From an uncultured delta proteobacterium (GTDB lineage Bacteria > Myxococcota_A > Polyangia > Palsa-1104), in assembly GCA_963785725.1 (NCBI GenBank), contig CAWAWS010000047.1:131883-195882 (forward strand): a stretch of 64,000 nt of DNA. Reading direction: 5' to 3'. The translations under genes and the position numbers were made by a program. Of this stretch, positions 1 through 64,000 are shown piece by piece. The number at the start of each line of letters is the position of its first letter. The stretch's first letter is position 1. A model generated the notes under the pieces. It was not told where the DNA came from. It ran no database searches and saw nothing but the letters and a program-made list of their open reading frames with translations.

Positions 1-785
1 AACGCGGCCGCGAGCGTGATCATGCCGGCGTCGCGAACGATGGCAACGGGCGCGCGCTTCTGTCCTTCGAGGAGCAGCATCGTCTTGTCGAACGCGGCCT
101 TGGCGTGCACGGCGGCGTCGACGAAGACGGCTTTGCCGCGCGGTTCGAACAGCGCGGCGAGGCGCGTCGTTTCGGTGGCGATGCGATCGAAGTCGGCGGC
201 GGCTTCGGCGATCTCGCGGCCGATCGCCTTGTCCTTCGATCCATCGACGAGCCAGCGCACGATGCGATGCTTGAGCCCCTCGTCGCGAAAATGCGCGCGC
301 ATGGCTTTGTCGATGAGCGCGCCGGTCGGCCCGGGCTCGCCGATGCGCGTGTCGACGGCGCGTGCGTCGTCATCGGCGCCGACGTAGGGCTCGACGCCGC
401 CGAGGATCCATTTGACCGCCGAATACAGACCGTCGAGATCGACATGGGCGACCAGCGTGTCGATGGGGCCGGCTTCGCGCACGACGTCAGGCGTGACCAT
501 TTCGGGACAGGCGCCGTGCTGAGCTTTGGTCGCGAGCGTAAACCGGCGATCGTTTTTGAATTCGATGTGGCGATCGTGATCGTGATGATCGACCCACGCC
601 GCGAGCCGTCCACCGAGCTCGCGGATGAACGCGCCGGTCGTCTCATCGAAAGGCGTGCCCATGCCGTCAGCGGCGAAGGCGATGTCGACGACGGCCACGC
701 GACCGCGCAGCTTGCGTGCGTCGGGCAAATGACGCGGCGTCGTAAACACGACCTCGGGTAGCGTCGTCGGAGCGCGCGTCGTCAT
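1..785 (-). CDS. Conserved hypothetical protein with DHH-like motif (possible DHH phosphoesterase fold); runs off the left edge
   Basis: Not in ORF track. Manual translation from ATG at 785: MTTRAPTTLPEVVFTTPRHLPDARKLRGRVAVVDIAFAADG...AAWVDHHDHDRH...HVDLDGLYSA; open to position 1. The + strand ORFs here are antisense shadows. Confidence 0.7.
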   Translation of the reverse strand, partial: MTTRAPTTLPEVVFTTPRHLPDARKLRGRVAVVDIAFAADGMGTPFDETTGAFIRELGGRLAAWVDHHDHDRHIEFKNDRRFTLATKAQHGACPEMVTPDVVREAGPIDTLVAHVDLDGLYSAVKWILGGVEPYVGADDDARAVDTRIGEPGPTGALIDKAMRAHFRDEGLKHRIVRWLVDGSKDKAIGREIAEAAADFDRIATETTRLAALFEPRGKAVFVDAAVHAKAAFDKTMLLLEGQKRAPVAIVRDAGMITLAAA

Positions 786-1046
786 CCGCGTACTCTAGGG
801 ACGTCGCGTCGATAGCGCAAGGAGCTCACGCGACGGCGATCGCGCGCGGCGAGCTTGTGCGCGGCAACCGTGCACGACGTGAGCGACCGGCGAGACAGAA
901 AAGCGGGATTGAATCGATCACTCGGCGCGAACCTGCGCCCACGCAAGCTCATCGCGGCGACGAGCTGCGCCGCTGCGGACCATGTCGGAATCGCGCGTGA
1001 GTGGACGCAAGTCACACACGTCGATCGCAGCGAATGATCGCGTGAG

Positions 1047-1709
1047 TCAGCGGCGACGATGGCGGGCAGCGACACGATGTTTGCCGGCTGCGTGTGTGCG
1101 AGCTGAAGCGACCGGATGCGGCGCGGAAGACTTCGCGACTGTCGAGGTCGCTGCGGCCGCGGGCGGCGGCGTCACCGCGGCCAATAAGACGGGCGCGGTA
1201 GCGCTCTGCGCGACGGCAATCATCGCGGCAGGCGCAGATGCCGCGCGGCCGCCGAGCAATGACACGAGGCACAGGACGATGACCGCAGCGGCAGCGCCAC
1301 CGAGCAGCGTCAGCTTCGCGCCTTCCGATAACGACTTCCTCTTGAGGATGAACGCGGCGCTGTCGGCGGCGGACAACGTAGGCAGCGATGAGGCGGATGG
1401 AATCGAGGCGGCCCACGCCGCGCTCGGAATCGCTGGCGGACGCAGGACAGATTTGGGGATTGATGGCGGCAACAGGGCGGACTTGGGAATCGGCGGCAGC
1501 AGCGCGGATTTCGGAATCGGTGGCGGCGAGCCGCGCCGCGAACGCGCCGGCGTCTCGACGATGAACCAACGGTCGGTCGCTTCCGGCTTCGGACGCCACG
1601 GCGCACCGCCGAGCTCCTCGCAGGCGCGATCGTACGTCGGCAACTGCGGCCCGACGAGCTGATCGCGACACCATCGGCCAACCTGCGACAGAACGCTGGA
1701 CATCGACAA
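1047..1709 (-). CDS. Hypothetical single-pass membrane protein with Pro-rich repeats
   Basis: 220-aa ORF with PPIPKSALL-type repeats, one hydrophobic helix (LLGGAAAAVIVLCLVSLLG) and an Ala/Pro-rich tail. Confidence 0.55.
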   Translation of the reverse strand: MSMSSVLSQVGRWCRDQLVGPQLPTYDRACEELGGAPWRPKPEATDRWFIVETPARSRRGSPPPIPKSALLPPIPKSALLPPSIPKSVLRPPAIPSAAWAASIPSASSLPTLSAADSAAFILKRKSLSEGAKLTLLGGAAAAVIVLCLVSLLGGRAASAPAAMIAVAQSATAPVLLAAVTPPPAAAATSTVAKSSAPHPVASARTHAAGKHRVAARHRRR

Positions 1710-1928
1710 CGCCTCCCTCGCCGCCCGTCACAGCAAGCGCCGAGCCAGTCCCACCGCACTGAACCCTGCGAAATCACGCGATAGAAGCGCAAGCGGCAAC
1801 GGAACGCCCGGGGGCGGCGGCCCCAGCGAGCAACGCCGATTGCACCTTCTCAGACGCAGCGGCGATCGTGAGCCATGCGGCGGGATTTTTGGACGGCGTC
1901 GCGGCGAGCCTTCATAATGTAGGCGGTT

Positions 1929-2957
1929 ATGCCTGCTCGCCTCTCTTGCTCACTTGCACTGTTCGCGCTCGTTGGCACCGCGCACGCCGCGTCGGCCGAA
2001 CCGGCCGCGATGCAGCCGTTGGACGCGGGCACGGGCTTCCGTCTCGAAGGGCGACCGGCGATCGACGACGTCTTCGGCGACGCGTCCGACTATCGGCGCA
2101 CGGTCGATCGCTTCCTCGAGCTGACCGCGCAGATGCAGGCCATGCGCGACGAATTCGCGCGCTCGGTGCAGCTCGCGCTGAACGAACTGGGCACGCGCGG
2201 CGCCGACAAGCGAACCTCGCGACGGCGCGGCTGTCCGGTCGACACCGTCGCTGCGCCTTATGCGCGCGCGCACCATCTCGGCGGCGAATATCTGCGCGTC
2301 GGACGCGAGCTGACGCGTCATTACGAGCAGGTCAAAGAGTTCGACCGGCTCGGTGAGTCGATCGGGCTGACACCGGACTATCGTTGGAAAGTGAAGCGGG
2401 TGCTTCAGCAATATTCGGCGCTGCTGACCGACTACCGCGAGATGAAGCTGGCGTTCCACGATCAGTTGGTCGACGAGCTGCAATACGCGAGCTGTGATCT
2501 GCAGGCGCTCTTGATCAAGGGCGATCCGCAGGGCAAAGCGGTCGGGGACGACTCGTGGCCGCAGCCGGGACAGCCGGGCGCGCCGGGAGTGCAGATTGCG
2601 AAGGCAGAGCCGCCGCGCGAGACGATGCCGGCGAATTTACCGGCCGAGAAGTTGCCGCCGCCACAGCCGATCGTGATTCCGAAGCGTACGGCGCCGGCGG
2701 ATCCGACGGTCGAGCAGCCGCGCTCGGGCGTGCTGTTTTATGTCGACAACACGCGCTGCCAGCGCGGCGCGACGGTGTTCATCGACGGCAAGAAGCTCGG
2801 CGAAGTGCCGGCGGCGACGCGCGTCGGATTCCAGACGGCGCCCGGTCCGCACGATCTCTGTTTGCTCGACGGCACCAAGAAGGAGTGCGGCGCGCCCGGG
2901 ACCGTGCGCCGATCGTATTTGCACGAAGGCTGGACCATCTCGCTCCGCTGCGAGTAA
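1929..2957 (+). CDS. Secreted hypothetical protein, helical N-terminus and PEGA-like C-terminal domain
   Basis: Signal peptide ending in AHA; C-terminal GATVFIDGKKLGEVP...PGPHDL resembles PEGA. Confidence 0.7.
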   Translation: MPARLSCSLALFALVGTAHAASAEPAAMQPLDAGTGFRLEGRPAIDDVFGDASDYRRTVDRFLELTAQMQAMRDEFARSVQLALNELGTRGADKRTSRRRGCPVDTVAAPYARAHHLGGEYLRVGRELTRHYEQVKEFDRLGESIGLTPDYRWKVKRVLQQYSALLTDYREMKLAFHDQLVDELQYASCDLQALLIKGDPQGKAVGDDSWPQPGQPGAPGVQIAKAEPPRETMPANLPAEKLPPPQPIVIPKRTAPADPTVEQPRSGVLFYVDNTRCQRGATVFIDGKKLGEVPAATRVGFQTAPGPHDLCLLDGTKKECGAPGTVRRSYLHEGWTISLRCE

Positions 2958-3188
2958 TCAGCGCCGACGCCGAACCGAAGCCTGCGTTCGGGTGACGAGC
3001 TTCGCCGCGAACGTTCACCATCGAGAACGGGCCGAGCTTACCTTCGCGCGAGATCTTTCGCGCGGCCAAGAGTCGCCGGAAATAAAGCGCAGGCGCACGT
3101 TCTTACGACCGCGCTGCGAATCGTCAGCGCCGGACTATCGCGCGCGTGTTCGTCGGGCCGGCTTGCATCGAACGCGAACCGTGCGAGC

Positions 3189-5135
3189 TCAGCGGCGCAT
3201 ACGATAGGACTTCGACTCGATCGTCGACAACACGGACTTGGCGCGCCGGCGCAACGTCGGCGTCGTGCCCGACTTCACCGCGCGCTTCAACGCCGGCACC
3301 GCGCCCTTGCCGACGTAATCGAGGAGCAGGCGGCGCGCGCGCGGATAGGTCCCGCGATCGGCGAGCGCGTGCACGCTGTTGCCGACGAGCGGCTCCGCCT
3401 TGCGCGCGCGACCATCGAGCGCGATCGCGAAGCGATATTCGCGCATGGCGTCGGTCCACCACTTGCGCTCGAAGTAGAGATCGCCGATGAGCGCGGCAAT
3501 CTCACTGCTCTTCGACGCCGAGGGTGTCGGACGCGAACGGCGCAGCCGATACAGTCCCGCCAGCGCACCATCGGTGTCACCGCGACGAACCAGCGCACGC
3601 GCGTCACCGATGTTGCGGATCGCGGGCGCATCGTGAGTCGGCGCCACCGGCTCGGGCGGCGTCCGATCGTCTTCATTCGATCCGTCAGTGGCCTTCGTCA
3701 GCGGCGGATCGGTGTCATCGTCACCCTCGGTGCTGGCCACGGCCGGACCGCTCTTCTCGGCGGCTTTTGCCACCAATGCCGCGGTCTTGTCTCCGTTTGC
3801 GCCGGGCGATTCGGCGGCGGCCTTGTCGCCCGTTTTCGCCGAATCCGCAGCTTTGTCGTCCGTTGCCGGCGGCGTCGTGGGCGCGGATTTGGCGACCGCA
3901 GCTTTGTCGGCAGTCGCCGGCGCAGCGGGCGCGGTGGCAGCGTCGGGCATCGTGGGCGCCGCCGGCGTCGTCTCGCCATTCTCGGCGGCCGCGTGGCTCG
4001 GTTCGGGCGTGACCGGCGGGCCGTTCGTGGGCTCGACCGGCGCGACATGCGTTCGCGGATGGATCCAATCGCCGAGCGGCGAATAAGCGATCGCCACCAC
4101 CGCCACCGCCGATCCGACGAGCGCGCCGACCGCGATCCACAGCGGCGACACACGCGTGCTTCGGCGCACGCGGCCACGCGCGGACGGCGCTTCGGCGCGC
4201 GTGCTGTCGGCACCATTTTGCACCGACGGGAGACGCGGCGAGCTCGCGCTCAGCGCGCTGGTGTCGACTTTGATCTTGGCTTCGGCGGTGCCTTCGAGCG
4301 CCACCATCATGTCGCGCGCAGTCTGATAGCGCTTACTCGGATCACGCTGCATCGCGCGCTCGATGATGCCTTCGAGCTGCTTGGAAATGCCGACGCCCGG
4401 CTGCAGTGCCCGCGGCGATCGCGGCGTCTCTTCGCGATGGCGGCGCAGAATCGAACGCACGTCATCACCTTCGAACGCCTTCGAGCCCGTCACGAGGTGA
4501 TAGAGCAACGCGCCGGTGCAATAGATGTCGGAGCGGCGATCGCTGGGAACGCCGGCGGCCTGCTCGGGCGACATATAGCCGGGCGTGCCGATGGCGATGC
4601 CTTCGACGGTGACGTCGCGCTTGTCTTCGCCGGGCCACGCGAGCTTGGCCAAGCCGAAGTCGAGGATCTTCACGAAGTCGCCGCTGTAGCCTTCGGTCTC
4701 GACGATCATGATGTTCGCGGGCTTTAGATCGCGGTGCAAAATGCCGCGTTCGTGCGCGTGCTCGAGACCGGCCAAGATCTGACGCACGATCGCCACTGCC
4801 CGCTCGGGACGAACGGCGCCGTGATCGAGCAGATCAGCGAGCGTCTTGCCCTCGACATATTCCATGACGAGATACGGCGATCCGTCATCGATGCCGAAAT
4901 CGACGAGCGCGACGCAGTGGGGATGATTCAGACGTGCCGTCGCGCGCGCTTCACGCTCGAAGCGATCGACGATGCCCGGCTTGTCGTGGAGGATGGCGTG
5001 CAGGAACTTGACGACGACCGGACGACCGATGCCGACGCGCTCGGCTTTGTAGACGACGCCCATGCCGCCTTCCGCCAACATGGACTGCAGCCGGTAGCGA
5101 CCTTGCAGCACCTTGCCTTCGCGCGGGTCCGACAT
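3189..5135 (-). CDS. Membrane-anchored Hanks-type Ser/Thr protein kinase with TPR-like C-terminus
   Basis: GGMGVVY, HRDLKPAN, DFGLAK and GTPGYMSPE motifs; one TM helix; low-complexity linker. Confidence 0.95.
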   Translation of the reverse strand: MSDPREGKVLQGRYRLQSMLAEGGMGVVYKAERVGIGRPVVVKFLHAILHDKPGIVDRFEREARATARLNHPHCVALVDFGIDDGSPYLVMEYVEGKTLADLLDHGAVRPERAVAIVRQILAGLEHAHERGILHRDLKPANIMIVETEGYSGDFVKILDFGLAKLAWPGEDKRDVTVEGIAIGTPGYMSPEQAAGVPSDRRSDIYCTGALLYHLVTGSKAFEGDDVRSILRRHREETPRSPRALQPGVGISKQLEGIIERAMQRDPSKRYQTARDMMVALEGTAEAKIKVDTSALSASSPRLPSVQNGADSTRAEAPSARGRVRRSTRVSPLWIAVGALVGSAVAVVAIAYSPLGDWIHPRTHVAPVEPTNGPPVTPEPSHAAAENGETTPAAPTMPDAATAPAAPATADKAAVAKSAPTTPPATDDKAADSAKTGDKAAAESPGANGDKTAALVAKAAEKSGPAVASTEGDDDTDPPLTKATDGSNEDDRTPPEPVAPTHDAPAIRNIGDARALVRRGDTDGALAGLYRLRRSRPTPSASKSSEIAALIGDLYFERKWWTDAMREYRFAIALDGRARKAEPLVGNSVHALADRGTYPRARRLLLDYVGKGAVPALKRAVKSGTTPTLRRRAKSVLSTIESKSYRMRR

Positions 5136-5141
5136 GTCTTT

Positions 5142-5810
5142 TCAGACTGAAGTGTAACCGAGATAGACGCAGTGCGCGCGTCCTCCGCGACCCGCGCGTT
5201 TCTTGTGCACGGTGAAGCCGGCGCGCGCCAACCGATGCTCGAACGGCGCATCCGGCTCCTCGGACCAAACCGCCAGCACGCCGCCTGGGGTCAACGCAGT
5301 ATGAGCCGCGGTCAGAGCGCGCGATCCGTAGAGCGGATCCTCGCCTCGTTGGGTCGCTTGGTGCGGACCTTCGTAGAGATCGAGCAGGATGGCGTCGAAC
5401 GATCCCGGTGCGGCCTTGGCGATGAAGCGGGACACGTCGTCGATGACGACCTTCACGCGCGGATCGGCCACGGCGCCATCAGTCAGCGCCGCTAGCGGAC
5501 CACGGCACCACGCGGCGACATCGGGGTTGAGCTCGACGACTGTCACTTTGCTCGTGTGCGGCAACAGATCGAGCGCCGCGCGCAACGTGTAGCCCATGCC
5601 CAGCCCACCGACGACGACCGAGCGCAGCTTGGGCGGCTTTTGGTCGCGCAGCGGCAACGTCGCCAACGCCTCTTCGCTGCGACGCGCTTGCGACGTCATG
5701 AGCACGCGCCCGGCGATTGTTATGAGGAAATCGAGCTCGCCTCGCTGACGGAGCTCGAGCGCGCCTTCGGAGGTTGTGACGCGTGCGATCGTTTGCCACG
5801 GACGGGTCAT
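5142..5810 (-). CDS. Spermidine-synthase-like SAM-dependent methyltransferase
   Basis: VVVGGLGMGYTLRAAL, VELNPDV and FDAILLDLYEGP motifs; start taken at MTRPW. Confidence 0.85.
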   Translation of the reverse strand: MTRPWQTIARVTTSEGALELRQRGELDFLITIAGRVLMTSQARRSEEALATLPLRDQKPPKLRSVVVGGLGMGYTLRAALDLLPHTSKVTVVELNPDVAAWCRGPLAALTDGAVADPRVKVVIDDVSRFIAKAAPGSFDAILLDLYEGPHQATQRGEDPLYGSRALTAAHTALTPGGVLAVWSEEPDAPFEHRLARAGFTVHKKRAGRGGRAHCVYLGYTSV

Positions 5811-5851
5811 GCTTGACGGGATCACGATAGCCTAATACGTTTCCAAGCGAC

Positions 5852-6550
5852 ATGAGCGAGCGGGATCGCGGCGATCGGCCGAAGAAGTCGTGGCGGGAAA
5901 TGGACGCCGCGCGCGATCGCGCCGGTCCGCGTCCGCCACGTGACAAGAACGATCGCCCGAGTCAGGGCTCGAACAGCAGCAGCAGCGGCGGAATGGACGC
6001 GCGCGCGTCCAAGTCGTACCGCGCCGCGCTCGACGCGCTCTTCGCCAAAGGCGAAGTCGGCAAGCTGGCGGAGAAGCTGTCAGGAGCGCCCGGAGCGGCG
6101 CGCGTCGATCCGGTCGATGTGGTGCACGGCCGCGAACAAAAGCGTGAATCGCCGCTCGATAACGCGCGATCGTCGGGCTCGTCGAGCGAGCGCGAAGCGC
6201 CGAGCACGCCGCGCGCGGCCGCGCCACCGCCCGAGCCGGTCAAAGAGGACGGGCGCGCGCCGCTGCGCAAGAAGGTCTTGGAAGCGCTCGGCCGCGACGA
6301 GATCACGCGCGCCGTCGATCGCTACGTCAAGAGCCACGGCTGGCCGAACGACTTCGAAATCTTGGAGCAGGCGCTCGAGCACACCAAAGACGAGCGTCAG
6401 GCCGAAGCGATGGACCAGCTCGACAAGCTGCTGTCGAAAGAGAAGCCGAAGCGTTCGCGCTCGCTCGCAGGCAAGCTGCGCTTCATCGAAGAGACGACGG
6501 ACTCGCCCGATCTGCGCGATCAAGCCGCTCGTATTCGCGCCAAGCTGTAG
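5852..6550 (+). CDS. Hypothetical protein
   Basis: 232-aa ORF with coding-like composition, N-terminal KKSWREMDAARD and helical C-terminus. Confidence 0.75.
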   Translation: MSERDRGDRPKKSWREMDAARDRAGPRPPRDKNDRPSQGSNSSSSGGMDARASKSYRAALDALFAKGEVGKLAEKLSGAPGAARVDPVDVVHGREQKRESPLDNARSSGSSSEREAPSTPRAAAPPPEPVKEDGRAPLRKKVLEALGRDEITRAVDRYVKSHGWPNDFEILEQALEHTKDERQAEAMDQLDKLLSKEKPKRSRSLAGKLRFIEETTDSPDLRDQAARIRAKL

Positions 6551-6680
6551 CCGTTCCGCACGCCTCGTTCACAACCCGAACGTCACCAAATTCCGCCGCG
6601 TTCGCGCGAGTGTGGAGCTTGCGCGCAGAGCGCGACGATCCGCGCGCGCGAACGGCGAGGCGCGCGCTCGCGCGCCCCAT

Positions 6681-7988
6681 TCACAGCTTGTATTTCTTGA
6701 CTTTCTCGTACAGCGTTGACGGAGAAATACCGAGCTGTTTCGCGGCCTTGGTCTTATTGCCGCCACATTGCTCGAGCGTCTGCTGAATGGCGTTCTTCTC
6801 GATGCTCTCGAGCGTCTTGCCGGCGAGCGGCAGCTTCTCCATCGTCGGATCGCGGCGCCGCGGCTTGAAGAACATGAGGTGACGCGGCTCGATTTGATCG
6901 CTGTCGCAGACCGCGGCCGCGCTCTCGATGACGTTGCGCAGCTCGCGGACGTTGCCGGGCCAGTCGTACGTCTCGAGGATGCGCATCGTCTCGGGCGAGA
7001 TGCCGACCGACTTGCCCAACGACACGAGCACGGTCTCGACGAGCACCGGCAGATCTTCGACGCGATGACGCAGCGCCGGCACTTGCACGGTGACGACCGA
7101 TAGACGGAAGAACAGATCCTGACGGAAGGTGCCGTCTTTGACCTTCTGCTCGAGGTTGCGGTGCGTGGCCGCGATGATGCGGACGTCGATCGGAATTTCC
7201 TTCTGACCGCCGACGGCTTTGACGCGACGTTGCTCGAGCGCGCGCAACAGCTTCGGCTGCAGCTCGATCGACAGCTCGCCGATTTCGTCCATGAACAGCG
7301 TGCCGCCGTTGGCGCGCTCGAAGGCGCCTTCGCGGTTGGCGTCAGCGCCGGTGAACGCGCCTTTGACGTGGCCGAACAGCTCCGACTCGATCAAGTTGGG
7401 CGCAACGGCGGCGCAATCGAAGACGACGAACGGGCCTTTGCCGCGCCCGGACGCTTTGTGAATCGCGCGCGCCATGACGTCTTTGCCGCTGCCGGTCTCG
7501 CCGCCGATGAGCACGGTCAAGTCGGTGGCGGCGATGCGCTCGAGCACGCCGAAGACTTCGCGCATGCGCACCGAGCGGCCGACGACATCGCCGAACGAGT
7601 GGCGCGGGCTGACGGCGATCTCTTCGGCGCGACCGTCGTCGGCCAAGAAGCGAATGCGCGTCTCGCCCACCGTGATCGTCGCGCCCGAGTGCAACAGGCC
7701 CTCTTTGATCGCGACGTCGCCGACGCGCGTGCCGTTGAGCGAGCCCAGATCGCGCAAGAGCCAACCTTCGTCGGTCTTGCGCAGCTCTGCATGGAAGCGG
7801 GAGGCGTGCTGATCTTCGATCACCACGTCATTGGACGAGCCGGCGCCGATGCGAACATGCGGCACGCCCAAGACGAGGCTCTTCTCCGGTCCGCCATTAC
7901 CGGGGATCACGATCAAGCGGGCTGTATGGTAGGCCGCCGGGTCGCGCGTCTTGATCGCGATAGTCGACGGACGCGAGTCGCGGGTCAC
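6681..7988 (-). CDS. FHA-domain sigma54-dependent transcriptional activator (Fis-type HTH)
   Basis: N-terminal FHA (IGAGSSND...ASRFHA...DLGSLNGT), Walker [15 protein letters not shown], Walker B FMDEIGE, C-terminal HTH. Confidence 0.95.
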
Positions 7989-8141
7989 TTTCCCAATACT
8001 AGCACGACACCATGGGGCTTTCCGATCCCTAGGCTTTTCGGACCCGGTCTCCGGTTTCCGGAGGGTTCGCGCCCAATCGTGACGCTCCGTGACATTACGG
8101 ATTCGGCTATGATTCTCGGCATCTTTCGTCGATTTAGCGAT

Positions 8142-8158
8142 TCGGCATGGAGCGTGCT
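8142..8158 (+). promoter_or_regulatory. Putative sigma54 (-24/-12) promoter
   Basis: TCGGCATGGAGCGTGCT = GG-N10-GC, about 35 nt upstream of the ATG at 8193 and divergent from a sigma54 activator. Confidence 0.6.
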
Positions 8159-8192
8159 CTAGAAGCCAACATCGCCGCCGAGGAGCCGAGAG

Positions 8193-8897
8193 ATGATTCC
8201 CCTATTTACGATTGCGCTGGCCATGATCTCGAACGTTACCGACTTGGCGCACATGTTCGTCAACGAGAAGGTTCAAGAGCAGCCGGCCGGCCTCACGTTC
8301 TACTTCGAGAACCGTCATGAGGAAGCGACCTTTGCGCTGCTCGACGAGCAGGGCGCGGCGCAGCCGGACGTGGTGAAAGAGTTTTCGCATTTCGTTCGCT
8401 GCTGGCGAACTGGCCGCGAAAAAATGATCCACGAGCGCACGATCGAGATCGTCAGCGCCATCGCGCAGCATTTCCAGGTCGCGCGCATCGACGTGGTCAG
8501 CGGTTACCGCGCGCGTCCGTACGGCGCGCCGCACTCGAAGCACTTCCTCGGCCGCGCGATGGACATCCATGTCCCGGGCGTCAAGGCGAAGGAAGTGGCG
8601 AACTGGGTGTGGACGAACTTCCGTCACGTCGGTGTCGGCTACTACCCGAAGCAGGAGTTCGTGCACGTCGACAGCCGCGACATGGACGTCCGTTGGGTGG
8701 ACACGTCGAAGCATGGCGAGAGCGCGCACGCCAAGTACACGGGCCGCATGCCCGGCGACGAGCTGCCGGAGAGCGCGCCGCGTCTGGCGTACGACATGCC
8801 GAAGTCGACGGCGCACAAAGTCGACGGCGACATGGAATTGGCGGCGCTGCAGACGATCTTGTCGGGCACGTTCGACCCGCTCTCGAACACGAACTAA
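8193..8897 (+). CDS. YcbK/DUF882 family (peptidase M15) peptidoglycan endopeptidase
   Basis: VVSGYR, HSKHFLGRAMDI and GVGYYPKQEFVHVDSR motifs; RBS GAGGAG. Confidence 0.9.
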   Translation: MIPLFTIALAMISNVTDLAHMFVNEKVQEQPAGLTFYFENRHEEATFALLDEQGAAQPDVVKEFSHFVRCWRTGREKMIHERTIEIVSAIAQHFQVARIDVVSGYRARPYGAPHSKHFLGRAMDIHVPGVKAKEVANWVWTNFRHVGVGYYPKQEFVHVDSRDMDVRWVDTSKHGESAHAKYTGRMPGDELPESAPRLAYDMPKSTAHKVDGDMELAALQTILSGTFDPLSNTN

Positions 8898-9211
8898 GCG
8901 CGCCCGCTTCGCGCACCGCCCTGCCCGCTCGTCACTTCCATCTCACCGCAAGCCTCATCGCAACTAGCAACAAGCCAAACCTCGGTTGCGACCAAACGTC
9001 GCCTCATCGACACGCTTCGAACCGAGTCACTGATGCGGCGACTCGGTTCGAAGCGCACGTCGAAACGAGCGCGATGGCTGCGACTGCAACTGGTCCGCCG
9101 TCGATGACGACATGAGTCGACTGAGGTTCGCCTGCGCACCCTGGCGCAACGTCGCAGATGCGCGTGGATTGCGTCATTCATCGGTACTTCGGAAGTACGC
9201 GCGAGCCTGCG

Positions 9212-10711
9212 TCAGTTGGCGGGCGGGAACTGGGTCGTGCACGGGATGGCGTCGGTGACGTCGATGGGCGTGCGCGTCCACCAGGCGCCGGTCGCGCGAC
9301 GCTCGCTCGCGCTCGTGAATCGATAGTGCCAGTAGGCGATGCGCACGGCGCGTGCGTGCGACGACAGGCGTGCGCGGAAGAGCGGCTGCACGGCCGCGGG
9401 ATCGCGACACAAGCGTTCGACGAGCGCGTCGACATAAGCGGGCGCGCCGGAGCGATAGCCGAGACCGTAGAACCAGAGCTGGAAATCGACGCGGGGCTGA
9501 TGCGGCGCCACGAAATCGGGGCGGCGCCGCGGATCGCCGGCTTTGTGCCAGAGATCGCGCGCTTGCCAATGCTCGTCGTCGTCGGTCGTCTGGAATTCGG
9601 GCTCGATGCGCGCCGTCGTGATGTGGCCGAAGAGGTGGTACGTGTTGATGATGCGCCACGGTTCGTAGCGGCGTTGTAGCGGCGCGATGATCGCGTCGGC
9701 CCGATCGGAGCTCGCGAAGCTGACGATCGCGTCGGCGGTCGAGATCGTGACGAACGCCGCGAGCAGCGCGAGGCTGGCGTACCTGCGCAGGCGTGGATGT
9801 CGCGGCGGAGCGGCCACGGGCACTATGCGTGGCGGGCGATGCAGACGCGCGCGCAGCCAATTTCCCGCGCGCAAAATGTCGGTGTCATCGAGCAGGAAGA
9901 CGTGGAGCGCGGTCGCCAAGTAGCAGAAGAAGCCGTAGTTGGCGGTGGCGGCGTTGACGAGCTGGAAGCCGGTCAAGATGGCGGCGCACGCGAGACGAAC
10001 GCGCCGCGCGCCCACGAAGATGAAGAGCGGAACGCCGAGCTCGAACGCGAGCGTCGCCCAGCTCTCGAGCGCGTGCCACCACGCGGGCAGATGGTGCGCG
10101 TACCACGCGAGCGCGGTCGGCAGCGGCGCGGTCTCGAAGTAGTGCGTCATGGCCGTGCCGTCTTGCCAATCGTGAAGGTGCGACTGCCATTTGGCGACGC
10201 CCGATTCCCAGTAGAGCTTGAAGAGGATGAGGCGAAAGAGCGTGTGAATGATCGGCGCCGAACGATCGCGCGACAAGAAGATGGCGAAGAAGCCGCATTC
10301 GAGGAGCAGTGAATCCCATTGGAAGCTGCAGAACGTGCGCGCGGCGGTGACGAAGCTGAGATAGAGCGCGACTTGAACGGCGGCGATCGTGCGCGGCATG
10401 CGACCGGCGAGCGCGACGAGCGACAGGACCACGCCGAGGATGACGCCGAGCGTGAGCGTGGTGTCGCTCGCGTTGATCCACATTAATGTCGGGAAGTCGC
10501 CGAGCGAGAGCTGGCTGCGCGCGTGCTCGAGGAAGGGCGCGATCGGCAAGAGACCGCGCGCCCCGATGAGCACGTGGACTTGGGCGCCGAGTGACAGCCA
10601 GGCGTCGAGGAAGACGAGCGCGAGCAGGCGATGGAACAGGCGCGCGACCAGCGGGCCGCTGTGATCGCGGGGACGGAGCGCGTCGAACACACGCGACATG
10701 CGGGAGATCAT
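9212..10711 (-). CDS. Lipase maturation factor (LMF1) family membrane protein
   Basis: FQWDSLLLECGF, ESGVAK, HYFETAPLPT, TANYGFF and APHQPRVDFQLWF motifs. The true start overlaps the UDG stop (ATGA); the 767-aa track ORF is over-extended. Confidence 0.9.
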   Translation of the reverse strand: MISRMSRVFDALRPRDHSGPLVARLFHRLLALVFLDAWLSLGAQVHVLIGARGLLPIAPFLEHARSQLSLGDFPTLMWINASDTTLTLGVILGVVLSLVALAGRMPRTIAAVQVALYLSFVTAARTFCSFQWDSLLLECGFFAIFLSRDRSAPIIHTLFRLILFKLYWESGVAKWQSHLHDWQDGTAMTHYFETAPLPTALAWYAHHLPAWWHALESWATLAFELGVPLFIFVGARRVRLACAAILTGFQLVNAATANYGFFCYLATALHVFLLDDTDILRAGNWLRARLHRPPRIVPVAAPPRHPRLRRYASLALLAAFVTISTADAIVSFASSDRADAIIAPLQRRYEPWRIINTYHLFGHITTARIEPEFQTTDDDEHWQARDLWHKAGDPRRRPDFVAPHQPRVDFQLWFYGLGYRSGAPAYVDALVERLCRDPAAVQPLFRARLSSHARAVRIAYWHYRFTSASERRATGAWWTRTPIDVTDAIPCTTQFPPAN

Positions 10712-11515
10712 AAGCCGATGAGGGCGCGGGCGTCGTCGAAGATGGCGTCGAACATGGGCTCGGTCAGGCGGCCGGTGAACGTGTTCTGCTGGCTCGGGTG
10801 GTACGAGCCGATGAGCGTGTAGTCGCCGACGGAGGCGCGGACGCCGTGGCCGAAACGCGCGCGGCCGGCGGCGTTCGGATTGTGGACGGCGATGGCGCGG
10901 AGGACGGCGTCCCAGGCGAAGGCGCCGAGACAGACGATGACGCGGGCGCGCGGGAAGAGGGCCAGATCGTCGACGAGATACGGCAGGCAGGCGTCGCGTT
11001 CGCCCGGGGTCGGCTTGTTGTCGGGCGGCGCGCAGCGGACAGCGAGCGTGATGTAGCAGTCGTGCAGGACGAGGCCGTCGTCGCGGGCGGTGGAGGTCGG
11101 TTGGTTGGCGAAGCCGGCGCGGTGGAGGGCGCGATAGAGCCATTCGCCCGAGCGATCGCCGGTGAAGGCGCGTCCGGTGCGGTTGGCGCCGTGCGCGCCG
11201 GGCGCGAGCCCGACGACGAGCAGACGCGCGCCGGGGTCGCCGAAACCGGGGACCGGGCGCGCCCAGTAGGTGTCGTCGGCGTAGGCGGCACGTTTGTCGC
11301 GGGCGATGGTGGCGCACCAGTCGACGAGACGGGGACAGCGGCGGCAGGCGATGATGCGCGCCTCTTGCGCTTGCAGCGACGGCGGCGTGGAGGTGACGGA
11401 AGCAGATTTCGTCGCAGCCGCGCGCTTCGTCGCTGACGCGGGCTTCGGCTGCTGACGTCATGGCGGACGCGGGCGGACGCGGCGACTTCGACGTGGGCGT
11501 GCGGCGCGGCGTCAC
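10708..11515 (-). CDS. Uracil-DNA glycosylase family 5 (UdgB-like), with an apparent frameshift near 11445
   Basis: Not in ORF track. Manual translation gives CRRCPRLVDW...WARPVPGFGD...GLAPGAHGANRTGRAFTGDRSG...SYHPSQQNTFTGRLT. The start codons lie in another frame upstream of ~11445. Confidence 0.9.
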
Positions 11516-12153
11516 GGCTGGCGCGGCGCGCTCACCGGCGTCGGCGCCGAGCCATCGAACGTCGCCACCAGTCGCTGCAGCGCCGCCCGCGCGCCGCCGA
11601 GAATCGACTCGCCGTCCGCGAGCAGCAGCACATCGAAGTCGACCTCGGCCGCGATGCGCGTCAGCGACCGGCGCAGCTCGGCGGGCGCATCCATGACCGC
11701 GTCCGGCAGCAAGCTCAAGCGGCCCGGCGGATTGCCGACGCAGGCATCACCGACGATGAGCAGCCGCTTCTCCGGCCAGTGCAGCGCGACCTCGCCCGGC
11801 GACTTGCCGGCCGCGGCCACGATCGTGAACGGCCCGACGCGATCGCCGGGCGCGATCGAATCGTCGACGACGACGCCTTTGTCGCGCACGAAGTCGGCGT
11901 CGGCGGCGTGAACGGAGACGCGCGCGCCGGTGCGCTCGCGGATGCGGGCGGCGGCGCGATAGTGGTTGCGGTTGGTGAGGATGATGCGGGCGACGCCGTG
12001 CTCGACGAGCGCCGCCAAGTCGTCATCGCCGGGCTCGACCGGGTCGATGCAGACGTTGCCGTCGGGTCGACGCGCGATGAAGCCGTGAAAATCGTAGCCA
12101 AAGCGAGCCGAGAACCAAGCCCACGTGTGGATGCCGGCAAAGATTTCGCGCAT
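11512..12153 (-). CDS. MBL-fold protein with degenerate metal-binding motif
   Basis: VCIDP, IILTNRNHYR, GKSPGE and LIVGDA; start taken at MREIFAG. Confidence 0.75.
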   Translation of the reverse strand: MREIFAGIHTWAWFSARFGYDFHGFIARRPDGNVCIDPVEPGDDDLAALVEHGVARIILTNRNHYRAAARIRERTGARVSVHAADADFVRDKGVVVDDSIAPGDRVGPFTIVAAAGKSPGEVALHWPEKRLLIVGDACVGNPPGRLSLLPDAVMDAPAELRRSLTRIAAEVDFDVLLLADGESILGGARAALQRLVATFDGSAPTPVSAPRQP

Positions 12154-12223
12154 GCGCTGCGGGTAACACGCGCGCGCCTTCAGATCCAGTGGCGCGGCGT
12201 CGCGGTCATGACAAGAGCGGCAG

Positions 12224-14272
12224 CTAGGGCTGAAAACCGGCCAATTTCCACAACGGCGCCGGCTCGTAGGCATGTCCGCGCGCGATGACGAGCGTGACCT
12301 TGCGCGTGTCGCGAATGTCGGCGAGCGGATTGCCGGCGACGACGATGATGTCGGCGCGCTTGCCGACGGTTACCGTGCCCAGCTCCTTGTCGCGACCGAG
12401 CAGCTTGGCCGGCACCGACGTCGCCGACTGCAGCGCCTCCATCGGCGTCAACCCCGCTTCGACATACAGCTCGAGCTCGCGATGCAACGAATGGCCCAGG
12501 ATCGCCTGATCGGTCCCGGCGACGATGGGCACGCCCCGCCGATGCGCCTCGGCGACGATCTCGAGCCACTTCTTGAAGGACTCGGCGCCTTCGGCGGCGT
12601 GCGCGGGGTCGACGCCTGGGAATTGGTCGCGCAGCACGCGCGGCTGCTTGGCGCGACCGGGCTCGCGACGATCGAGCTCGGCCGCGGGAAAGGAGCCCTC
12701 CTCGTACACCGCCAGCGTCGGATCGAACGCCACCTGACGCGCCGCCATCTTGCCGAGCACGCGCTGAATCGCCGGCGACTTCACGTCGAGACCGATGAGC
12801 AGCTGGTGGCGCTGCGCCGGCGACAGCTTGCGCAGCTCGGCGAAGGTGCGCGGATAGACCATGCTCGCCATCATCGAGACGTGGTTCACGCCGTCGAAGC
12901 CGTCGTCGACCGCCTCTTCGATCGTCAGGCCTTGCGGGATGTGGCCGGTGACGCGCAAGCCGCGACGATGCGCCTCGGCCACCAGCGCCGGCACCAGCTC
13001 CGGCTTCAGGCTGGAGTAGATCTTGAGCGCGTTGCAGCCCGCTTTGACCAGCCGATCGATGATGGGCGCGATGTCGGCGGGCGAGTTGACCCGCAACGTG
13101 CCGATGGCGTACGGGCCGTCGCTGTCGACGATGCCGTCGGAGATGATGCGCGGGCCGACGCCGCGGCCGGCCTCGACGGCGTCGCGCAGCGCCGTGATGA
13201 ACTCGAGGATGTTGCCTTCGTCGCGCACCGTCGTGACGCCGGCGGCCAAGTAGACCGCGGCCTGCTCGACCTGCTCGACGTGCGCGTGCATGTCCCACAA
13301 GCCGGGCAAGATCGTCTGGCCGTGCACGTCGACGCGGCGCGCGTTGGCGGGCACGCTAGTCGTCGCGCGCGGACCGGCGGCGAGGATGCGATCGCCCTCG
13401 TACACGACGACCGCGTCTTCGATCGCCGGCGCGCCCGATCCGTCGACGAGCCGACCGCCGACGAGCGCGACCGGACCGGCTTCGGCGCGGCCGTGCGCGG
13501 CTTCGGCCAGCCACGCGACGGCATCGGCGCCGGCACGCGCGACGAACGCTTCGACGAGCGGCGCGTAATCGTCCCGCGCGCCTTCGAAATGATCGAACTC
13601 GGCGTCACGCGTCACGATCGCGGCCAAGTCGTGCTTGTCGTCGAGCCACAAGTCTTGCCGCCCCCACGCCAAACCTTGGACGACGACGTGCTCGAACCCA
13701 ATCGAGCGACCGTCGAGCGGGTAGTTCTCGTGGCCGCGCGACTCGATCGTCGCTTCACCCGCGGGCAGGAGCGTCAGCTGTCGCGGACGACCGAGCGCGA
13801 TCCAGCGCCGCAACAGCAGCTCCTCGCCGAGCAGCGGCGCGTAAGCGGCGGCGACCGCGAAGGGCGCGCTCGGCGTGACGACGCGCAGTGGCGCGCCAAG
13901 GCTGCGCACGGCGAAGCGGCCGTCACCGAGCGCGAGGACGTGGTCGTCGGTGTCGGCGAAGCGCGAGAGCGAGCCCCAAGCGTCGAAGCGGCGCGGCGTG
14001 CCGTCGCGGCCGAGGCGGAAGCTGGCCGCGAGCGGCACGTTACTGCCGCGATCGTTGAAGATGAAGCTGGCCTTGGCCTCGACGCCGCCGTCGGCGATGG
14101 GCGTGAACGTGTCGTTCTCGACGCCGATACGCTGCAGGAACTTGTAGAGGACGTAGCTCGATCGCGCGCTCGGCTGCGTGGCGCTGACGGCGAGCTCGTC
14201 GAGCGGCCGCGCGACCGGCAGCGGATGGCAAGCGGCCAGCGCCAGTGCAGCTACGACGAAACGGATTCGCAT
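12224..14272 (-). CDS. Amidohydrolase family lipoprotein
   Basis: Lipobox LAAC; PGLWDMHAH, AGVTTVRD, IVAGTD and GKRADIIVVAGNPL motifs. Confidence 0.9.
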   Translation of the reverse strand: MRIRFVVAALALAACHPLPVARPLDELAVSATQPSARSSYVLYKFLQRIGVENDTFTPIADGGVEAKASFIFNDRGSNVPLAASFRLGRDGTPRRFDAWGSLSRFADTDDHVLALGDGRFAVRSLGAPLRVVTPSAPFAVAAAYAPLLGEELLLRRWIALGRPRQLTLLPAGEATIESRGHENYPLDGRSIGFEHVVVQGLAWGRQDLWLDDKHDLAAIVTRDAEFDHFEGARDDYAPLVEAFVARAGADAVAWLAEAAHGRAEAGPVALVGGRLVDGSGAPAIEDAVVVYEGDRILAAGPRATTSVPANARRVDVHGQTILPGLWDMHAHVEQVEQAAVYLAAGVTTVRDEGNILEFITALRDAVEAGRGVGPRIISDGIVDSDGPYAIGTLRVNSPADIAPIIDRLVKAGCNALKIYSSLKPELVPALVAEAHRRGLRVTGHIPQGLTIEEAVDDGFDGVNHVSMMASMVYPRTFAELRKLSPAQRHQLLIGLDVKSPAIQRVLGKMAARQVAFDPTLAVYEEGSFPAAELDRREPGRAKQPRVLRDQFPGVDPAHAAEGAESFKKWLEIVAEAHRRGVPIVAGTDQAILGHSLHRELELYVEAGLTPMEALQSATSVPAKLLGRDKELGTVTVGKRADIIVVAGNPLADIRDTRKVTLVIARGHAYEPAPLWKLAGFQP

Positions 14273-14407
14273 GTTGGGCTCATACGATCTAGTGCGCCGG
14301 GCGGTCCAGCGGTTTCGCGGACGCACGAAGATTGCGCGGCTGCGCTTCGACGCGAACACAAATGACCGGCGATGGCGGTGAAATGCCGAGAGAAAACGGC
14401 GAGGCGG

Positions 14408-15094
14408 CTACTTCGGCGCTTGGCCGCGCGTGATGAGCTGCGCGCTCCACAGCTTGCTCGAGCCCCACTCGACGAGGATTTCGCCGCACACTTCGCAGTG
14501 CACCGACGGAGCCTGGCCGTTCGAGCGGGCGCTGTCGAGCACGTACAGGCTGCTGCACACGCCGCACAGGCGGTAGTTGTGCTTGCCGCAGATCTGCGCG
14601 CTGTACCAGCCGGTCGGCAGCTCGGCGCGGCGGTGCCAGTCGACGGACGCTTCGCTCGTGCAGCCGTCCTCGGTGCATTCGCGCTTTTCGCGCACGGCGA
14701 CGCGATAGCCGGCGGCGACCAGCAGCGCGTGCATCTCGTCGATGGCGGCCGCGTCCGGCCGTTCCGGCCAGACGAGCGCGCCTTCGACGCCGACGACGAT
14801 GACCGAAGCCACGCCGGTCTTGGCCACGCGGCCGGCGATCGTCAAGTCGCCGAAGCGCCGCCGATCGACCTCGCCCGCGGCCGGCGCGAACAGCGCCAGC
14901 GCCCGCCGCGCCACGTCGGCGACGTGACCTTTGTCGGCATGCGCCGCGTCGATCGCGCTCAGCGTCAGCGACAAGTTGACGGCGTGTGGCCGCGGCGTCG
15001 CCGTGCGCGCGCCGATGGGCTCGATGAGCGCCGTCGCCGTCGGCTTGACCGGCACCGCCGCCACCGCGACCTTCTCTTTCGGTAAGATCGACAT
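14408..15094 (-). CDS. Hypothetical protein with Cys-rich, putative Zn-binding C-terminus
   Basis: Start MSILPKEK; CTEDGC, CGKH, CGVC and HCEVC motifs. Confidence 0.65.
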   Translation of the reverse strand: MSILPKEKVAVAAVPVKPTATALIEPIGARTATPRPHAVNLSLTLSAIDAAHADKGHVADVARRALALFAPAAGEVDRRRFGDLTIAGRVAKTGVASVIVVGVEGALVWPERPDAAAIDEMHALLVAAGYRVAVREKRECTEDGCTSEASVDWHRRAELPTGWYSAQICGKHNYRLCGVCSSLYVLDSARSNGQAPSVHCEVCGEILVEWGSSKLWSAQLITRGQAPK

Positions 15095-15099
15095 CGGGC

Positions 15100-15495
15100 T
15101 CAGCGACGCAACGCGGCCAAGTCTTGCCGCATGTGCGTCGCCGAGGAGAACTGCTGGAAGGTGAGGCCGCGCTGCTTCTTCCGCGCGTCGGCGAAGCTCA
15201 CCCACGACGCCGCCGGATGCGTCGCGCCCGCGTGGCCCTGCACCGTCCAGGTCACGCCCCAATAGCTGCGCTCTTCGTCGAGATGACCGACGACGACCGA
15301 CGGCCGTCCTGGCTGCGGCTTGGCCGGCGCGTAGACGCGATGGAACTCGTAGCTGCCCTGCCCGCTGCCGTCGGAGAACGTCCAGGCGGGCTGCGATTCG
15401 TAGCCGGGCGGCAGCTCGGGCGCGCAAGCGGCCAACGCCGTCCCGCGCGTGTGTGCGGTCGTGAGCTCTCGATTCTCGGTCGTCGTGCGATCCAT
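15100..15495 (-). CDS. Hypothetical protein
   Basis: 131-aa ORF directly upstream of the 14408-15094 gene. Confidence 0.6.
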   Translation of the reverse strand: MDRTTTENRELTTAHTRGTALAACAPELPPGYESQPAWTFSDGSGQGSYEFHRVYAPAKPQPGRPSVVVGHLDEERSYWGVTWTVQGHAGATHPAASWVSFADARKKQRGLTFQQFSSATHMRQDLAALRR

Positions 15496-15574
15496 TGAAC
15501 ACTTCCGATCTAAAGATGTTGCGAGGTCGAACTAAAACACGCTGATATCAATATATTTATATCAACTTATTGAC

Positions 15575-16957
15575 TCAGCTCTCCAAATGCGGGCGCAGCT
15601 GGCCGGCGACGCGCTGGCGCCGCAGCTTGCCGAGCGCCTCGGCTTCGATCTGCCGGATGCGCTCGCGGGTCAGGCCGAAGACGCCGCCGATCTCCTCCAG
15701 CGTCTGGTCGCGCGCCTGACCGATACCGAAGCGCATGCGCAGGATGCGCGCCTCACGATCGCTCAAGCCTGCCAGCGCCGCGTGCAGGCTGTCGGCCAGG
15801 TCGGTCGCGTAGAGCGTCTCGGCCGGCGATTGCGCCTGCTCGTCCGGCAAGAAGTCGCCCAGCGTCGCCTGCTCGTCGCCGATGGGCAGCTCGAGCGACA
15901 GCGGCTCGCGCCCGAGCTCACCGACGAGCCGCACGCGCTCGAGCGACACGACGAGGTGCTGCGCCAGCTCCTCGTCCGCGGGCGGACGGCCGAGGCGACC
16001 GGTGAGCACGCGCGTCGCCCGCGCCACGCGCGTCATCTCGCTGCGCAGGTTGGCCGGCACGCGAATGGTGCGCGGCTGATCGGCGACGGCGTTGGCGACC
16101 GCGACGCGAATCCACCATGTCGCGTAGGTCGCCAGCCGAAAGCCGCGGCGATGGTCGAACTTGTCGATCGCCTTCATGAGGCCGATGTTGCCCTCTTGCA
16201 CGAGGTCGAGCAGGTCGAGGCCGCGCTGCTGGTAACGCTTGGCGATCGACACCACCAGCCGCAAGTTGGCGCGCAGCAGAGCCGCGCGCGCCAGCTCGGC
16301 CTCATGCGCGCCGGCCCGCAGGCGTTGCAGCGTCAGCCGCAGCGCCGCCGTCGCTTCGCCGCTGACCGCCGTCGACCGCGCCTGATTCGTGCGCGCCGAT
16401 TGCGCGCGGCGTGCCAGCTCGGTCGCCACCTCGTCGACGACGCGCTCCAAGATTCGCGCGCGAAACCACTGCCGCGCTAGGCGTTGCAGCATGACCGCGC
16501 GTCGCGCCGCGAGCGGCGCGCGCAACGGCGGACGCGCCGCCGGCTTGGCCGCGGCCAGCCGTGTCGTCAGCCGCTCCTGATCGACGCGGAAGTCGCGCAG
16601 CGCGGCCACCAGCTCGACGAGCTCGAGCCGGCGGGCGCTCTCGTCGAAGTCGGCGTGGCGCGGATCGACGTCGACGAGCGCCTCCGACGTCGGCGCGCTG
16701 CCGTTCGCGGCCGCCTCGGCCACGCGCACGAGCGCCGCGAGCGCGACCGGGCTCACCAGCGCCGCCTGCAAGAGCTGCCGATCGCCCGCCTCGACGCGCT
16801 GCGCGAGCGCGATCTCGCCGTCGCGGGTCAAGAGCGGCGCGACGCTGATCTGAGCCAAGTAACGGCTCAGCGGATCGCCGCGCCCGGCGCCGCTCGGATG
16901 TGCCGAGCGCGTCGAAGCGACCGAGCCTGGCGAACGTGAGTGCGCGGCTAGCGACAT
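15575..16957 (-). CDS. RpoD-like sigma70 family sigma factor lacking region 1.1
   Basis: Region 1.2 [25 protein letters not shown]; region 2 [13 protein letters not shown]...[15 protein letters not shown]...TYATWWIR; region 4 [20 protein letters not shown]. Confidence 0.93.
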
Positions 16958-16962
16958 CGACT

Positions 16963-17185
16963 TCAGTTGAGGTAGCTCTTCGGTTTAGGCCGTCCCAGCT
17001 GCACGATCTGATGCGGCTGTCGCGGCGGACGACGCGCCGGCGGCGGCGCGCGCTCGGGCGTGACGACTTCGATGGTCGACTTGCCGGCCACGGGCGCCTC
17101 TTCGCGCGGCGCCTTGGCGTCGTCGTTGGCGGGGCCGTCGCCGGTGCGCGGGCGATCGTCGGACGGATCGCGGTCGTTGCTCATG
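16963..17185 (-). CDS. Small hypothetical protein
   Basis: [10 protein letters not shown]...KPKSYLN with RBS GAGG; stops just before the sigma factor start. Confidence 0.5.
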
Positions 17186-17532
17186 GCGAATACCTCTCGG
17201 TTGGTGCGCGTGCGCCACTCCGATGGAGTCGCGTCGTGCCAGAGATCGCGAAGTTGCCGAGAAGTCGTCGCGCTCGAACCTGTAGGGCGCGACGAGAAGA
17301 GGATGAACGCAGTCCTGCGTCTGCTGCCCTTCATTATCGCTCGTCGCAGCCGCAACGGCACCGATTTCGCATCGACAATCGCGCTTACCGTCGCTGGCAC
17401 GCGCACCTATCGCGCCCCTTCGCCGGCGCGGCCGAGCCCGAAACGCCGCGATCGCCTTGCCCGGCGGAGGTCGCGGCCAACGCCCTGGCGAGCGGTCGAC
17501 AGGCTCGCCAATTCGTTACAGCGAATCGATTT

Positions 17533-17560
17533 GGATGATTTTGATTTTTATTTTCAAATT
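17533..17560 (+). promoter_or_regulatory. Fur-box-like AT-rich operator
   Basis: TGATTTTGATTTTTATTTTCA resembles the GATAATGATAATCATTATC hexamer array, in an otherwise very GC-rich context. Confidence 0.5.
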
Positions 17561-17616
17561 CAATTAACCCGGGTATGGTGCGCGCCAAATCCACTTCGTG
17601 AATGAGGAGAACCGGA

Positions 17617-18773
17617 TGTTGCAGCGCGCCCTACGAAGCTTTTGGTCAGTCCCGGTCGTGGTGCTTCTGCCGCTCGCCGGCTGCGGCGGCAGTGACAAGG
17701 CCATCGTCGACGCGCCCGCCGACATGTCCGTCGCGACGGGCGGCGACGCCAGCGCCAGCAATCAGCTGACCGAGACGGCGCTGACCGTGAGCCTGGAGCT
17801 CGTCGCGCCGACGACGACCGGCGTGAGCGACGGCGGCGTGCCGGCGAGCGAGCAGCTGCGCATCACGACGCGCGACGGCGTCACCGCCGTGCGCACCGAC
17901 TTGTGGCTGTACACGCTCACCGGCGGCAAGATGCAGGAGCTGGACGCGTTCACGGCGACGATCGGGCGCAAGACGAGCCACCTCATGCTGCCGGCGACGA
18001 TCGGCGGCGCGCCGTCGGGCCTCGCGCCTGCCGACGACGGCCGCAACAACGGCCTCATGACCGACAGCGCGCGCGGCTCGCTCATCCAAGGCGCCTTCGT
18101 CACCGCCATCGACGGCACCATCATCGTCACCTTCGCCACGGCGCCGACCGATCCCATCGTCGTCGTCGCCGGCGTCGAAGATCAGCGCTACGCCGGCGCC
18201 GCCGTCATCAATCCCGACGGCACGCCCGGCGACGTTCCCGCCGGTGTGGGCGCGCCCGAGACGCACGATCGCGTCTCCTACACGCACGACGTGGCGCCCA
18301 TCCTCAAGAAGCAGTGCGTCGACGCCTGCCACGACTCTGACGGGCCGCTGACCGCCCCGCTCTACCTGATGGATACGCAGGACCATCTCGTGAACGCCAA
18401 CTTCGCGCTCGCCGAGCAGACGGCCGACTGCAACACGAAGTATCCGAACGGCGGGCAGGCGCTGGCGTCGTGCATCCAGAACATCACGCAGGCGCAGTAT
18501 CTCGTCGAGCCGGGCGCGCCGTCGCTGTCGGACCTCTTGCAGCGGGCGCGGCCGGACGAGAACGCGAGCACGTCAGCGACGGGCCTGTTGTGGTACGGCG
18601 GCGGCAATCCGAAGGCGCGCTACAACGCGACCTATGGCGACCGGCGCATGCCCTCGACCACGACCAGCCTCGTGACGACCGACTGGACCAATCAGCAGCC
18701 GACCTACTTCGACATGACGCCCAAGGATTTCCAGACCATCTACGACTGGGTGGCGCAGGGCGCGTTGCCGTAA
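17617..18773 (+). CDS. Lipoprotein with cytochrome-c-like domain (CX3CH)
   Basis: RBS GAGGA, lipobox LAGC, VSYTHDVAPILKKQCVDACH, distal RRMP and C-terminal IYDWVAQGA. Confidence 0.75.
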
Positions 18774-18802
18774 ACACTACGGCCACGCACGTTTCAACGC
18801 GG

Positions 18803-18843
18803 GCGCGCGGTCGATTGCTCGATCGCGCGCGCTTTTCCTTTTC
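18803..18843 (+). terminator. Intrinsic terminator
   Basis: GCGCGCGGTCGA-ttgc-TCGATCGCGCGC stem followed by TTTTCCTTTT, about 30 nt after the stop at 18773. Confidence 0.7.
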
Positions 18844-18852
18844 TTGGGCGCG

Positions 18853-19275
18853 CTAGCGGAGGCGGGCGCGCGCAGGCGCCGAACGCAGCGCCGCCGCGCG
18901 ACGCAAGAGCGCGAAGCCGAGGATGCCGCCCGCCGTCACCAGCGCCGCTGCCACCAAGCCAGCCGACGAGCGCCGCTGCTTCATGACGCGCCGCCGCCCG
19001 GCCCGCTCGGTGAACGCCGCGCCGACGATGGCCGCCGACAGCGTCAACGCCGACAACGTCGCCAACGCCGTCGAGTGCCGCTTGGCGACGGCGACGATCT
19101 CGCCTGGAATCGCCGCCACCTCCTGCACGCGCTCGACGGCCACCGTCACGCGCTCGACCGTCTGCCGCACGCGCCCGGCCAGCTCCAACAGATGCTGATG
19201 GCTGCGCTCGCGCAGCGCCTCCAGCTCGCTGCGCGCCTGCGCCACTTCGTCTACGACAGGTTTGTCTGCGCCCAC
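18853..19275 (-). CDS. Hypothetical membrane protein (DUF3618-like partner of holin-like gene)
   Basis: Likely GTG start at MGADKPVVDEVAQARSELE; coiled N-terminus and two hydrophobic segments; overlaps the upstream gene. Confidence 0.5.
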   Translation of the reverse strand: MGADKPVVDEVAQARSELEALRERSHQHLLELAGRVRQTVERVTVAVERVQEVAAIPGEIVAVAKRHSTALATLSALTLSAAIVGAAFTERAGRRRVMKQRRSSAGLVAAALVTAGGILGFALLRRAAALRSAPARARLR

Positions 19276-19640
19276 TTCAGCTCCTTGTCGAGCTCGAGGC
19301 TGCTCACCGGCAGCAACGTGCGCACGCGCCGTCGCCAGCCGAGCGCGCACAGGACGGCGCCGGCCGCCAAGAGCGGCGCCGCCAACACCAACGAGCCGGC
19401 CCAATGTCGCCCGCCCATCGCCACGCCGAGGCCCATCGCCGCGGCCACGAGCAGCATCAGCATGCCGCTCAACGCCAAGCCCGCGCCCAAGCCGATGAGC
19501 ACCAGCATGCGCCGCTCCTGCACGAGCTGCTCGGTCGCCTCCAGCCGCAAGAGCTTCATCTGCTGCTCGGCCACCGCCATCAAGTGCGACAGCGTGCCCT
19601 TGACCAGCTCGAGCGTCTTCATGTCGCTTGGTTCCTGCAC
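19251..19640 (-). CDS. Holin-like (DUF1469/YhjD-type) two-TM membrane protein
   Basis: QQMKLLRLEATEQL followed by two TM helices and LELDKELKW; start approximate. Confidence 0.65.
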   Translation of the reverse strand: MQEPSDMKTLELVKGTLSHLMAVAEQQMKLLRLEATEQLVQERRMLVLIGLGAGLALSGMLMLLVAAAMGLGVAMGGRHWAGSLVLAAPLLAAGAVLCALGWRRRVRTLLPVSSLELDKELKWAQTNLS

Positions 19641-19725
19641 GGTCGCCGCCCCTTTCGCCGAATGCCGCTGATCTAATTGTATACGCAGCGAAACGACCGA
19701 TGGCAGACCCAAGCGCGTCAAAACG

Positions 19726-20439
19726 TCAGGGAACACGTTGATCGTGCAAGCGAATGAGCTCTTCGGTGAGATCGTATCCGGCCACCGGGAAGGTCGCTCG
19801 CCGACGATAAACGAGCCTGCGGCCGTCATCGGTCGCCTCGAACACGGCGTCGAGCTGGTGCTGCTTGGCCAGAGCTTCGAGGTCCGGCTTCAGCCGGGCG
19901 ATGAGGGCCAGGTTCGCCTCCTTCGTGTGACGCTGCAGCTCCTCGCTCAGCTCGTCGAAGCGGTGGCGCAACGGCCCATGCTGCAACGCCTGCGTCACCT
20001 GCTGTCGCTGCTCCAGCGTCGGCGTGCCTTGGATGCCCAATTGCGCGATGACCGCCCGTTGCATGCGATCGAGCTCTCCCTGCTTGAGGTCGAGCTCTTT
20101 TTGCAGCCGCGCGTGCTCGGCGACGCCGTCATGCGATCGATCGAACACCGCTCGTAAGCTGAAGCGACCGAGCCGCTCGCCCGCGCGCACGGGATGCGCC
20201 TCTTTGCCGAGCAGCACCATCGTCACGTCGAGATCGGGCGCCGCATAGAACAGCTGATCGTCCTCGAAGACGAGGTTGAGGCCATGTTGGCGCGCGAACG
20301 ATGCCGTCAGCCGGTTCACCTCTCGTTGGCTCGGCAGCGACTGCACGGAGGCCCACTCGTCGCGGTTGACGACCGCGAAGCGCGGCGGCGCGGCACAGGC
20401 GGCGACCCACACGAACACGAACGCGACGCGGCGGCTCAC
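19726..20439 (-). CDS. OmpH/Skp-like lipoprotein
   Basis: VAAC lipobox; FARQHGLNLVFEDD...DLDVT and LAKQHQLDAVFE...YDLTEELIR resemble Skp C-termini; central coiled coil. Confidence 0.6.
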   Translation of the reverse strand: MSRRVAFVFVWVAACAAPPRFAVVNRDEWASVQSLPSQREVNRLTASFARQHGLNLVFEDDQLFYAAPDLDVTMVLLGKEAHPVRAGERLGRFSLRAVFDRSHDGVAEHARLQKELDLKQGELDRMQRAVIAQLGIQGTPTLEQRQQVTQALQHGPLRHRFDELSEELQRHTKEANLALIARLKPDLEALAKQHQLDAVFEATDDGRRLVYRRRATFPVAGYDLTEELIRLHDQRVP

Positions 20440-20449
20440 GCCGCGGACG

Positions 20450-21652
20450 TTAGCGCGACTGAATCGGCAGCGTGAAGGTAAAGCGCGTGCCGTCAACCGC
20501 GTCGGACGAGACGTCGAGCCGGCCGGCGTGCGCTTGCGCGATCTCGCTGGCGATGTAGAGCCCGAGGCCGAGCCCTTGCAGCGAGCCCTGATCTTGACCG
20601 CCGCGGCTGTAGGGGCGAAACAGGCGCCCCATCGTCTCGGCCGCGATCGGCTCGCCGGCGTTCTGCACCGAAATCTGCAGCACCTTCTTCGACTGCCGGA
20701 CGCGCACCTCGACGGGACGTTCGGCGGCGCCGTGCTCGATGGCGTTGGCGACCAAGTTCGACAACAGCTGGCAGACGCGCTCTTTGTCACACCAAATCGG
20801 GCCCGCCATGTCGCTCGTGAAGCGGATTTCGCGCGCCGGATGCGTGCTCTGCAGCTCGTCGACGACATGACGCAGCGCGAGCTCGAGGTCGCGCACTTCG
20901 CCGACGTTGAGGCCGATGCCGGCGCCGAGCCGCGCGCGCGCGAAGTCGAGGAGGTCGGACACGAGCGCGCTCATGCGCCGGCCGCTCGAGCGAATGCGCT
21001 CGACGGTCTTGCGCTGCGGCTCCGGCAGCGACTGGCGCAACAGCAGATCGGCGCCCATCGTCACCGACGACAGCGGGTTACGCAGATCGTGACCGAGCAC
21101 GGCAATGAACTGCTCGCGAATCTCCGCCGTCTGCTGCACGTCGAGCAGCTGCTCCTGCGTCTCGGTCTGGCGCTGCTCGGCGGCCAGCTGCGCGCCGATG
21201 AGCTCGGCGAACAGCGTCATCATCGACACGATCTTCGGCTGATTGACCGGCGTCGGCAGCGGATCGAGCGCGCACACCGTGCCGAAGTAGTCGCCGTTGA
21301 CCAAGAAAATGGGGACCGAGATGTAGCTCTCGAAGCCGTACAGCTTGGGCGTCTGATGGTTGCAATATTTGCTGTCGGTGCTGGCGTGATCCATGACGAC
21401 GGTGGCGCGGGTGTCGCGTACTTCGGCGCACAGCGTCGTGGCGACGTCGAGCGTGCCGCCCGGCGCGAGCCCGAAGCCGAGATGATCGTGCACGGCGCAA
21501 GCGACCCATTGGTCCTGCGTCACGCGCGCGACCGCGCAGAAGCGCAGGCCGGTCGTCTCGGCGATGACGCGCAAGATCGTCGGAACCGCCGAGATCCGCC
21601 CGATCGCCTCGACGTCGCGATTGATCGGATCCGACTGGGAGATCGACGGCAT
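20450..21652 (-). CDS. GAF-domain sensor histidine kinase
   Basis: GAF (ESYISVPI...GTVCALD), H-box LGHDLRNPL, N-box NLVANAIEHG and GLGLGLYI. Confidence 0.95.
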   Translation of the reverse strand: MPSISQSDPINRDVEAIGRISAVPTILRVIAETTGLRFCAVARVTQDQWVACAVHDHLGFGLAPGGTLDVATTLCAEVRDTRATVVMDHASTDSKYCNHQTPKLYGFESYISVPIFLVNGDYFGTVCALDPLPTPVNQPKIVSMMTLFAELIGAQLAAEQRQTETQEQLLDVQQTAEIREQFIAVLGHDLRNPLSSVTMGADLLLRQSLPEPQRKTVERIRSSGRRMSALVSDLLDFARARLGAGIGLNVGEVRDLELALRHVVDELQSTHPAREIRFTSDMAGPIWCDKERVCQLLSNLVANAIEHGAAERPVEVRVRQSKKVLQISVQNAGEPIAAETMGRLFRPYSRGGQDQGSLQGLGLGLYIASEIAQAHAGRLDVSSDAVDGTRFTFTLPIQSR

Positions 21653-21895
21653 TGTTCTGTGACGCTCCTTCACGAGCCCAAGAAAAAGCCTAAGCCGGCT
21701 TTTATGACGCGCAGCAACAGCGAACGAACCGGCACCACCCAGCGAGGCTTATCGCAACGATTACGATACGTAAGCGCTGCGCTTCGAGCGACGTTTTTGG
21801 CGTTTTGGCTGTCACCGTTTTGCACGAATCGCGACGCGCATCATTCGGCACCGGGCGCGAAGAGGCGGCGCACGTGAGCGCGTCACACTGCCAAC

Positions 21896-22384
21896 ATGAC
21901 CCTCTCCGATTTGCACGTGCTGGCGCTGCCGCCGGCGGAGGACGACGCGACCCACGGCGAGCTGCTCGACGGCGCGCGGGTGTTGGTGGCGGCCAGCGAC
22001 GCCTGTTGGCGCTGGAGCTTGTGCGGCTGGCTCGCGCTACGCGGCGCCACGACGCGACAGGTCGGCGGCGGCGCCGAGGCGCTCGAGCTCTTGGCCGACG
22101 GTCTCCGCTTCGACCTCGTCATCGTCGATCTGCGCGGGGCGGCGCTCGACAGCGTCTGGATCGTGGCCACGCTGCGCGCGTTCGGGCTCACGCTGCCCTG
22201 CCTCATCGTCGACGGCCGGCCGCCGCAGCTGCGCGCGCGGGCGCAGCACCTCGGCGCGCGCGTGGCCGTGATGGCGCCGCTGCCGTTCGACGCGCTGCCG
22301 CGGCAGGCGCAGCGGCTGCTGGCGCCGACATTTGGGACGACGATTCATCACGTGGACGAGGCCCGCCGCAAGCACGGGTCTTGA
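21896..22384 (+). CDS. Degenerate response-regulator receiver domain protein
   Basis: GAEALELLADGLRFDLVIVDL; acidic pocket and conserved Lys are degenerate. Confidence 0.55.
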   Translation: MTLSDLHVLALPPAEDDATHGELLDGARVLVAASDACWRWSLCGWLALRGATTRQVGGGAEALELLADGLRFDLVIVDLRGAALDSVWIVATLRAFGLTLPCLIVDGRPPQLRARAQHLGARVAVMAPLPFDALPRQAQRLLAPTFGTTIHHVDEARRKHGS

Positions 22385-22623
22385 CGCGCGACGCTTGACG
22401 CACTTGGCCGCGGCGACGCGTGCGAAGGCCAAGTCGCCGTGGGCGTTCATTTCCTTACCTGGCGTCTGCCGGCTTGCGGCGCGTTCGTAGCGAGATGTCG
22501 CCACCCCAGTTGGGGAGCCGAGCCCCGTGCGACCTTGCGTCGTTGCCGGCGGCGACACGCGGAAGTCGGCGGCGCCCGTGACGTTCTCGGCGGGCATGCA
22601 ACTGGCATTAGTCGACGCCGCAC

Positions 22624-23298
22624 ATGCCCATCTCCGTCATGCTGGCCGACGAGCATCCGCTCTTGGTTTCCGGGCTCGCCGCCTGCTTCGCCAGCGTGGC
22701 CGACGTGGCCGTCGTCGGCGGCACCAGCGACAGCGCCGGCGTGCTGACGCTGTTGAACGCGCTCGATCCCGACGTGCTCGTACTCGACCTGACGATGGGC
22801 GGCTCGAGCGGCATCGACGTGTTGCGCCACCTGGCGGCGGCTCGCTCGCGCACGCGCGTCGTCGTCTTGTCGATGCACGCCACGGCGTCGCACGCGCTCA
22901 AAGCGGTGCGCCTCGGCGCGCTCGGCTACGTCGCCAAGCAGGCGCCGTCGAGCGAGCTGATGGCGGCCATTCGCGCCGCGGCCTCGGGGACGCGCTATCT
23001 GGCGCCGCCGTTGAGCCAGTCGATGCTGACGGATTACGAAGAGCGCCTCGAGTCGGGCCAGATCGATCTGTTTGCCACGCTGTCGCCGCGGCAGCGCGAG
23101 GTCATGAAGTACGCGGCGCTCGGTTACAACAGCCGCGAGACGGCGGAGAAGCTGCAAATCGGCAAGCGCACCGTCGAGAGCCACTTGGCGGAAGTGAACG
23201 AGCGGCTGCGGCTGCGCTCGCGGTCGGAGCTGGTGCGCAATGCCGTGCGCGTCGGGCTCATCTCATCTGAAGGCGAAGGCCTAGGCGAGGGCAAATGA
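22624..23298 (+). CDS. NarL/LuxR family response regulator
   Basis: Receiver domain PDVLVLDLTM...GYVAK plus LSPRQREV...TVESH HTH. Confidence 0.93.
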   Translation: MPISVMLADEHPLLVSGLAACFASVADVAVVGGTSDSAGVLTLLNALDPDVLVLDLTMGGSSGIDVLRHLAAARSRTRVVVLSMHATASHALKAVRLGALGYVAKQAPSSELMAAIRAAASGTRYLAPPLSQSMLTDYEERLESGQIDLFATLSPRQREVMKYAALGYNSRETAEKLQIGKRTVESHLAEVNERLRLRSRSELVRNAVRVGLISSEGEGLGEGK

Positions 23299-23774
23299 AC
23301 GAGAAATGTCCGGATCGACTGCGGCGCCGCATCTGCCAGGCGGGCTTGGCGCTGGGCGCGACGGTGGTGTTGCCGGCGTGCGGCGGCAGCGCCAAGAGCA
23401 CGAGCAACGGCGGCGACTGCAGCGACATCAACACGGTCGCCGTCGGCAGCGTCAGCGACGTCGCCGTCAATGACGCCGTCTTGCACATGTTGACCACCAC
23501 CGACGTGTTCGTTTGCCACGACGCCGACGGCTTCTACGCCGTCGACGCCGGCTGCACGCATTACGGCTGCGACGTCGCGCTCAAGGCCGCCGGCGACCTG
23601 AAGCAGGGCTTTTTGTGCCCATGCCACGGCGCCACGTACGACGCGCAGGGCGAGAATCCGACGACGCCGGCGCCGAGCCCGCTGCCGCACTACTCCTTGT
23701 GCATGCAGGATTCGGGGACGCTCGTCGTCGATCTGGATACGAACGTCGACGCCTCCTATCGGCTCAAGCCGTAA
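23295..23774 (+). CDS. Rieske [2Fe-2S] lipoprotein with Tat-like signal
   Basis: RRR signal, LPAC lipobox, CTHYGC and CPCHG motifs; ATGA overlap with the regulator. Confidence 0.9.
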   Translation: MNEKCPDRLRRRICQAGLALGATVVLPACGGSAKSTSNGGDCSDINTVAVGSVSDVAVNDAVLHMLTTTDVFVCHDADGFYAVDAGCTHYGCDVALKAAGDLKQGFLCPCHGATYDAQGENPTTPAPSPLPHYSLCMQDSGTLVVDLDTNVDASYRLKP

Positions 23775-23862
23775 AGCCGCTCGTCAGGCGGCGCGCGGCA
23801 GGCCGCGTTAGGCCGCATTTTCGCCATCAATCGCTGCGCCGCTTGTTGTATGAACGTCGCCT

Positions 23863-26250
23863 ATGTCGAGGCGGATTCGGCTGTTGGCGCCGGCGGCGGC
23901 GGCGCTCGTCGCGTGCGCGATCATCTGGTTCGGCGCGTCGGCGCTCGTCTGGCGCGCGGCCGGTCCGGTCGGCTTCGACGTCACGACGACCAACGGCGCC
24001 GGCGCGATCGTGGCGCACGCGCGGGCGAGCCAGCTGTTGACGCCGGAAGTGGCGCCGACGCCGCCCGTGCACGGCACGCTCGTGGCGCGCGCGACGTTCC
24101 TGGCCGAGATCGACGGCAGCTACGAGTGGCAGCTGGGCGGCTCCAGCGCGTCCACGCTCTTCGTCGACGGGCAGCTCATCTATTCGCCGAAGCCGGGACG
24201 CGTGGCCATGAAGTCGCAGCCGCTGACGGCGGGGCTGCATCAGCTCGAGGTCACGCTGCGCAACGCCGACGGAGCGGGCGCGATCGCGTTCGGCGTGCGG
24301 CCGCCGTGGCGGCCGTGGCGCGGCGCGCTGGCCGGTCGCGGCGAGGTCGTGGCGCTGCCGGTCGCCGACGTGCGCGCGCGGCTGGGTGCGCACCCGGTCG
24401 CGACCTTGTGGCTCATCGACGCCGCGCCGGCGCTGCTGCTGCTCGGCCTCCTGCTCGCTGCGGCCGTCGTCATGGGCGCGACGCGACGCCGCCACGTGCG
24501 CGACTACGTCGTCACGCTGGCCGGCGATAGCGACGGTCGCCGCTTCCTGCTCGTCGTCGCCTTCGTCGCCATGTTGCTGCCGATGCTGTGGCCGTTCTTC
24601 GAGCCCGGCTTCTTCGCGTGCGGCGAAGAGGAGTCGTACATCGTGCGGCTCGGCGAGTACAAGCTGGCGATCTTGGGCGGCGTGCCGATGGGCCGCTGGT
24701 GGCCCGATCCGGTGTATGGCCGCGGCTATCCGTTCTTGTGCGTCTACGCGCCGCTGCTCTACATCCTGGCGACGCCGCTCCTGCTCGTCGGCGTGTCGCC
24801 GGTGGTGACGGTCAAGCTGTTGTCGGCGCTGGTCGTCATCGTCGGCAGCTGGGCGACCTACGCGATCGCGCGCCGGCGCGCCTCGACGCCGGCGTCGCTG
24901 GTGGCGGCGACGCTGTACATGTACGCGCCCTATCTGCACACCGACGTCTGGATTCGCGAGGATCTGGCCGAAGCGCTCGGCTTCGCCTGCTTTCCGCTGG
25001 CCCTGCTGACGCTCGAACGCGCGCTCGATCGCACCGGCGAAGGCGCTGACGTGAGCGGCCGCTCGCGCGACATCGCCTACCTGGCGTTAGCGCTGGCCGC
25101 GCTCGGCTGCTCGCACAACATCACCGCCTACTTCGCCGTCTTCTTCTTGGGGCTGTGGCTCATCCTGCGCGTGGCGCTGCACACCGTCGACAAAGCGGGC
25201 ATCGTGCGGACGCTGTGGGGCGCGCTCTTCGGCTTTCTCTTGTGCGTCTTTTATGCGCTGCCGGCGCTCGGCGACGCCAATCGCATCTGGATCGAGCGCG
25301 TCATGCGCGGCTATTACAATCCGGCCGGGCACTTCCTGGCGCCGCTGACGTTCTTCGTGACCGAGCCGCACTGGACCATGCGGCTCTTCCTCGGCACCGG
25401 GCCGCTCGTCGCCACCCTCGCGGGCCTGGTCGCGCTGGCGCTGAAGCGGCCGCCGAACCAGCCGCTCGTCGCCGAGCGCGCCAACGCGCGGACGCTGGCG
25501 CTATTGGGCGCGTCGGGGCTGCTCTTGTCGTTCATCATCGCCACGCGGCCGCTCGGGCCCGTCTTCGTGCGCTTCGTGCCGCTGGCGAATCACGTGCAGT
25601 TTCCGTGGCGGCTGCTGCTCTTCTCGGCGAGCTTGGCGCCCTTGTGCGCGCCGGCGGCGGTCGACGGCTTTCTGCGCACGGCGCGGGCGCGCTGGACCTT
25701 CGCCGTCCTCGCCATCGTGGGCACGATCATGCTGCTGGCGCCGGTGTATGGCCCGCCGGCGCCGCTCGTGCGCAGCCGCCTCGACGTGCAGCCGTTCCTG
25801 CGCGGCCTCGAGATCGATTACGTCACGAGCATGAACGAGTACCTGCCCATTACCGTGCGACATACCGTCCCCAAGTTCGGCGAGATCGTCCACGGCGTCG
25901 CCGGCAGGCTGTCGTTCGTCGACTCCTCGCGCTCGCCCGGACGTTACGCGGCGACGGTCGAGGGCGACGGCGGCACGCTCGAGTTCAACGCGCACTGGTT
26001 CCCCGGCTGGCGCGCTTACGTCGACGAGGTGGCGCACGACATCGGCCCCGGCCACGACGGCTTCGACGGCGGCGGGCTCATTCGCGTCAACGTGCCCGCC
26101 GGCCGTCACAGCGTGCGGCTGGCGTTCGGCCGCACGCCGCTGCGCGCCGCCTGCGACATCGTGTCGGCGCTGGCGCTCTTCGTCGTGCTCGGGCTGGGGC
26201 TCGGCGGCGACCGCCTCTACCGGCGCTGGCGAGCGACGCGGCCGTCGTAG
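23863..26250 (+). CDS. PA14-like domain plus GT-C-fold polytopic membrane protein (PTPS-related/YfhO-like)
   Basis: N-terminal STLFVDG...GLHQLEV; RWWPDPVYGRGYPFLCVYAPL, YAPY...REDLAEA, QFPWR and WFPGWRAYVD; many TM helices. Confidence 0.8.
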   Translation: MSRRIRLLAPAAAALVACAIIWFGASALVWRAAGPVGFDVTTTNGAGAIVAHARASQLLTPEVAPTPPVHGTLVARATFLAEIDGSYEWQLGGSSASTLFVDGQLIYSPKPGRVAMKSQPLTAGLHQLEVTLRNADGAGAIAFGVRPPWRPWRGALAGRGEVVALPVADVRARLGAHPVATLWLIDAAPALLLLGLLLAAAVVMGATRRRHVRDYVVTLAGDSDGRRFLLVVAFVAMLLPMLWPFFEPGFFACGEEESYIVRLGEYKLAILGGVPMGRWWPDPVYGRGYPFLCVYAPLLYILATPLLLVGVSPVVTVKLLSALVVIVGSWATYAIARRRASTPASLVAATLYMYAPYLHTDVWIREDLAEALGFACFPLALLTLERALDRTGEGADVSGRSRDIAYLALALAALGCSHNITAYFAVFFLGLWLILRVALHTVDKAGIVRTLWGALFGFLLCVFYALPALGDANRIWIERVMRGYYNPAGHFLAPLTFFVTEPHWTMRLFLGTGPLVATLAGLVALALKRPPNQPLVAERANARTLALLGASGLLLSFIIATRPLGPVFVRFVPLANHVQFPWRLLLFSASLAPLCAPAAVDGFLRTARARWTFAVLAIVGTIMLLAPVYGPPAPLVRSRLDVQPFLRGLEIDYVTSMNEYLPITVRHTVPKFGEIVHGVAGRLSFVDSSRSPGRYAATVEGDGGTLEFNAHWFPGWRAYVDEVAHDIGPGHDGFDGGGLIRVNVPAGRHSVRLAFGRTPLRAACDIVSALALFVVLGLGLGGDRLYRRWRATRPS

Positions 26251-29200
26251 AGTCGCGCCAAGAAGTCGTACAACACGAGCTCTTGCGCGCGGGCCGCGCC
26301 GCGGAGCATGCGGTTGGCGTGCATGTGCAAGAGGCTGCCGGCAAGGTCGGCGAGCGCGACGGTGAGGCGGCCGGCGGCGGCGAGCGCGCGCAGCTCGGCG
26401 GCGACGGGCGCGATGCGCGTCGAGCGCTCGGCGAAGACGGCGCAGCCGGGCTCGAAGTCGCTCATCTCATCTTGCGCGCGGTCGAGCAGCGCCTCCAGCG
26501 CCTTGCGCTCGGTGCGAAAGCGATCGCCGAGCTGCTTCTCGAAGCGGGTGTCGGCGTGGTGCTCGCGGCCGAAGCCGTCGCGCAGCTGCCGCGCCAACGC
26601 CTGCTGCTCGACGAGCGTGAGCCCGAGATCGACGAGCAGCTGGTCCATTCCGCGCAACGTCAGGCGCCAGCGGCCGTCGGCGCCGGCATCGCCGGCGAGC
26701 ATGTCGAGGATGGCGACGGCGGCATCGGAGTCGGCGGCGAAGAGCCGCTCGCATAACGCCATGCCCTCGGCGCCGCCGTAGCGCTCGACCTCGCGTTCGT
26801 AGGTGTCGAGCTGCAGCTTCCAGGCGTGGCCGTCGGCGAGCGCCGCGCCGGCCGCCGCCTCGACGCGCGGACGCAGCGCGCTCAGCTGCGCGGCGCTGCC
26901 GAAGAAGCGCAGCCGCAAGTGAAAGTCGGGATCGTTGTAGCGGATGAAGAACCAGCGGTCGCACGAGCCCTCCGCGCGCGCCGTGGCGACGAGCGGCGCG
27001 ACGTGCTGGCGCAAGATGAGGTCGGCCGAGCCCGGTCCGCAGTAGAGCTTGGCGTAGAGGCAGTCGGAGCCGGGCGGCCGGCTGCGCGCGATCGCGACTG
27101 CGCCCGCGTCGATCGGCCGCGCCGGCAGCGACGGCGCCGTCGGCGGCGGACCGAGCAGCGGCACCAGCAGCTCGTGCATGAACGCGCCTTCGGGGCCGCG
27201 CGCCAAGAGCGACTCGGGTGCGAACAGCTCGGTCAAGACGAGGTCGTTGCGCTCTTTGACCAGCTGCACGAAGGTCTCGACGTAGAGCGTGTTGTCGAGA
27301 TCGATCGGCAGCACGTTGTCGGCGTCGACGACGGCGACGAAGCGCGGCAGCCGCAGCTCGCGGCGCAGCGCTTGGGTGCGCAGGAAGCGATCGCTGGCGC
27401 TCGGCACGTCGAGCTGCGCGAGCGCCGCGCGATCGAGCCGCCAGCGCGCCAGCGACAGGACGACGCGACCGAGGCGCACGCGCGGCAAGTAGCCGGCGAG
27501 GGCGAGCGCGCCCCAATCGAAGCTGGCCGAGCCGCCGCCTTGGTATTGCAGCGCGCACAAGAAGCGATAGACGCCCAAGTTACGCGGGGCGCTGAAGTTG
27601 TGCGCGCTCGTCAGACGCGGAATGATCTCGCGGCCGAGACGACGCGAACGCAAGACGACGCGGCCGTTGACGACCGAGACCAAGAGGTCGTCGAGGTCGA
27701 GCTGCGCGTCGGCGGGCGCGCCCGAGCGGCCGAGATAGGCGATCTCGTGCGCGCGCAACAGCGGCCGCATGAGGATGTTGCCGATGCGCCCTTCGGGCAG
27801 GTGCACGATCTCGGCGAAGATGGCGTCGGGGCGCTGCGCCTCTTCGGCGCGCAAGAGCTCGCGCACCAGCGCCGTCAGCTGCTCGTCGCCGTAGCAGAAG
27901 CGGCCGAGCAGGTTCGCGCCCGATGGGCCGCTGGCGGAGTGCAGCCACAGCTGGAAGTCGCCGCGCGTGACGGCGTCGGCGTCTTGGGCGGCCAGCGTCA
28001 CCAGCGCCGCCAGGCTGCCCGACAGCGGCACCGGCTCCTTCGGCGCCAACGTCTCCAGCTCTTTTTCGTCGAGCACGAGCTCGTCGGCGCCGCTGCGCAA
28101 GGTCGCGGTCAGACAGCGCAACAGCAGCTGCTGCAGCGGGCCCAGCGTCGGACCTTCGTTCGACGGCGCCACCGGAAAATTCAGCGTCGCCAAGAGCGGC
28201 GAGGCTTCCGATGACGGGCCGTTGGCGCGATCGAAGCCGATGCCCGACTCCTCGTCCAGCACCTCGGCCAGCGGCAGCTCGCGCTGCTCGTAACGCGCGG
28301 CGAACGCCTCGCCGAAGCGGGTCAAGGAGCTGTTCGGGCCGCGCGCGTGCAGGCGCGACAAGAGCTCGACGACGCGGGTCAGCTCGGCCAGCGGCTCCGG
28401 TCCCAGCATCGCCGTCGGCGTCGGCTTGACCATGTCGACCTGGAACAGCCGCGCCAGCTCGGGCTTGGCCGGCAGGTCGGCCAAGCTGTCGGCGACGGCG
28501 CGATAGCGCGACGGCGGCGCGCCGAGCGGCGAGGCGTCGAGCGCGGCCAGCTCCGTCGCGCACGCGACCGAGCGTCGCGGCCACGTGCGGCGCCGGTCCC
28601 TGCAGCTGCGCCACGAGATCGTGGATGGGCTCGGCGCCCGTCACTTGCGGCGCCAGCTCGGCCACCAAGATCTGGGCGTCGACGAGCTCGGCCACGAAGT
28701 CGTCGGCGTCGGCGCGCGTGATCTCGCCCGACGCGTCAGCATCGACGAGCGCGCGGGCCAGCTCGGCCAACGTCGCGCCCGCCGCCGCGCGCGCGAGCGT
28801 GCTGTCGAGATATGGGCTCGGGTCGACGGCGACGAGGTTGTAGTCGCGCGCGCGGCCGACGAGCCGCGCCTCGGCGAAGCGCAGGCGCCCGGCGGCGCGA
28901 TAGAGGCTCGAGCTCGGTCGATAGCGGACGGCGGCGCGTAACGCCGGAATCTTCGAGCAGCGCGTCGATCAGCGTCGACAAGTAGTCGTTGTCGAGGCGC
29001 GTGTGGCGGCGGTAGCCGTCGCGGCCGCCGAGCGTCAGCTGCGTCGTCGCACCCAGCGTGCCGACCGAGCAGCCGGCGAAGAGGCCGAACGGCGTCGGCC
29101 GCGTCGTCATGCGCGCCAGATAGCGCGTCAGCGTGCGCTCGACCTTCTGGCCGCGCTCGGAGTCGGGCGCGTCCAGCCACATCGGCAGGCTCTCGTCGAG

Positions 29201-29464
29201 CGAGGGCGACGCGATGAACAGCGCCTCGCGCACCTCGGGACGGGCCACGAGCGCGCGCAGTCGGCCTTGCACGAGGCGGCGATCGGCGGCCAAGGCGTCG
29301 GCGACGAGCGACGGCGAGGCGGCGGTCGCGGTCAGGCCGTCACCGAGCGTCACCAGCTCGGCGAACGGCAACAGCGGCGTGCGCAGCGCGAAGAAGCCGG
29401 CCGGTGTCAGCGTCGTCCGCGCGGTCGTCGTCGTCGTGGCCTTCGGTTTATCGGGGCGCGCCAT
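26217..29464 (-). CDS. lanB: Class I lanthipeptide dehydratase LanB (two apparent frameshifts, ~28950 and ~28555)
   Basis: FALRTPLLP, EALFIASPSL, YLARMTTRPTPFGLFAG, LLGRF, GNILMRP, PRLTSAHN, WFFIRYNDPDFHLRLRF, YEREVERYGG and SLLHMHANR, distributed over three frames. Confidence 0.93.
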
Positions 29465-29465
29465 G

Positions 29466-30824
29466 TCAGCCGATGTTACCGGCAATGGCGCCGGCGCGGG
29501 TCGGTGGAAGTGAGGCGGCGAGCAGACGATCCCACGCCGGCTCGACGGTGCCGGTCGCGGCCAGCAGCGCCAGTCCGACGCCGGCTGCGCCGACGAGGAG
29601 CCCGCCGTCGGCTACCGACTGCGCATCGCGGCTTCCGCGCGCGTCGGCGCGGACGCGGAAGCCGCCGGCCTGACCGAGCGGCTGCAGCGCCAGCGTGCGC
29701 ACATAGGCGCTGCGCGCGGCGTCGGCGAGCGCGGCGTCGCCGAATTCGCGCCACAGTCGATGGAGTAGCAGCCCTACCCCGCTCGCGCCGTGGCACAAGC
29801 TGGCGCTGCGGAGGCCGGCCCCGCGCGCGTCGGCGGCGAGCAGGCGCGCGGCGGCATGCAGCGCCATCGCGCGCGCGGCGTCGGCCCACGCCGGCTCGCC
29901 GACGGCGCGCGCGGCCGCGACGAGCGCAGCGGCGACGCCGGGATCGCCGTAGCACCAAGCGAGGTCGGTCGGCGCCGGAGACGTGTCGACGGCGACGGCA
30001 TCGGGGAACCGCGACGGCGCCGACTCCGGCAGGCGCGCGACGTCGAGCAGCCAGCGCACGGCGCCGTCGAGCAGCGGCCGCGCGCGCGCCACCTCGACGC
30101 CGGCGGCGCACGCGCCCGCCAACAGCGGCAAGAGGCCGGGCACACCGTGCGCGACGCCGCAGTCGTAATGGCCGAGCGCCGGATGTGTCGTGCGCACCGA
30201 GCTGTCGGCGTCGGGCAACGTCCGCCAGGTCACGCCGTGCGGATGGCGCTCGGCCAGCTCGTCGAGCCGTCTGACGACCTGCGCCAACAGCTGCCGGCCG
30301 CGGGGACGCGCGATGCGCTCGAGCGCGTAAGTGCCCATGCCGCACAGGCCATGCATCAAATCGTAGGCGCCGTCCCAAGGCGTGCGCGCGGTCAGCGTGA
30401 GGAGCGCGTCGTCGATGGCGGCTGCCACGTCGTCGCCGTCGTCTTCGAAGCGGCCGACGAGGTGCTGTACGACCCAGCCGACGCCGGTCAATCCCTCCTG
30501 CAGCGACGCGTTCTGCTGCGTCTGCGCCAGCCCGTCGAGGGCGGCGGCGAGCGCGTCATCCGTCGGCGCCGACACATCGCGCCCCGGCCAGGCCTCGGCG
30601 AAGTAGGCGAAGAACAGCGCGCGTCCGGCGGCGCCGCGCAACGAGGGATCGGTCGCGCCCGCGGCCGGCGCCGACAGCGCCGTCGCGATCTCCTCGACGA
30701 GCGCCAACGCCCGCGCGCGATCGGCACCGACGAGGAGCGGCGTCCAGTCGCGCGATTGCGCCGGATCGAGCGTGGTCCCGAGCGTCATCACGGCAGTCTC
30801 CGGCAGCGTCAGCGGCATCATCAT
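29466..30824 (-). CDS. lanC: Lanthionine synthetase (cyclase) LanC
   Basis: YDLMHGLCG, GVAHGVPG, AWCYGDPG and SLCHGASG; Zn-ligand motifs intact; ends 1 nt before lanB. Confidence 0.95.
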   Translation of the reverse strand: MMMPLTLPETAVMTLGTTLDPAQSRDWTPLLVGADRARALALVEEIATALSAPAAGATDPSLRGAAGRALFFAYFAEAWPGRDVSAPTDDALAAALDGLAQTQQNASLQEGLTGVGWVVQHLVGRFEDDGDDVAAAIDDALLTLTARTPWDGAYDLMHGLCGMGTYALERIARPRGRQLLAQVVRRLDELAERHPHGVTWRTLPDADSSVRTTHPALGHYDCGVAHGVPGLLPLLAGACAAGVEVARARPLLDGAVRWLLDVARLPESAPSRFPDAVAVDTSPAPTDLAWCYGDPGVAAALVAAARAVGEPAWADAARAMALHAAARLLAADARGAGLRSASLCHGASGVGLLLHRLWREFGDAALADAARSAYVRTLALQPLGQAGGFRVRADARGSRDAQSVADGGLLVGAAGVGLALLAATGTVEPAWDRLLAASLPPTRAGAIAGNIG

Positions 30825-30891
30825 CTCGGGCTCGGCAAACGATCGAAAACAGCGGCGCGCCGGCCGCATGTCGACCGGCGCGCCCCAACGA

Positions 30892-31065
30892 CTACTCGTG
30901 CTGGAACGAATGACCGCTCGGGATCGCGGTCGAGGCGTTGCAGCCGATGCCCGAGCCCGTGGAGTCGCCGCCCGCGACCTTGCGCAGGTCCGCGTTCGAA
31001 AGCGAGCGCAGCGTGTCCTTGGCGAGCTTCAGCGCGGGAACTTTCACATTCAGCTTCTTCTTCAT
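30892..31065 (-). CDS. lanA: Lanthipeptide precursor LanA2 (57 aa)
   Basis: Below the ORF-track cutoff. Manual translation: MKKKLNVKVPALKLAKDTLRSLSNADLRKVAGG-DSTGSGIGCNASTAIPSGHSFQHE; RBS AGGAGAGG. Confidence 0.88.
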   Translation of the reverse strand: MKKKLNVKVPALKLAKDTLRSLSNADLRKVAGGDSTGSGIGCNASTAIPSGHSFQHE

Positions 31066-31162
31066 ATGCCTCTCCTATCGTCGATTGTCGAAGCGTCGGC
31101 GCGTCGACACTCAAAGACCAGCGCGTCGACCAAGCCGGCCCGTCCGAGCGCCGGCACCTGGC

Positions 31163-31387
31163 CTACTGCTGGCGAAGGACGGTGCGACCGCCGCCGCCGC
31201 CCGGCTCTTTGACGGTGCTGTTGTTGCCGGAGTTGCCGTCGTTGCTGCCGTTGGGATTGCAGCCTTCCACGCCGTTCTGGTTGCTCGCGCTGCCGCCGGC
31301 GACGTGGCGCAGCTCGGCGCTCGTCAGCGAACGCAGGGTGTCGCGGTTGAGCGTCAGCGCCGAAACTTTCGCGCTCGTCTTCTTCAT
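31163..31387 (-). CDS. lanA: Lanthipeptide precursor LanA1 (74 aa)
   Basis: MKKTSAKVSALTLNRDTLRSLTSAELRHVAGG-SASNQNGVEGCNPNGSNDGNSGNNSTVKEPGGGGGRTVLRQQ; leader homologous to LanA2; RBS AGGAAGG. Confidence 0.85.
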   Translation of the reverse strand: MKKTSAKVSALTLNRDTLRSLTSAELRHVAGGSASNQNGVEGCNPNGSNDGNSGNNSTVKEPGGGGGRTVLRQQ

Positions 31388-31437
31388 GATCTATGTCCTT
31401 CCTAAGTGGCAAGCGAAGCGCTCGCACGGCTGAGCAT

Positions 31438-31453
31438 TGCAACGGCAATGCCG
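31438..31453 (-). promoter_or_regulatory. Putative sigma54 promoter of the lan cluster
   Basis: Minus strand CGGCATTGCCGTTGCA = GG-N10-GC with TTGCA at -12, about 50 nt upstream of lanA1. Confidence 0.6.
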
Positions 31454-31869
31454 CGCGCGACCCACGCCAACTCGCGCGCGCGACGAACGCGCCGTGGCTG
31501 CACGCGCAACATGCGCTGGCGACAGTGACCGCGACGGCCACGCATACGACTGTTTGCGTGGCTGCGATCACGGCACGCGTGACGCGAGCTACTTCTTCGT
31601 CAGCGTCGTGGCTTCCGCGCCAGCGCAGCGACGACGGCGGCGATTGCGCGCGCGCGATCGAAACGCGCGCGACCAGCGTCGATCGACGGCGCTCCTAATG
31701 AACCATCGGGATTTGCGATTACAGGGCGAGAAACGCTAGAACGCCGCAGCGCTCGAATGCCGTCGCGGCAAGTGCAGGTGCGAGCCGAGCTCGCGAGCAG
31801 CGCAGGAATACCGTCCGCCGTGACGAGCCTGCCGTAATGCTCGTCGCCGCGGTCAAACCGGTCGGCGAG

Positions 31870-32063
31870 CTACGTCGTGCGCCACTTTTGCGCCAGCTCG
31901 AGCGCGGCTTCGAAGCTCTCGACATATTCGCAGCGCTCGTTGGGGCCGGTCACTTTGGCCATGCCCACGTGCTCGCCTTGACCGAGCTCGACGGTGATGA
32001 AGCGGCCGTCGACGCACTGCCAGCGCACGGCCTCGCCCTTTTGCGGCGTCACCGTGCGCCACG
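31870..32063 (-). CDS. Small hypothetical protein
   Basis: C-terminal part of the 135-aa track ORF (PWRTVTPQKGEAVRWQCVDGRFITVE...AQKWRTT) looks coding; start uncertain. Confidence 0.45.
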
Positions 32064-32273
32064 GCACGAACGTGCCGGTCGTGCGCGGCCGCGGCTGCAG
32101 AATCGGCAGCGGACCCGTGTTGTCTCTACGTTGCGGCTTGGAGCTGCGTTCACTCAATACGACACCTCGGGAAGTGCCATTGTAATCGACCGCGCGCGAC
32201 GATTGCTGAGCGCGGAAGCCGACCGAGCGCGAAACTTTAGCGGACAGCTGCGGAAAGGTGGGACGACGCGCGG

Positions 32274-32726
32274 TCAACCCCGCTCGGGTGGCTCGCCGAA
32301 CACGGCCAAGATCTTGGTGGCGATGCGATCGAAGTCCTCGAAATCGCGCTCGTCGAGCACCGCCGCCATCTGCTCGATGATGCCTTCGCGCGCCGCCTCC
32401 ACGCGATCGCGCACGCGCTGCCCCGCCGCCGACAGCTCGAGCACATATTGTCGGCGATCCTCTTCACTGCGCTTACGCCGCACCCAGCCGCGCTCGACGA
32501 GCGGCTCGAGCGCGCGGCCGGTCAGCGTCGGCGCCGTGTCGGTCGCGCGCGCCAAGTCGGCCTGCGAGATGCGGCTCTCGCGCCCGATGTGCCGCAGCAG
32601 CTTGGCCTGCGCCGTGCCGACCTCGAACGTCGCGTAGGCCTGCTCGCGCACCGCGCGCAAGCTGCGCAGCAGCGCCGTCAAGCGCTCGTAAAACGCATGC
32701 GAATCGCGCGACGACACGAGCGACAC
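32274..32726 (-). CDS. MarR family transcriptional regulator
   Basis: SQADLARAT...LVERGWVRRKRSEEDRRQYVLELSAAG. Confidence 0.92.
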   Translation of the reverse strand: MSLVSSRDSHAFYERLTALLRSLRAVREQAYATFEVGTAQAKLLRHIGRESRISQADLARATDTAPTLTGRALEPLVERGWVRRKRSEEDRRQYVLELSAAGQRVRDRVEAAREGIIEQMAAVLDERDFEDFDRIATKILAVFGEPPERG

Positions 32727-32769
32727 AGTAGTCGATGGTCACCGCGCGCGCAATCTTTCCGGCGGCGCC

Positions 32770-32818
32770 TTGACAACCGTACACCCATGCATCAATATTA
32801 ATATACCAGTGTACGATT
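32770..32818 (+). promoter_or_regulatory. Sigma70-like promoter with overlapping inverted repeat (probable MarR operator)
   Basis: TTGACA-N17-CAATAT; AACCGTACAC...GTGTACGATT inverted repeat (9/10 match) between divergent marR and MFS genes. Confidence 0.6.
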
Positions 32819-32878
32819 AACCGAGCATGTTATCGAGAAGGACGCACACATGAGGAGCGCGGCATCGCGAACGGCGTC

Positions 32879-34189
32879 ATGAGCGGGACATTTCGCTCGC
32901 TCAGTGGCTTCAACTATCGGACCTGGGCCATCGGCGCCTTCGTATCGAACGTCGGCACGTGGATGCAGCGCACGGCGCAGGATTGGCTCGTCCTGACGCA
33001 GCTGACGCACAAGAAGGCGGCGGCGGTCGGCGTCGTCATGGGGTTGCAGTTCGCGCCGCAGGTGCTGCTGTTGCCGTGGACGGGTTGGGCGGCCGATCAC
33101 CTCGATCGCCGCAAGCTCCTGTTCGCGACGCAAGCGACGATGGGCGCGCTGGCGCTCGGCCTCGGCATTCTGACCGTGACCGGCGTCGTGCAGCTGTGGC
33201 AAGTCTACATCTTCGCGTTTCTGCTCGGCTGTGCGACGGCGTTCGACGCGCCGGCGCGGCAGACGTTCGTGTCCGAGCTCGTCGGCGAGAAGGATCTGTC
33301 GAACGCCGTCGGGCTCAACTCGACGTCGTTCAACGCCGCGCGCATGGTCGGACCGGCCATCGCCGGCATCGTCATCGCCGGCGTCGGCACGGGCTGGGCC
33401 TTCTTGCTCAACGCCGCCTCGTTCGTGGCCGTCTTGGCGTCGCTGAGCCTGCTGCGCGTCGACGAGCTGCACCGGCAAGAGCGCGCGCCGCGCAAGGCCG
33501 GCAGCTTCGCCGAGGGCTTCCGCTACGTCTGGAAACGCCCCGACTTGAGCGCCATGTTGCTCATGCTCTTCTTCGTCGGCACGTTCGGCCTCAACTTTCC
33601 CATCTTCATCTCGACGATGGCCGTCAGCGTCTTTCATCGCGGCGCCGGCGGCTACGGCATGCTGACGTCGACGATGGCCGTCGGCACCGTCTCCGGCGCG
33701 CTGTTGGCCGCCCGCCGGCAAAAGCCGCGCGTGGCCGTGGTCCTGTATGGCGCGCTCGCGTTCGGCGTCGGGCTGACGCTGGCGGCGTTCATGCCCAACT
33801 ACGCCCTGTTCGGCATGACGCTCGTCATCATTGGCGCGGCGGCGCAGACGTTCACGAATACGGCGATCAGCACCATGCAGATCTCGACCGATCCGGCGAT
33901 GCGTGGGCGCGTCATGGCGCTCTTTCTCGCGGTGGCGCTCGGCGGCACGCCCATCGGCGCGCCCATCGTCGGCCACATCGCCGACACCTTCGGGCCGCGC
34001 TGGGGCTTGTGCGTCGGCGCCGCCGGCGGATTTTGCGCGGCCGTCGTCGGCTTGCGCTACCTCGTCAAACATCGCCACTTGCGCCTGCACGTCGCCGGCG
34101 GACGGCTGCGGCTCACGTCGGACGAGAGCGAACGAGCGGTCGCGACCGCGCCGGTAACGATGGATCAATCGGTTCGAACGGGAGCTTGA
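32879..34189 (+). CDS. MFS transporter
   Basis: About 12 TM helices; VSNVGTWMQRTAQDWLV, ADHLDRRKL, AFDAPARQ and MRGRVMA. Confidence 0.95.
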   Translation: MSGTFRSLSGFNYRTWAIGAFVSNVGTWMQRTAQDWLVLTQLTHKKAAAVGVVMGLQFAPQVLLLPWTGWAADHLDRRKLLFATQATMGALALGLGILTVTGVVQLWQVYIFAFLLGCATAFDAPARQTFVSELVGEKDLSNAVGLNSTSFNAARMVGPAIAGIVIAGVGTGWAFLLNAASFVAVLASLSLLRVDELHRQERAPRKAGSFAEGFRYVWKRPDLSAMLLMLFFVGTFGLNFPIFISTMAVSVFHRGAGGYGMLTSTMAVGTVSGALLAARRQKPRVAVVLYGALAFGVGLTLAAFMPNYALFGMTLVIIGAAAQTFTNTAISTMQISTDPAMRGRVMALFLAVALGGTPIGAPIVGHIADTFGPRWGLCVGAAGGFCAAVVGLRYLVKHRHLRLHVAGGRLRLTSDESERAVATAPVTMDQSVRTGA

Positions 34190-34344
34190 AGCGACCTGCC
34201 TGCTGCGGCGCTCGATGCCAAGGCCGCGCTCGTCGTCATTGACCCGCAACAGGGGCTGGCCGGCTTTCCGGTCGGTTCATCCGTTCGCGCACCTCGGCTG
34301 GGAGCGCTCGATACGACCGACGCGATCTGGGCGCTACTCGGACG

Positions 34345-34941
34345 TTAGTTGAAGGAGTCGTCGGTGCGGGCGGGGCAGCTGCGCACGTCGGTGGTCGTCG
34401 CCTCGCGCTCGGGGCCTTCCTCCAAGAGCGAGCAGTCATCGAGCGTCGAGCAAAAGCAGACGCTGATCGACATCTGCGAGATCAGCTTCATCATGGTGGC
34501 GCAGAGCGGGTCGGCGGGCCCGAGCACGTCCGGCAACTGCTCGGTGTGGGGACCGGCAGTGACCGGCGGCTTCTTGCACGAGAGCTCGAAGGCGCGGATC
34601 TCTTCGCCGGCCGAGATGGTCGCGCGGCCGATGCCGGAATAGTGGACGCTGCGCAAATCGTGACCGTTGCCGACCGCGAGCTTGACCAGCTCGATCCAGT
34701 TGTGAATCGGTTTACCGCCGATCGAAAAGGTCATATTGCGAATGCGCGCCGGCCCGCTGCCTTTATTGGCGACGATGACATGGACGTCCTCGTCGGTCGA
34801 GCCGCTACTGAGCGCGACGATCGGAAAGACCTGCGCGCGCACCTGTTGCCGCTGAATGTAAGCGGTATAAGCGGACACGAGCAGCGCGCAGACGCCGACG
34901 AGCGTGGCCACGATGGCGTCATAGCGAGAGGCGCGTTCCAT
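34345..34941 (-). CDS. Hypothetical membrane-anchored protein
   Basis: Start MERASRYDAIV, N-terminal TM, NKGSGPARI and CFCSTLDDC. Confidence 0.7.
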   Translation of the reverse strand: MERASRYDAIVATLVGVCALLVSAYTAYIQRQQVRAQVFPIVALSSGSTDEDVHVIVANKGSGPARIRNMTFSIGGKPIHNWIELVKLAVGNGHDLRSVHYSGIGRATISAGEEIRAFELSCKKPPVTAGPHTEQLPDVLGPADPLCATMMKLISQMSISVCFCSTLDDCSLLEEGPEREATTTDVRSCPARTDDSFN

Positions 34942-35032
34942 CGGCACCGCAGCGTGCCAGCCGCGTCGGCCGCTGACAAGCGAGCTGGCACACACCGCTC
35001 GGACTTGCGTACTGCGGATCGACGCGCGGCGG

Positions 35033-38000
35033 TTAGCGCGCTTCGTCCGCCGCTTGCCAGCGCCAGCGCGCCAGATCCGAGCGCGTCGGCAAGCCGGCGC
35101 CATGCCAGACCACCCGGCCAGTCGTCGTATCGAGGACGAGCGTCGACGGCAGCGGCGGGCTGTCGCCGACGAGCGTGGCGATCGCCGCCGCGCGCGCGCC
35201 GGCATAAGGCAGGAGCGCGTGCCGCGCGCCGTGCGCCGCCGACCAACGGGCGACGGCCGCGTCGTCATCCTTGGGCTCGACGCTGACGCCGACGAGGTCG
35301 AGCTTGTCGGCGCCCTGTCCGCTCGCCGCCAGCGCCTCGATACGCGGATTGGCCCGCACGCAGGCCTCGCACCACGTCGCGAACAGGTCGACCAAGAGCC
35401 AGCGCGCATGCCCGCGCAGCGACGCCGGAATGCCGTCGAGGATCTGCTTGCCGAGCGCATCGGCGTCACGGCCGGGCAGCGGCGGATTCGCAGTCGTCGT
35501 CGGCGGCGCCGCGCGGCCGCCGTAAATGCCCGGCAGCTCCTTCAGCCCTTTGCCTTCGACCACGCGATACATCTTGTCGGCGGCGACGTCGTGGAACGTG
35601 CGCGACTCGCCGCCGGCGAACTTCACGACCAGCTCGTCGACCTTGGCGCAGCGATCGAGCCCCAGCGTCAACGACAGCGAATTGACCGTCGCAAAGCCGC
35701 TGCCGATCTCCACTTCGCGCGTCTGCACGAGGCCGCAGGCCTTGGCCGTCACGCGCGCGCCGACCGCCTGCGCCTGCCGCGTGCCTTCGATGCGCAAGCC
35801 GACGAAGTGCCGCTGCGACGCCGGACCCACCTGATTGTGATAGACGCGCAAGAGCGGCACGTTGCGATTGACGACAATCAAGTCGCTGAAGCCGTCGCGA
35901 TCGAGATCGGCCACCGCCATCGCGCGCGCGTCTTCGAGCCCATCGGCGCCCGACAAATACGACAACTCGACGACGTCCTTGGCCGCGCGCGACACGAACA
36001 TGCGATCGCGCTCGCGCCCCGACAAATCCATACGCGACGCCGCGCGCGGGCCGTTATCCATGGCATTGCGTGAGACGCCTTGCGAGGACACGCCTCGCCA
36101 ATAGTCACTTCAAAGATCGCGGACGAATGGATCGTCCGGTGACACCGACGAGGTAAAGAAGCCGTTGGGCGCGAAGATGTCGAGCCAACCGTCGCCGTCG
36201 ATATCGACGAACTGCGACGAATAAGACCAGCTGGCATTACGCGCGGGGGCAAACGCCGCCGTCGCCGTCAAATCGCGAAAACGCCCCTCGCCGTCATTGC
36301 ACAAGAGCGTGTTGCCGCGCGCTGCTTGATGACGGGCCGTGCGCGCGTCTTTGTCGTGATCGGCCGAGAAATTGCGCTCGTCGGACATGATGCGCTTGCC
36401 GGCCGTGGACTGCATCGCCGTCGCGTACAAATCCAAATCGCCGTCGTTGTCGAAGTCGGCCAGGGACGCGCCCATGCCGAAGAAGATCTGATCGGCGCCG
36501 CTCGACTGCGAGATGTCGACATAACGCCCTTTACGCCACAAATAGAGGTTCGCCGGCGCAAAGTCGTTGGCGACATACAGATCGGGATGGCCATCGCCGT
36601 CGAGATCGCCGAATGACGCCTGCAGCGAATTGCGAAACAGCGTCAGCCCCAAGCCTTCGGTGGCGTCGAGGAACAGGCCGTCGCCGCGATTGAGCATGAC
36701 GACATTGCGCGGCCCGAACTGAAAGATATTGATGTCGAACTTGTGGTCGGCGATGGCCTGTCTCGCCGCCGGCATCGCCTCCATCAGCATCTTGAGCTCG
36801 GCCGGATCGAGGCGCGCCGCCACCTGGCGATTGCCGTCGATGAGCGCCTGCAAGTGGCCGTGAAAGTCGTGCGCCGCGGTCGCGAAATAGATGTCGAGCC
36901 GGCCGTCGCCGTCGAGGTCGGCGAGCGAAATGGACGAGACGTGCGCCGGCAAGCCGTAGCGACCGGCCTCGCCCGGCCACATGCGGCCGCCGGCGCCGAA
37001 GCGAATCTCCGACGGCGTGAACCAGTGGCCGAGGACGACGTCGAGCCGGCCGTCGCCGTCGAGATCGGCGAACGCCGCCGCGCTCACGTCGGCGACCTCG
37101 AGGCCGAATTCGCGCGTGCGGTCGGAGAAGCGGTGCCCGCCGTCGTTGTGCAGGAGCGTCGCCGGCCCGCTCGCGTCCCACACGAACAGGTCGTCGAAGC
37201 CATCGCCGTCGATGTCGACGACCACGACGCCGGGATGCGCGTCCATCGCCAGCGGCAGCAGATGATCGAGCGCCGCCGATGGCGGCTGCTTGTCGTCGAG
37301 CAGCATGCGATGCAGCTCGTCCGACGCCGAGTGCGTGCGCAGCCGCGCCTGCGTCTCGGCCGAGACGCCGCCGAGCCAGCGATCGGTCACGTCGGCGAAC
37401 ATCAGCGCCGGCGCGCGCTGCGTCTCGTATTTGGTGACGACGAAGCGGGTGATGCGCCAGCGACCGTCGCGCTTGGCGAAGCGCACGTCGGCGGCGCCGC
37501 TGTCGTGCCGCCAGCCGCTGCCTTCGCGCCCGCCGAAGTCGAGCGCCACGTACGCGCCGAAGGTTCCGTCGGGATATTCCTTGGCGTCTTTGGGCTTGAA
37601 GACCGACCGCTCCACAAACGTGTAAGGCTTGAACCAGGCGCGAAAGTGCGCGCCGACCGCCGCGCTCGACAGGGGCGCCGGCGCCGTCACCACATAGGGC
37701 GTGACCGTCATGCCGTCCGGCAAGGGCTGGCTCGGCTGCGCCGTCGGCCAGGCGAATTCGACGCTGTCGGCGAAATAGGGCGCGCCCATTTGATCGCCGA
37801 GCTCGTAGGCGCCGCGCGCCAGATCCTGCAGCAGGCCTTCGATGATGCGGACTTTGAACTCGACCGGCCAGCGCGTCTCGTAGTCGGGCTCGTCCGCGTA
37901 GAGCTTGCGCACGAGCGCCTCGTAATCACGCGCTTCGCTCGGCGTCGACGTCGGGGATTCGGTGGTGGCGCTGGGAGGTGGCGCTTCCGCTCGTCGGGTG

Positions 38001-38059
38001 CAGCCAGCCAGCAGCGACAACCCGACGAGCGCGTGCAGCGTAGCGGCGAGGCGGGTCAC
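35033..38059 (-). CDS. Lipoprotein with FG-GAP repeats, ASPIC/UnbV and TlpA-like thioredoxin; in-frame TGA at 36110-36112 (candidate selenocysteine)
   Basis: LAGC lipobox; repeated DxDGDGxxD; ...PFVRDL-TGA-SDYWRGVSSQ in a single frame; AVGARV...LTLGL ASPIC; FATWCEAC. Confidence 0.8.
36082..36098 (-). promoter_or_regulatory. Candidate bacterial SECIS element
   Basis: mRNA: UGA-AGUGACUAUUG-(GCGAGG-CGUGU-CCUCGC); 11-nt spacer, 6-bp stem, GU-containing loop. Confidence 0.6.
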
Positions 38060-38068
38060 ACGGTCATC

Positions 38069-39709
38069 TTATTGTGAAAGCGCGGTCGTGACGAGCTGGA
38101 TCTCCGTATCCGACAGCTCGCGGAAGCGCGGCGGCGGCATGCGGCGGAAGACATCGTCCGGCAAGGTCAGGCGGTGAATCGCCAGCTGCTTCTCGGCCGC
38201 GGGCATCGTCGCCAGCTTGGTCACGTCGAAGCGAGCGCGCGTCAGCGTCTGGTCCAAGTTCGGGTTGTGGCACTGCTGGCACATGTTGACCAGGATGCCC
38301 TGCCCGTTGCCCGCCGTGACCAAGTCGGCCGACGGACGGAACGACAGGTCTTGGTAAGCCGACGCCAGGAACACGTCGCGGATGTCGGTCGTCAGCGGCG
38401 TGCCCGTCTGCGTCGCCAGATAGGCCGCGGTCGCGGTCGCCAAGAGCGTCGGGTCGGTCACGCGGTTCTCGTGATACGGCGGCGGGATGTCGAGGCCCGT
38501 CTTGTGGTTGTCATAGAGCACGAGCCAGCCGGCGCTCGCGCCCTTGTCGAGCAGCGTCGTCGTGTCGAACTCGTTCGGCTGCGTCTTGAAGCCCTGGTTC
38601 TCGACGAGACCTTCGAGCGCGGCCGGGTCAGGACCGCCGCCGTTGAACGGACCGGCGCCGTTGTTGTTGGTCGTGTTCGGGTTGAAGATGACCGCGCCCG
38701 GGATGCCGGCGTAGGTCTCGGTCGTGCCGTGCGCGGCCTGGTAATCGGCGAGCATCTGCTGACCATTGGAGCGGTTGTTGCGGAAGAAGTGACCCCACGG
38801 ATTCTGCAGCTCCTGCTGGCGCAGAATCTTCGGCGTCCCCGTCGTCGTCTGATGGCACTGCAAGCAGTCGAAGATCGTGTTCTTGATGTCGACGTCCTGA
38901 TACAGCGAGTAGCTGGTGAAGTTGCTCTCCACCTTCGGCGTCAGCAGATCGTCGAGCGAGCAGCCGGCCGCCGTGGCGTTGCAGGCCTGCGCGAAGCGGA
39001 AGAGGAAGAAGTTGAGGTCGCCCTTGCCGCCGTTGGCCGTCGGATCGTTGGACACGAGCTCGACGAACTGCTCGCCGCGCACGAAGCCCATGGCGACGAA
39101 GCTGGCCAGCGGCTGCGCCTTGTTGGTGCGACCGCGCGTGATCGGCGGCGTGAAGATGATGGCGCGCGGGTTGATGGCCGACGTAAAGCGCGTCACCAGC
39201 GACGTCGAGTGGCCGGTGAGCACGAACGCCGGGTTGCCGTTGTTGCCGTTGGTGATGTTGCCGGCCTTGAAGTCGAGGCCGACGAGCTTCTGCAAGTCGA
39301 CCAAGCTGGTGATGACGGGCGGCGTCGCGCTGGCGCAGAACGCCTTGGAGACCGCGTCGCCGTTGTTGCGCGCGCACAAGGCCGCCAGCTGCACGGCGCC
39401 GGTCTTGAATCCGACGAGCGTCGACAACGGATCGACGACCGAGTCGAGCGGATCGGCGCCGCCATCACCGGTCGCGACGCCGGCATCGGGCACCGCGGCC
39501 GAGCCACCGCCGCCGGCGTCGCCGGTCGTGCCGCCGCCGGCGTTGCCGCCGGTTCCGACGGTCCCGCCAGCGCTGCCGCTGCCGCCCGCGCTCGACCCAG
39601 GATCGTAGCCGTTGTTGTTGCCGGTCCCGCTGTTGGACTGCATCCCTGCATTTCCGAGACAGCCGCTGACCAGGAAGAACAGAGACACGCTGCAGGCAGT
39701 ACGAACCAT
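38069..39709 (-). CDS. Diheme c-type cytochrome lipoprotein
   Basis: VSGC lipobox, Gly-rich linker, CLQCH and CQQCH, distal RRMPP; ends 9 nt before the FG-GAP gene. Confidence 0.8.
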   Translation of the reverse strand: MVRTACSVSLFFLVSGCLGNAGMQSNSGTGNNNGYDPGSSAGGSGSAGGTVGTGGNAGGGTTGDAGGGGSAAVPDAGVATGDGGADPLDSVVDPLSTLVGFKTGAVQLAALCARNNGDAVSKAFCASATPPVITSLVDLQKLVGLDFKAGNITNGNNGNPAFVLTGHSTSLVTRFTSAINPRAIIFTPPITRGRTNKAQPLASFVAMGFVRGEQFVELVSNDPTANGGKGDLNFFLFRFAQACNATAAGCSLDDLLTPKVESNFTSYSLYQDVDIKNTIFDCLQCHQTTTGTPKILRQQELQNPWGHFFRNNRSNGQQMLADYQAAHGTTETYAGIPGAVIFNPNTTNNNGAGPFNGGGPDPAALEGLVENQGFKTQPNEFDTTTLLDKGASAGWLVLYDNHKTGLDIPPPYHENRVTDPTLLATATAAYLATQTGTPLTTDIRDVFLASAYQDLSFRPSADLVTAGNGQGILVNMCQQCHNPNLDQTLTRARFDVTKLATMPAAEKQLAIHRLTLPDDVFRRMPPPRFRELSDTEIQLVTTALSQ

Positions 39710-39898
39710 GCTGGGCGCCTCTTCAAGGCCAATGCCAGCGATCGGGCGCATACGCTTTCAACGACTTGGCGTGTAAACAGCTCCGTTACAGTACGGTCGG
39801 TGGGAGGGGAAAAATTCCTGACTTGGTCCCTTTGCTCCCATCGCAAGCGGCGTTTACGCAACCTGTCTGCCGCAGCTGCGCGACGGGCTGCCCACGCT

Positions 39899-40813
39899 TC
39901 ACGGCAGTCGCAGCACGTGCAGCGTCGGCGGCATCGTCGGCTCTTTGCCGCGTCGCTCGACGAAGAAGAGGCGCTTGCCGGCGGGGTCGAAGGCGATGCC
40001 GCGCAGCGGCCGCAAGCCGGCCACGACGGTCGTGACGGCGCCGTCGCTGCCGACGCGGTAGACGGTGCCCGCTTTGCTGGCCGCGAACAGCGCGCCGGCC
40101 TCGCCCGCGCACAAGAGATCGGGCTCAGTCAGCTGCGCGAACGGCCGCGCGTCCGCCGGTGCCGACAAGGTCGCGCGCACGATCGTGTTCGCCTCCTGGT
40201 CGCTGACGTAGATCGCGTCGCCGACCACGAGGACGCCGACCGGCTTCTGCAGCCCGCCGATGATGTCGCTCTCGGCGGCGTGGCCGTTGCCGTCGATGCT
40301 GAGCCGGGCGACGGCGCCGTGGGTCGCGTGCTTGGCCTCGTCGTAAACGAAGTAGCCGTCGAAGAGCGCGCCCGAGTCGTCGCCGGCGAGGCCGATGCGG
40401 CGGCGCGTGCCGTCGAGCCCGTCGGCGAGCTTGGCGACGCCGTCCGGGCCGACGACGAGGATGCCGCCGCCGTCGCCGTGACCGAAGCGCGTCACGAAGG
40501 TGCTGCCGTCGGGCGTGCGCACGAGCTGACCGAGGCCCGGCCTGCCCGCCGGCGCCGGCAGCGCGGCGGCGAGGGTGAAGCGGCCCTCCTGCCATCGATA
40601 GAGCGCGTGCGCTTCGTCGCTGGCGAAATAGAGCGTGGCCGCCGGCGCGTCCCACCATAAACCGTTGGGCTCGACCGGCAGCGCGAAGGTCACCGGCGCT
40701 GCCGCTTTGGCGGCCGCGGCGGGGGTGGTCGTGGACACGGCCGGCGACGACGGTCGCGCGCAACCGACGCCGAAGCAGCAGACGAAGGCGGATAAGGCGA
40801 GGCGAAAAACCAT
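39899..40813 (-). CDS. Beta-propeller lipoprotein (SMP-30/NHL-like)
   Basis: GVGC lipobox; repeats EPNGLWWD, KPVGVLV...IYVSDQ and LRGIAFDPAGKRLFFVE. Confidence 0.7.
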   Translation of the reverse strand: MVFRLALSAFVCCFGVGCARPSSPAVSTTTPAAAAKAAAPVTFALPVEPNGLWWDAPAATLYFASDEAHALYRWQEGRFTLAAALPAPAGRPGLGQLVRTPDGSTFVTRFGHGDGGGILVVGPDGVAKLADGLDGTRRRIGLAGDDSGALFDGYFVYDEAKHATHGAVARLSIDGNGHAAESDIIGGLQKPVGVLVVGDAIYVSDQEANTIVRATLSAPADARPFAQLTEPDLLCAGEAGALFAASKAGTVYRVGSDGAVTTVVAGLRPLRGIAFDPAGKRLFFVERRGKEPTMPPTLHVLRLP

Positions 40814-40943
40814 GTGATACATTAACCCAAGGCGTCGACTGCTCGTGGCCGCGGTCCCAGGTTGCGGAGCCCAGGCCCCGGCGAAGCAGCGACGAAGCAC
40901 GGTTTTGCATCAATGGAATCTACGACTTGTATTGACGCGGCAC

Positions 40944-40960
40944 GCGGCACGCCGTTCGCA
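40944..40960 (+). promoter_or_regulatory. Putative sigma54 promoter
   Basis: CGGCACGCCGTTCGCA = GG-N10-GC, about 43 nt upstream of the ATG at 41003. Confidence 0.45.
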
Positions 40961-41002
40961 AACGCTGGCCTGAACCAGCGCTTCGTCGAACGAGGAGATC
41001 CC

Positions 41003-41602
41003 ATGCCGCACGTACCGGTTCCCGCAGGCGTCCCCGGAATCTTGAGCCTGTTCGCGTTTCGCCCCGAGACCGCCGGACCGCTCAACCAGCTGGCCGAGGT
41101 GCTGCTGCGCGGGCCGTCGACGCTCAGCCGCGGCGAGCGCGAGCTCATCGCCTCCTACGTCTCGTCCAAGAACGGCTGTGAGTTCTGCTGCGCGTCGCAC
41201 AGCGCGTTCGCCGCGCATCAGCTCGAAGGCGGCGCCGCGCTCGTCGCGGCCGTGAAGGCCGACCCGGCGACGGCGGCGATTTCGCCCAAGCTGGCGGCGC
41301 TGCTCGTCGTCGCCGGCCAGGCGCAAGAGGGCGGCCGCAGCGTCACCGCCGAGGCCGTCGCCGCCGCGCGCGCCGCCGGCGCCAGCGACGTCGAGGTGCA
41401 CGACACCGTCCTCATCGCCGCCGCTTTTTGCATGTTCAACCGCTACGTCGACGGCTTGGCCACGTCGGTGCCGCCCGATCCGGCGATGTACGACGTCGTC
41501 GCCAAGCAGATCGTCGAGCACGGCTACGTGCCGACGACGCCGCGCAGCGCCGAGGCGCCCGCGCTCGACGCCGACGCCGAGGCGCTGCGACACACGGCAT
41601 GA
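41003..41602 (+). CDS. Carboxymuconolactone decarboxylase/AhpD-like peroxidase-related protein
   Basis: RBS GAGGAG; ERELIASYVSSKNGCEFCCASH and FCMFNRYVDGL. Confidence 0.9.
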   Translation: MPHVPVPAGVPGILSLFAFRPETAGPLNQLAEVLLRGPSTLSRGERELIASYVSSKNGCEFCCASHSAFAAHQLEGGAALVAAVKADPATAAISPKLAALLVVAGQAQEGGRSVTAEAVAAARAAGASDVEVHDTVLIAAAFCMFNRYVDGLATSVPPDPAMYDVVAKQIVEHGYVPTTPRSAEAPALDADAEALRHTA

Positions 41603-43095
41603 ACGAGTGGGCGCGCAAGCTTGGCCGGCCGCTGGCCGCGACGGCGATCGCGCTCGTCGCGGCGGCGCCGCTGGCGCGCGCCGACGACACCTTCTTGAAG
41701 CAGAGCCGCGGCGTCGGCCAGCCGGCCGACCTCGACGAGTGGCGCGCGCACGAGCAGCGCGGCGGGCTGTCACCCTACCCCGCCGCGCCGCCGGGCACGC
41801 CCAATCCCAAAGGCGGCCTGCGGCAGTTCGGCGGCTCGAGCAAGAGCTCGTTCGGGAGCACCGACCTCAACGAGCCCTTCGCGCAGTTTCGCGCGCGCAT
41901 GGAGAAGCAGCGGCCGGAGGTCGATCGCGCGGCGCGGGCGGCGCTCGAGGCGCGCTTCGATCTACGCTGTCGCGCCGACCACTCGCTGACGATGTCGCGG
42001 GGCAAGCCGCAGCCGGTCGGCCCGGCCGCGCGACTGCCGGCGGCGACGACGAATTGGGAGCAATACGCGGCCTTGTCGCCCGACGAGCTGCGTCGCCGTG
42101 ACGACTTTCCGTGGAAGCCGCTCGATCATCCGCTGCATTCGACGGCGCACATGGTCTTCCCGAACCAGTGGATCAAAGTCCATCCCGAGCACGAGCGCTT
42201 CGACGTCGGCCTCGATCTGCCCGACTGCTTCCTGCCCGAGTTTCCGCCGCCGCTCTATCTGACGACGCATCCGGAGATGGGTGACGTCTCGCGTGGCGTC
42301 GAGATTACCTACGGCAACTACTTCGACATGTTCAATGGGCTGCTCACGCCCGAGCAGCTCGACGGCCTGCGCATCTTGGTGACGCCGTTCCAGACGACCT
42401 GGTTCAATGTCACCCATCATCGAACGACGCGCGAGCCGTCCGCCGGCGTCACCTGCTTCTCGTGTCATGTCAACGGCCACGCCAACGGCGCCATCGAGCT
42501 CATGCCCGACTCGCGGCCCAACTACGCGCGCCTGCGCGCCGACACGCCGACGTTGCGCGGCAACTATTCGTTCCTCCTCTTCTCGGCCAAGCGCGCCATT
42601 CGTTCGCTCGACCATTTCGCGGCCATCGAAGAGTATTTCGACGGCGACACGACCCTGCTCGCGGCCATCGGCGGGCGCGACCTCGACCGCGCGCAGACGA
42701 ACCACGTCGGCGACTTCAACGCCATCATCGACTTTCCGCCGGCGCCCAAGCTCGACGTCTTCAATCGGCTCATCCCCGACAAAGCGACCGCCAGCGAGCT
42801 GCGCGGCGAGAAGATCTTCGAAGGCAAAGGGCGCTGCATCGGCTGCCATCCGCCGGCGACGCAGTTTCAGGACAACTCGATGCACGACTTGAAGGTCGAG
42901 CGCTTCTATCGCGGGCGCGCCGAAGGGCCGATCAAAACCTACACGTTACGCGGCATCAAAGACTCGCCGCCCTACCTGCACGACGGTCGCCTCTTGACGC
43001 TCGAGGACGCCGTGCAGTTCTTCGACGTGGTGCTGCAGACCAAGCTGACGCACGACGAAAAGCAGGATTTGACCGCTTATCTGCGCGCGCTTTAG
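41599..43095 (+). CDS. Secreted diheme cytochrome c peroxidase/MauG-superfamily protein
   Basis: Signal peptide; CFSCH and CIGCH; DTPTLRG and KTYTLRGIKDSPPYLHDGRLLTLED; ATGA overlap with the upstream gene. Confidence 0.88.
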   Translation: MNEWARKLGRPLAATAIALVAAAPLARADDTFLKQSRGVGQPADLDEWRAHEQRGGLSPYPAAPPGTPNPKGGLRQFGGSSKSSFGSTDLNEPFAQFRARMEKQRPEVDRAARAALEARFDLRCRADHSLTMSRGKPQPVGPAARLPAATTNWEQYAALSPDELRRRDDFPWKPLDHPLHSTAHMVFPNQWIKVHPEHERFDVGLDLPDCFLPEFPPPLYLTTHPEMGDVSRGVEITYGNYFDMFNGLLTPEQLDGLRILVTPFQTTWFNVTHHRTTREPSAGVTCFSCHVNGHANGAIELMPDSRPNYARLRADTPTLRGNYSFLLFSAKRAIRSLDHFAAIEEYFDGDTTLLAAIGGRDLDRAQTNHVGDFNAIIDFPPAPKLDVFNRLIPDKATASELRGEKIFEGKGRCIGCHPPATQFQDNSMHDLKVERFYRGRAEGPIKTYTLRGIKDSPPYLHDGRLLTLEDAVQFFDVVLQTKLTHDEKQDLTAYLRAL

Positions 43096-43912
43096 TTGGC
43101 GTATTTCGTAGGCGCGGCCAGGAATTTGTCGCGGCAGGCGTCGCTGCAGAACCAGTAGCGCCGGCCGCCGCGGTCGACGTGCAGGTCCGATTCGCCGACG
43201 GAGACCGCCATCTTGCACACCGGGTCGACGACGAGCTGCCGCGCCGCCGCCGCCGCCCCGCCGGCCGGCAGCGCGCGCAAGTAGCCGACGAGCGCCGTCA
43301 GCTGCGCGGCGTTCAGCTGGCCGGCGTAGCTCGGCATCGTCGCGCCATAGCCGTCGACGACGTCGGCGGCCGGCGCCACGAGCGCGGCGCGCAGGTAGGC
43401 TTCATCGGCGACGACGTGGCGGCCGTCGGCGAGCGCGACCGTCGCGCCGAAGAGGCCGGCGAGCGACGGCGCCACGTCGGGCCGCGCGTGGCAGCCGGCG
43501 CAGCCGAGCGCGTCGTACAGCGCCGTGCCGCTCACCGGCACGTGATCGGCGGGCGCGGCAGCGGCGACACCGGGCAGCTGCGTGGCGTCGGCGACCAGGC
43601 GCTTCAAATCATCGGCGTCGCCGGAATCGTATGCGCCACGAACGATTCCGGCGGCGTCGACGAGCAGGAAGCGATCGCTGTGCAAGATGGGATCGTGCGC
43701 GTCGGTCGTCGCCGCGAGGAGGACGCGCATGCCGGCGGCGGTCGCGTGCAGCGCCGCCGGCGTCGTGGCCAAGAGGCGCCAGCGCGTCTCGTCGCCGTGC
43801 CACTGCGCCGCGTAGGCTTTGAGCGCGGCCGGCGTGTCGTGCGCCGGATCGACCGAAAACGACACGAAGCGAACGTCGGAGCGGGCCAGCTGCCGCTGCA
43901 GCATCGACAGCT
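43092..43912 (-). CDS. SCO-family + cytochrome c + YHS domain protein, N-terminus lost at the junction
   Basis: VSFSVDPAHDTP, HSDRFLLVD, CAGCH...MPSY and DPVCKM...YWFCSDAC; the SCO CxxxC motif is absent. Confidence 0.8.
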
Positions 43913-44449
43913 CGTCCGGTTCCTCCGCGGCAAAAGCCTTGATGATCCCGAAGTCACCCAGGAACGCGTTGCCGTGGCGATCAAACAAGATGTTGGCCGG
44001 CTTGACATCGCGATGAATGTGCCGCTGGGCGTGTACGAAATCGAGCGCCTTGGCAATCTCGAGCAGCCAGTCAGAGAGGGATGCCGGCGGCATCGGCACC
44101 GGCTCGTTGCGTGGCCCCGCATTGAGTCGATCCTTCAAGCTGCCGCCGGCGAGAAACTCCATGACCACAAAGGGATTGCCATCTCTGTCGCCGACGTCAA
44201 GCACTTTGACGACATGCGGATGGCTTAAATGCACAAGTGAGCGAATCTCACGGCCAAAGCGGTCGAGAAATTCCGGCCCGGCGGCGGCCTTGTCGGCCGG
44301 CACGGGAAACTTGAGCACCACGTCGGTCTCGAGATGGTGATCGTACGCCAGGTACACCCGGCCCATGCTTCCCTGACCGATTCGGCCGAGAATCTTGTAC
44401 CGGCCCGCGGCGACATCGATGCCGATCCATTCGTCGCTGATGGGAGTCA
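43913..44449 (-). CDS. Ser/Thr protein kinase, N-terminal part only (truncated after DFG)
   Basis: GQGSMGRVY, HRDVKPANIL and GDFGIIK; activation loop and later subdomains missing; start approximate. Confidence 0.85.
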
Positions 44450-44585
44450 CGATGCCGAGCCTTTGCGCGAATGTGCCTGACTGGCCACGCCAACAACACT
44501 CCCTCAATTCCAATCGATCAGTAGCACCTCGGAGTGAAGAAATGGTGAAGATCCGAAGATCGGTGCCGGCCGGCCAGAATCCGCT

Positions 44586-46081
44586 TCAGGTCGATAAACC
44601 CTCCGCGGCGGCGGCGGGGGCAGCCGAGACCGCGGTTACCAGCGGCCCCGTCGGCAGGACCACCCGAAAGCAGCTTCCCTGACCGGGCTGACTGGAGACC
44701 TCGATCCGGCCGCCGTGCCTGGCGATGATGCCGTGGCTGACGGAAAGCCCCAGCCCCATGCCCTGGCCCGGAGGCTTGGTCGTGAAAAACGGATCGAAGA
44801 TCTTCGGGATCAATTCGGGCGCGATTCCGCAGCCATTGTCGCGAATTTCCACGACAACCACGTCGTCCGCGCGCTCGGTCGAGATCTCGATCCGGCCATC
44901 GTCGTTGCCAGCGACCTCGATCGCCCGGGCGGCGTTGGCCAGCAAGTCGAGAAACACCTGGTTCAAATCGGCGACGGCCCCTTCGATCGCGGGCACGTCT
45001 CCCAGCCGGCGGTCGACCGTGATCCGCAGGCGCGACATCGTTTCGGTGAGCATCATCAGACACTGGTCCATACATTCATTGATTTCAAGATCGCCGATTT
45101 CCGCCCGGTCGAGCCGGGCAAACCCGCGGAGCTTTTCCACGATCTGGGCCACCCGAATGAGCCCCTTGTAGGTGGAATGGACAATCCGCGGCAAACTCTC
45201 CTCGAGATACCCAAGGTCAGATTCGTCCCTGTATCGCGAAATCGCCGCCAGTAGCTCCGGCCGTGATTCGCAAAGATCACCACTCATGTGCTCATACCAG
45301 GCAATGATCTTGAAAACTTCGCCGATATCGCGCTGGAGAATCGCCAGATTGTTGACGGCAAATGCCAGGGGATTGTTGATCTCGTGGGCCATGCCGGCGG
45401 TGAGCGTGCCCAGTGCGGCCAGTTTCTCCGAGTGCACCAGTTGCGCCTGGGTTTCTTTCAGCTCCAGATTGATCTGGCGGAGCCGTTCATTGGCGGCGGT
45501 CAGCTTCTTGGTCCGGCGCCGCAGCTCGTGCTCGGCGTGCACGCTCGTCGTCACGTCTTTCAGGTTGCAACGAATGTGGTTGACCTTGCCGTCACGCTCA
45601 TAGCGTGCCTGGGTCGAGATCCGGATATAGTGCCACTCTTCGGTTCGGCTCTTCATCCGCAATACCAGATCATAGCGCTCGCCTATCTCGCACGCCTGGA
45701 GAAACTCGGCCGCCGCCAGATCGCGATCATCCTGGTGCAGGTACTGGAGGAAACTCTGGTGCAAGAGCGATTCGAGCGATTGCCCCAGCAACGGCGCAGG
45801 CTTTCCGAAACCTCCAGCCAGCGCAGGCTCATCGGCTCGAGCCGGCAAATCATCTCGTCGGCCGCAGTCGGGTGCATTCCGGGAATCGGTATGAGCATCG
45901 ACCTGGTGACGACCCGCTCGGCGGGCTCAGACGACACGGGCAAGAAAAATCCGGTCGACGTACCGCTATTGCTCATGGCCGACAGCGCCAGGCAACTGGC
46001 GCAGACAACACTCTCACCCGCGCCATCCGTATCAATCTCGCTCACTTCGCCGCACTGGGGGCACCGCACACTGGAGGTCAT
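44586..46081 (-). CDS. PAS sensor histidine kinase with N-terminal Zn-ribbon (frameshift near 45790)
   Basis: CPQC...CASC; PAS (YLHQDDR); QLVHSEKLAALGTLTAGMAHEINNPL; DPFFTTKPPGQGMGLGL. Confidence 0.88.
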
Positions 46082-46228
46082 CGATGGGTCCCTGGGTGTC
46101 GGCTCTGGAAATCGACGCCGGCACCGATTGTACATTGCGATGTGCAGATCCGATGAAGTTACGGAGCGGCAAGCCCGACCGCGACAAGCGTGCGCGACAG
46201 GGGGCACACTTCGCGGCCGCTTCCAGTC

Positions 46229-47204
46229 TCAATTGCCGCCGACCGGCGACAGTCGCGGCGCAGTCGGCCGGGCTGCCCCCACGACAATATTGCCGTCACG
46301 GCGCGAAGTCACAAAGAGCGCACGGTCATGATCGAGCGGCCAAAAACCTTCGAGCTCGTCGTGAGGGGGGAATGTGAACGATTTCAGGCGAATTCCCGGC
46401 CCATCAACTCGTCCACACGCGAGCCCTTTTGCGAGGTCGATGATCTCCAGCCGCCAGCCTCGTCCCTCGATCACATTTTGAACGCACGTCAAGCGGCCGG
46501 TGTTAGCGTCCCAGTGCAAATTCTGGTTAAATGGGCCGCACAGCATGTGAAAGACCTCGACCCCCGGCGCGCTTGATCGATGTGCCTTGAGCAGCGTCTC
46601 GGGATCGTAAAGCCGGATTTCCGGATGAATGTCGCCGTAATCGGCCGTCGCGATCAGTTTTCGACCCCCGATCGTCACGAATGTGGGACGGCAACCATTG
46701 ATCGCGACATCGTCATCAATCGAGTCGAGCACAGCGCGTATCGAGGTTGCCGTCACTCCAGGCCCTCTGCCAGTCGAGCCGAAAAATCCGGGCCTTCTTG
46801 TTGACCGTATCTCCCAGGAATGTGCCCCAGCGGTCATCCCACGTCAGGCCGGTGGGGTGGATGATCAATGGGCGGTCGGCTTGCCGCAGCCATACTTCGC
46901 GTCCGGTCGGGATCAATTCCATGTCATATTCGCGGATCACACCGACGCGCGGCTTGACCGAGTAGACATCGCCATAAGCATAGATCCGGCCGTCCCGCAC
47001 GGCGATTCCCTGACAGGCTCCCAGCTTCGCGTCGGTCACAACACGGGGATTTTCGACAGCGGCGTCGGCCGTCCACGAGGCATCCGGGGGTGGGGTTTGT
47101 GCAGTGGCGGCAAAGCGACCGAAGGGAAGAATGGGCAAAGCCAGGAGAACCACGATACCGAGCAGGCCCGCAACGCACAGCGACTTCCTACAATGTTCTT
47201 TCAT
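46229..47204 (-). CDS. Exported hypothetical protein (frameshift near 46750)
   Basis: Signal peptide in 46716-47216 and coding-like continuation in 46229-46837. Confidence 0.6.
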
Positions 47205-47243
47205 GAACGCTCTCAATTATGATGTGACACTATTCATCAAATC

Positions 47244-49877
47244 TCAATGGCGAGGCAGCACGAACGCCGCGCGCACCGGCGGCGGCATGACGGCGTCGGC
47301 TCCCTTGACGGCCTTCCAGATGATCTCGTTGAAGAGCAGGTCGTCGGCGCGATCCTCGACTTCGAGGTCGAGCCGCATCGAGACCTCGGCCATCGGGCGA
47401 TCGCGGCGTGTTCCGGGCGTTCAGGTCGACCCGCGCCGGCCGATGGACGTAGGGGGTGAAGTCGGGCTGGCGCGGTGAACGAGGCGAACATCGGCCGCGC
47501 GGCCGCGTCGAACTGGGACATCGGCTCGAGGCCGAGGATCAACTCCATCGTCCGCAGCATCGACGAGGTGCTGTACAGCGTCGAATCGACCGAGTGCCGC
47601 TTGATATACGGGCTGATCGCCAGGGCGACCGTCCGGTGGGCGTCGACGTGGTCCGAGCCGTTCTGGGCATCGTCCTCGACGACGAAGATCGCCATCTCCT
47701 TCCAGAACCGGCTCTTGGACAGGCCCTCGACCAGCCGTCCGAGCGCGAGGTCGTTGTCGCCGACGCAGGCCGTCACGGTCAGCTTGCCGGGCGACGTGCC
47801 CGAAGTGTGGTCGTTGGGCAGGTGCAGGATGACGAGCCGGGGCATCTCGCCGGCCTTTTCAAACCCGGCCAGCTCTTCGAGGAACCGGTCGGTTCGCTTG
47901 ACGTCGGGATAGTCCAGGTCGTAGCTGCGGAACATGGGATCGAAGTGGCCCTCGAGCGCCTTGACCGAGGCCGTTGCCGGGTCGGACGGCGTGTCGTGCC
48001 GTTGGCGACCCACTCGCCGTAGCTGCGATAGCTGACTCCCTTGGCCGGCGGCCTTGTCCCAGATGTAGCCGCCGGCGGGCCGGGCGACTTCGTCCAGGGC
48101 CCCCTCGGCGGGATAGGGAGCCCGGCGGTCGCCGCGATAGCCCAGCGGCCAGATCCGCTCGACGAAATCGGTGGCATAGGCCCCCATCGACCATTCATGG
48201 CCGTCGGCGCTGACTTCGCTCTCGACGTAGAAGTTGTCGAGCAGCACGAACTCGCGGGCCAGCGCGTGGTGGTTGGGCGTGACTGGCCTCGGGGAACAGG
48301 CAGAGGTTCGGGTCGCCGTTGCCTTCGGGCATGTCGCCGAAGACCTGGTCGTAGGTGCGGTTTTCCTTGACGATGTAGATGACATACTTGATCGGCGACG
48401 GGTCGCCGACCTTGGCGGGGATCGGGTTGCCCGGCGGCGGGGCCTGGTGCCGGTAACCGCCGCGGGATCGCCGCGCCGCAGCGGGCTGCACTCGTAGACC
48501 GTCTGCGAATAGGCCGCCATCTGGCGTGGGGCCGGCATCGGAATGGTCGAGAGCGTCCCCTGGAAGAGGCCGCCGATGTATTCGATGGTCGGGACTGCGG
48601 CCGCCGGCGAATCCCGGGCGCGGGCCGTCGCGATTGGCGCGCGAGCTGCCCCCTTGCCGTTGGCCACGTAGATCGTCTTGCCGTCGCGCGCCAGCCGCAC
48701 CGACGTCGGATACCAGCCCGACCGGGATGAAGCCCAGCGGTGCGCTGCCGCCCGGGTCCTTGACGTTGACGACGGCCAGGTCGTTGGTGTTGGCGTTGGC
48801 GACGAAGAGCATCGACTCATCCGGCGAGAGAGCCAGCGAATTGGGCGTGCTGCCCGGCGGGGCCTTGGGGTCGATCGCCGTGCCGATCGTCTCGATCGAC
48901 TTGCCGGCCTCGGTGTCGATCACGCTGACGGTGTTGCGGTTGGCGTTGGCGACAAAGAGGATCTTGCCGCCCTGCGCCAGCAGCATCTCGTTGGGGTGCT
49001 CCTCGGTCGTCCAGTGGCCGGTGACCTTGAACGTGCTCGGTGTTGACGACGGCCACCTTGGCCTTGCTCCAGAGGCTGACATAGAGCCGCTGCCGCGACT
49101 CGTCGAGGCCAGGCCGTAGGGGTAAGCTATTCGGCCTCGAGCGGGAGCTCGCCTTGGAATGCGCCCGATCTCGGCGTCGAACCGTCCCACCGAATGGCCG
49201 AACGCCGCGGCGACGTAGAGCGTCTTGCCGTCCTTGGAGATCGCCAGGCCGGCCGGCACGCGCTGGTATTTCTTCGGCCTTCTCGCCCTCGGCGGGATTG
49301 CGCTGCGCCAGGAATTCCTTGCGGTCGGGGTACTCGAAGATGGCCTTGTTCGAGAGCAGGCCGTCGGCGTGGTCGAATCGGTAGATCCGGTCGTCGAACC
49401 CGCCGCCGGCGAAGAGCCGCTTGCCGTCGGCCGACCAGACCAGCCCGGCGAAACTCGTCGGGAGCGACGACGCGGCCGATCATCCTGGCCGGTCGGCCTG
49501 GTCGACCGTCACGATCTCGTGCTCGCCGTAGCCGGCGTGGAGAATCGCCAGGATCGGCTCGGTCGGATGCACGGCGATCTGGACCGGCAGATCGCCGAGC
49601 TTCGTCTGGCGGCCGGCCGGCTTGAGCGACCAGCCGTTGGGCAAGAGCGACCGTGCCTAGCGCGGGTCATGCCGGGCCAGATCACGGTCTGCTTCTGAGT
49701 CGAGCCATCGGCTTGGGCCGGGGAACTGTCGATGGGGTTGGTTGCGTGATCGGCGGCTGTGCGCGTGGGGGATTTCGGTTCGGGCCGCGGTTTGTCCTGG
49801 CCGGATGCGCGACTGGCCGTGGCGAAGGCGCAGGCCAGAGCCAGCAATATCTCGATCTTCAAGATCCGTCGTTCCAT
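47244..49877 (-). CDS. YncE-like beta-propeller + alkaline phosphatase/phosphoesterase protein (multiple frameshifts)
   Basis: YIVKENRTYDQVFGD, TPNHHALA, SADGHEW, LPNDHTSG and EDDAQNGSDHVDAHR across several frames. Confidence 0.88.
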
Positions 49878-50239
49878 GAATGATTCCTTGGGATATTCAC
49901 CGCGGGCCGAATCCACACGCCTGTTCCGCACGCTCGAAAGCGCCCCGAGGTTCCAGCGTAACGGCCCGATTTTGGTCGGGCCACTCCCCACGTACTTCTA
50001 CGCGGAATCTTCAAGAGACCCTTCGCGTGCTCTGGTCCCGGTGGGACCGGCAGAATCGCTAGATTTCACGCGGGTGCGTTCACAAACGATCGCCGCCATC
50101 TCAACCCGGGCGGTGACTCAACCGAAGTAAGGGCTTGTGATGGTTCGATTCCATCGTCCTTTCGCGAAGCCAAAAGATCGCCGGCGTCTCGGCGTGCCGT
50201 CGCGGTCAACTGGAGGTCCACGTGCTTCAATTCCCGGCG

Positions 50240-51910
50240 ATGTCGCTTGGTCTTGAAATCGAAGATGATGCGTCTCCAAGCTCCCGGCGCTTTCTCCAGG
50301 CGACGTGGGCCTTTGTGTGGCTGGGGGTGTTACTGCGGGTGGTGACCTTCGCGCTCAATTTTCCGCTCTGGGGAGATGAGGCGTTTGTCGCGGTCAATCT
50401 TGATCACGCGGGGCTATGCCGATCTGCTTCGGCCGCTCGACTACGGCCAGATCTGCCCGCTACTCTTTCTCTGGCTGGAATTGACGGCCGTCAAGATCCT
50501 GGGATTTTCGGAGTGGTCGCTCCGGCTGGTCCCGACGCTGGCAGCGTGGGCGGCGTGTTTCTGTTTGCTCACATCGCCGGCCGAGTCACGCGGGGGGCGG
50601 GCCGGATGCTGGCCGTCGCGATTTTCGCCGTGGCTTATTACCCGATCCGGCACGGGGCCGAGGTCAAGCAGTACTCGACGGACCTGCTGGCGTCGCTTGA
50701 TTTGCTCGCACTGGCGATCGAGTGGTGGCAAGAACACCCAGCAAAATCGCTGGCTCTGGGCACTTGCGGCCACGCGTTCCCCTGGCGCTCGGGTTGTCGC
50801 ACCCGGCGGTGTTCGTGGCCGGCGGCATTAGCCTGGGGCTGGCGGCCACGGTCTGGAAGCGCGACGGCAAGCGGCACGCTCGTGCCGTTCGCCGCTTTAT
50901 AACCTGGCGATGGTGGCCACGTTCCTCGGTCTCTTCGTCGTCTTCACGAGCGAGCAAGAGCGCCGCATATCTCATCGATGTTCGATCGAACTACTGGGTC
51001 GACGGCTTTTCCCCCTTGGACGAGCCCTTGAAATTCGTCGGCTGGCTGGCCGAAGCGCACACGGGCCGCATGTTCGCATACCCGTTCGGTGATGCGCGCG
51101 GGGGCAGTTCGTTCACGACGCTCTGTTTCGTGGTGGCGCTGGTCTCACTTTGGCGGCGCAGCGAGAAGACGCTTGTTGGTACTGGCGCTGGGGCCGTTCG
51201 GGCTCGCGTTCGTCGCGTCGGTGCTGGGCCGTTATCCCTATGGCGGAAGCGCACGAACCATGATCTTCGCGGCGCCCGATGATCTGTCTGCTGAGCGGCC
51301 TGGGGCTCGCCGTCATGATCGGCCGGGCTCCGCCGCGCTCGGGTGCGCAGACTGGCGATCTTCGCGGTCACGGGCTGGTCTGGCGATAAGCGGAATCGTC
51401 TTGCTCGGGGTGAAAGTGGCTTTCCCCTACAAGAGTATTCCCGACCAGAACTCGCGTGCGTTCGCGCGGTCGTTCTGGACCGAAAAGGCGCGTCGACTCT
51501 CAGCTGGTCTGCGTGAAATCGGACATGGGGCTCGGTTTCAACCGTCGCAACTGGACGTTCTTCCGATCGGCCCTTTACCTGTGCAATCAAAAGATTTACT
51601 CGCCCCGTCATCGCCAGGGCGGCGCGGTCGAACTGGAAGACCGTATCGGCGGAGCGGCCGTTGCGCTGCGTGCTGTATAACGAATGGCCCGAGAACAAGC
51701 GCCGCGTGTTCGCTCTGGCTGCGGCAGATGACGGAGCACTTTGAGATCAAACGCCGGGAGACATTCATCATCAACGAATCCAGTCATCGCGACGACGGCA
51801 CCGATGTCGAGGACCGATATACGGTCTTTGACTTCGTTCCCAGGCAAGGGCGGCCGACCCAGCAAGTCGCACGCGAGGCGTCGCCCAGATCAACCGCTGG
51901 CACCTACTGA
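50240..51910 (+). CDS. GT39/ArnT-like membrane glycosyltransferase (multiple frameshifts)
   Basis: PLWGDEA, PLDYGQICPLLFLW, SEWSLRLVP, EVKQYSTD and YPYGGSAR in different frames. Confidence 0.75.
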
Positions 51911-53245
51911 GTCGCGGGCAAACGCACGCAATCGCGTGGGCTGAAGCCGATGATTGGGCCGCCAGGTCTCTTGCCCGTCCGCCGCCCGATGCGCATGACA
52001 GCCCAGCGCCACCGCGACCAGCAGCAAGAGCGACCACGTGGTCGCGCCGAAGCTGTCGAGCACGAGCGTGAGGTCGCGGCCGACGACTCCCCGGTCAAGC
52101 ACGAGCACCAAGATGACGTAACCCGCCAGCGCGAGATTCATCCAGCCGGGAAGTGAGCCGCGGGCCAAGCGGACGCGCACGATCAGGTAAAACGCCGGCA
52201 AGACCGCCACGCAATGCTGCCTCCAGGTGAGTGGAGAATAGAGCAAGATCAACAGCGAAACCACGGCCCCTTCCCAGAGGACGGATTCGTGGCCACGCTC
52301 GTGTGCGGGTTTCCGGAAGCGCCAGGCAATCAGGGCGAGCACCACAAGCATCGCTCCCTTGATCATCGTTCCCGCGAGCGGAGGTGAGAGGTCGAGCCAC
52401 TCGGCATGCCATGACGGTGCGATTCGTCCCTTGTGCCCTGCGGGCAAATGCATCAGGAAACGCGCGAGCGTCGGCTTGAGCGACACATTCCAGACCTCTT
52501 CCTGACCCAGGACGCCCATCGACGGATCCGATTGCCGCAGGCCGTTCCAGCAATTGCCGACCCATGCCCTCAGGTGGCGCTCATAAAGTGAGGGGCCCTG
52601 GCGCAACAGCGGTGTCAGCGTGAAGATCACGGTGAACGCCGCGGTCGCACCGGCCATCTTCCATTGCCGCTTGAGAATGAAATACGGCAGAAAGAGGGCC
52701 TGAGTGCACTTGAGTGCGATCGCCAGACCGAGGCAGGCTCCCCCCAGCCAGTCGCGGCGAATTCTCCAGAGAGCCAGGCCGCTCCACGCCAGAGCGACCA
52801 TCAGCAGGTTGGGGCCGCACTCGGGCAGCTCGCGAATTACAAACCGGCTCGAGAGTGCGATGGCCGCCGTCGTCGTCCAGAATAGCGGCTCCTTGGCCAG
52901 AGGGAGCGACCGGCGAGTGAGACGGTCAAGCACGAAGATCAAGGCCAGGAGCGAAAGCAGCCCGATCGGATAAGCGACGACATGAGCCCAGCGCTTTGGT
53001 AAGAGCGAAAGCGGCGCACACGCCATTCCCCAGAGCGGCAGATACGGAGTGTGGCCGATCTGATAGAGATACTCCCCCGCGATGAACCGCTGGCCGAAAG
53101 TCCAGTGGAGGCGGAAGTCGTCCTGAGCGAAATCGTCAAAGACGCGCACCCATTGCGAGACGGCGATCGCCGCGGCCAGGGCCAGCACAGCGATTCGCGC
53201 GGCGCAGCCGTGCCGTCGTCCAGAATTCTGACCGAGCGCTCCCAT
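51890..53245 (-). CDS. GT87/DUF2029 family membrane glycosyltransferase
   Basis: DFRLHW, PYLPLW, LGLAIALK and SPLTWRQH; multiple TM helices. Confidence 0.8.
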   Translation of the reverse strand: MGALGQNSGRRHGCAARIAVLALAAAIAVSQWVRVFDDFAQDDFRLHWTFGQRFIAGEYLYQIGHTPYLPLWGMACAPLSLLPKRWAHVVAYPIGLLSLLALIFVLDRLTRRSLPLAKEPLFWTTTAAIALSSRFVIRELPECGPNLLMVALAWSGLALWRIRRDWLGGACLGLAIALKCTQALFLPYFILKRQWKMAGATAAFTVIFTLTPLLRQGPSLYERHLRAWVGNCWNGLRQSDPSMGVLGQEEVWNVSLKPTLARFLMHLPAGHKGRIAPSWHAEWLDLSPPLAGTMIKGAMLVVLALIAWRFRKPAHERGHESVLWEGAVVSLLILLYSPLTWRQHCVAVLPAFYLIVRVRLARGSLPGWMNLALAGYVILVLVLDRGVVGRDLTLVLDSFGATTWSLLLLVAVALGCHAHRAADGQETWRPNHRLQPTRLRAFARDSVGASG

Positions 53246-53501
53246 TCATCGCCAACCTCGACAGCCAAACATCAAAAAAAAATCTTGGACAGGCGGGCCA
53301 GGGCGAATCGCCCGTGACGACTCCGCGTCTATCGCACCGCGATCGACTTTGCCGGTCGCGGCGACTCTGAGGGATGATCGTCGCCTGCGACGTCGCCGCG
53401 ACTTCGAGCCGGCTCTTTCCCTTTCGGTCGAAAGGCTTGTCGATCCCGAGAAAGTTTGGTCGTATCGCCTGAGGAAAGAAGGCGGCGGCCGGCTGGCCGC
53501 T

Positions 53502-54894
53502 TCACGACAAACGGATTCCCAGCTCTTCGAGCTTGCGATAGAGCGACGACAGCCCCAGCCCCAGCCGGCGGGCGGCTTCGCGCTTGTCGTCGCCGCACTC
53601 GCGCAGGACCCTCTGGATGTGATGCATCTCGTAGTCGCGAACGGCCGCGCGGAGGTTGTCGCCCGGCGACGTCGTGATCGCAATCGACACAGAGCCCTGG
53701 CGGAAAATCGTCGGGCGTGAGGATCGGCCCTTCGCTCAGGATCACGGCCCGCTCCAGGGCATTGTCGAGCTCGCGCACGTTGCCGACCCACGAGGCCGAC
53801 ATCAGGCCGCGGATGGTCGCGTTGTCGACCCCGTCGACTCGCTTGCCCAGGATCCGGGCGTGCTTGGCCAGCAGGACCGCAACCAGCTCGGGGATATCTT
53901 CGCGACGGTCGCGCAGCGGGGGCAAGTGGATCGTGACGACGTTCAGGCGGTAATAAAGATCGGCGCGGAACCGGTCGGCGGCAACCTCGGCCGCGAGGTC
54001 TTTGTTGGTCGCCGTCAGCAGCCGGGCTTGAAAGGAGACCGGGCGAGTCGCCCCGACCGGCAAGACTTCCTTGTTCTCGATCGCCCGCAGGAGCTTGGCC
54101 TGGGTCGACCGCGCCAGCTCGCCGATCTCGTCGAGAAAGACAGTCCCCCGGCCGGCCGCGACGAAAAGCCCGGCGTGGTCGCGATCGGCCCCGGTGAAGG
54201 CCCCTCGAACATGGCCGAAGAGCTGGTTTTCCAGCAGGTCGTGCGGGAATGGCCGCGCAGTTGATCGCCAGAAACATCTCGCTCTGGCCCGCGCCCAGCG
54301 CATGCAGGCCCCGCGCCACCAGCTCCTTGCCGGTTCCCGACTCGCCCGTGATCAGCACGGTCGCTTCGCGTCGGCCCGACCTTGCGGATCAGGGTCTTGA
54401 CCGCCTGGATCGGCGGGCTCTCGCCGACCAGCGCGTCGAGGTCGCCCTGCGTGTGCAACTGGCGCCGCAGCGCCTGGTTTTCCCGGAGCAGCCGGCGAAA
54501 GCGGATCAGGCGGTCGATCTTGGCGAGCAAGTCCTCGAAGAGCACCGGCTTCATCAGGTAGTCGTGCGCCCCGCGCTGAAATGCGGCGACGGCGTTTTCG
54601 ACCGTCGCATACGCCGTGATCATGATGAACAGCGTGTCGGGCCGGATCTGGAGCACGCGGTTCAAGACGGTGATGCCCGTCGGCGCCGGGGAGCTGAACG
54701 TCGCAGAGGACGATCTCCGGCTCGAATGCTTCGACCTGGGCCAGCGCCGATGGCAGGTCGTGGGCCGTCGCCACCTCGAAGCCCTCGCCTTGCAGGAACT
54801 CTTTGAGCGTCGAGGCGATCACCTCCTCGTCGTCGACGATCAGGATCCGGCCCCGCGGCACCGTCCGGCTGCTCGCCGGTCTTGCGGCCGTCAT
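53502..54894 (-). CDS. Sigma54-dependent response regulator, NtrC/AtoC family (frameshifted)
   Basis: ILIVDDE...[28 protein letters not shown] and C-terminal HTH across several frames. Confidence 0.9.
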
Positions 54895-54920
54895 TCGACC
54901 TTAGCCGCCGCGACCTGGCT

Positions 54921-56332
54921 TCATGACGGCTCGTCTCCCAGCGCGGCCGTGGCAGCGGCCATCGACGGCTCGCCGCGATCGCGGTCGCGAGTGGACGGGC
55001 CAGCTCGTCGTCGTCGCGCCAGCTCTTCGAGCGCGGCCGGTTCCAGCGGGCAGCCGCACAAGAAAGTCGATCCCTGGCCCGGCTCGGATCGAAAGGACAG
55101 GGTGCCGGCGTGATCTTCGAGGATCTGCCGGCTGACAAACAGGCCCAGGCCCGTGCCGTGGGCCTTGGTCGTGAAAAAAGGCTGGAACAGCCGGCAGCGG
55201 TCGGCGATCGAGATGCCGCGGCCGTCGTCGTCGACCGTCAAGACCAGCGAAGCCGTCGTCGACGCGGCGGCCACATGGATCTGGCCCTCGAGTCGTCGGT
55301 CGCGTCGATCGCGTTCAAGACGAGGTTCAAGACGACCTGAGTCAGGTGATCGCGCACGCCCGACGACCGTCGGCAAGTCGGCGGAACATCGCGTGCGTGA
55401 TCGTGCGCTGCTTTGGTGCGCTGGTAGTACTTGGCGATGCCGAGCGCTTCGTCGACGACCTCGCCGATGCGGACCCGCGTGACGGCCGTCGAGGCCGGGC
55501 GCGAAAAGTCGATCAGCTCGCGGATCGTGCGCTCGATCCGCTGCAACTGGCGCGCGGCCAGGTCGAGCTTTTCGGCCGTGTATGGGTCGGGCCCGCGCCG
55601 TTTGAGGATCTGCACCAGCGAGCTGAGGGCGGCCAGCGGATTGCCGACCTCGTGGGCGATTCCCGCCGCCAGCAGTCCAAACGCCGCCATCTTCTCCTGC
55701 TGGATCACCCGCGCCTGCGAGGCGCAGGGCTTCGGTCCGTTCCTCGACGCGGCGTTCCAGGTCGGCGCGGGCCAGCGGCCAGCTCGGCGTTCAAGTGCTC
55801 GAGCTCTTCGCCGGCCTCATGCAGCGAGCCGGCCAGCGACGAGCTGGCCCAGGTCACCCAGGCCATGATCGTCAGCGTCAGCGGCAAGCTCGAGTCCCAG
55901 AACGACGGGCTCACCCAGCACACAGGCCAGGCTCAGCAGACTGAGCGTGTGAAACGCGACCGTCCACCAGGCGACCGACCGACGCGATAGCGGATCGAGC
56001 AGCAGATCAGCGAGAGCAAGTAATACCAGCGAAACGGGCTGTTCAAGCCCGTGTCGTGATAGCACAAGAGCGCGATGAAGACCGACTCCATCAGCGAGAC
56101 AAAGAGCGGCCAGCGCTTGAGGAAGACCTCGCCCATCCACCAGAACGCCAGGTCGAGCGCGGCGATAGCCGGCCCCCAGGGCCAGAAACGCGCGCACCGC
56201 CCACGGGTCGTGCAGCCCCGTCCGGGTCTGAACCAGGATGTAGCCCATCACGACGCCGAACCAGCGGAGCTTGACCACGATCGACTCGGCGGCCAGCTCC
56301 CATCGCGATCGTTCGGTCGCTCCCGCACTCAT
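54921..56332 (-). CDS. Membrane sensor histidine kinase (frameshifted)
   Basis: TM region; QQEKMAAFGLLAAGIAHEVGNPL; QPFFTTKAHGTGLGL. Confidence 0.85.
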
Positions 56333-56598
56333 CGGCTCATTCTCCGGCTCCGCGAACTCATATAGCACCCGAATTCACGACAATGCCGCCTGCCCGCGAC
56401 CCGCACCCTCGTCAGAAGGATTATAGGCATGCAACGTCCTCGTATCTCAGCAGCGACCATCCCAAAAACGCGCGGGCACGCGTGTATTGGGCGATTTGGA
56501 ACTCCGTTTGCGTGTGAATGCTTGACGTTCGGCACGCATGCCGATCTCACGCAAGCCTGAATGCTTGAGCTCCCAGGCGAATCAGCGAGGAAAGACCG

Positions 56599-57440
56599 AT
56601 GGCCAACAATCTCGATGCTCTTCTGGCTCGAGCCAAATCGATCCGGCAAGACATTCTGAAGATGACGACCGAGGCCGGCTCGGGGCATCCCAGCAGCTCG
56701 CTGTCGGCCGTCGAGATCGTGACGGCCCTGTATTTCGGCGGATTCTTGCGGCACGATCCCAAGAACCCGCACTGGCCCGACCGCGACCGGTTCATTCTCT
56801 CCAAGGGGCATGCGGCGCCGGTGCTCTACGCGGCGCTGGCCCAGGCGGGCTATTTCCCGCACGACGAGATCATGACCCTGCGCAAGCTGGGCAGCCCGCT
56901 CGAGGGGCACCCCAACATGAAGCGGCTCGCCGGCGTCGAGGCCTCGACCGGCTCGCTCGGCCAGGGGCTGTCGATCGGCATCGGCCACGCGCTGGCCGCC
57001 CGGGTCGACAAGAAGAGCTATCACACCTACGTCCTGACCGGCGACGGCGAGCTCGGACGAGGGGCAGAACTGGGAGGCCGCCGCCGCGGCCGCCAAGTTC
57101 AGGCTCGACAACCTGACCCTGATCGTCGACCGCAACCATTTCCAGCAGACCGGCCCCGCCGAAGAGGTCCTCAATCTGGACCCGATCGACGGCAAGTTCA
57201 CCGCCTTCGGCTGGAAGACCCAGGTCATCAACGGCAACGATCATGCGCGAGGTGCTCACGGCCCTCGAGCGCGCCCGCGCCGTCAAGGGCATGCCCACTT
57301 GCATCGTCTCGCTGACCCACAAGGGCCAGGGCATCCTGAACCTGCTCCGCAAGCTCGGCGACACCAATTTTCACGGCAAGCCCGTGCCGGCCAAGTACCT
57401 CGACGAGGCCCTGGCCGAGGTCGCCGCCGGCGGCGAGTGA
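56599..57440 (+). CDS. tkt: Transketolase, N-terminal (TPP-binding) subunit (frameshifted)
   Basis: SGHPSSSLS, DRDRFILSKGHAAP, LEGHP, STGSLGQG and GDGE. Confidence 0.93.
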
Positions 57441-57500
57441 CGTCGAGCCGGTCCGCTCGATCACTCGAGAGCCAGCTCCACTGAGAAAGGCGAACGAATC

Positions 57501-58686
<1,186 letters not shown>

Positions 58687-58704
58687 CACTCTTCAATTCA
58701 TCGG

Positions 58705-59650
58705 CTATTGTTTTGCCGGCCGCGCGAGACCCATCTCTTTCATGAGCATCTGCAAATCTTCCCAGGTGTCTTTCTTGGCGGCGGGATTGCGGAGCAGATA
58801 TGCCGGATGGTACGTGACGATGGTTCGGATGCCGCGATAGCGGTGCCACTTGCCGCGCATCTTTGCCATCGACAGAGTGGAGTTCAGGAGCGCCTGGACG
58901 GCGATGCGGCCGAGCAGGCAAAGAAATTCGGGCCGGATGATGTCGATCTGCTGCTCCAGGTAACCGAAGCAGTTGTCCATTTCCTCGTTGGTTGGGTTGC
59001 GATTGTCGGGCGGCCGGCATTTGAGAATGTTGGCGATATAAACCTGCTCGCGCGCAGACCCATTCCCTTGGTGATGATGTCGGTGAGCAACTGGCCTGCG
59101 CGGCCGACGAACGGCTCGCCCAGTCGGTCTTCGTCAAATCCGGGGCCTCGCCGACGAACATGAGCCGCGCCACCGGCGTACCCACTCCGAAGACCGTTTG
59201 CGTGCGTGTCTCGGCCAGGTGCGGGCATCGAACGCAGCCGGAAACTTCGCCGGCCAGCTCGGCGAGCCGAGCGGGTCGGTCGCATGCCGCTAGGGGCGGG
59301 ATTATCGAATTCGGACGATCCGAAAAGCGCGGCCAGCGATGGGGCAGGCCGTTCGATCGCGGGCGTAGGTCGTTGGGCGGGAGAACTGAACGGCGCATGG
59401 CGATGCTTCGTCGCCGATTGTCGGGGGTATCGACGGCCATGTACGCGGGTGCCTCCGTGTCGAATGCTTCGGGTAGCGGCGAAGGTGCGATCGGTCACCG
59501 AGCCGGCGCGATCGCACCGACAGCTTCGATCGCTGGGAGGCGGTGCGGTACGCGATCCAGGCCGGCACGTGCGAGTGATTCAAGCTGCTGACGTAGCGAG
59601 CCGGACGAGCGATTCCCTCGCAGATCGCCAGTTTCACGATCGTCGGCCAA
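58705..59650 (-). CDS. Uracil-DNA glycosylase family 4 (frameshifted)
   Basis: [35 protein letters not shown] and [11 protein letters not shown]; start approximate. Confidence 0.9.
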
Positions 59651-59754
59651 GAATCATCACCTCGAATAAACTTATGTCTGCTCGCGTCCGGCTCGACGAC
59701 GCCGGGTTTCACGGCTGAACAACCTTGCGCACTTTGGCCGGTGCCGGATTGAAA

Positions 59755-61100
59755 TCATGGCTGACCCAGTGCCGCCAGGCCTCGATATCGTATCCGAAAT
59801 CCTGGCCTGTCATCTTCTGAAGCGCGGTGAGCACTTCGACATTGCGAAACGTGAAGGTAAAGAGCCGCGGCTCCGGGGTGTTGTTGATCTGGGCGCCCCG
59901 GATTGAATCCGATTCCGTTGGGGAACGCGTAGAATGGAGCCGAAATAATGCCGTAGGCGACGGCTCCCTGGCTGACCACCGGCGGCGTCTGTACGGCGAT
60001 GTCGTTGTTGTTGTAATGGAGCGGCGTCAGAGGCACGCCCTGCGTGCCGATGGCCGGCACGGTGCTGCCGTCGCGCACGACCATGACCATGCGTTGTTCC
60101 TGGGTCAATAGCGCGGGGATCAATCGGGGCACGACCTCGATGGCGCCGAGTGGCCCAAGGTCCAGGCGGCCCGGTTGATGACCTGGATATCGGCGGAGAA
60201 GTCAGGCGCGGGCCAAGCTGGGCGACCGTGTTGGGATCGTCGCGATCCTTGAGCTTTTCAAAGATCACTGGCCGGACTTCAGCGGTCGGCTCGGCCAGTA
60301 TCTGGTTGACCAGACCGGCGCGTCGCCTCTTTGCCGGGAATGGCCGCCAGAATCTGGGCCAGCAGAATCCGCAACGGGGGTTCGTCGTTGCCCAGCACGC
60401 GTACAAGGGGACCGACCGCCTGCGAATCGCGAATCGCCATCAACTGCGTTTCCGCCTCGCGCCGGCGATCGTCCGGACCGTTCACGATCGACTGCCGTCA
60501 ACATCTTGATCCGGCGTACCCACGTGGCCTGCGTGGCCGTCGATTCTTCTTCCGCCTGCCGCTTGGCTCGCTCTTCGGTCGATATCCAGCGTCCCTTGTA
60601 CTTCACCAGCCCCTGGACTCGCGCTCAGATCGTCGCGGCTCAGCCAGTAACCGTCGTGATACACGTGCCCGAGCTTGCGATGGGCCGGCTCAAACGACTT
60701 GTCGGCGAGGAGCGCTGCCTCATAATGCAGCCTCGCCAGGTCGGCAAGCTTATTCTGCTCGCACCACGTTCCCAGATCGAACTGGGCCGTTGCCGTGCTT
60801 TCCGCCTTCTTGACGTGCTCAAAGTAGTCGTCAAGCGGGCTGGCCTTGGGAATGACCTCGACGATCTGGGCCTTGCTGAACGAGAGCGGCTTGCGACCTT
60901 GCATCAGCCAGACCTGCACGCGATCCTTATTCTGTGGATCCGGCTGGATCTTTCCCTGGACTTGCCCGCCACCCCGCAAGACGATCACATCGGCCCGCGT
61001 TGCCGGAGACTGGCCCAGGAGAAATAAGCCCGTCACGAATGCAGCAACGCGGCCAAGCCGGCTCGCGATGCGAAATACTGCCGCCCTACACTCGCCGCGA
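59755..61100 (-). CDS. Exported HEAT-repeat protein (frameshifted)
   Basis: ATRADVIVLRGGGQVQG, LGTWCEQNKL...AHRKLGHV and HEAT-like helical segments; start approximate. Confidence 0.65.
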
Positions 61101-61366
61101 TCATGACCAGATCCTCCGGCTGCCGGGGACGCCAATGCGACCGTGAGTCGACGCTCTATTGTATCAGACGAAACTCGTGTCGCCGCATTCGTTGGACTGG
61201 CAGGCTCTCCTGGAACAGCATCCGTCGCCAGGAAGCCCATGAACCCACATGCCCTGTATTGTAAGGGACCACCGCGACGCACCGACAATTGGTACCTCAG
61301 CATCGCTGGTATTTGTGAGAGTGGGAAACATGAGTTAACAATATAGATTGGGCAGGAGAGATCATC

Positions 61367-61879
61367 GTGAGCCAAGCTGTAAGGGAGCACCGCGAGGCTG
61401 CTCGCGAACATTTGAACGTGGCGGTCGTGACGGTTTCTGATACGCGGTCGGTCGAGACCGATACGTCGGGAGCGTTGATCGTCGAGCTGGCCGCTGGGGC
61501 TGGGTATCGGATTGTCGCGCGGCACATCGTTCGTGACGAGCCCGCAGAGATGACAGCGCTCATTGGCGGCCTGTGCGCGGTCGCTGACCTGGACGCGATT
61601 TTGATCACGGGTGGAACCGGGATCAGCCCGCGGGATCAGACGTTTGAGACGGTGTCGGCGCTTCTGACCAAGCCGCTTCCCGGCTTTGGCGAACTGTTCC
61701 GCATGCTGAGCTATGCGGAAATCGGTCCGGCGTGCTTGTTGAGCCGGGCAGTCGGCGGGTTGATCGGCCGCAAGGTGGTCCTGGTCATGCCGGGCTCGCG
61801 TGCGGCGGCCGAGCTGGCGATGCGGAAGATCGTGCTTCCCGAGCTACCGCATATCGCCCGTGAAGCACAAAAGTCGTGA
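61367..61879 (+). CDS. moaB: MogA/MoaB family molybdenum cofactor biosynthesis protein
   Basis: VTVSDTR...DTSG, ITGGTGISPRDQT, PGFGELFR and LSRA. Confidence 0.93.
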   Translation: MSQAVREHREAAREHLNVAVVTVSDTRSVETDTSGALIVELAAGAGYRIVARHIVRDEPAEMTALIGGLCAVADLDAILITGGTGISPRDQTFETVSALLTKPLPGFGELFRMLSYAEIGPACLLSRAVGGLIGRKVVLVMPGSRAAAELAMRKIVLPELPHIAREAQKS

Positions 61880-61929
61880 TAGGGATCGATCAGTGCGCGA
61901 AAATATTGAGGATCGTGGCGCCGCCGGCT

Positions 61930-62860
61930 TCACTCTGGCTTCTTGAACAGGTCGAGAAACCGATTTTCGTATTCGCGGAAGACGCCCAGCCTGTCGAGCT
62001 CGCGCTTGAGCTCGTAGGCGGTGGCGCGGTCTTCCTTGGCTTGCGTAAAGAGCTGTTCGATCCGTCGGCTGCCGTCGCGGCTGGGGCCTTCTTCCTCCGC
62101 CGGCTCGTCGACCGTCGACGATTCGTCGGTCTGCGTGTCCTGATCGATCGACTTTTGCATTTGCTCGAGGAATTCGCCGAGCTTTTGCTCCATGTTTCTG
62201 ACTTGCTCGGCGAGCTCGGCGTAATCAACATGGAGATCGGCCATGGTCCCGAAGGCTTCGAGAATCGCCAGCGAGGCCTTGGGCGAGGGAAGCTGCGCCA
62301 GCACATGGGGCATCTCTCCCATCAGGCAGGCGCCACGGATTCCATGTTCGGCGGCGACGCCGAGCAGCACGCCTTCGAGACCGCCGATTTGGCCGTTTTC
62401 GATTGTCTCCAGACCAAGGTGCTTGAGCTCCGCCAGGCATTCAGAATCGGTGGCGGCGACAAAGACGCGGGCAGGGCGGGCGGGATTCATCTGGGTCGCC
62501 AGGGCCGCGAAGGTGTAAACCCGCTCCACGCCCAGCGTCATGGCAAACTCGATCAATCGCTGGCAAAACGTAAATTTCCCCACGGGGGGCTGTGCTTCGC
62601 CGATGAAGACGATGAGATCATGCTGCCCACGTGGATCATTCCAGACGAAGAACCGACTGCGTGGCATGCGCCCTGGTTGGATCACGCCGTCCTTGACTTC
62701 GACTTGCTCGATGTCGAAAAGCTCTCGTGCCCGAGAACTCGGCAAGGAGGTGCATTCCGAGTTTCGCCATCAAATAATAGCCGGCGCTGATGGCGACATT
62801 GCCAATGCCCGGCCAGACGGTGACCAGCCAAGGATTCTTGAGTTTCAGCTCTTCGGCCAT
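61930..62860 (-). CDS. PAC2 (proteasome assembly chaperone) family protein (frameshift near 62740)
   Basis: WPGIGNVA, FIGEAQP, GQIGGLEGVL and CLMGE...PSPKAS. Confidence 0.85.
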
Positions 62861-62970
62861 GTTCGTTGTTCCCCGTTTTGCGTTCGTGCCTCTTCAAGCG
62901 ATCATGGCATCGCCGCCTTATCCCGACAAGTGCTCGCGGTGTAGCACACGTGCCCGACCCGCCCTGCCGC

Positions 62971-64000
62971 TCACCGTCGCCGCGACCAGACATAAAGGGC
63001 GATCGCCGCGGCGGTGGCCGCGTTGAGCGACTCGACGCCGGGCTGCATGTCGATCCGCCGGCGTTCGCACTGGCGGAGCCGCTGCGGCAGTCCGGGTCCC
63101 TCGACACCGACCACCAGGCCGAACGTTTCGGGAAAAGGGGCGTCGGAAAGCTCGGGGCCGGAGGTGTCGAGTGCGATCAGCGGGACGCCGGCGACTCGCA
63201 GGTCGGCGAGCGCCGGCCCGTGCTCGAGCGGGACCTGAAAAGGGCCGGCCCGCCGCCCGGCGCTTCTGGGGTGAAACGGATGGGCCGCCTCGCTCAGCAA
63301 CACCACCTGCGCCACGCCAAAGGCCGCCGCCGAGCGAATCACCGCGCCGATGTTTTCCGGGTCTTGAAACGGCACAAACAGGGTGCAGCCATCGGGCCAG
63401 GGCGCGTCGTCTCTGAAGCGATCGAGTCGCCGGCACACGCACCAGCAACAGCGGCGCATGCGTGCCGACGACGTCAAGCTCTTTGAAGAGCGGGTCGCTG
63501 AACCGCAGCCATTGATCGACCTCTCGGAGGGCGGCTGCCCGCGGCTGTCTGTCATCCAGCCGATGACATGCTCGGGAAACCGTGCCAGCACCTCGGACAG
63601 ATCCGCCTGCCGGACAGGATCGCCTCGCCATGCTTGCGGATACCGGGCCCGCCGAGCAGTTCACGACAGCGCTGAAATGTCGGGTTGGAGGCGCTGGCGA
63701 TTTCCCGAACCGTGCCCGCGAAATCGGCCCGAACTCGGCTTCGCGGTACGACCTCTTTGAAGCGAAACTTCTCGGCCTCGCCTTCCAGTCGTTCATAAAC
63801 GACGCACCGCCGGCTGTGCGTCGTGCCGGGAAGGCATACGCGTGATCGGCCGCGAGGCGAAAAGGTCGACGTGGGTATTCGGCCGCCTCGGCGATTTCTT
63901 GGTCGCAATCGGGCCCCTTCATGAAGATCATCCGCCCGCCTGCCGCCAGGCACGACGCCACGCGATCGAGCGTCTCGGGGATCGATCCGACCGCGCGGGT
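62971..64000 (-). CDS. RsmG-like + TrmH/SpoU RNA methyltransferase fusion (frameshifted; starts beyond the right edge)
   Basis: TRAV...GGRMIFMKG...VVYERL followed by IASASNPTF, QDPENIGAVIRSAAAFG, GVEGPGL and ESLNAATA. Confidence 0.8.

Follow-up and report, generated by a model that had tools for sequence, protein, structure and literature searches.

A single frame interrupted by one TGA codon

Does the TGA codon that separates two neighbouring open reading frames at this locus end a gene, or is it read as an amino acid, and if so, as which one and to what end? In the 64,000-nt window, by which we mean the whole stretch of DNA that was analysed, the two open reading frames (649 aa at 36110-38059 and 352 aa at 35033-36091) lie on the minus strand, as do all features described below, and share one frame. 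From 38059 to 35033 this frame is interrupted solely by the TGA at 36112-36110, as the initial annotation had read it. Translation of the TGA as U gives a read-through gene (35033..38059, GTG start, TAA stop) of 1,008 residues with a single U at position 650, in agreement with the product of about 1,008 aa and the selenocysteine (Sec) in the propeller region that had been proposed. Its orthologs are 63-64% identical over nearly the whole length, with alignments that run across the TGA. It is very likely that the two called genes are one gene for a 1,008-residue exported lipoprotein, and in our view the TGA is very probably read as selenocysteine in a SelB-dependent manner.

The predicted protein starts with a lipoprotein signal peptide (38000..38059), assigned by inspection of the sequence, in which the context of Cys20 is taken by us to be a lipobox. 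A Cys within residues 9-35 is present in 28 of the 31 homologs of the N-terminal half, and the protein is predicted to be exported and lipid-anchored. A domain at about residues 40-215 (37415..37942) follows, for which no Pfam family was matched at E 0.05; a below-threshold SnoaL_4 match (E 0.0038) in one homolog indicates that it is possibly SnoaL/NTF2-like. Seven FG-GAP calcium-blade repeats (35825..37234; PF13517, E 4e-39; PF01839, E 2e-25) make up a predicted 7-bladed beta-propeller, and a TcdB_toxin_midN match from the same Pfam search (E 0.08, under the cut-off) was rejected as a cross-match of FG-GAP. The first six blade motifs, at residues 282, 332, 381, 485, 535 and 619, precede the TGA and the seventh, at residue 718, comes after it, so the break does fall between FG-GAP repeats, as noted earlier. 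The codon itself (36110..36112, predicted Sec650) is located 31 residues past the sixth motif, within a long insertion. Downstream are an ASPIC/UnbV domain at residues 765-831 (35567..35767; PF07593, E 4.5e-12, above the cut-off) and a C-terminal TlpA/AhpC-TSA-like redoxin (35069..35416) with a WCxxC motif, C897-x-x-C900 (35371-35360). The matches of this tail are weak and under the curated cut-offs (PF00578, E 0.003; NF047696, E 1e-4), and in several homologs the redoxin domain scores above threshold. The sole PDB match of the read-through protein is CRTAC1 (9etn, E 9e-23), which together with the seven motifs suggests a closed seven-bladed propeller, and the ESM Atlas neighbours of the Cys form of the protein have the same three Pfam families.

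The TGA codon is conserved in several phyla

Among the 120 homologs listed, 31 terminate exactly one residue before the TGA and are 42-90% identical across the N-terminal half, although these shortened homologs are known from protein sequence alone; gene callers thus split the gene, as had been anticipated. Close homologs named for Polyangia (P0010) and Kofleriaceae (P0019) suggest a Myxococcota host. In DNA searches with a profile of the site, 39 loci reached 100 bits or more, with TGA in 28, an Asn codon in seven, a Glu codon in three and a Ser codon in one, and all five further loci from a class-wide search had TGA. Overall, with our own locus counted and the loci chosen by similarity searches rather than as a census, 33 of the 44 loci have TGA at the site, and none has TAA or TAG. 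Besides being found in 18 other genomes from the phylum of the source genome, the TGA loci are spread over metagenome contigs and over records with Planctomycetota, Verrucomicrobiota, Acidobacteriota, Gemmatimonadetes or Gammaproteobacteria in their titles, so that the conservation of TGA at this codon, which the initial annotation had asked for, extends across phyla. A first metagenome scan, with a single protein as query, gave no match; two soil-metagenome contigs were found to cover the site, and among the differences listed for these none is at 36110-36112.

One might suspect faulty sequencing of the source genome or a nonsense mutation that arose in it recently, since frameshifts occur elsewhere in the assembly (C7, C2). 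This reading is given next to no credence here, being refuted by the presence of the same TGA in 32 other loci from other genomes, and the two soil contigs argue in the same direction.

The other simple reading is that of a true stop, with two separate chains and a second start at the GTG seven to eight codons past the TGA. GTG, ATG or TTG is indeed found at codon 7 or 8 past the TGA in 20 of 28 TGA loci, and the source genome (C2) carries a decayed copy of the post-TGA half only. Yet in the remaining eight loci the first start codon comes only at codon 12-44, the second half lacks a signal peptide whereas the first is a predicted lipoprotein, and a cut at this position would remove the seventh blade. 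The conservation of the DNA also speaks against two chains: there is coding conservation on both flanks of the TGA across homologs, codons 1-6 past the TGA retain the amino acids of the sense-codon homologs while undergoing synonymous exchange, and over the 75 codons past the TGA the differences from three orthologs are mostly at third positions. With the other two stop codons seen at this site in 0/44 loci as well, we regard restart after a genuine stop as extremely unlikely, and continue with the reading of the locus as one translated frame.

A covarying SECIS-like hairpin follows the TGA

The perfect 6-bp stem described in the initial annotation, 11 nt after the TGA and with GU in the loop, is present at 36098-36082: the SECIS-like hairpin (36082..36098, +12 to +28 past the TGA) has a 6-bp Watson-Crick stem and a loop of 5 nt whose second and third nucleotides are GU, and its features agree with the bSECIS rules set out in PMC13188914, section 5. 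Taken by itself the hairpin does not go beyond chance in DNA of 67% GC (z = -0.83, with 35 of 200 shuffles equally stable), and its weight derives from its conservation and covariation across homologs. At the fixed register of +12, at least five of the six base pairs are formed in 32/33 TGA loci versus 1/11 sense-codon loci, and a fold energy of -7.5 kcal/mol or better was obtained for 28/28 TGA loci of the first set versus 5/11 of the others. Only 10 of 28 TGA hairpins exceed 95% of their synonymous-codon shuffles, because the peptide itself favours pairing.

For the analysis of covariation the loci were divided by loop size (4 nt or 5 nt) ahead of pair counting, a division which favours the structure. 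Counted in this way, the 4-nt-loop set (19 sequences) was 95.6% paired with 12 double changes, a level of pairing reached by none of 500 shuffles, and includes a covarying pair that joins two third-codon positions (CG in 14, GC in three and UA in two sequences). The 5-nt-loop set (eight distinct sequences) was 97.9% paired with eight double changes, and compensatory changes are thus found in both sets, as would be expected from the covariation that had been suggested as a check. Rfam gave no match at the TGA site and one chance match elsewhere (E 0.93). A genome-wide scan for coding-like breaks followed by a hairpin returned 2/197 for TGA, 0/350 for TAG and 1/159 for TAA, figures which provide a rough background only, as the codon filter missed the gene studied here.

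Selenocysteine machinery accompanies the TGA forms

The source genome, which is 88% complete, contains selA, selB and selD above curated cut-offs, as well as one tRNA-Sec (73.4 bits), which is the sole tRNA with a TCA anticodon that was found; the four genes selA, selB, selC and selD for which a search had been advised are therefore all present. The Cys form of selD is apparently the one present, and a Sec-type formate dehydrogenase was not found by a PF00384 search of the genome. A second Sec candidate was noted at C5:206959 of the same genome, an AhpD/CMD-like gene that encodes a Cys three residues ahead of the TGA and has the same type of hairpin, with the loop at +18.

Among other TGA-bearing genomes, selA was detected in 26/26 tested (21/21 and 5/5) compared with 246/400 in a sample of the phylum, where the TGA-bearing genomes are kin and not independent, and tRNA-Sec was found in 17/21. 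Genomes with sense-codon forms had a selA match in six of nine cases and a tRNA-Sec in seven of nine, and since such forms are often in Sec-capable genomes, Sec would seem to be dispensable for much of the family.

These data also bear on whether the TGA is read as a residue other than Sec, be it Cys via a variant tRNA, Trp via near-cognate reading, or through an altered code. Variant tRNAs recode UGA to Cys in some Deltaproteobacteria, which lends this reading a precedent. Against it, the sole TCA-anticodon tRNA found scores as tRNA-Sec, Trp is at the site in 0/98 full-length homologs, TGA serves as the ordinary stop of many of the same genes, and the TGA forms are accompanied by selA in every one of the 26 other genomes; we therefore consider it very unlikely. 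The selenoprotein interpretation made in the initial annotation is supported by the machinery, by the cross-phylum TGA and by the covarying hairpin, and SelB-dependent selenocysteine is the reading we retain.

Selenocysteine is replaced mostly by residues other than cysteine

Across 98 full-length homologs, the residue at the Sec site is Asp in 23, Ser in 21, Glu in 18, Ala in seven, Cys in six, Asn in five, Gln in four and another residue in 11, with a gap in three. Both of the nearest full-length relatives, P0003 and P0182, carry Cys. Judged from the alignment, rare Cys with dominant Asp, Ser and Glu is not the usual pattern of a catalytic thiol. The alternation of TGA with Cys that the initial annotation had looked for is weakly borne out, in that Cys forms exist but are rare (6/98), with Asp, Ser and Glu dominating. 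Variable non-Cys residues, which it had named as grounds for rejecting the proposal, are certainly observed, but do not refute Sec decoding: it is the TGA forms that retain the stem-loop, in genomes that carry sel genes, whereas in sense-codon forms the stem-loop is lost.

In an unrooted FastTree phylogeny of 131 rows, which omits three rows gapped at the site and three whose N-terminal part is short, Sec and non-Sec forms are intermixed and at least 11 changes are required; gain and loss of Sec are not separable on an unrooted tree. The hairpin and the redoxin CxxC are mostly lost together with the TGA. One starred branch contains L137, with TGA, a perfect hairpin and CxxC, next to three forms with Glu at the site: L118 with a decayed hairpin and CxxC retained, L036 with a hairpin more decayed than that of L118 and without CxxC, and P0145, also without CxxC.

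A candidate redox centre and its possible reductant

Where a redoxin is detectable, its CxxC is intact in 19/19 Sec forms, 3/3 Cys forms and 12/68 other forms, and it is likewise intact in all five TGA loci of the class-wide search. When counted on independent pairs the link between Sec and CxxC is not significant (eight pairs; same direction 3.3, opposite 0.0; median p 0.25). The redoxin is absent in 9/28 Sec loci, and four of these nine have a Cys immediately before Sec, an arrangement seen only among Sec forms without redoxin; the other five (5/28) have neither redoxin nor adjacent Cys.

The conservation of Ser680 (36020..36022), a candidate active-site partner, tracks Sec: Ser is at this position in 25/25 Sec, 2/5 Cys and 29/95 other forms, with a median p of 0.016 over 11 independent pairs for a column chosen post hoc from about 100 scanned. 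Outside the repeats, D499, R556, W611, D648, W654 and R655 are near-invariant in both Sec and non-Sec forms, which suggests that they may form a shared pocket. By the topology of propellers, the insertion with Sec650, which follows the blade-6 calcium loop, would be on the face opposite the calcium loops, near D499, R556, W611, D648, W654, R655 and S680.

We somewhat favour, as an overall reading, that Sec acts as a redox centre, sits on a calcium-blade propeller resembling CRTAC1 and is re-reduced by the fused redoxin, a proposal drawn from patterns of conservation. SelB and tRNA-Sec would decode the TGA at the hairpin just downstream, giving the single 1,008-residue exported lipoprotein, in which Sec650 may act as a redox-active nucleophile that attacks an extracytoplasmic disulfide, a peroxide or a bound ligand. 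The oxidised Sec would then be reset by the fused CxxC redoxin, or by the adjacent Cys in some of the redoxin-less forms. Since a chain that stopped at the TGA would have just six of the seven blades, selenium supply would be expected to gate the amount of the full protein.

The same observations can be read differently, with Sec decoded but its selenolate serving as an anionic contact for a metal or ligand, as a helix cap or as a selenium-dependent expression switch, and not cycled by the redoxin. The replacements at the site, mostly Asp, Ser, Glu and Asn and not Cys, are anionic or helix-capping residues, forms without Sec conserve the pocket residues just as well, and some Sec forms lack a partner thiol, all of which fit a non-redox role. 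What such a role leaves unexplained is that the CxxC is intact in all Sec and Cys forms with a redoxin and usually decayed otherwise, and that the adjacent Cys is confined to redoxin-less Sec forms; we consider it unlikely, though still to be taken seriously, and keep the redox centre with its fused reductant as the working model.

A cytochrome-like gene lies next to the Sec gene

Immediately beside the read-through gene is a gene for a predicted lipoprotein with two CxxCH haem motifs (38069..39751, cytochrome c-like), which ends 9 nt upstream of it. Orthologs of this gene (62-76% identical) are directly downstream of the Sec gene in 3/3 close orthologous loci, and as these three loci belong to another order and have the cytochrome-like gene on the downstream side, the pair has been kept with its gene order swapped. 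The cytochrome-like gene was not found beside more distant family loci (flanks of 1.5-6 kb), and its relatives are present in 49/401 genomes of the class versus 6/401 for the Sec gene, from which it follows that it is not a family-wide partner, although it is possibly a partner in this subfamily only. A search at E 1e-50 of 14 further genomes, several of them incomplete, from the taxonomic family of the source organism did not find the Sec gene, and it is possible that the Sec gene and the cytochrome-like gene are a transferred two-gene module. The most extended form of the model is offered tentatively, at somewhat less than even chances: a multi-phylum family of exported calcium-blade propeller enzymes may hold Sec in a pocket on the propeller face and recycle it by the fused redoxin, and in this subfamily may be wired to a di-haem cytochrome c lipoprotein.

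Comparison with known selenoproteins and CRTAC1 proteins

E. coli fdhF is the type case of the bacterial genes decoded through SelB and a SECIS element. The read-through gene appears to work like a standard member of this group, for which the bSECIS model is given in PMC13188914, section 5, and the differences are in the protein. Table 1 of PMC13188914, a 2026 catalogue of 119 families, does not include the family, and none of its entries has the fold or the domain set of the read-through protein. No NCBIfam 20.0 model covers the Sec site, either for the read-through protein or for 26 aligned members, and the family was not found in the main texts of PMC12013277, PMC13326102 and PMC13745706 or in four deep-Sep supplements. 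Literature searches for selenoprotein with FG-GAP, selenocysteine with UnbV and selenoprotein with CRTAC1 listed papers of which none was on the family; the candidate lists of Haft and Tolstoy 2025 and of Deng et al. 2026 could include it. It is therefore likely that this is an uncatalogued multi-phylum selenoprotein family, in which Cys homologs are rare, the fold is one that selenoprotein listings do not include, and the protein plausibly carries its own reductant.

If this is true, a widespread exported family joins the bacterial selenoproteome, and would be the first selenoprotein family with a calcium-blade propeller fold. The replacement of Sec mostly by Asp, Ser and Glu breaks the working rule of Sec/Cys pairing used by current discovery pipelines, and searches for Sec/Cys pairs would consequently under-detect such a family.

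Like the CRTAC1/ASPIC-UnbV proteins, the read-through protein has seven Dx[DN]xDG blade motifs followed by PF07593 above the cut-off. Relative to CRTAC1, it has an additional domain at the N terminus, long insertions behind blades 3, 5 and 6, the Sec site and the CxxC redoxin, and the Sec-bearing insertion has no alignment with CRTAC1 9etn. For the bacterial CRTAC1/ASPIC-UnbV proteins no described biochemical function was found in the literature searched; Sec650 would, if the reading is correct, be a first catalytic handle on these proteins, and with a specific residue and a candidate built-in reductant to work from, their function becomes directly testable. With the redoxin, TlpA and Prx-like selenoproteins, which have UxxC and UGC forms (PMC13188914, Table 1), the read-through polypeptide shares a putative thioredoxin-fold domain, but its Sec is about 247 residues upstream of that domain's CxxC motif, in the propeller, and the redoxin itself keeps two Cys.

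Gene neighbourhood of the Sec gene and its orthologs

The Sec gene is preceded, 9 nt upstream and on the same strand, by a gene for a predicted lipoprotein with two CxxCH motifs (window 38069-39751, -), and an ortholog of this lipoprotein lies directly 3' of the Sec gene in three orthologous loci (L215, L216 and L217), all of which come from a different order than the organism of the window. The uncharacterised two-CxxCH cytochrome family is present in 49/401 genomes of the class. In L215, the gene immediately upstream of the orthologous Sec gene (9928-11508, -) encodes what looks, from its motif, like a vanadium-haloperoxidase/PAP2-type protein. In locus L218 the Sec gene is adjoined by a second, non-Sec FG-GAP gene. 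Two further genes of the window (together 40862-43095, +) are oriented divergently from the Sec gene cluster: the first belongs to the CMD/AhpD family (PF02627, E 1e-9), and the second, on a weak PF03150 match, may encode a protein resembling di-haem cytochrome c peroxidases.

Copies, paralogs and further candidates

Elsewhere in G000, the assembly carrying the window, a decayed partial copy of the post-TGA half of the Sec gene only (contig C2:31869-32299, -; 85-95% identical) contains one frameshift and an internal TAG. On contig C7, a molybdopterin oxidoreductase gene of the Cys form (about 80445, -; L206/L208) is frameshifted; the gene itself may be disrupted, or the assembly may carry an indel at this point. 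Among the family loci compared at the DNA level, a single one, L121, has a Ser codon at the site, TCA, which is one base removed from TGA, and neither selA nor tRNA-Sec was found in its genome, the assembly of which may be incomplete. Two family paralogs occur within a 6.9-kb stretch of metagenome contig L044, both with the TGA, the hairpin and the CxxC redoxin. Finally, G000 contains a second Sec candidate gene with an in-frame TGA (contig C5:206959, +), presumably AhpD/CMD-like, which has a Cys three residues ahead of the TGA and, at +18, a hairpin of the same type as that of the Sec gene.
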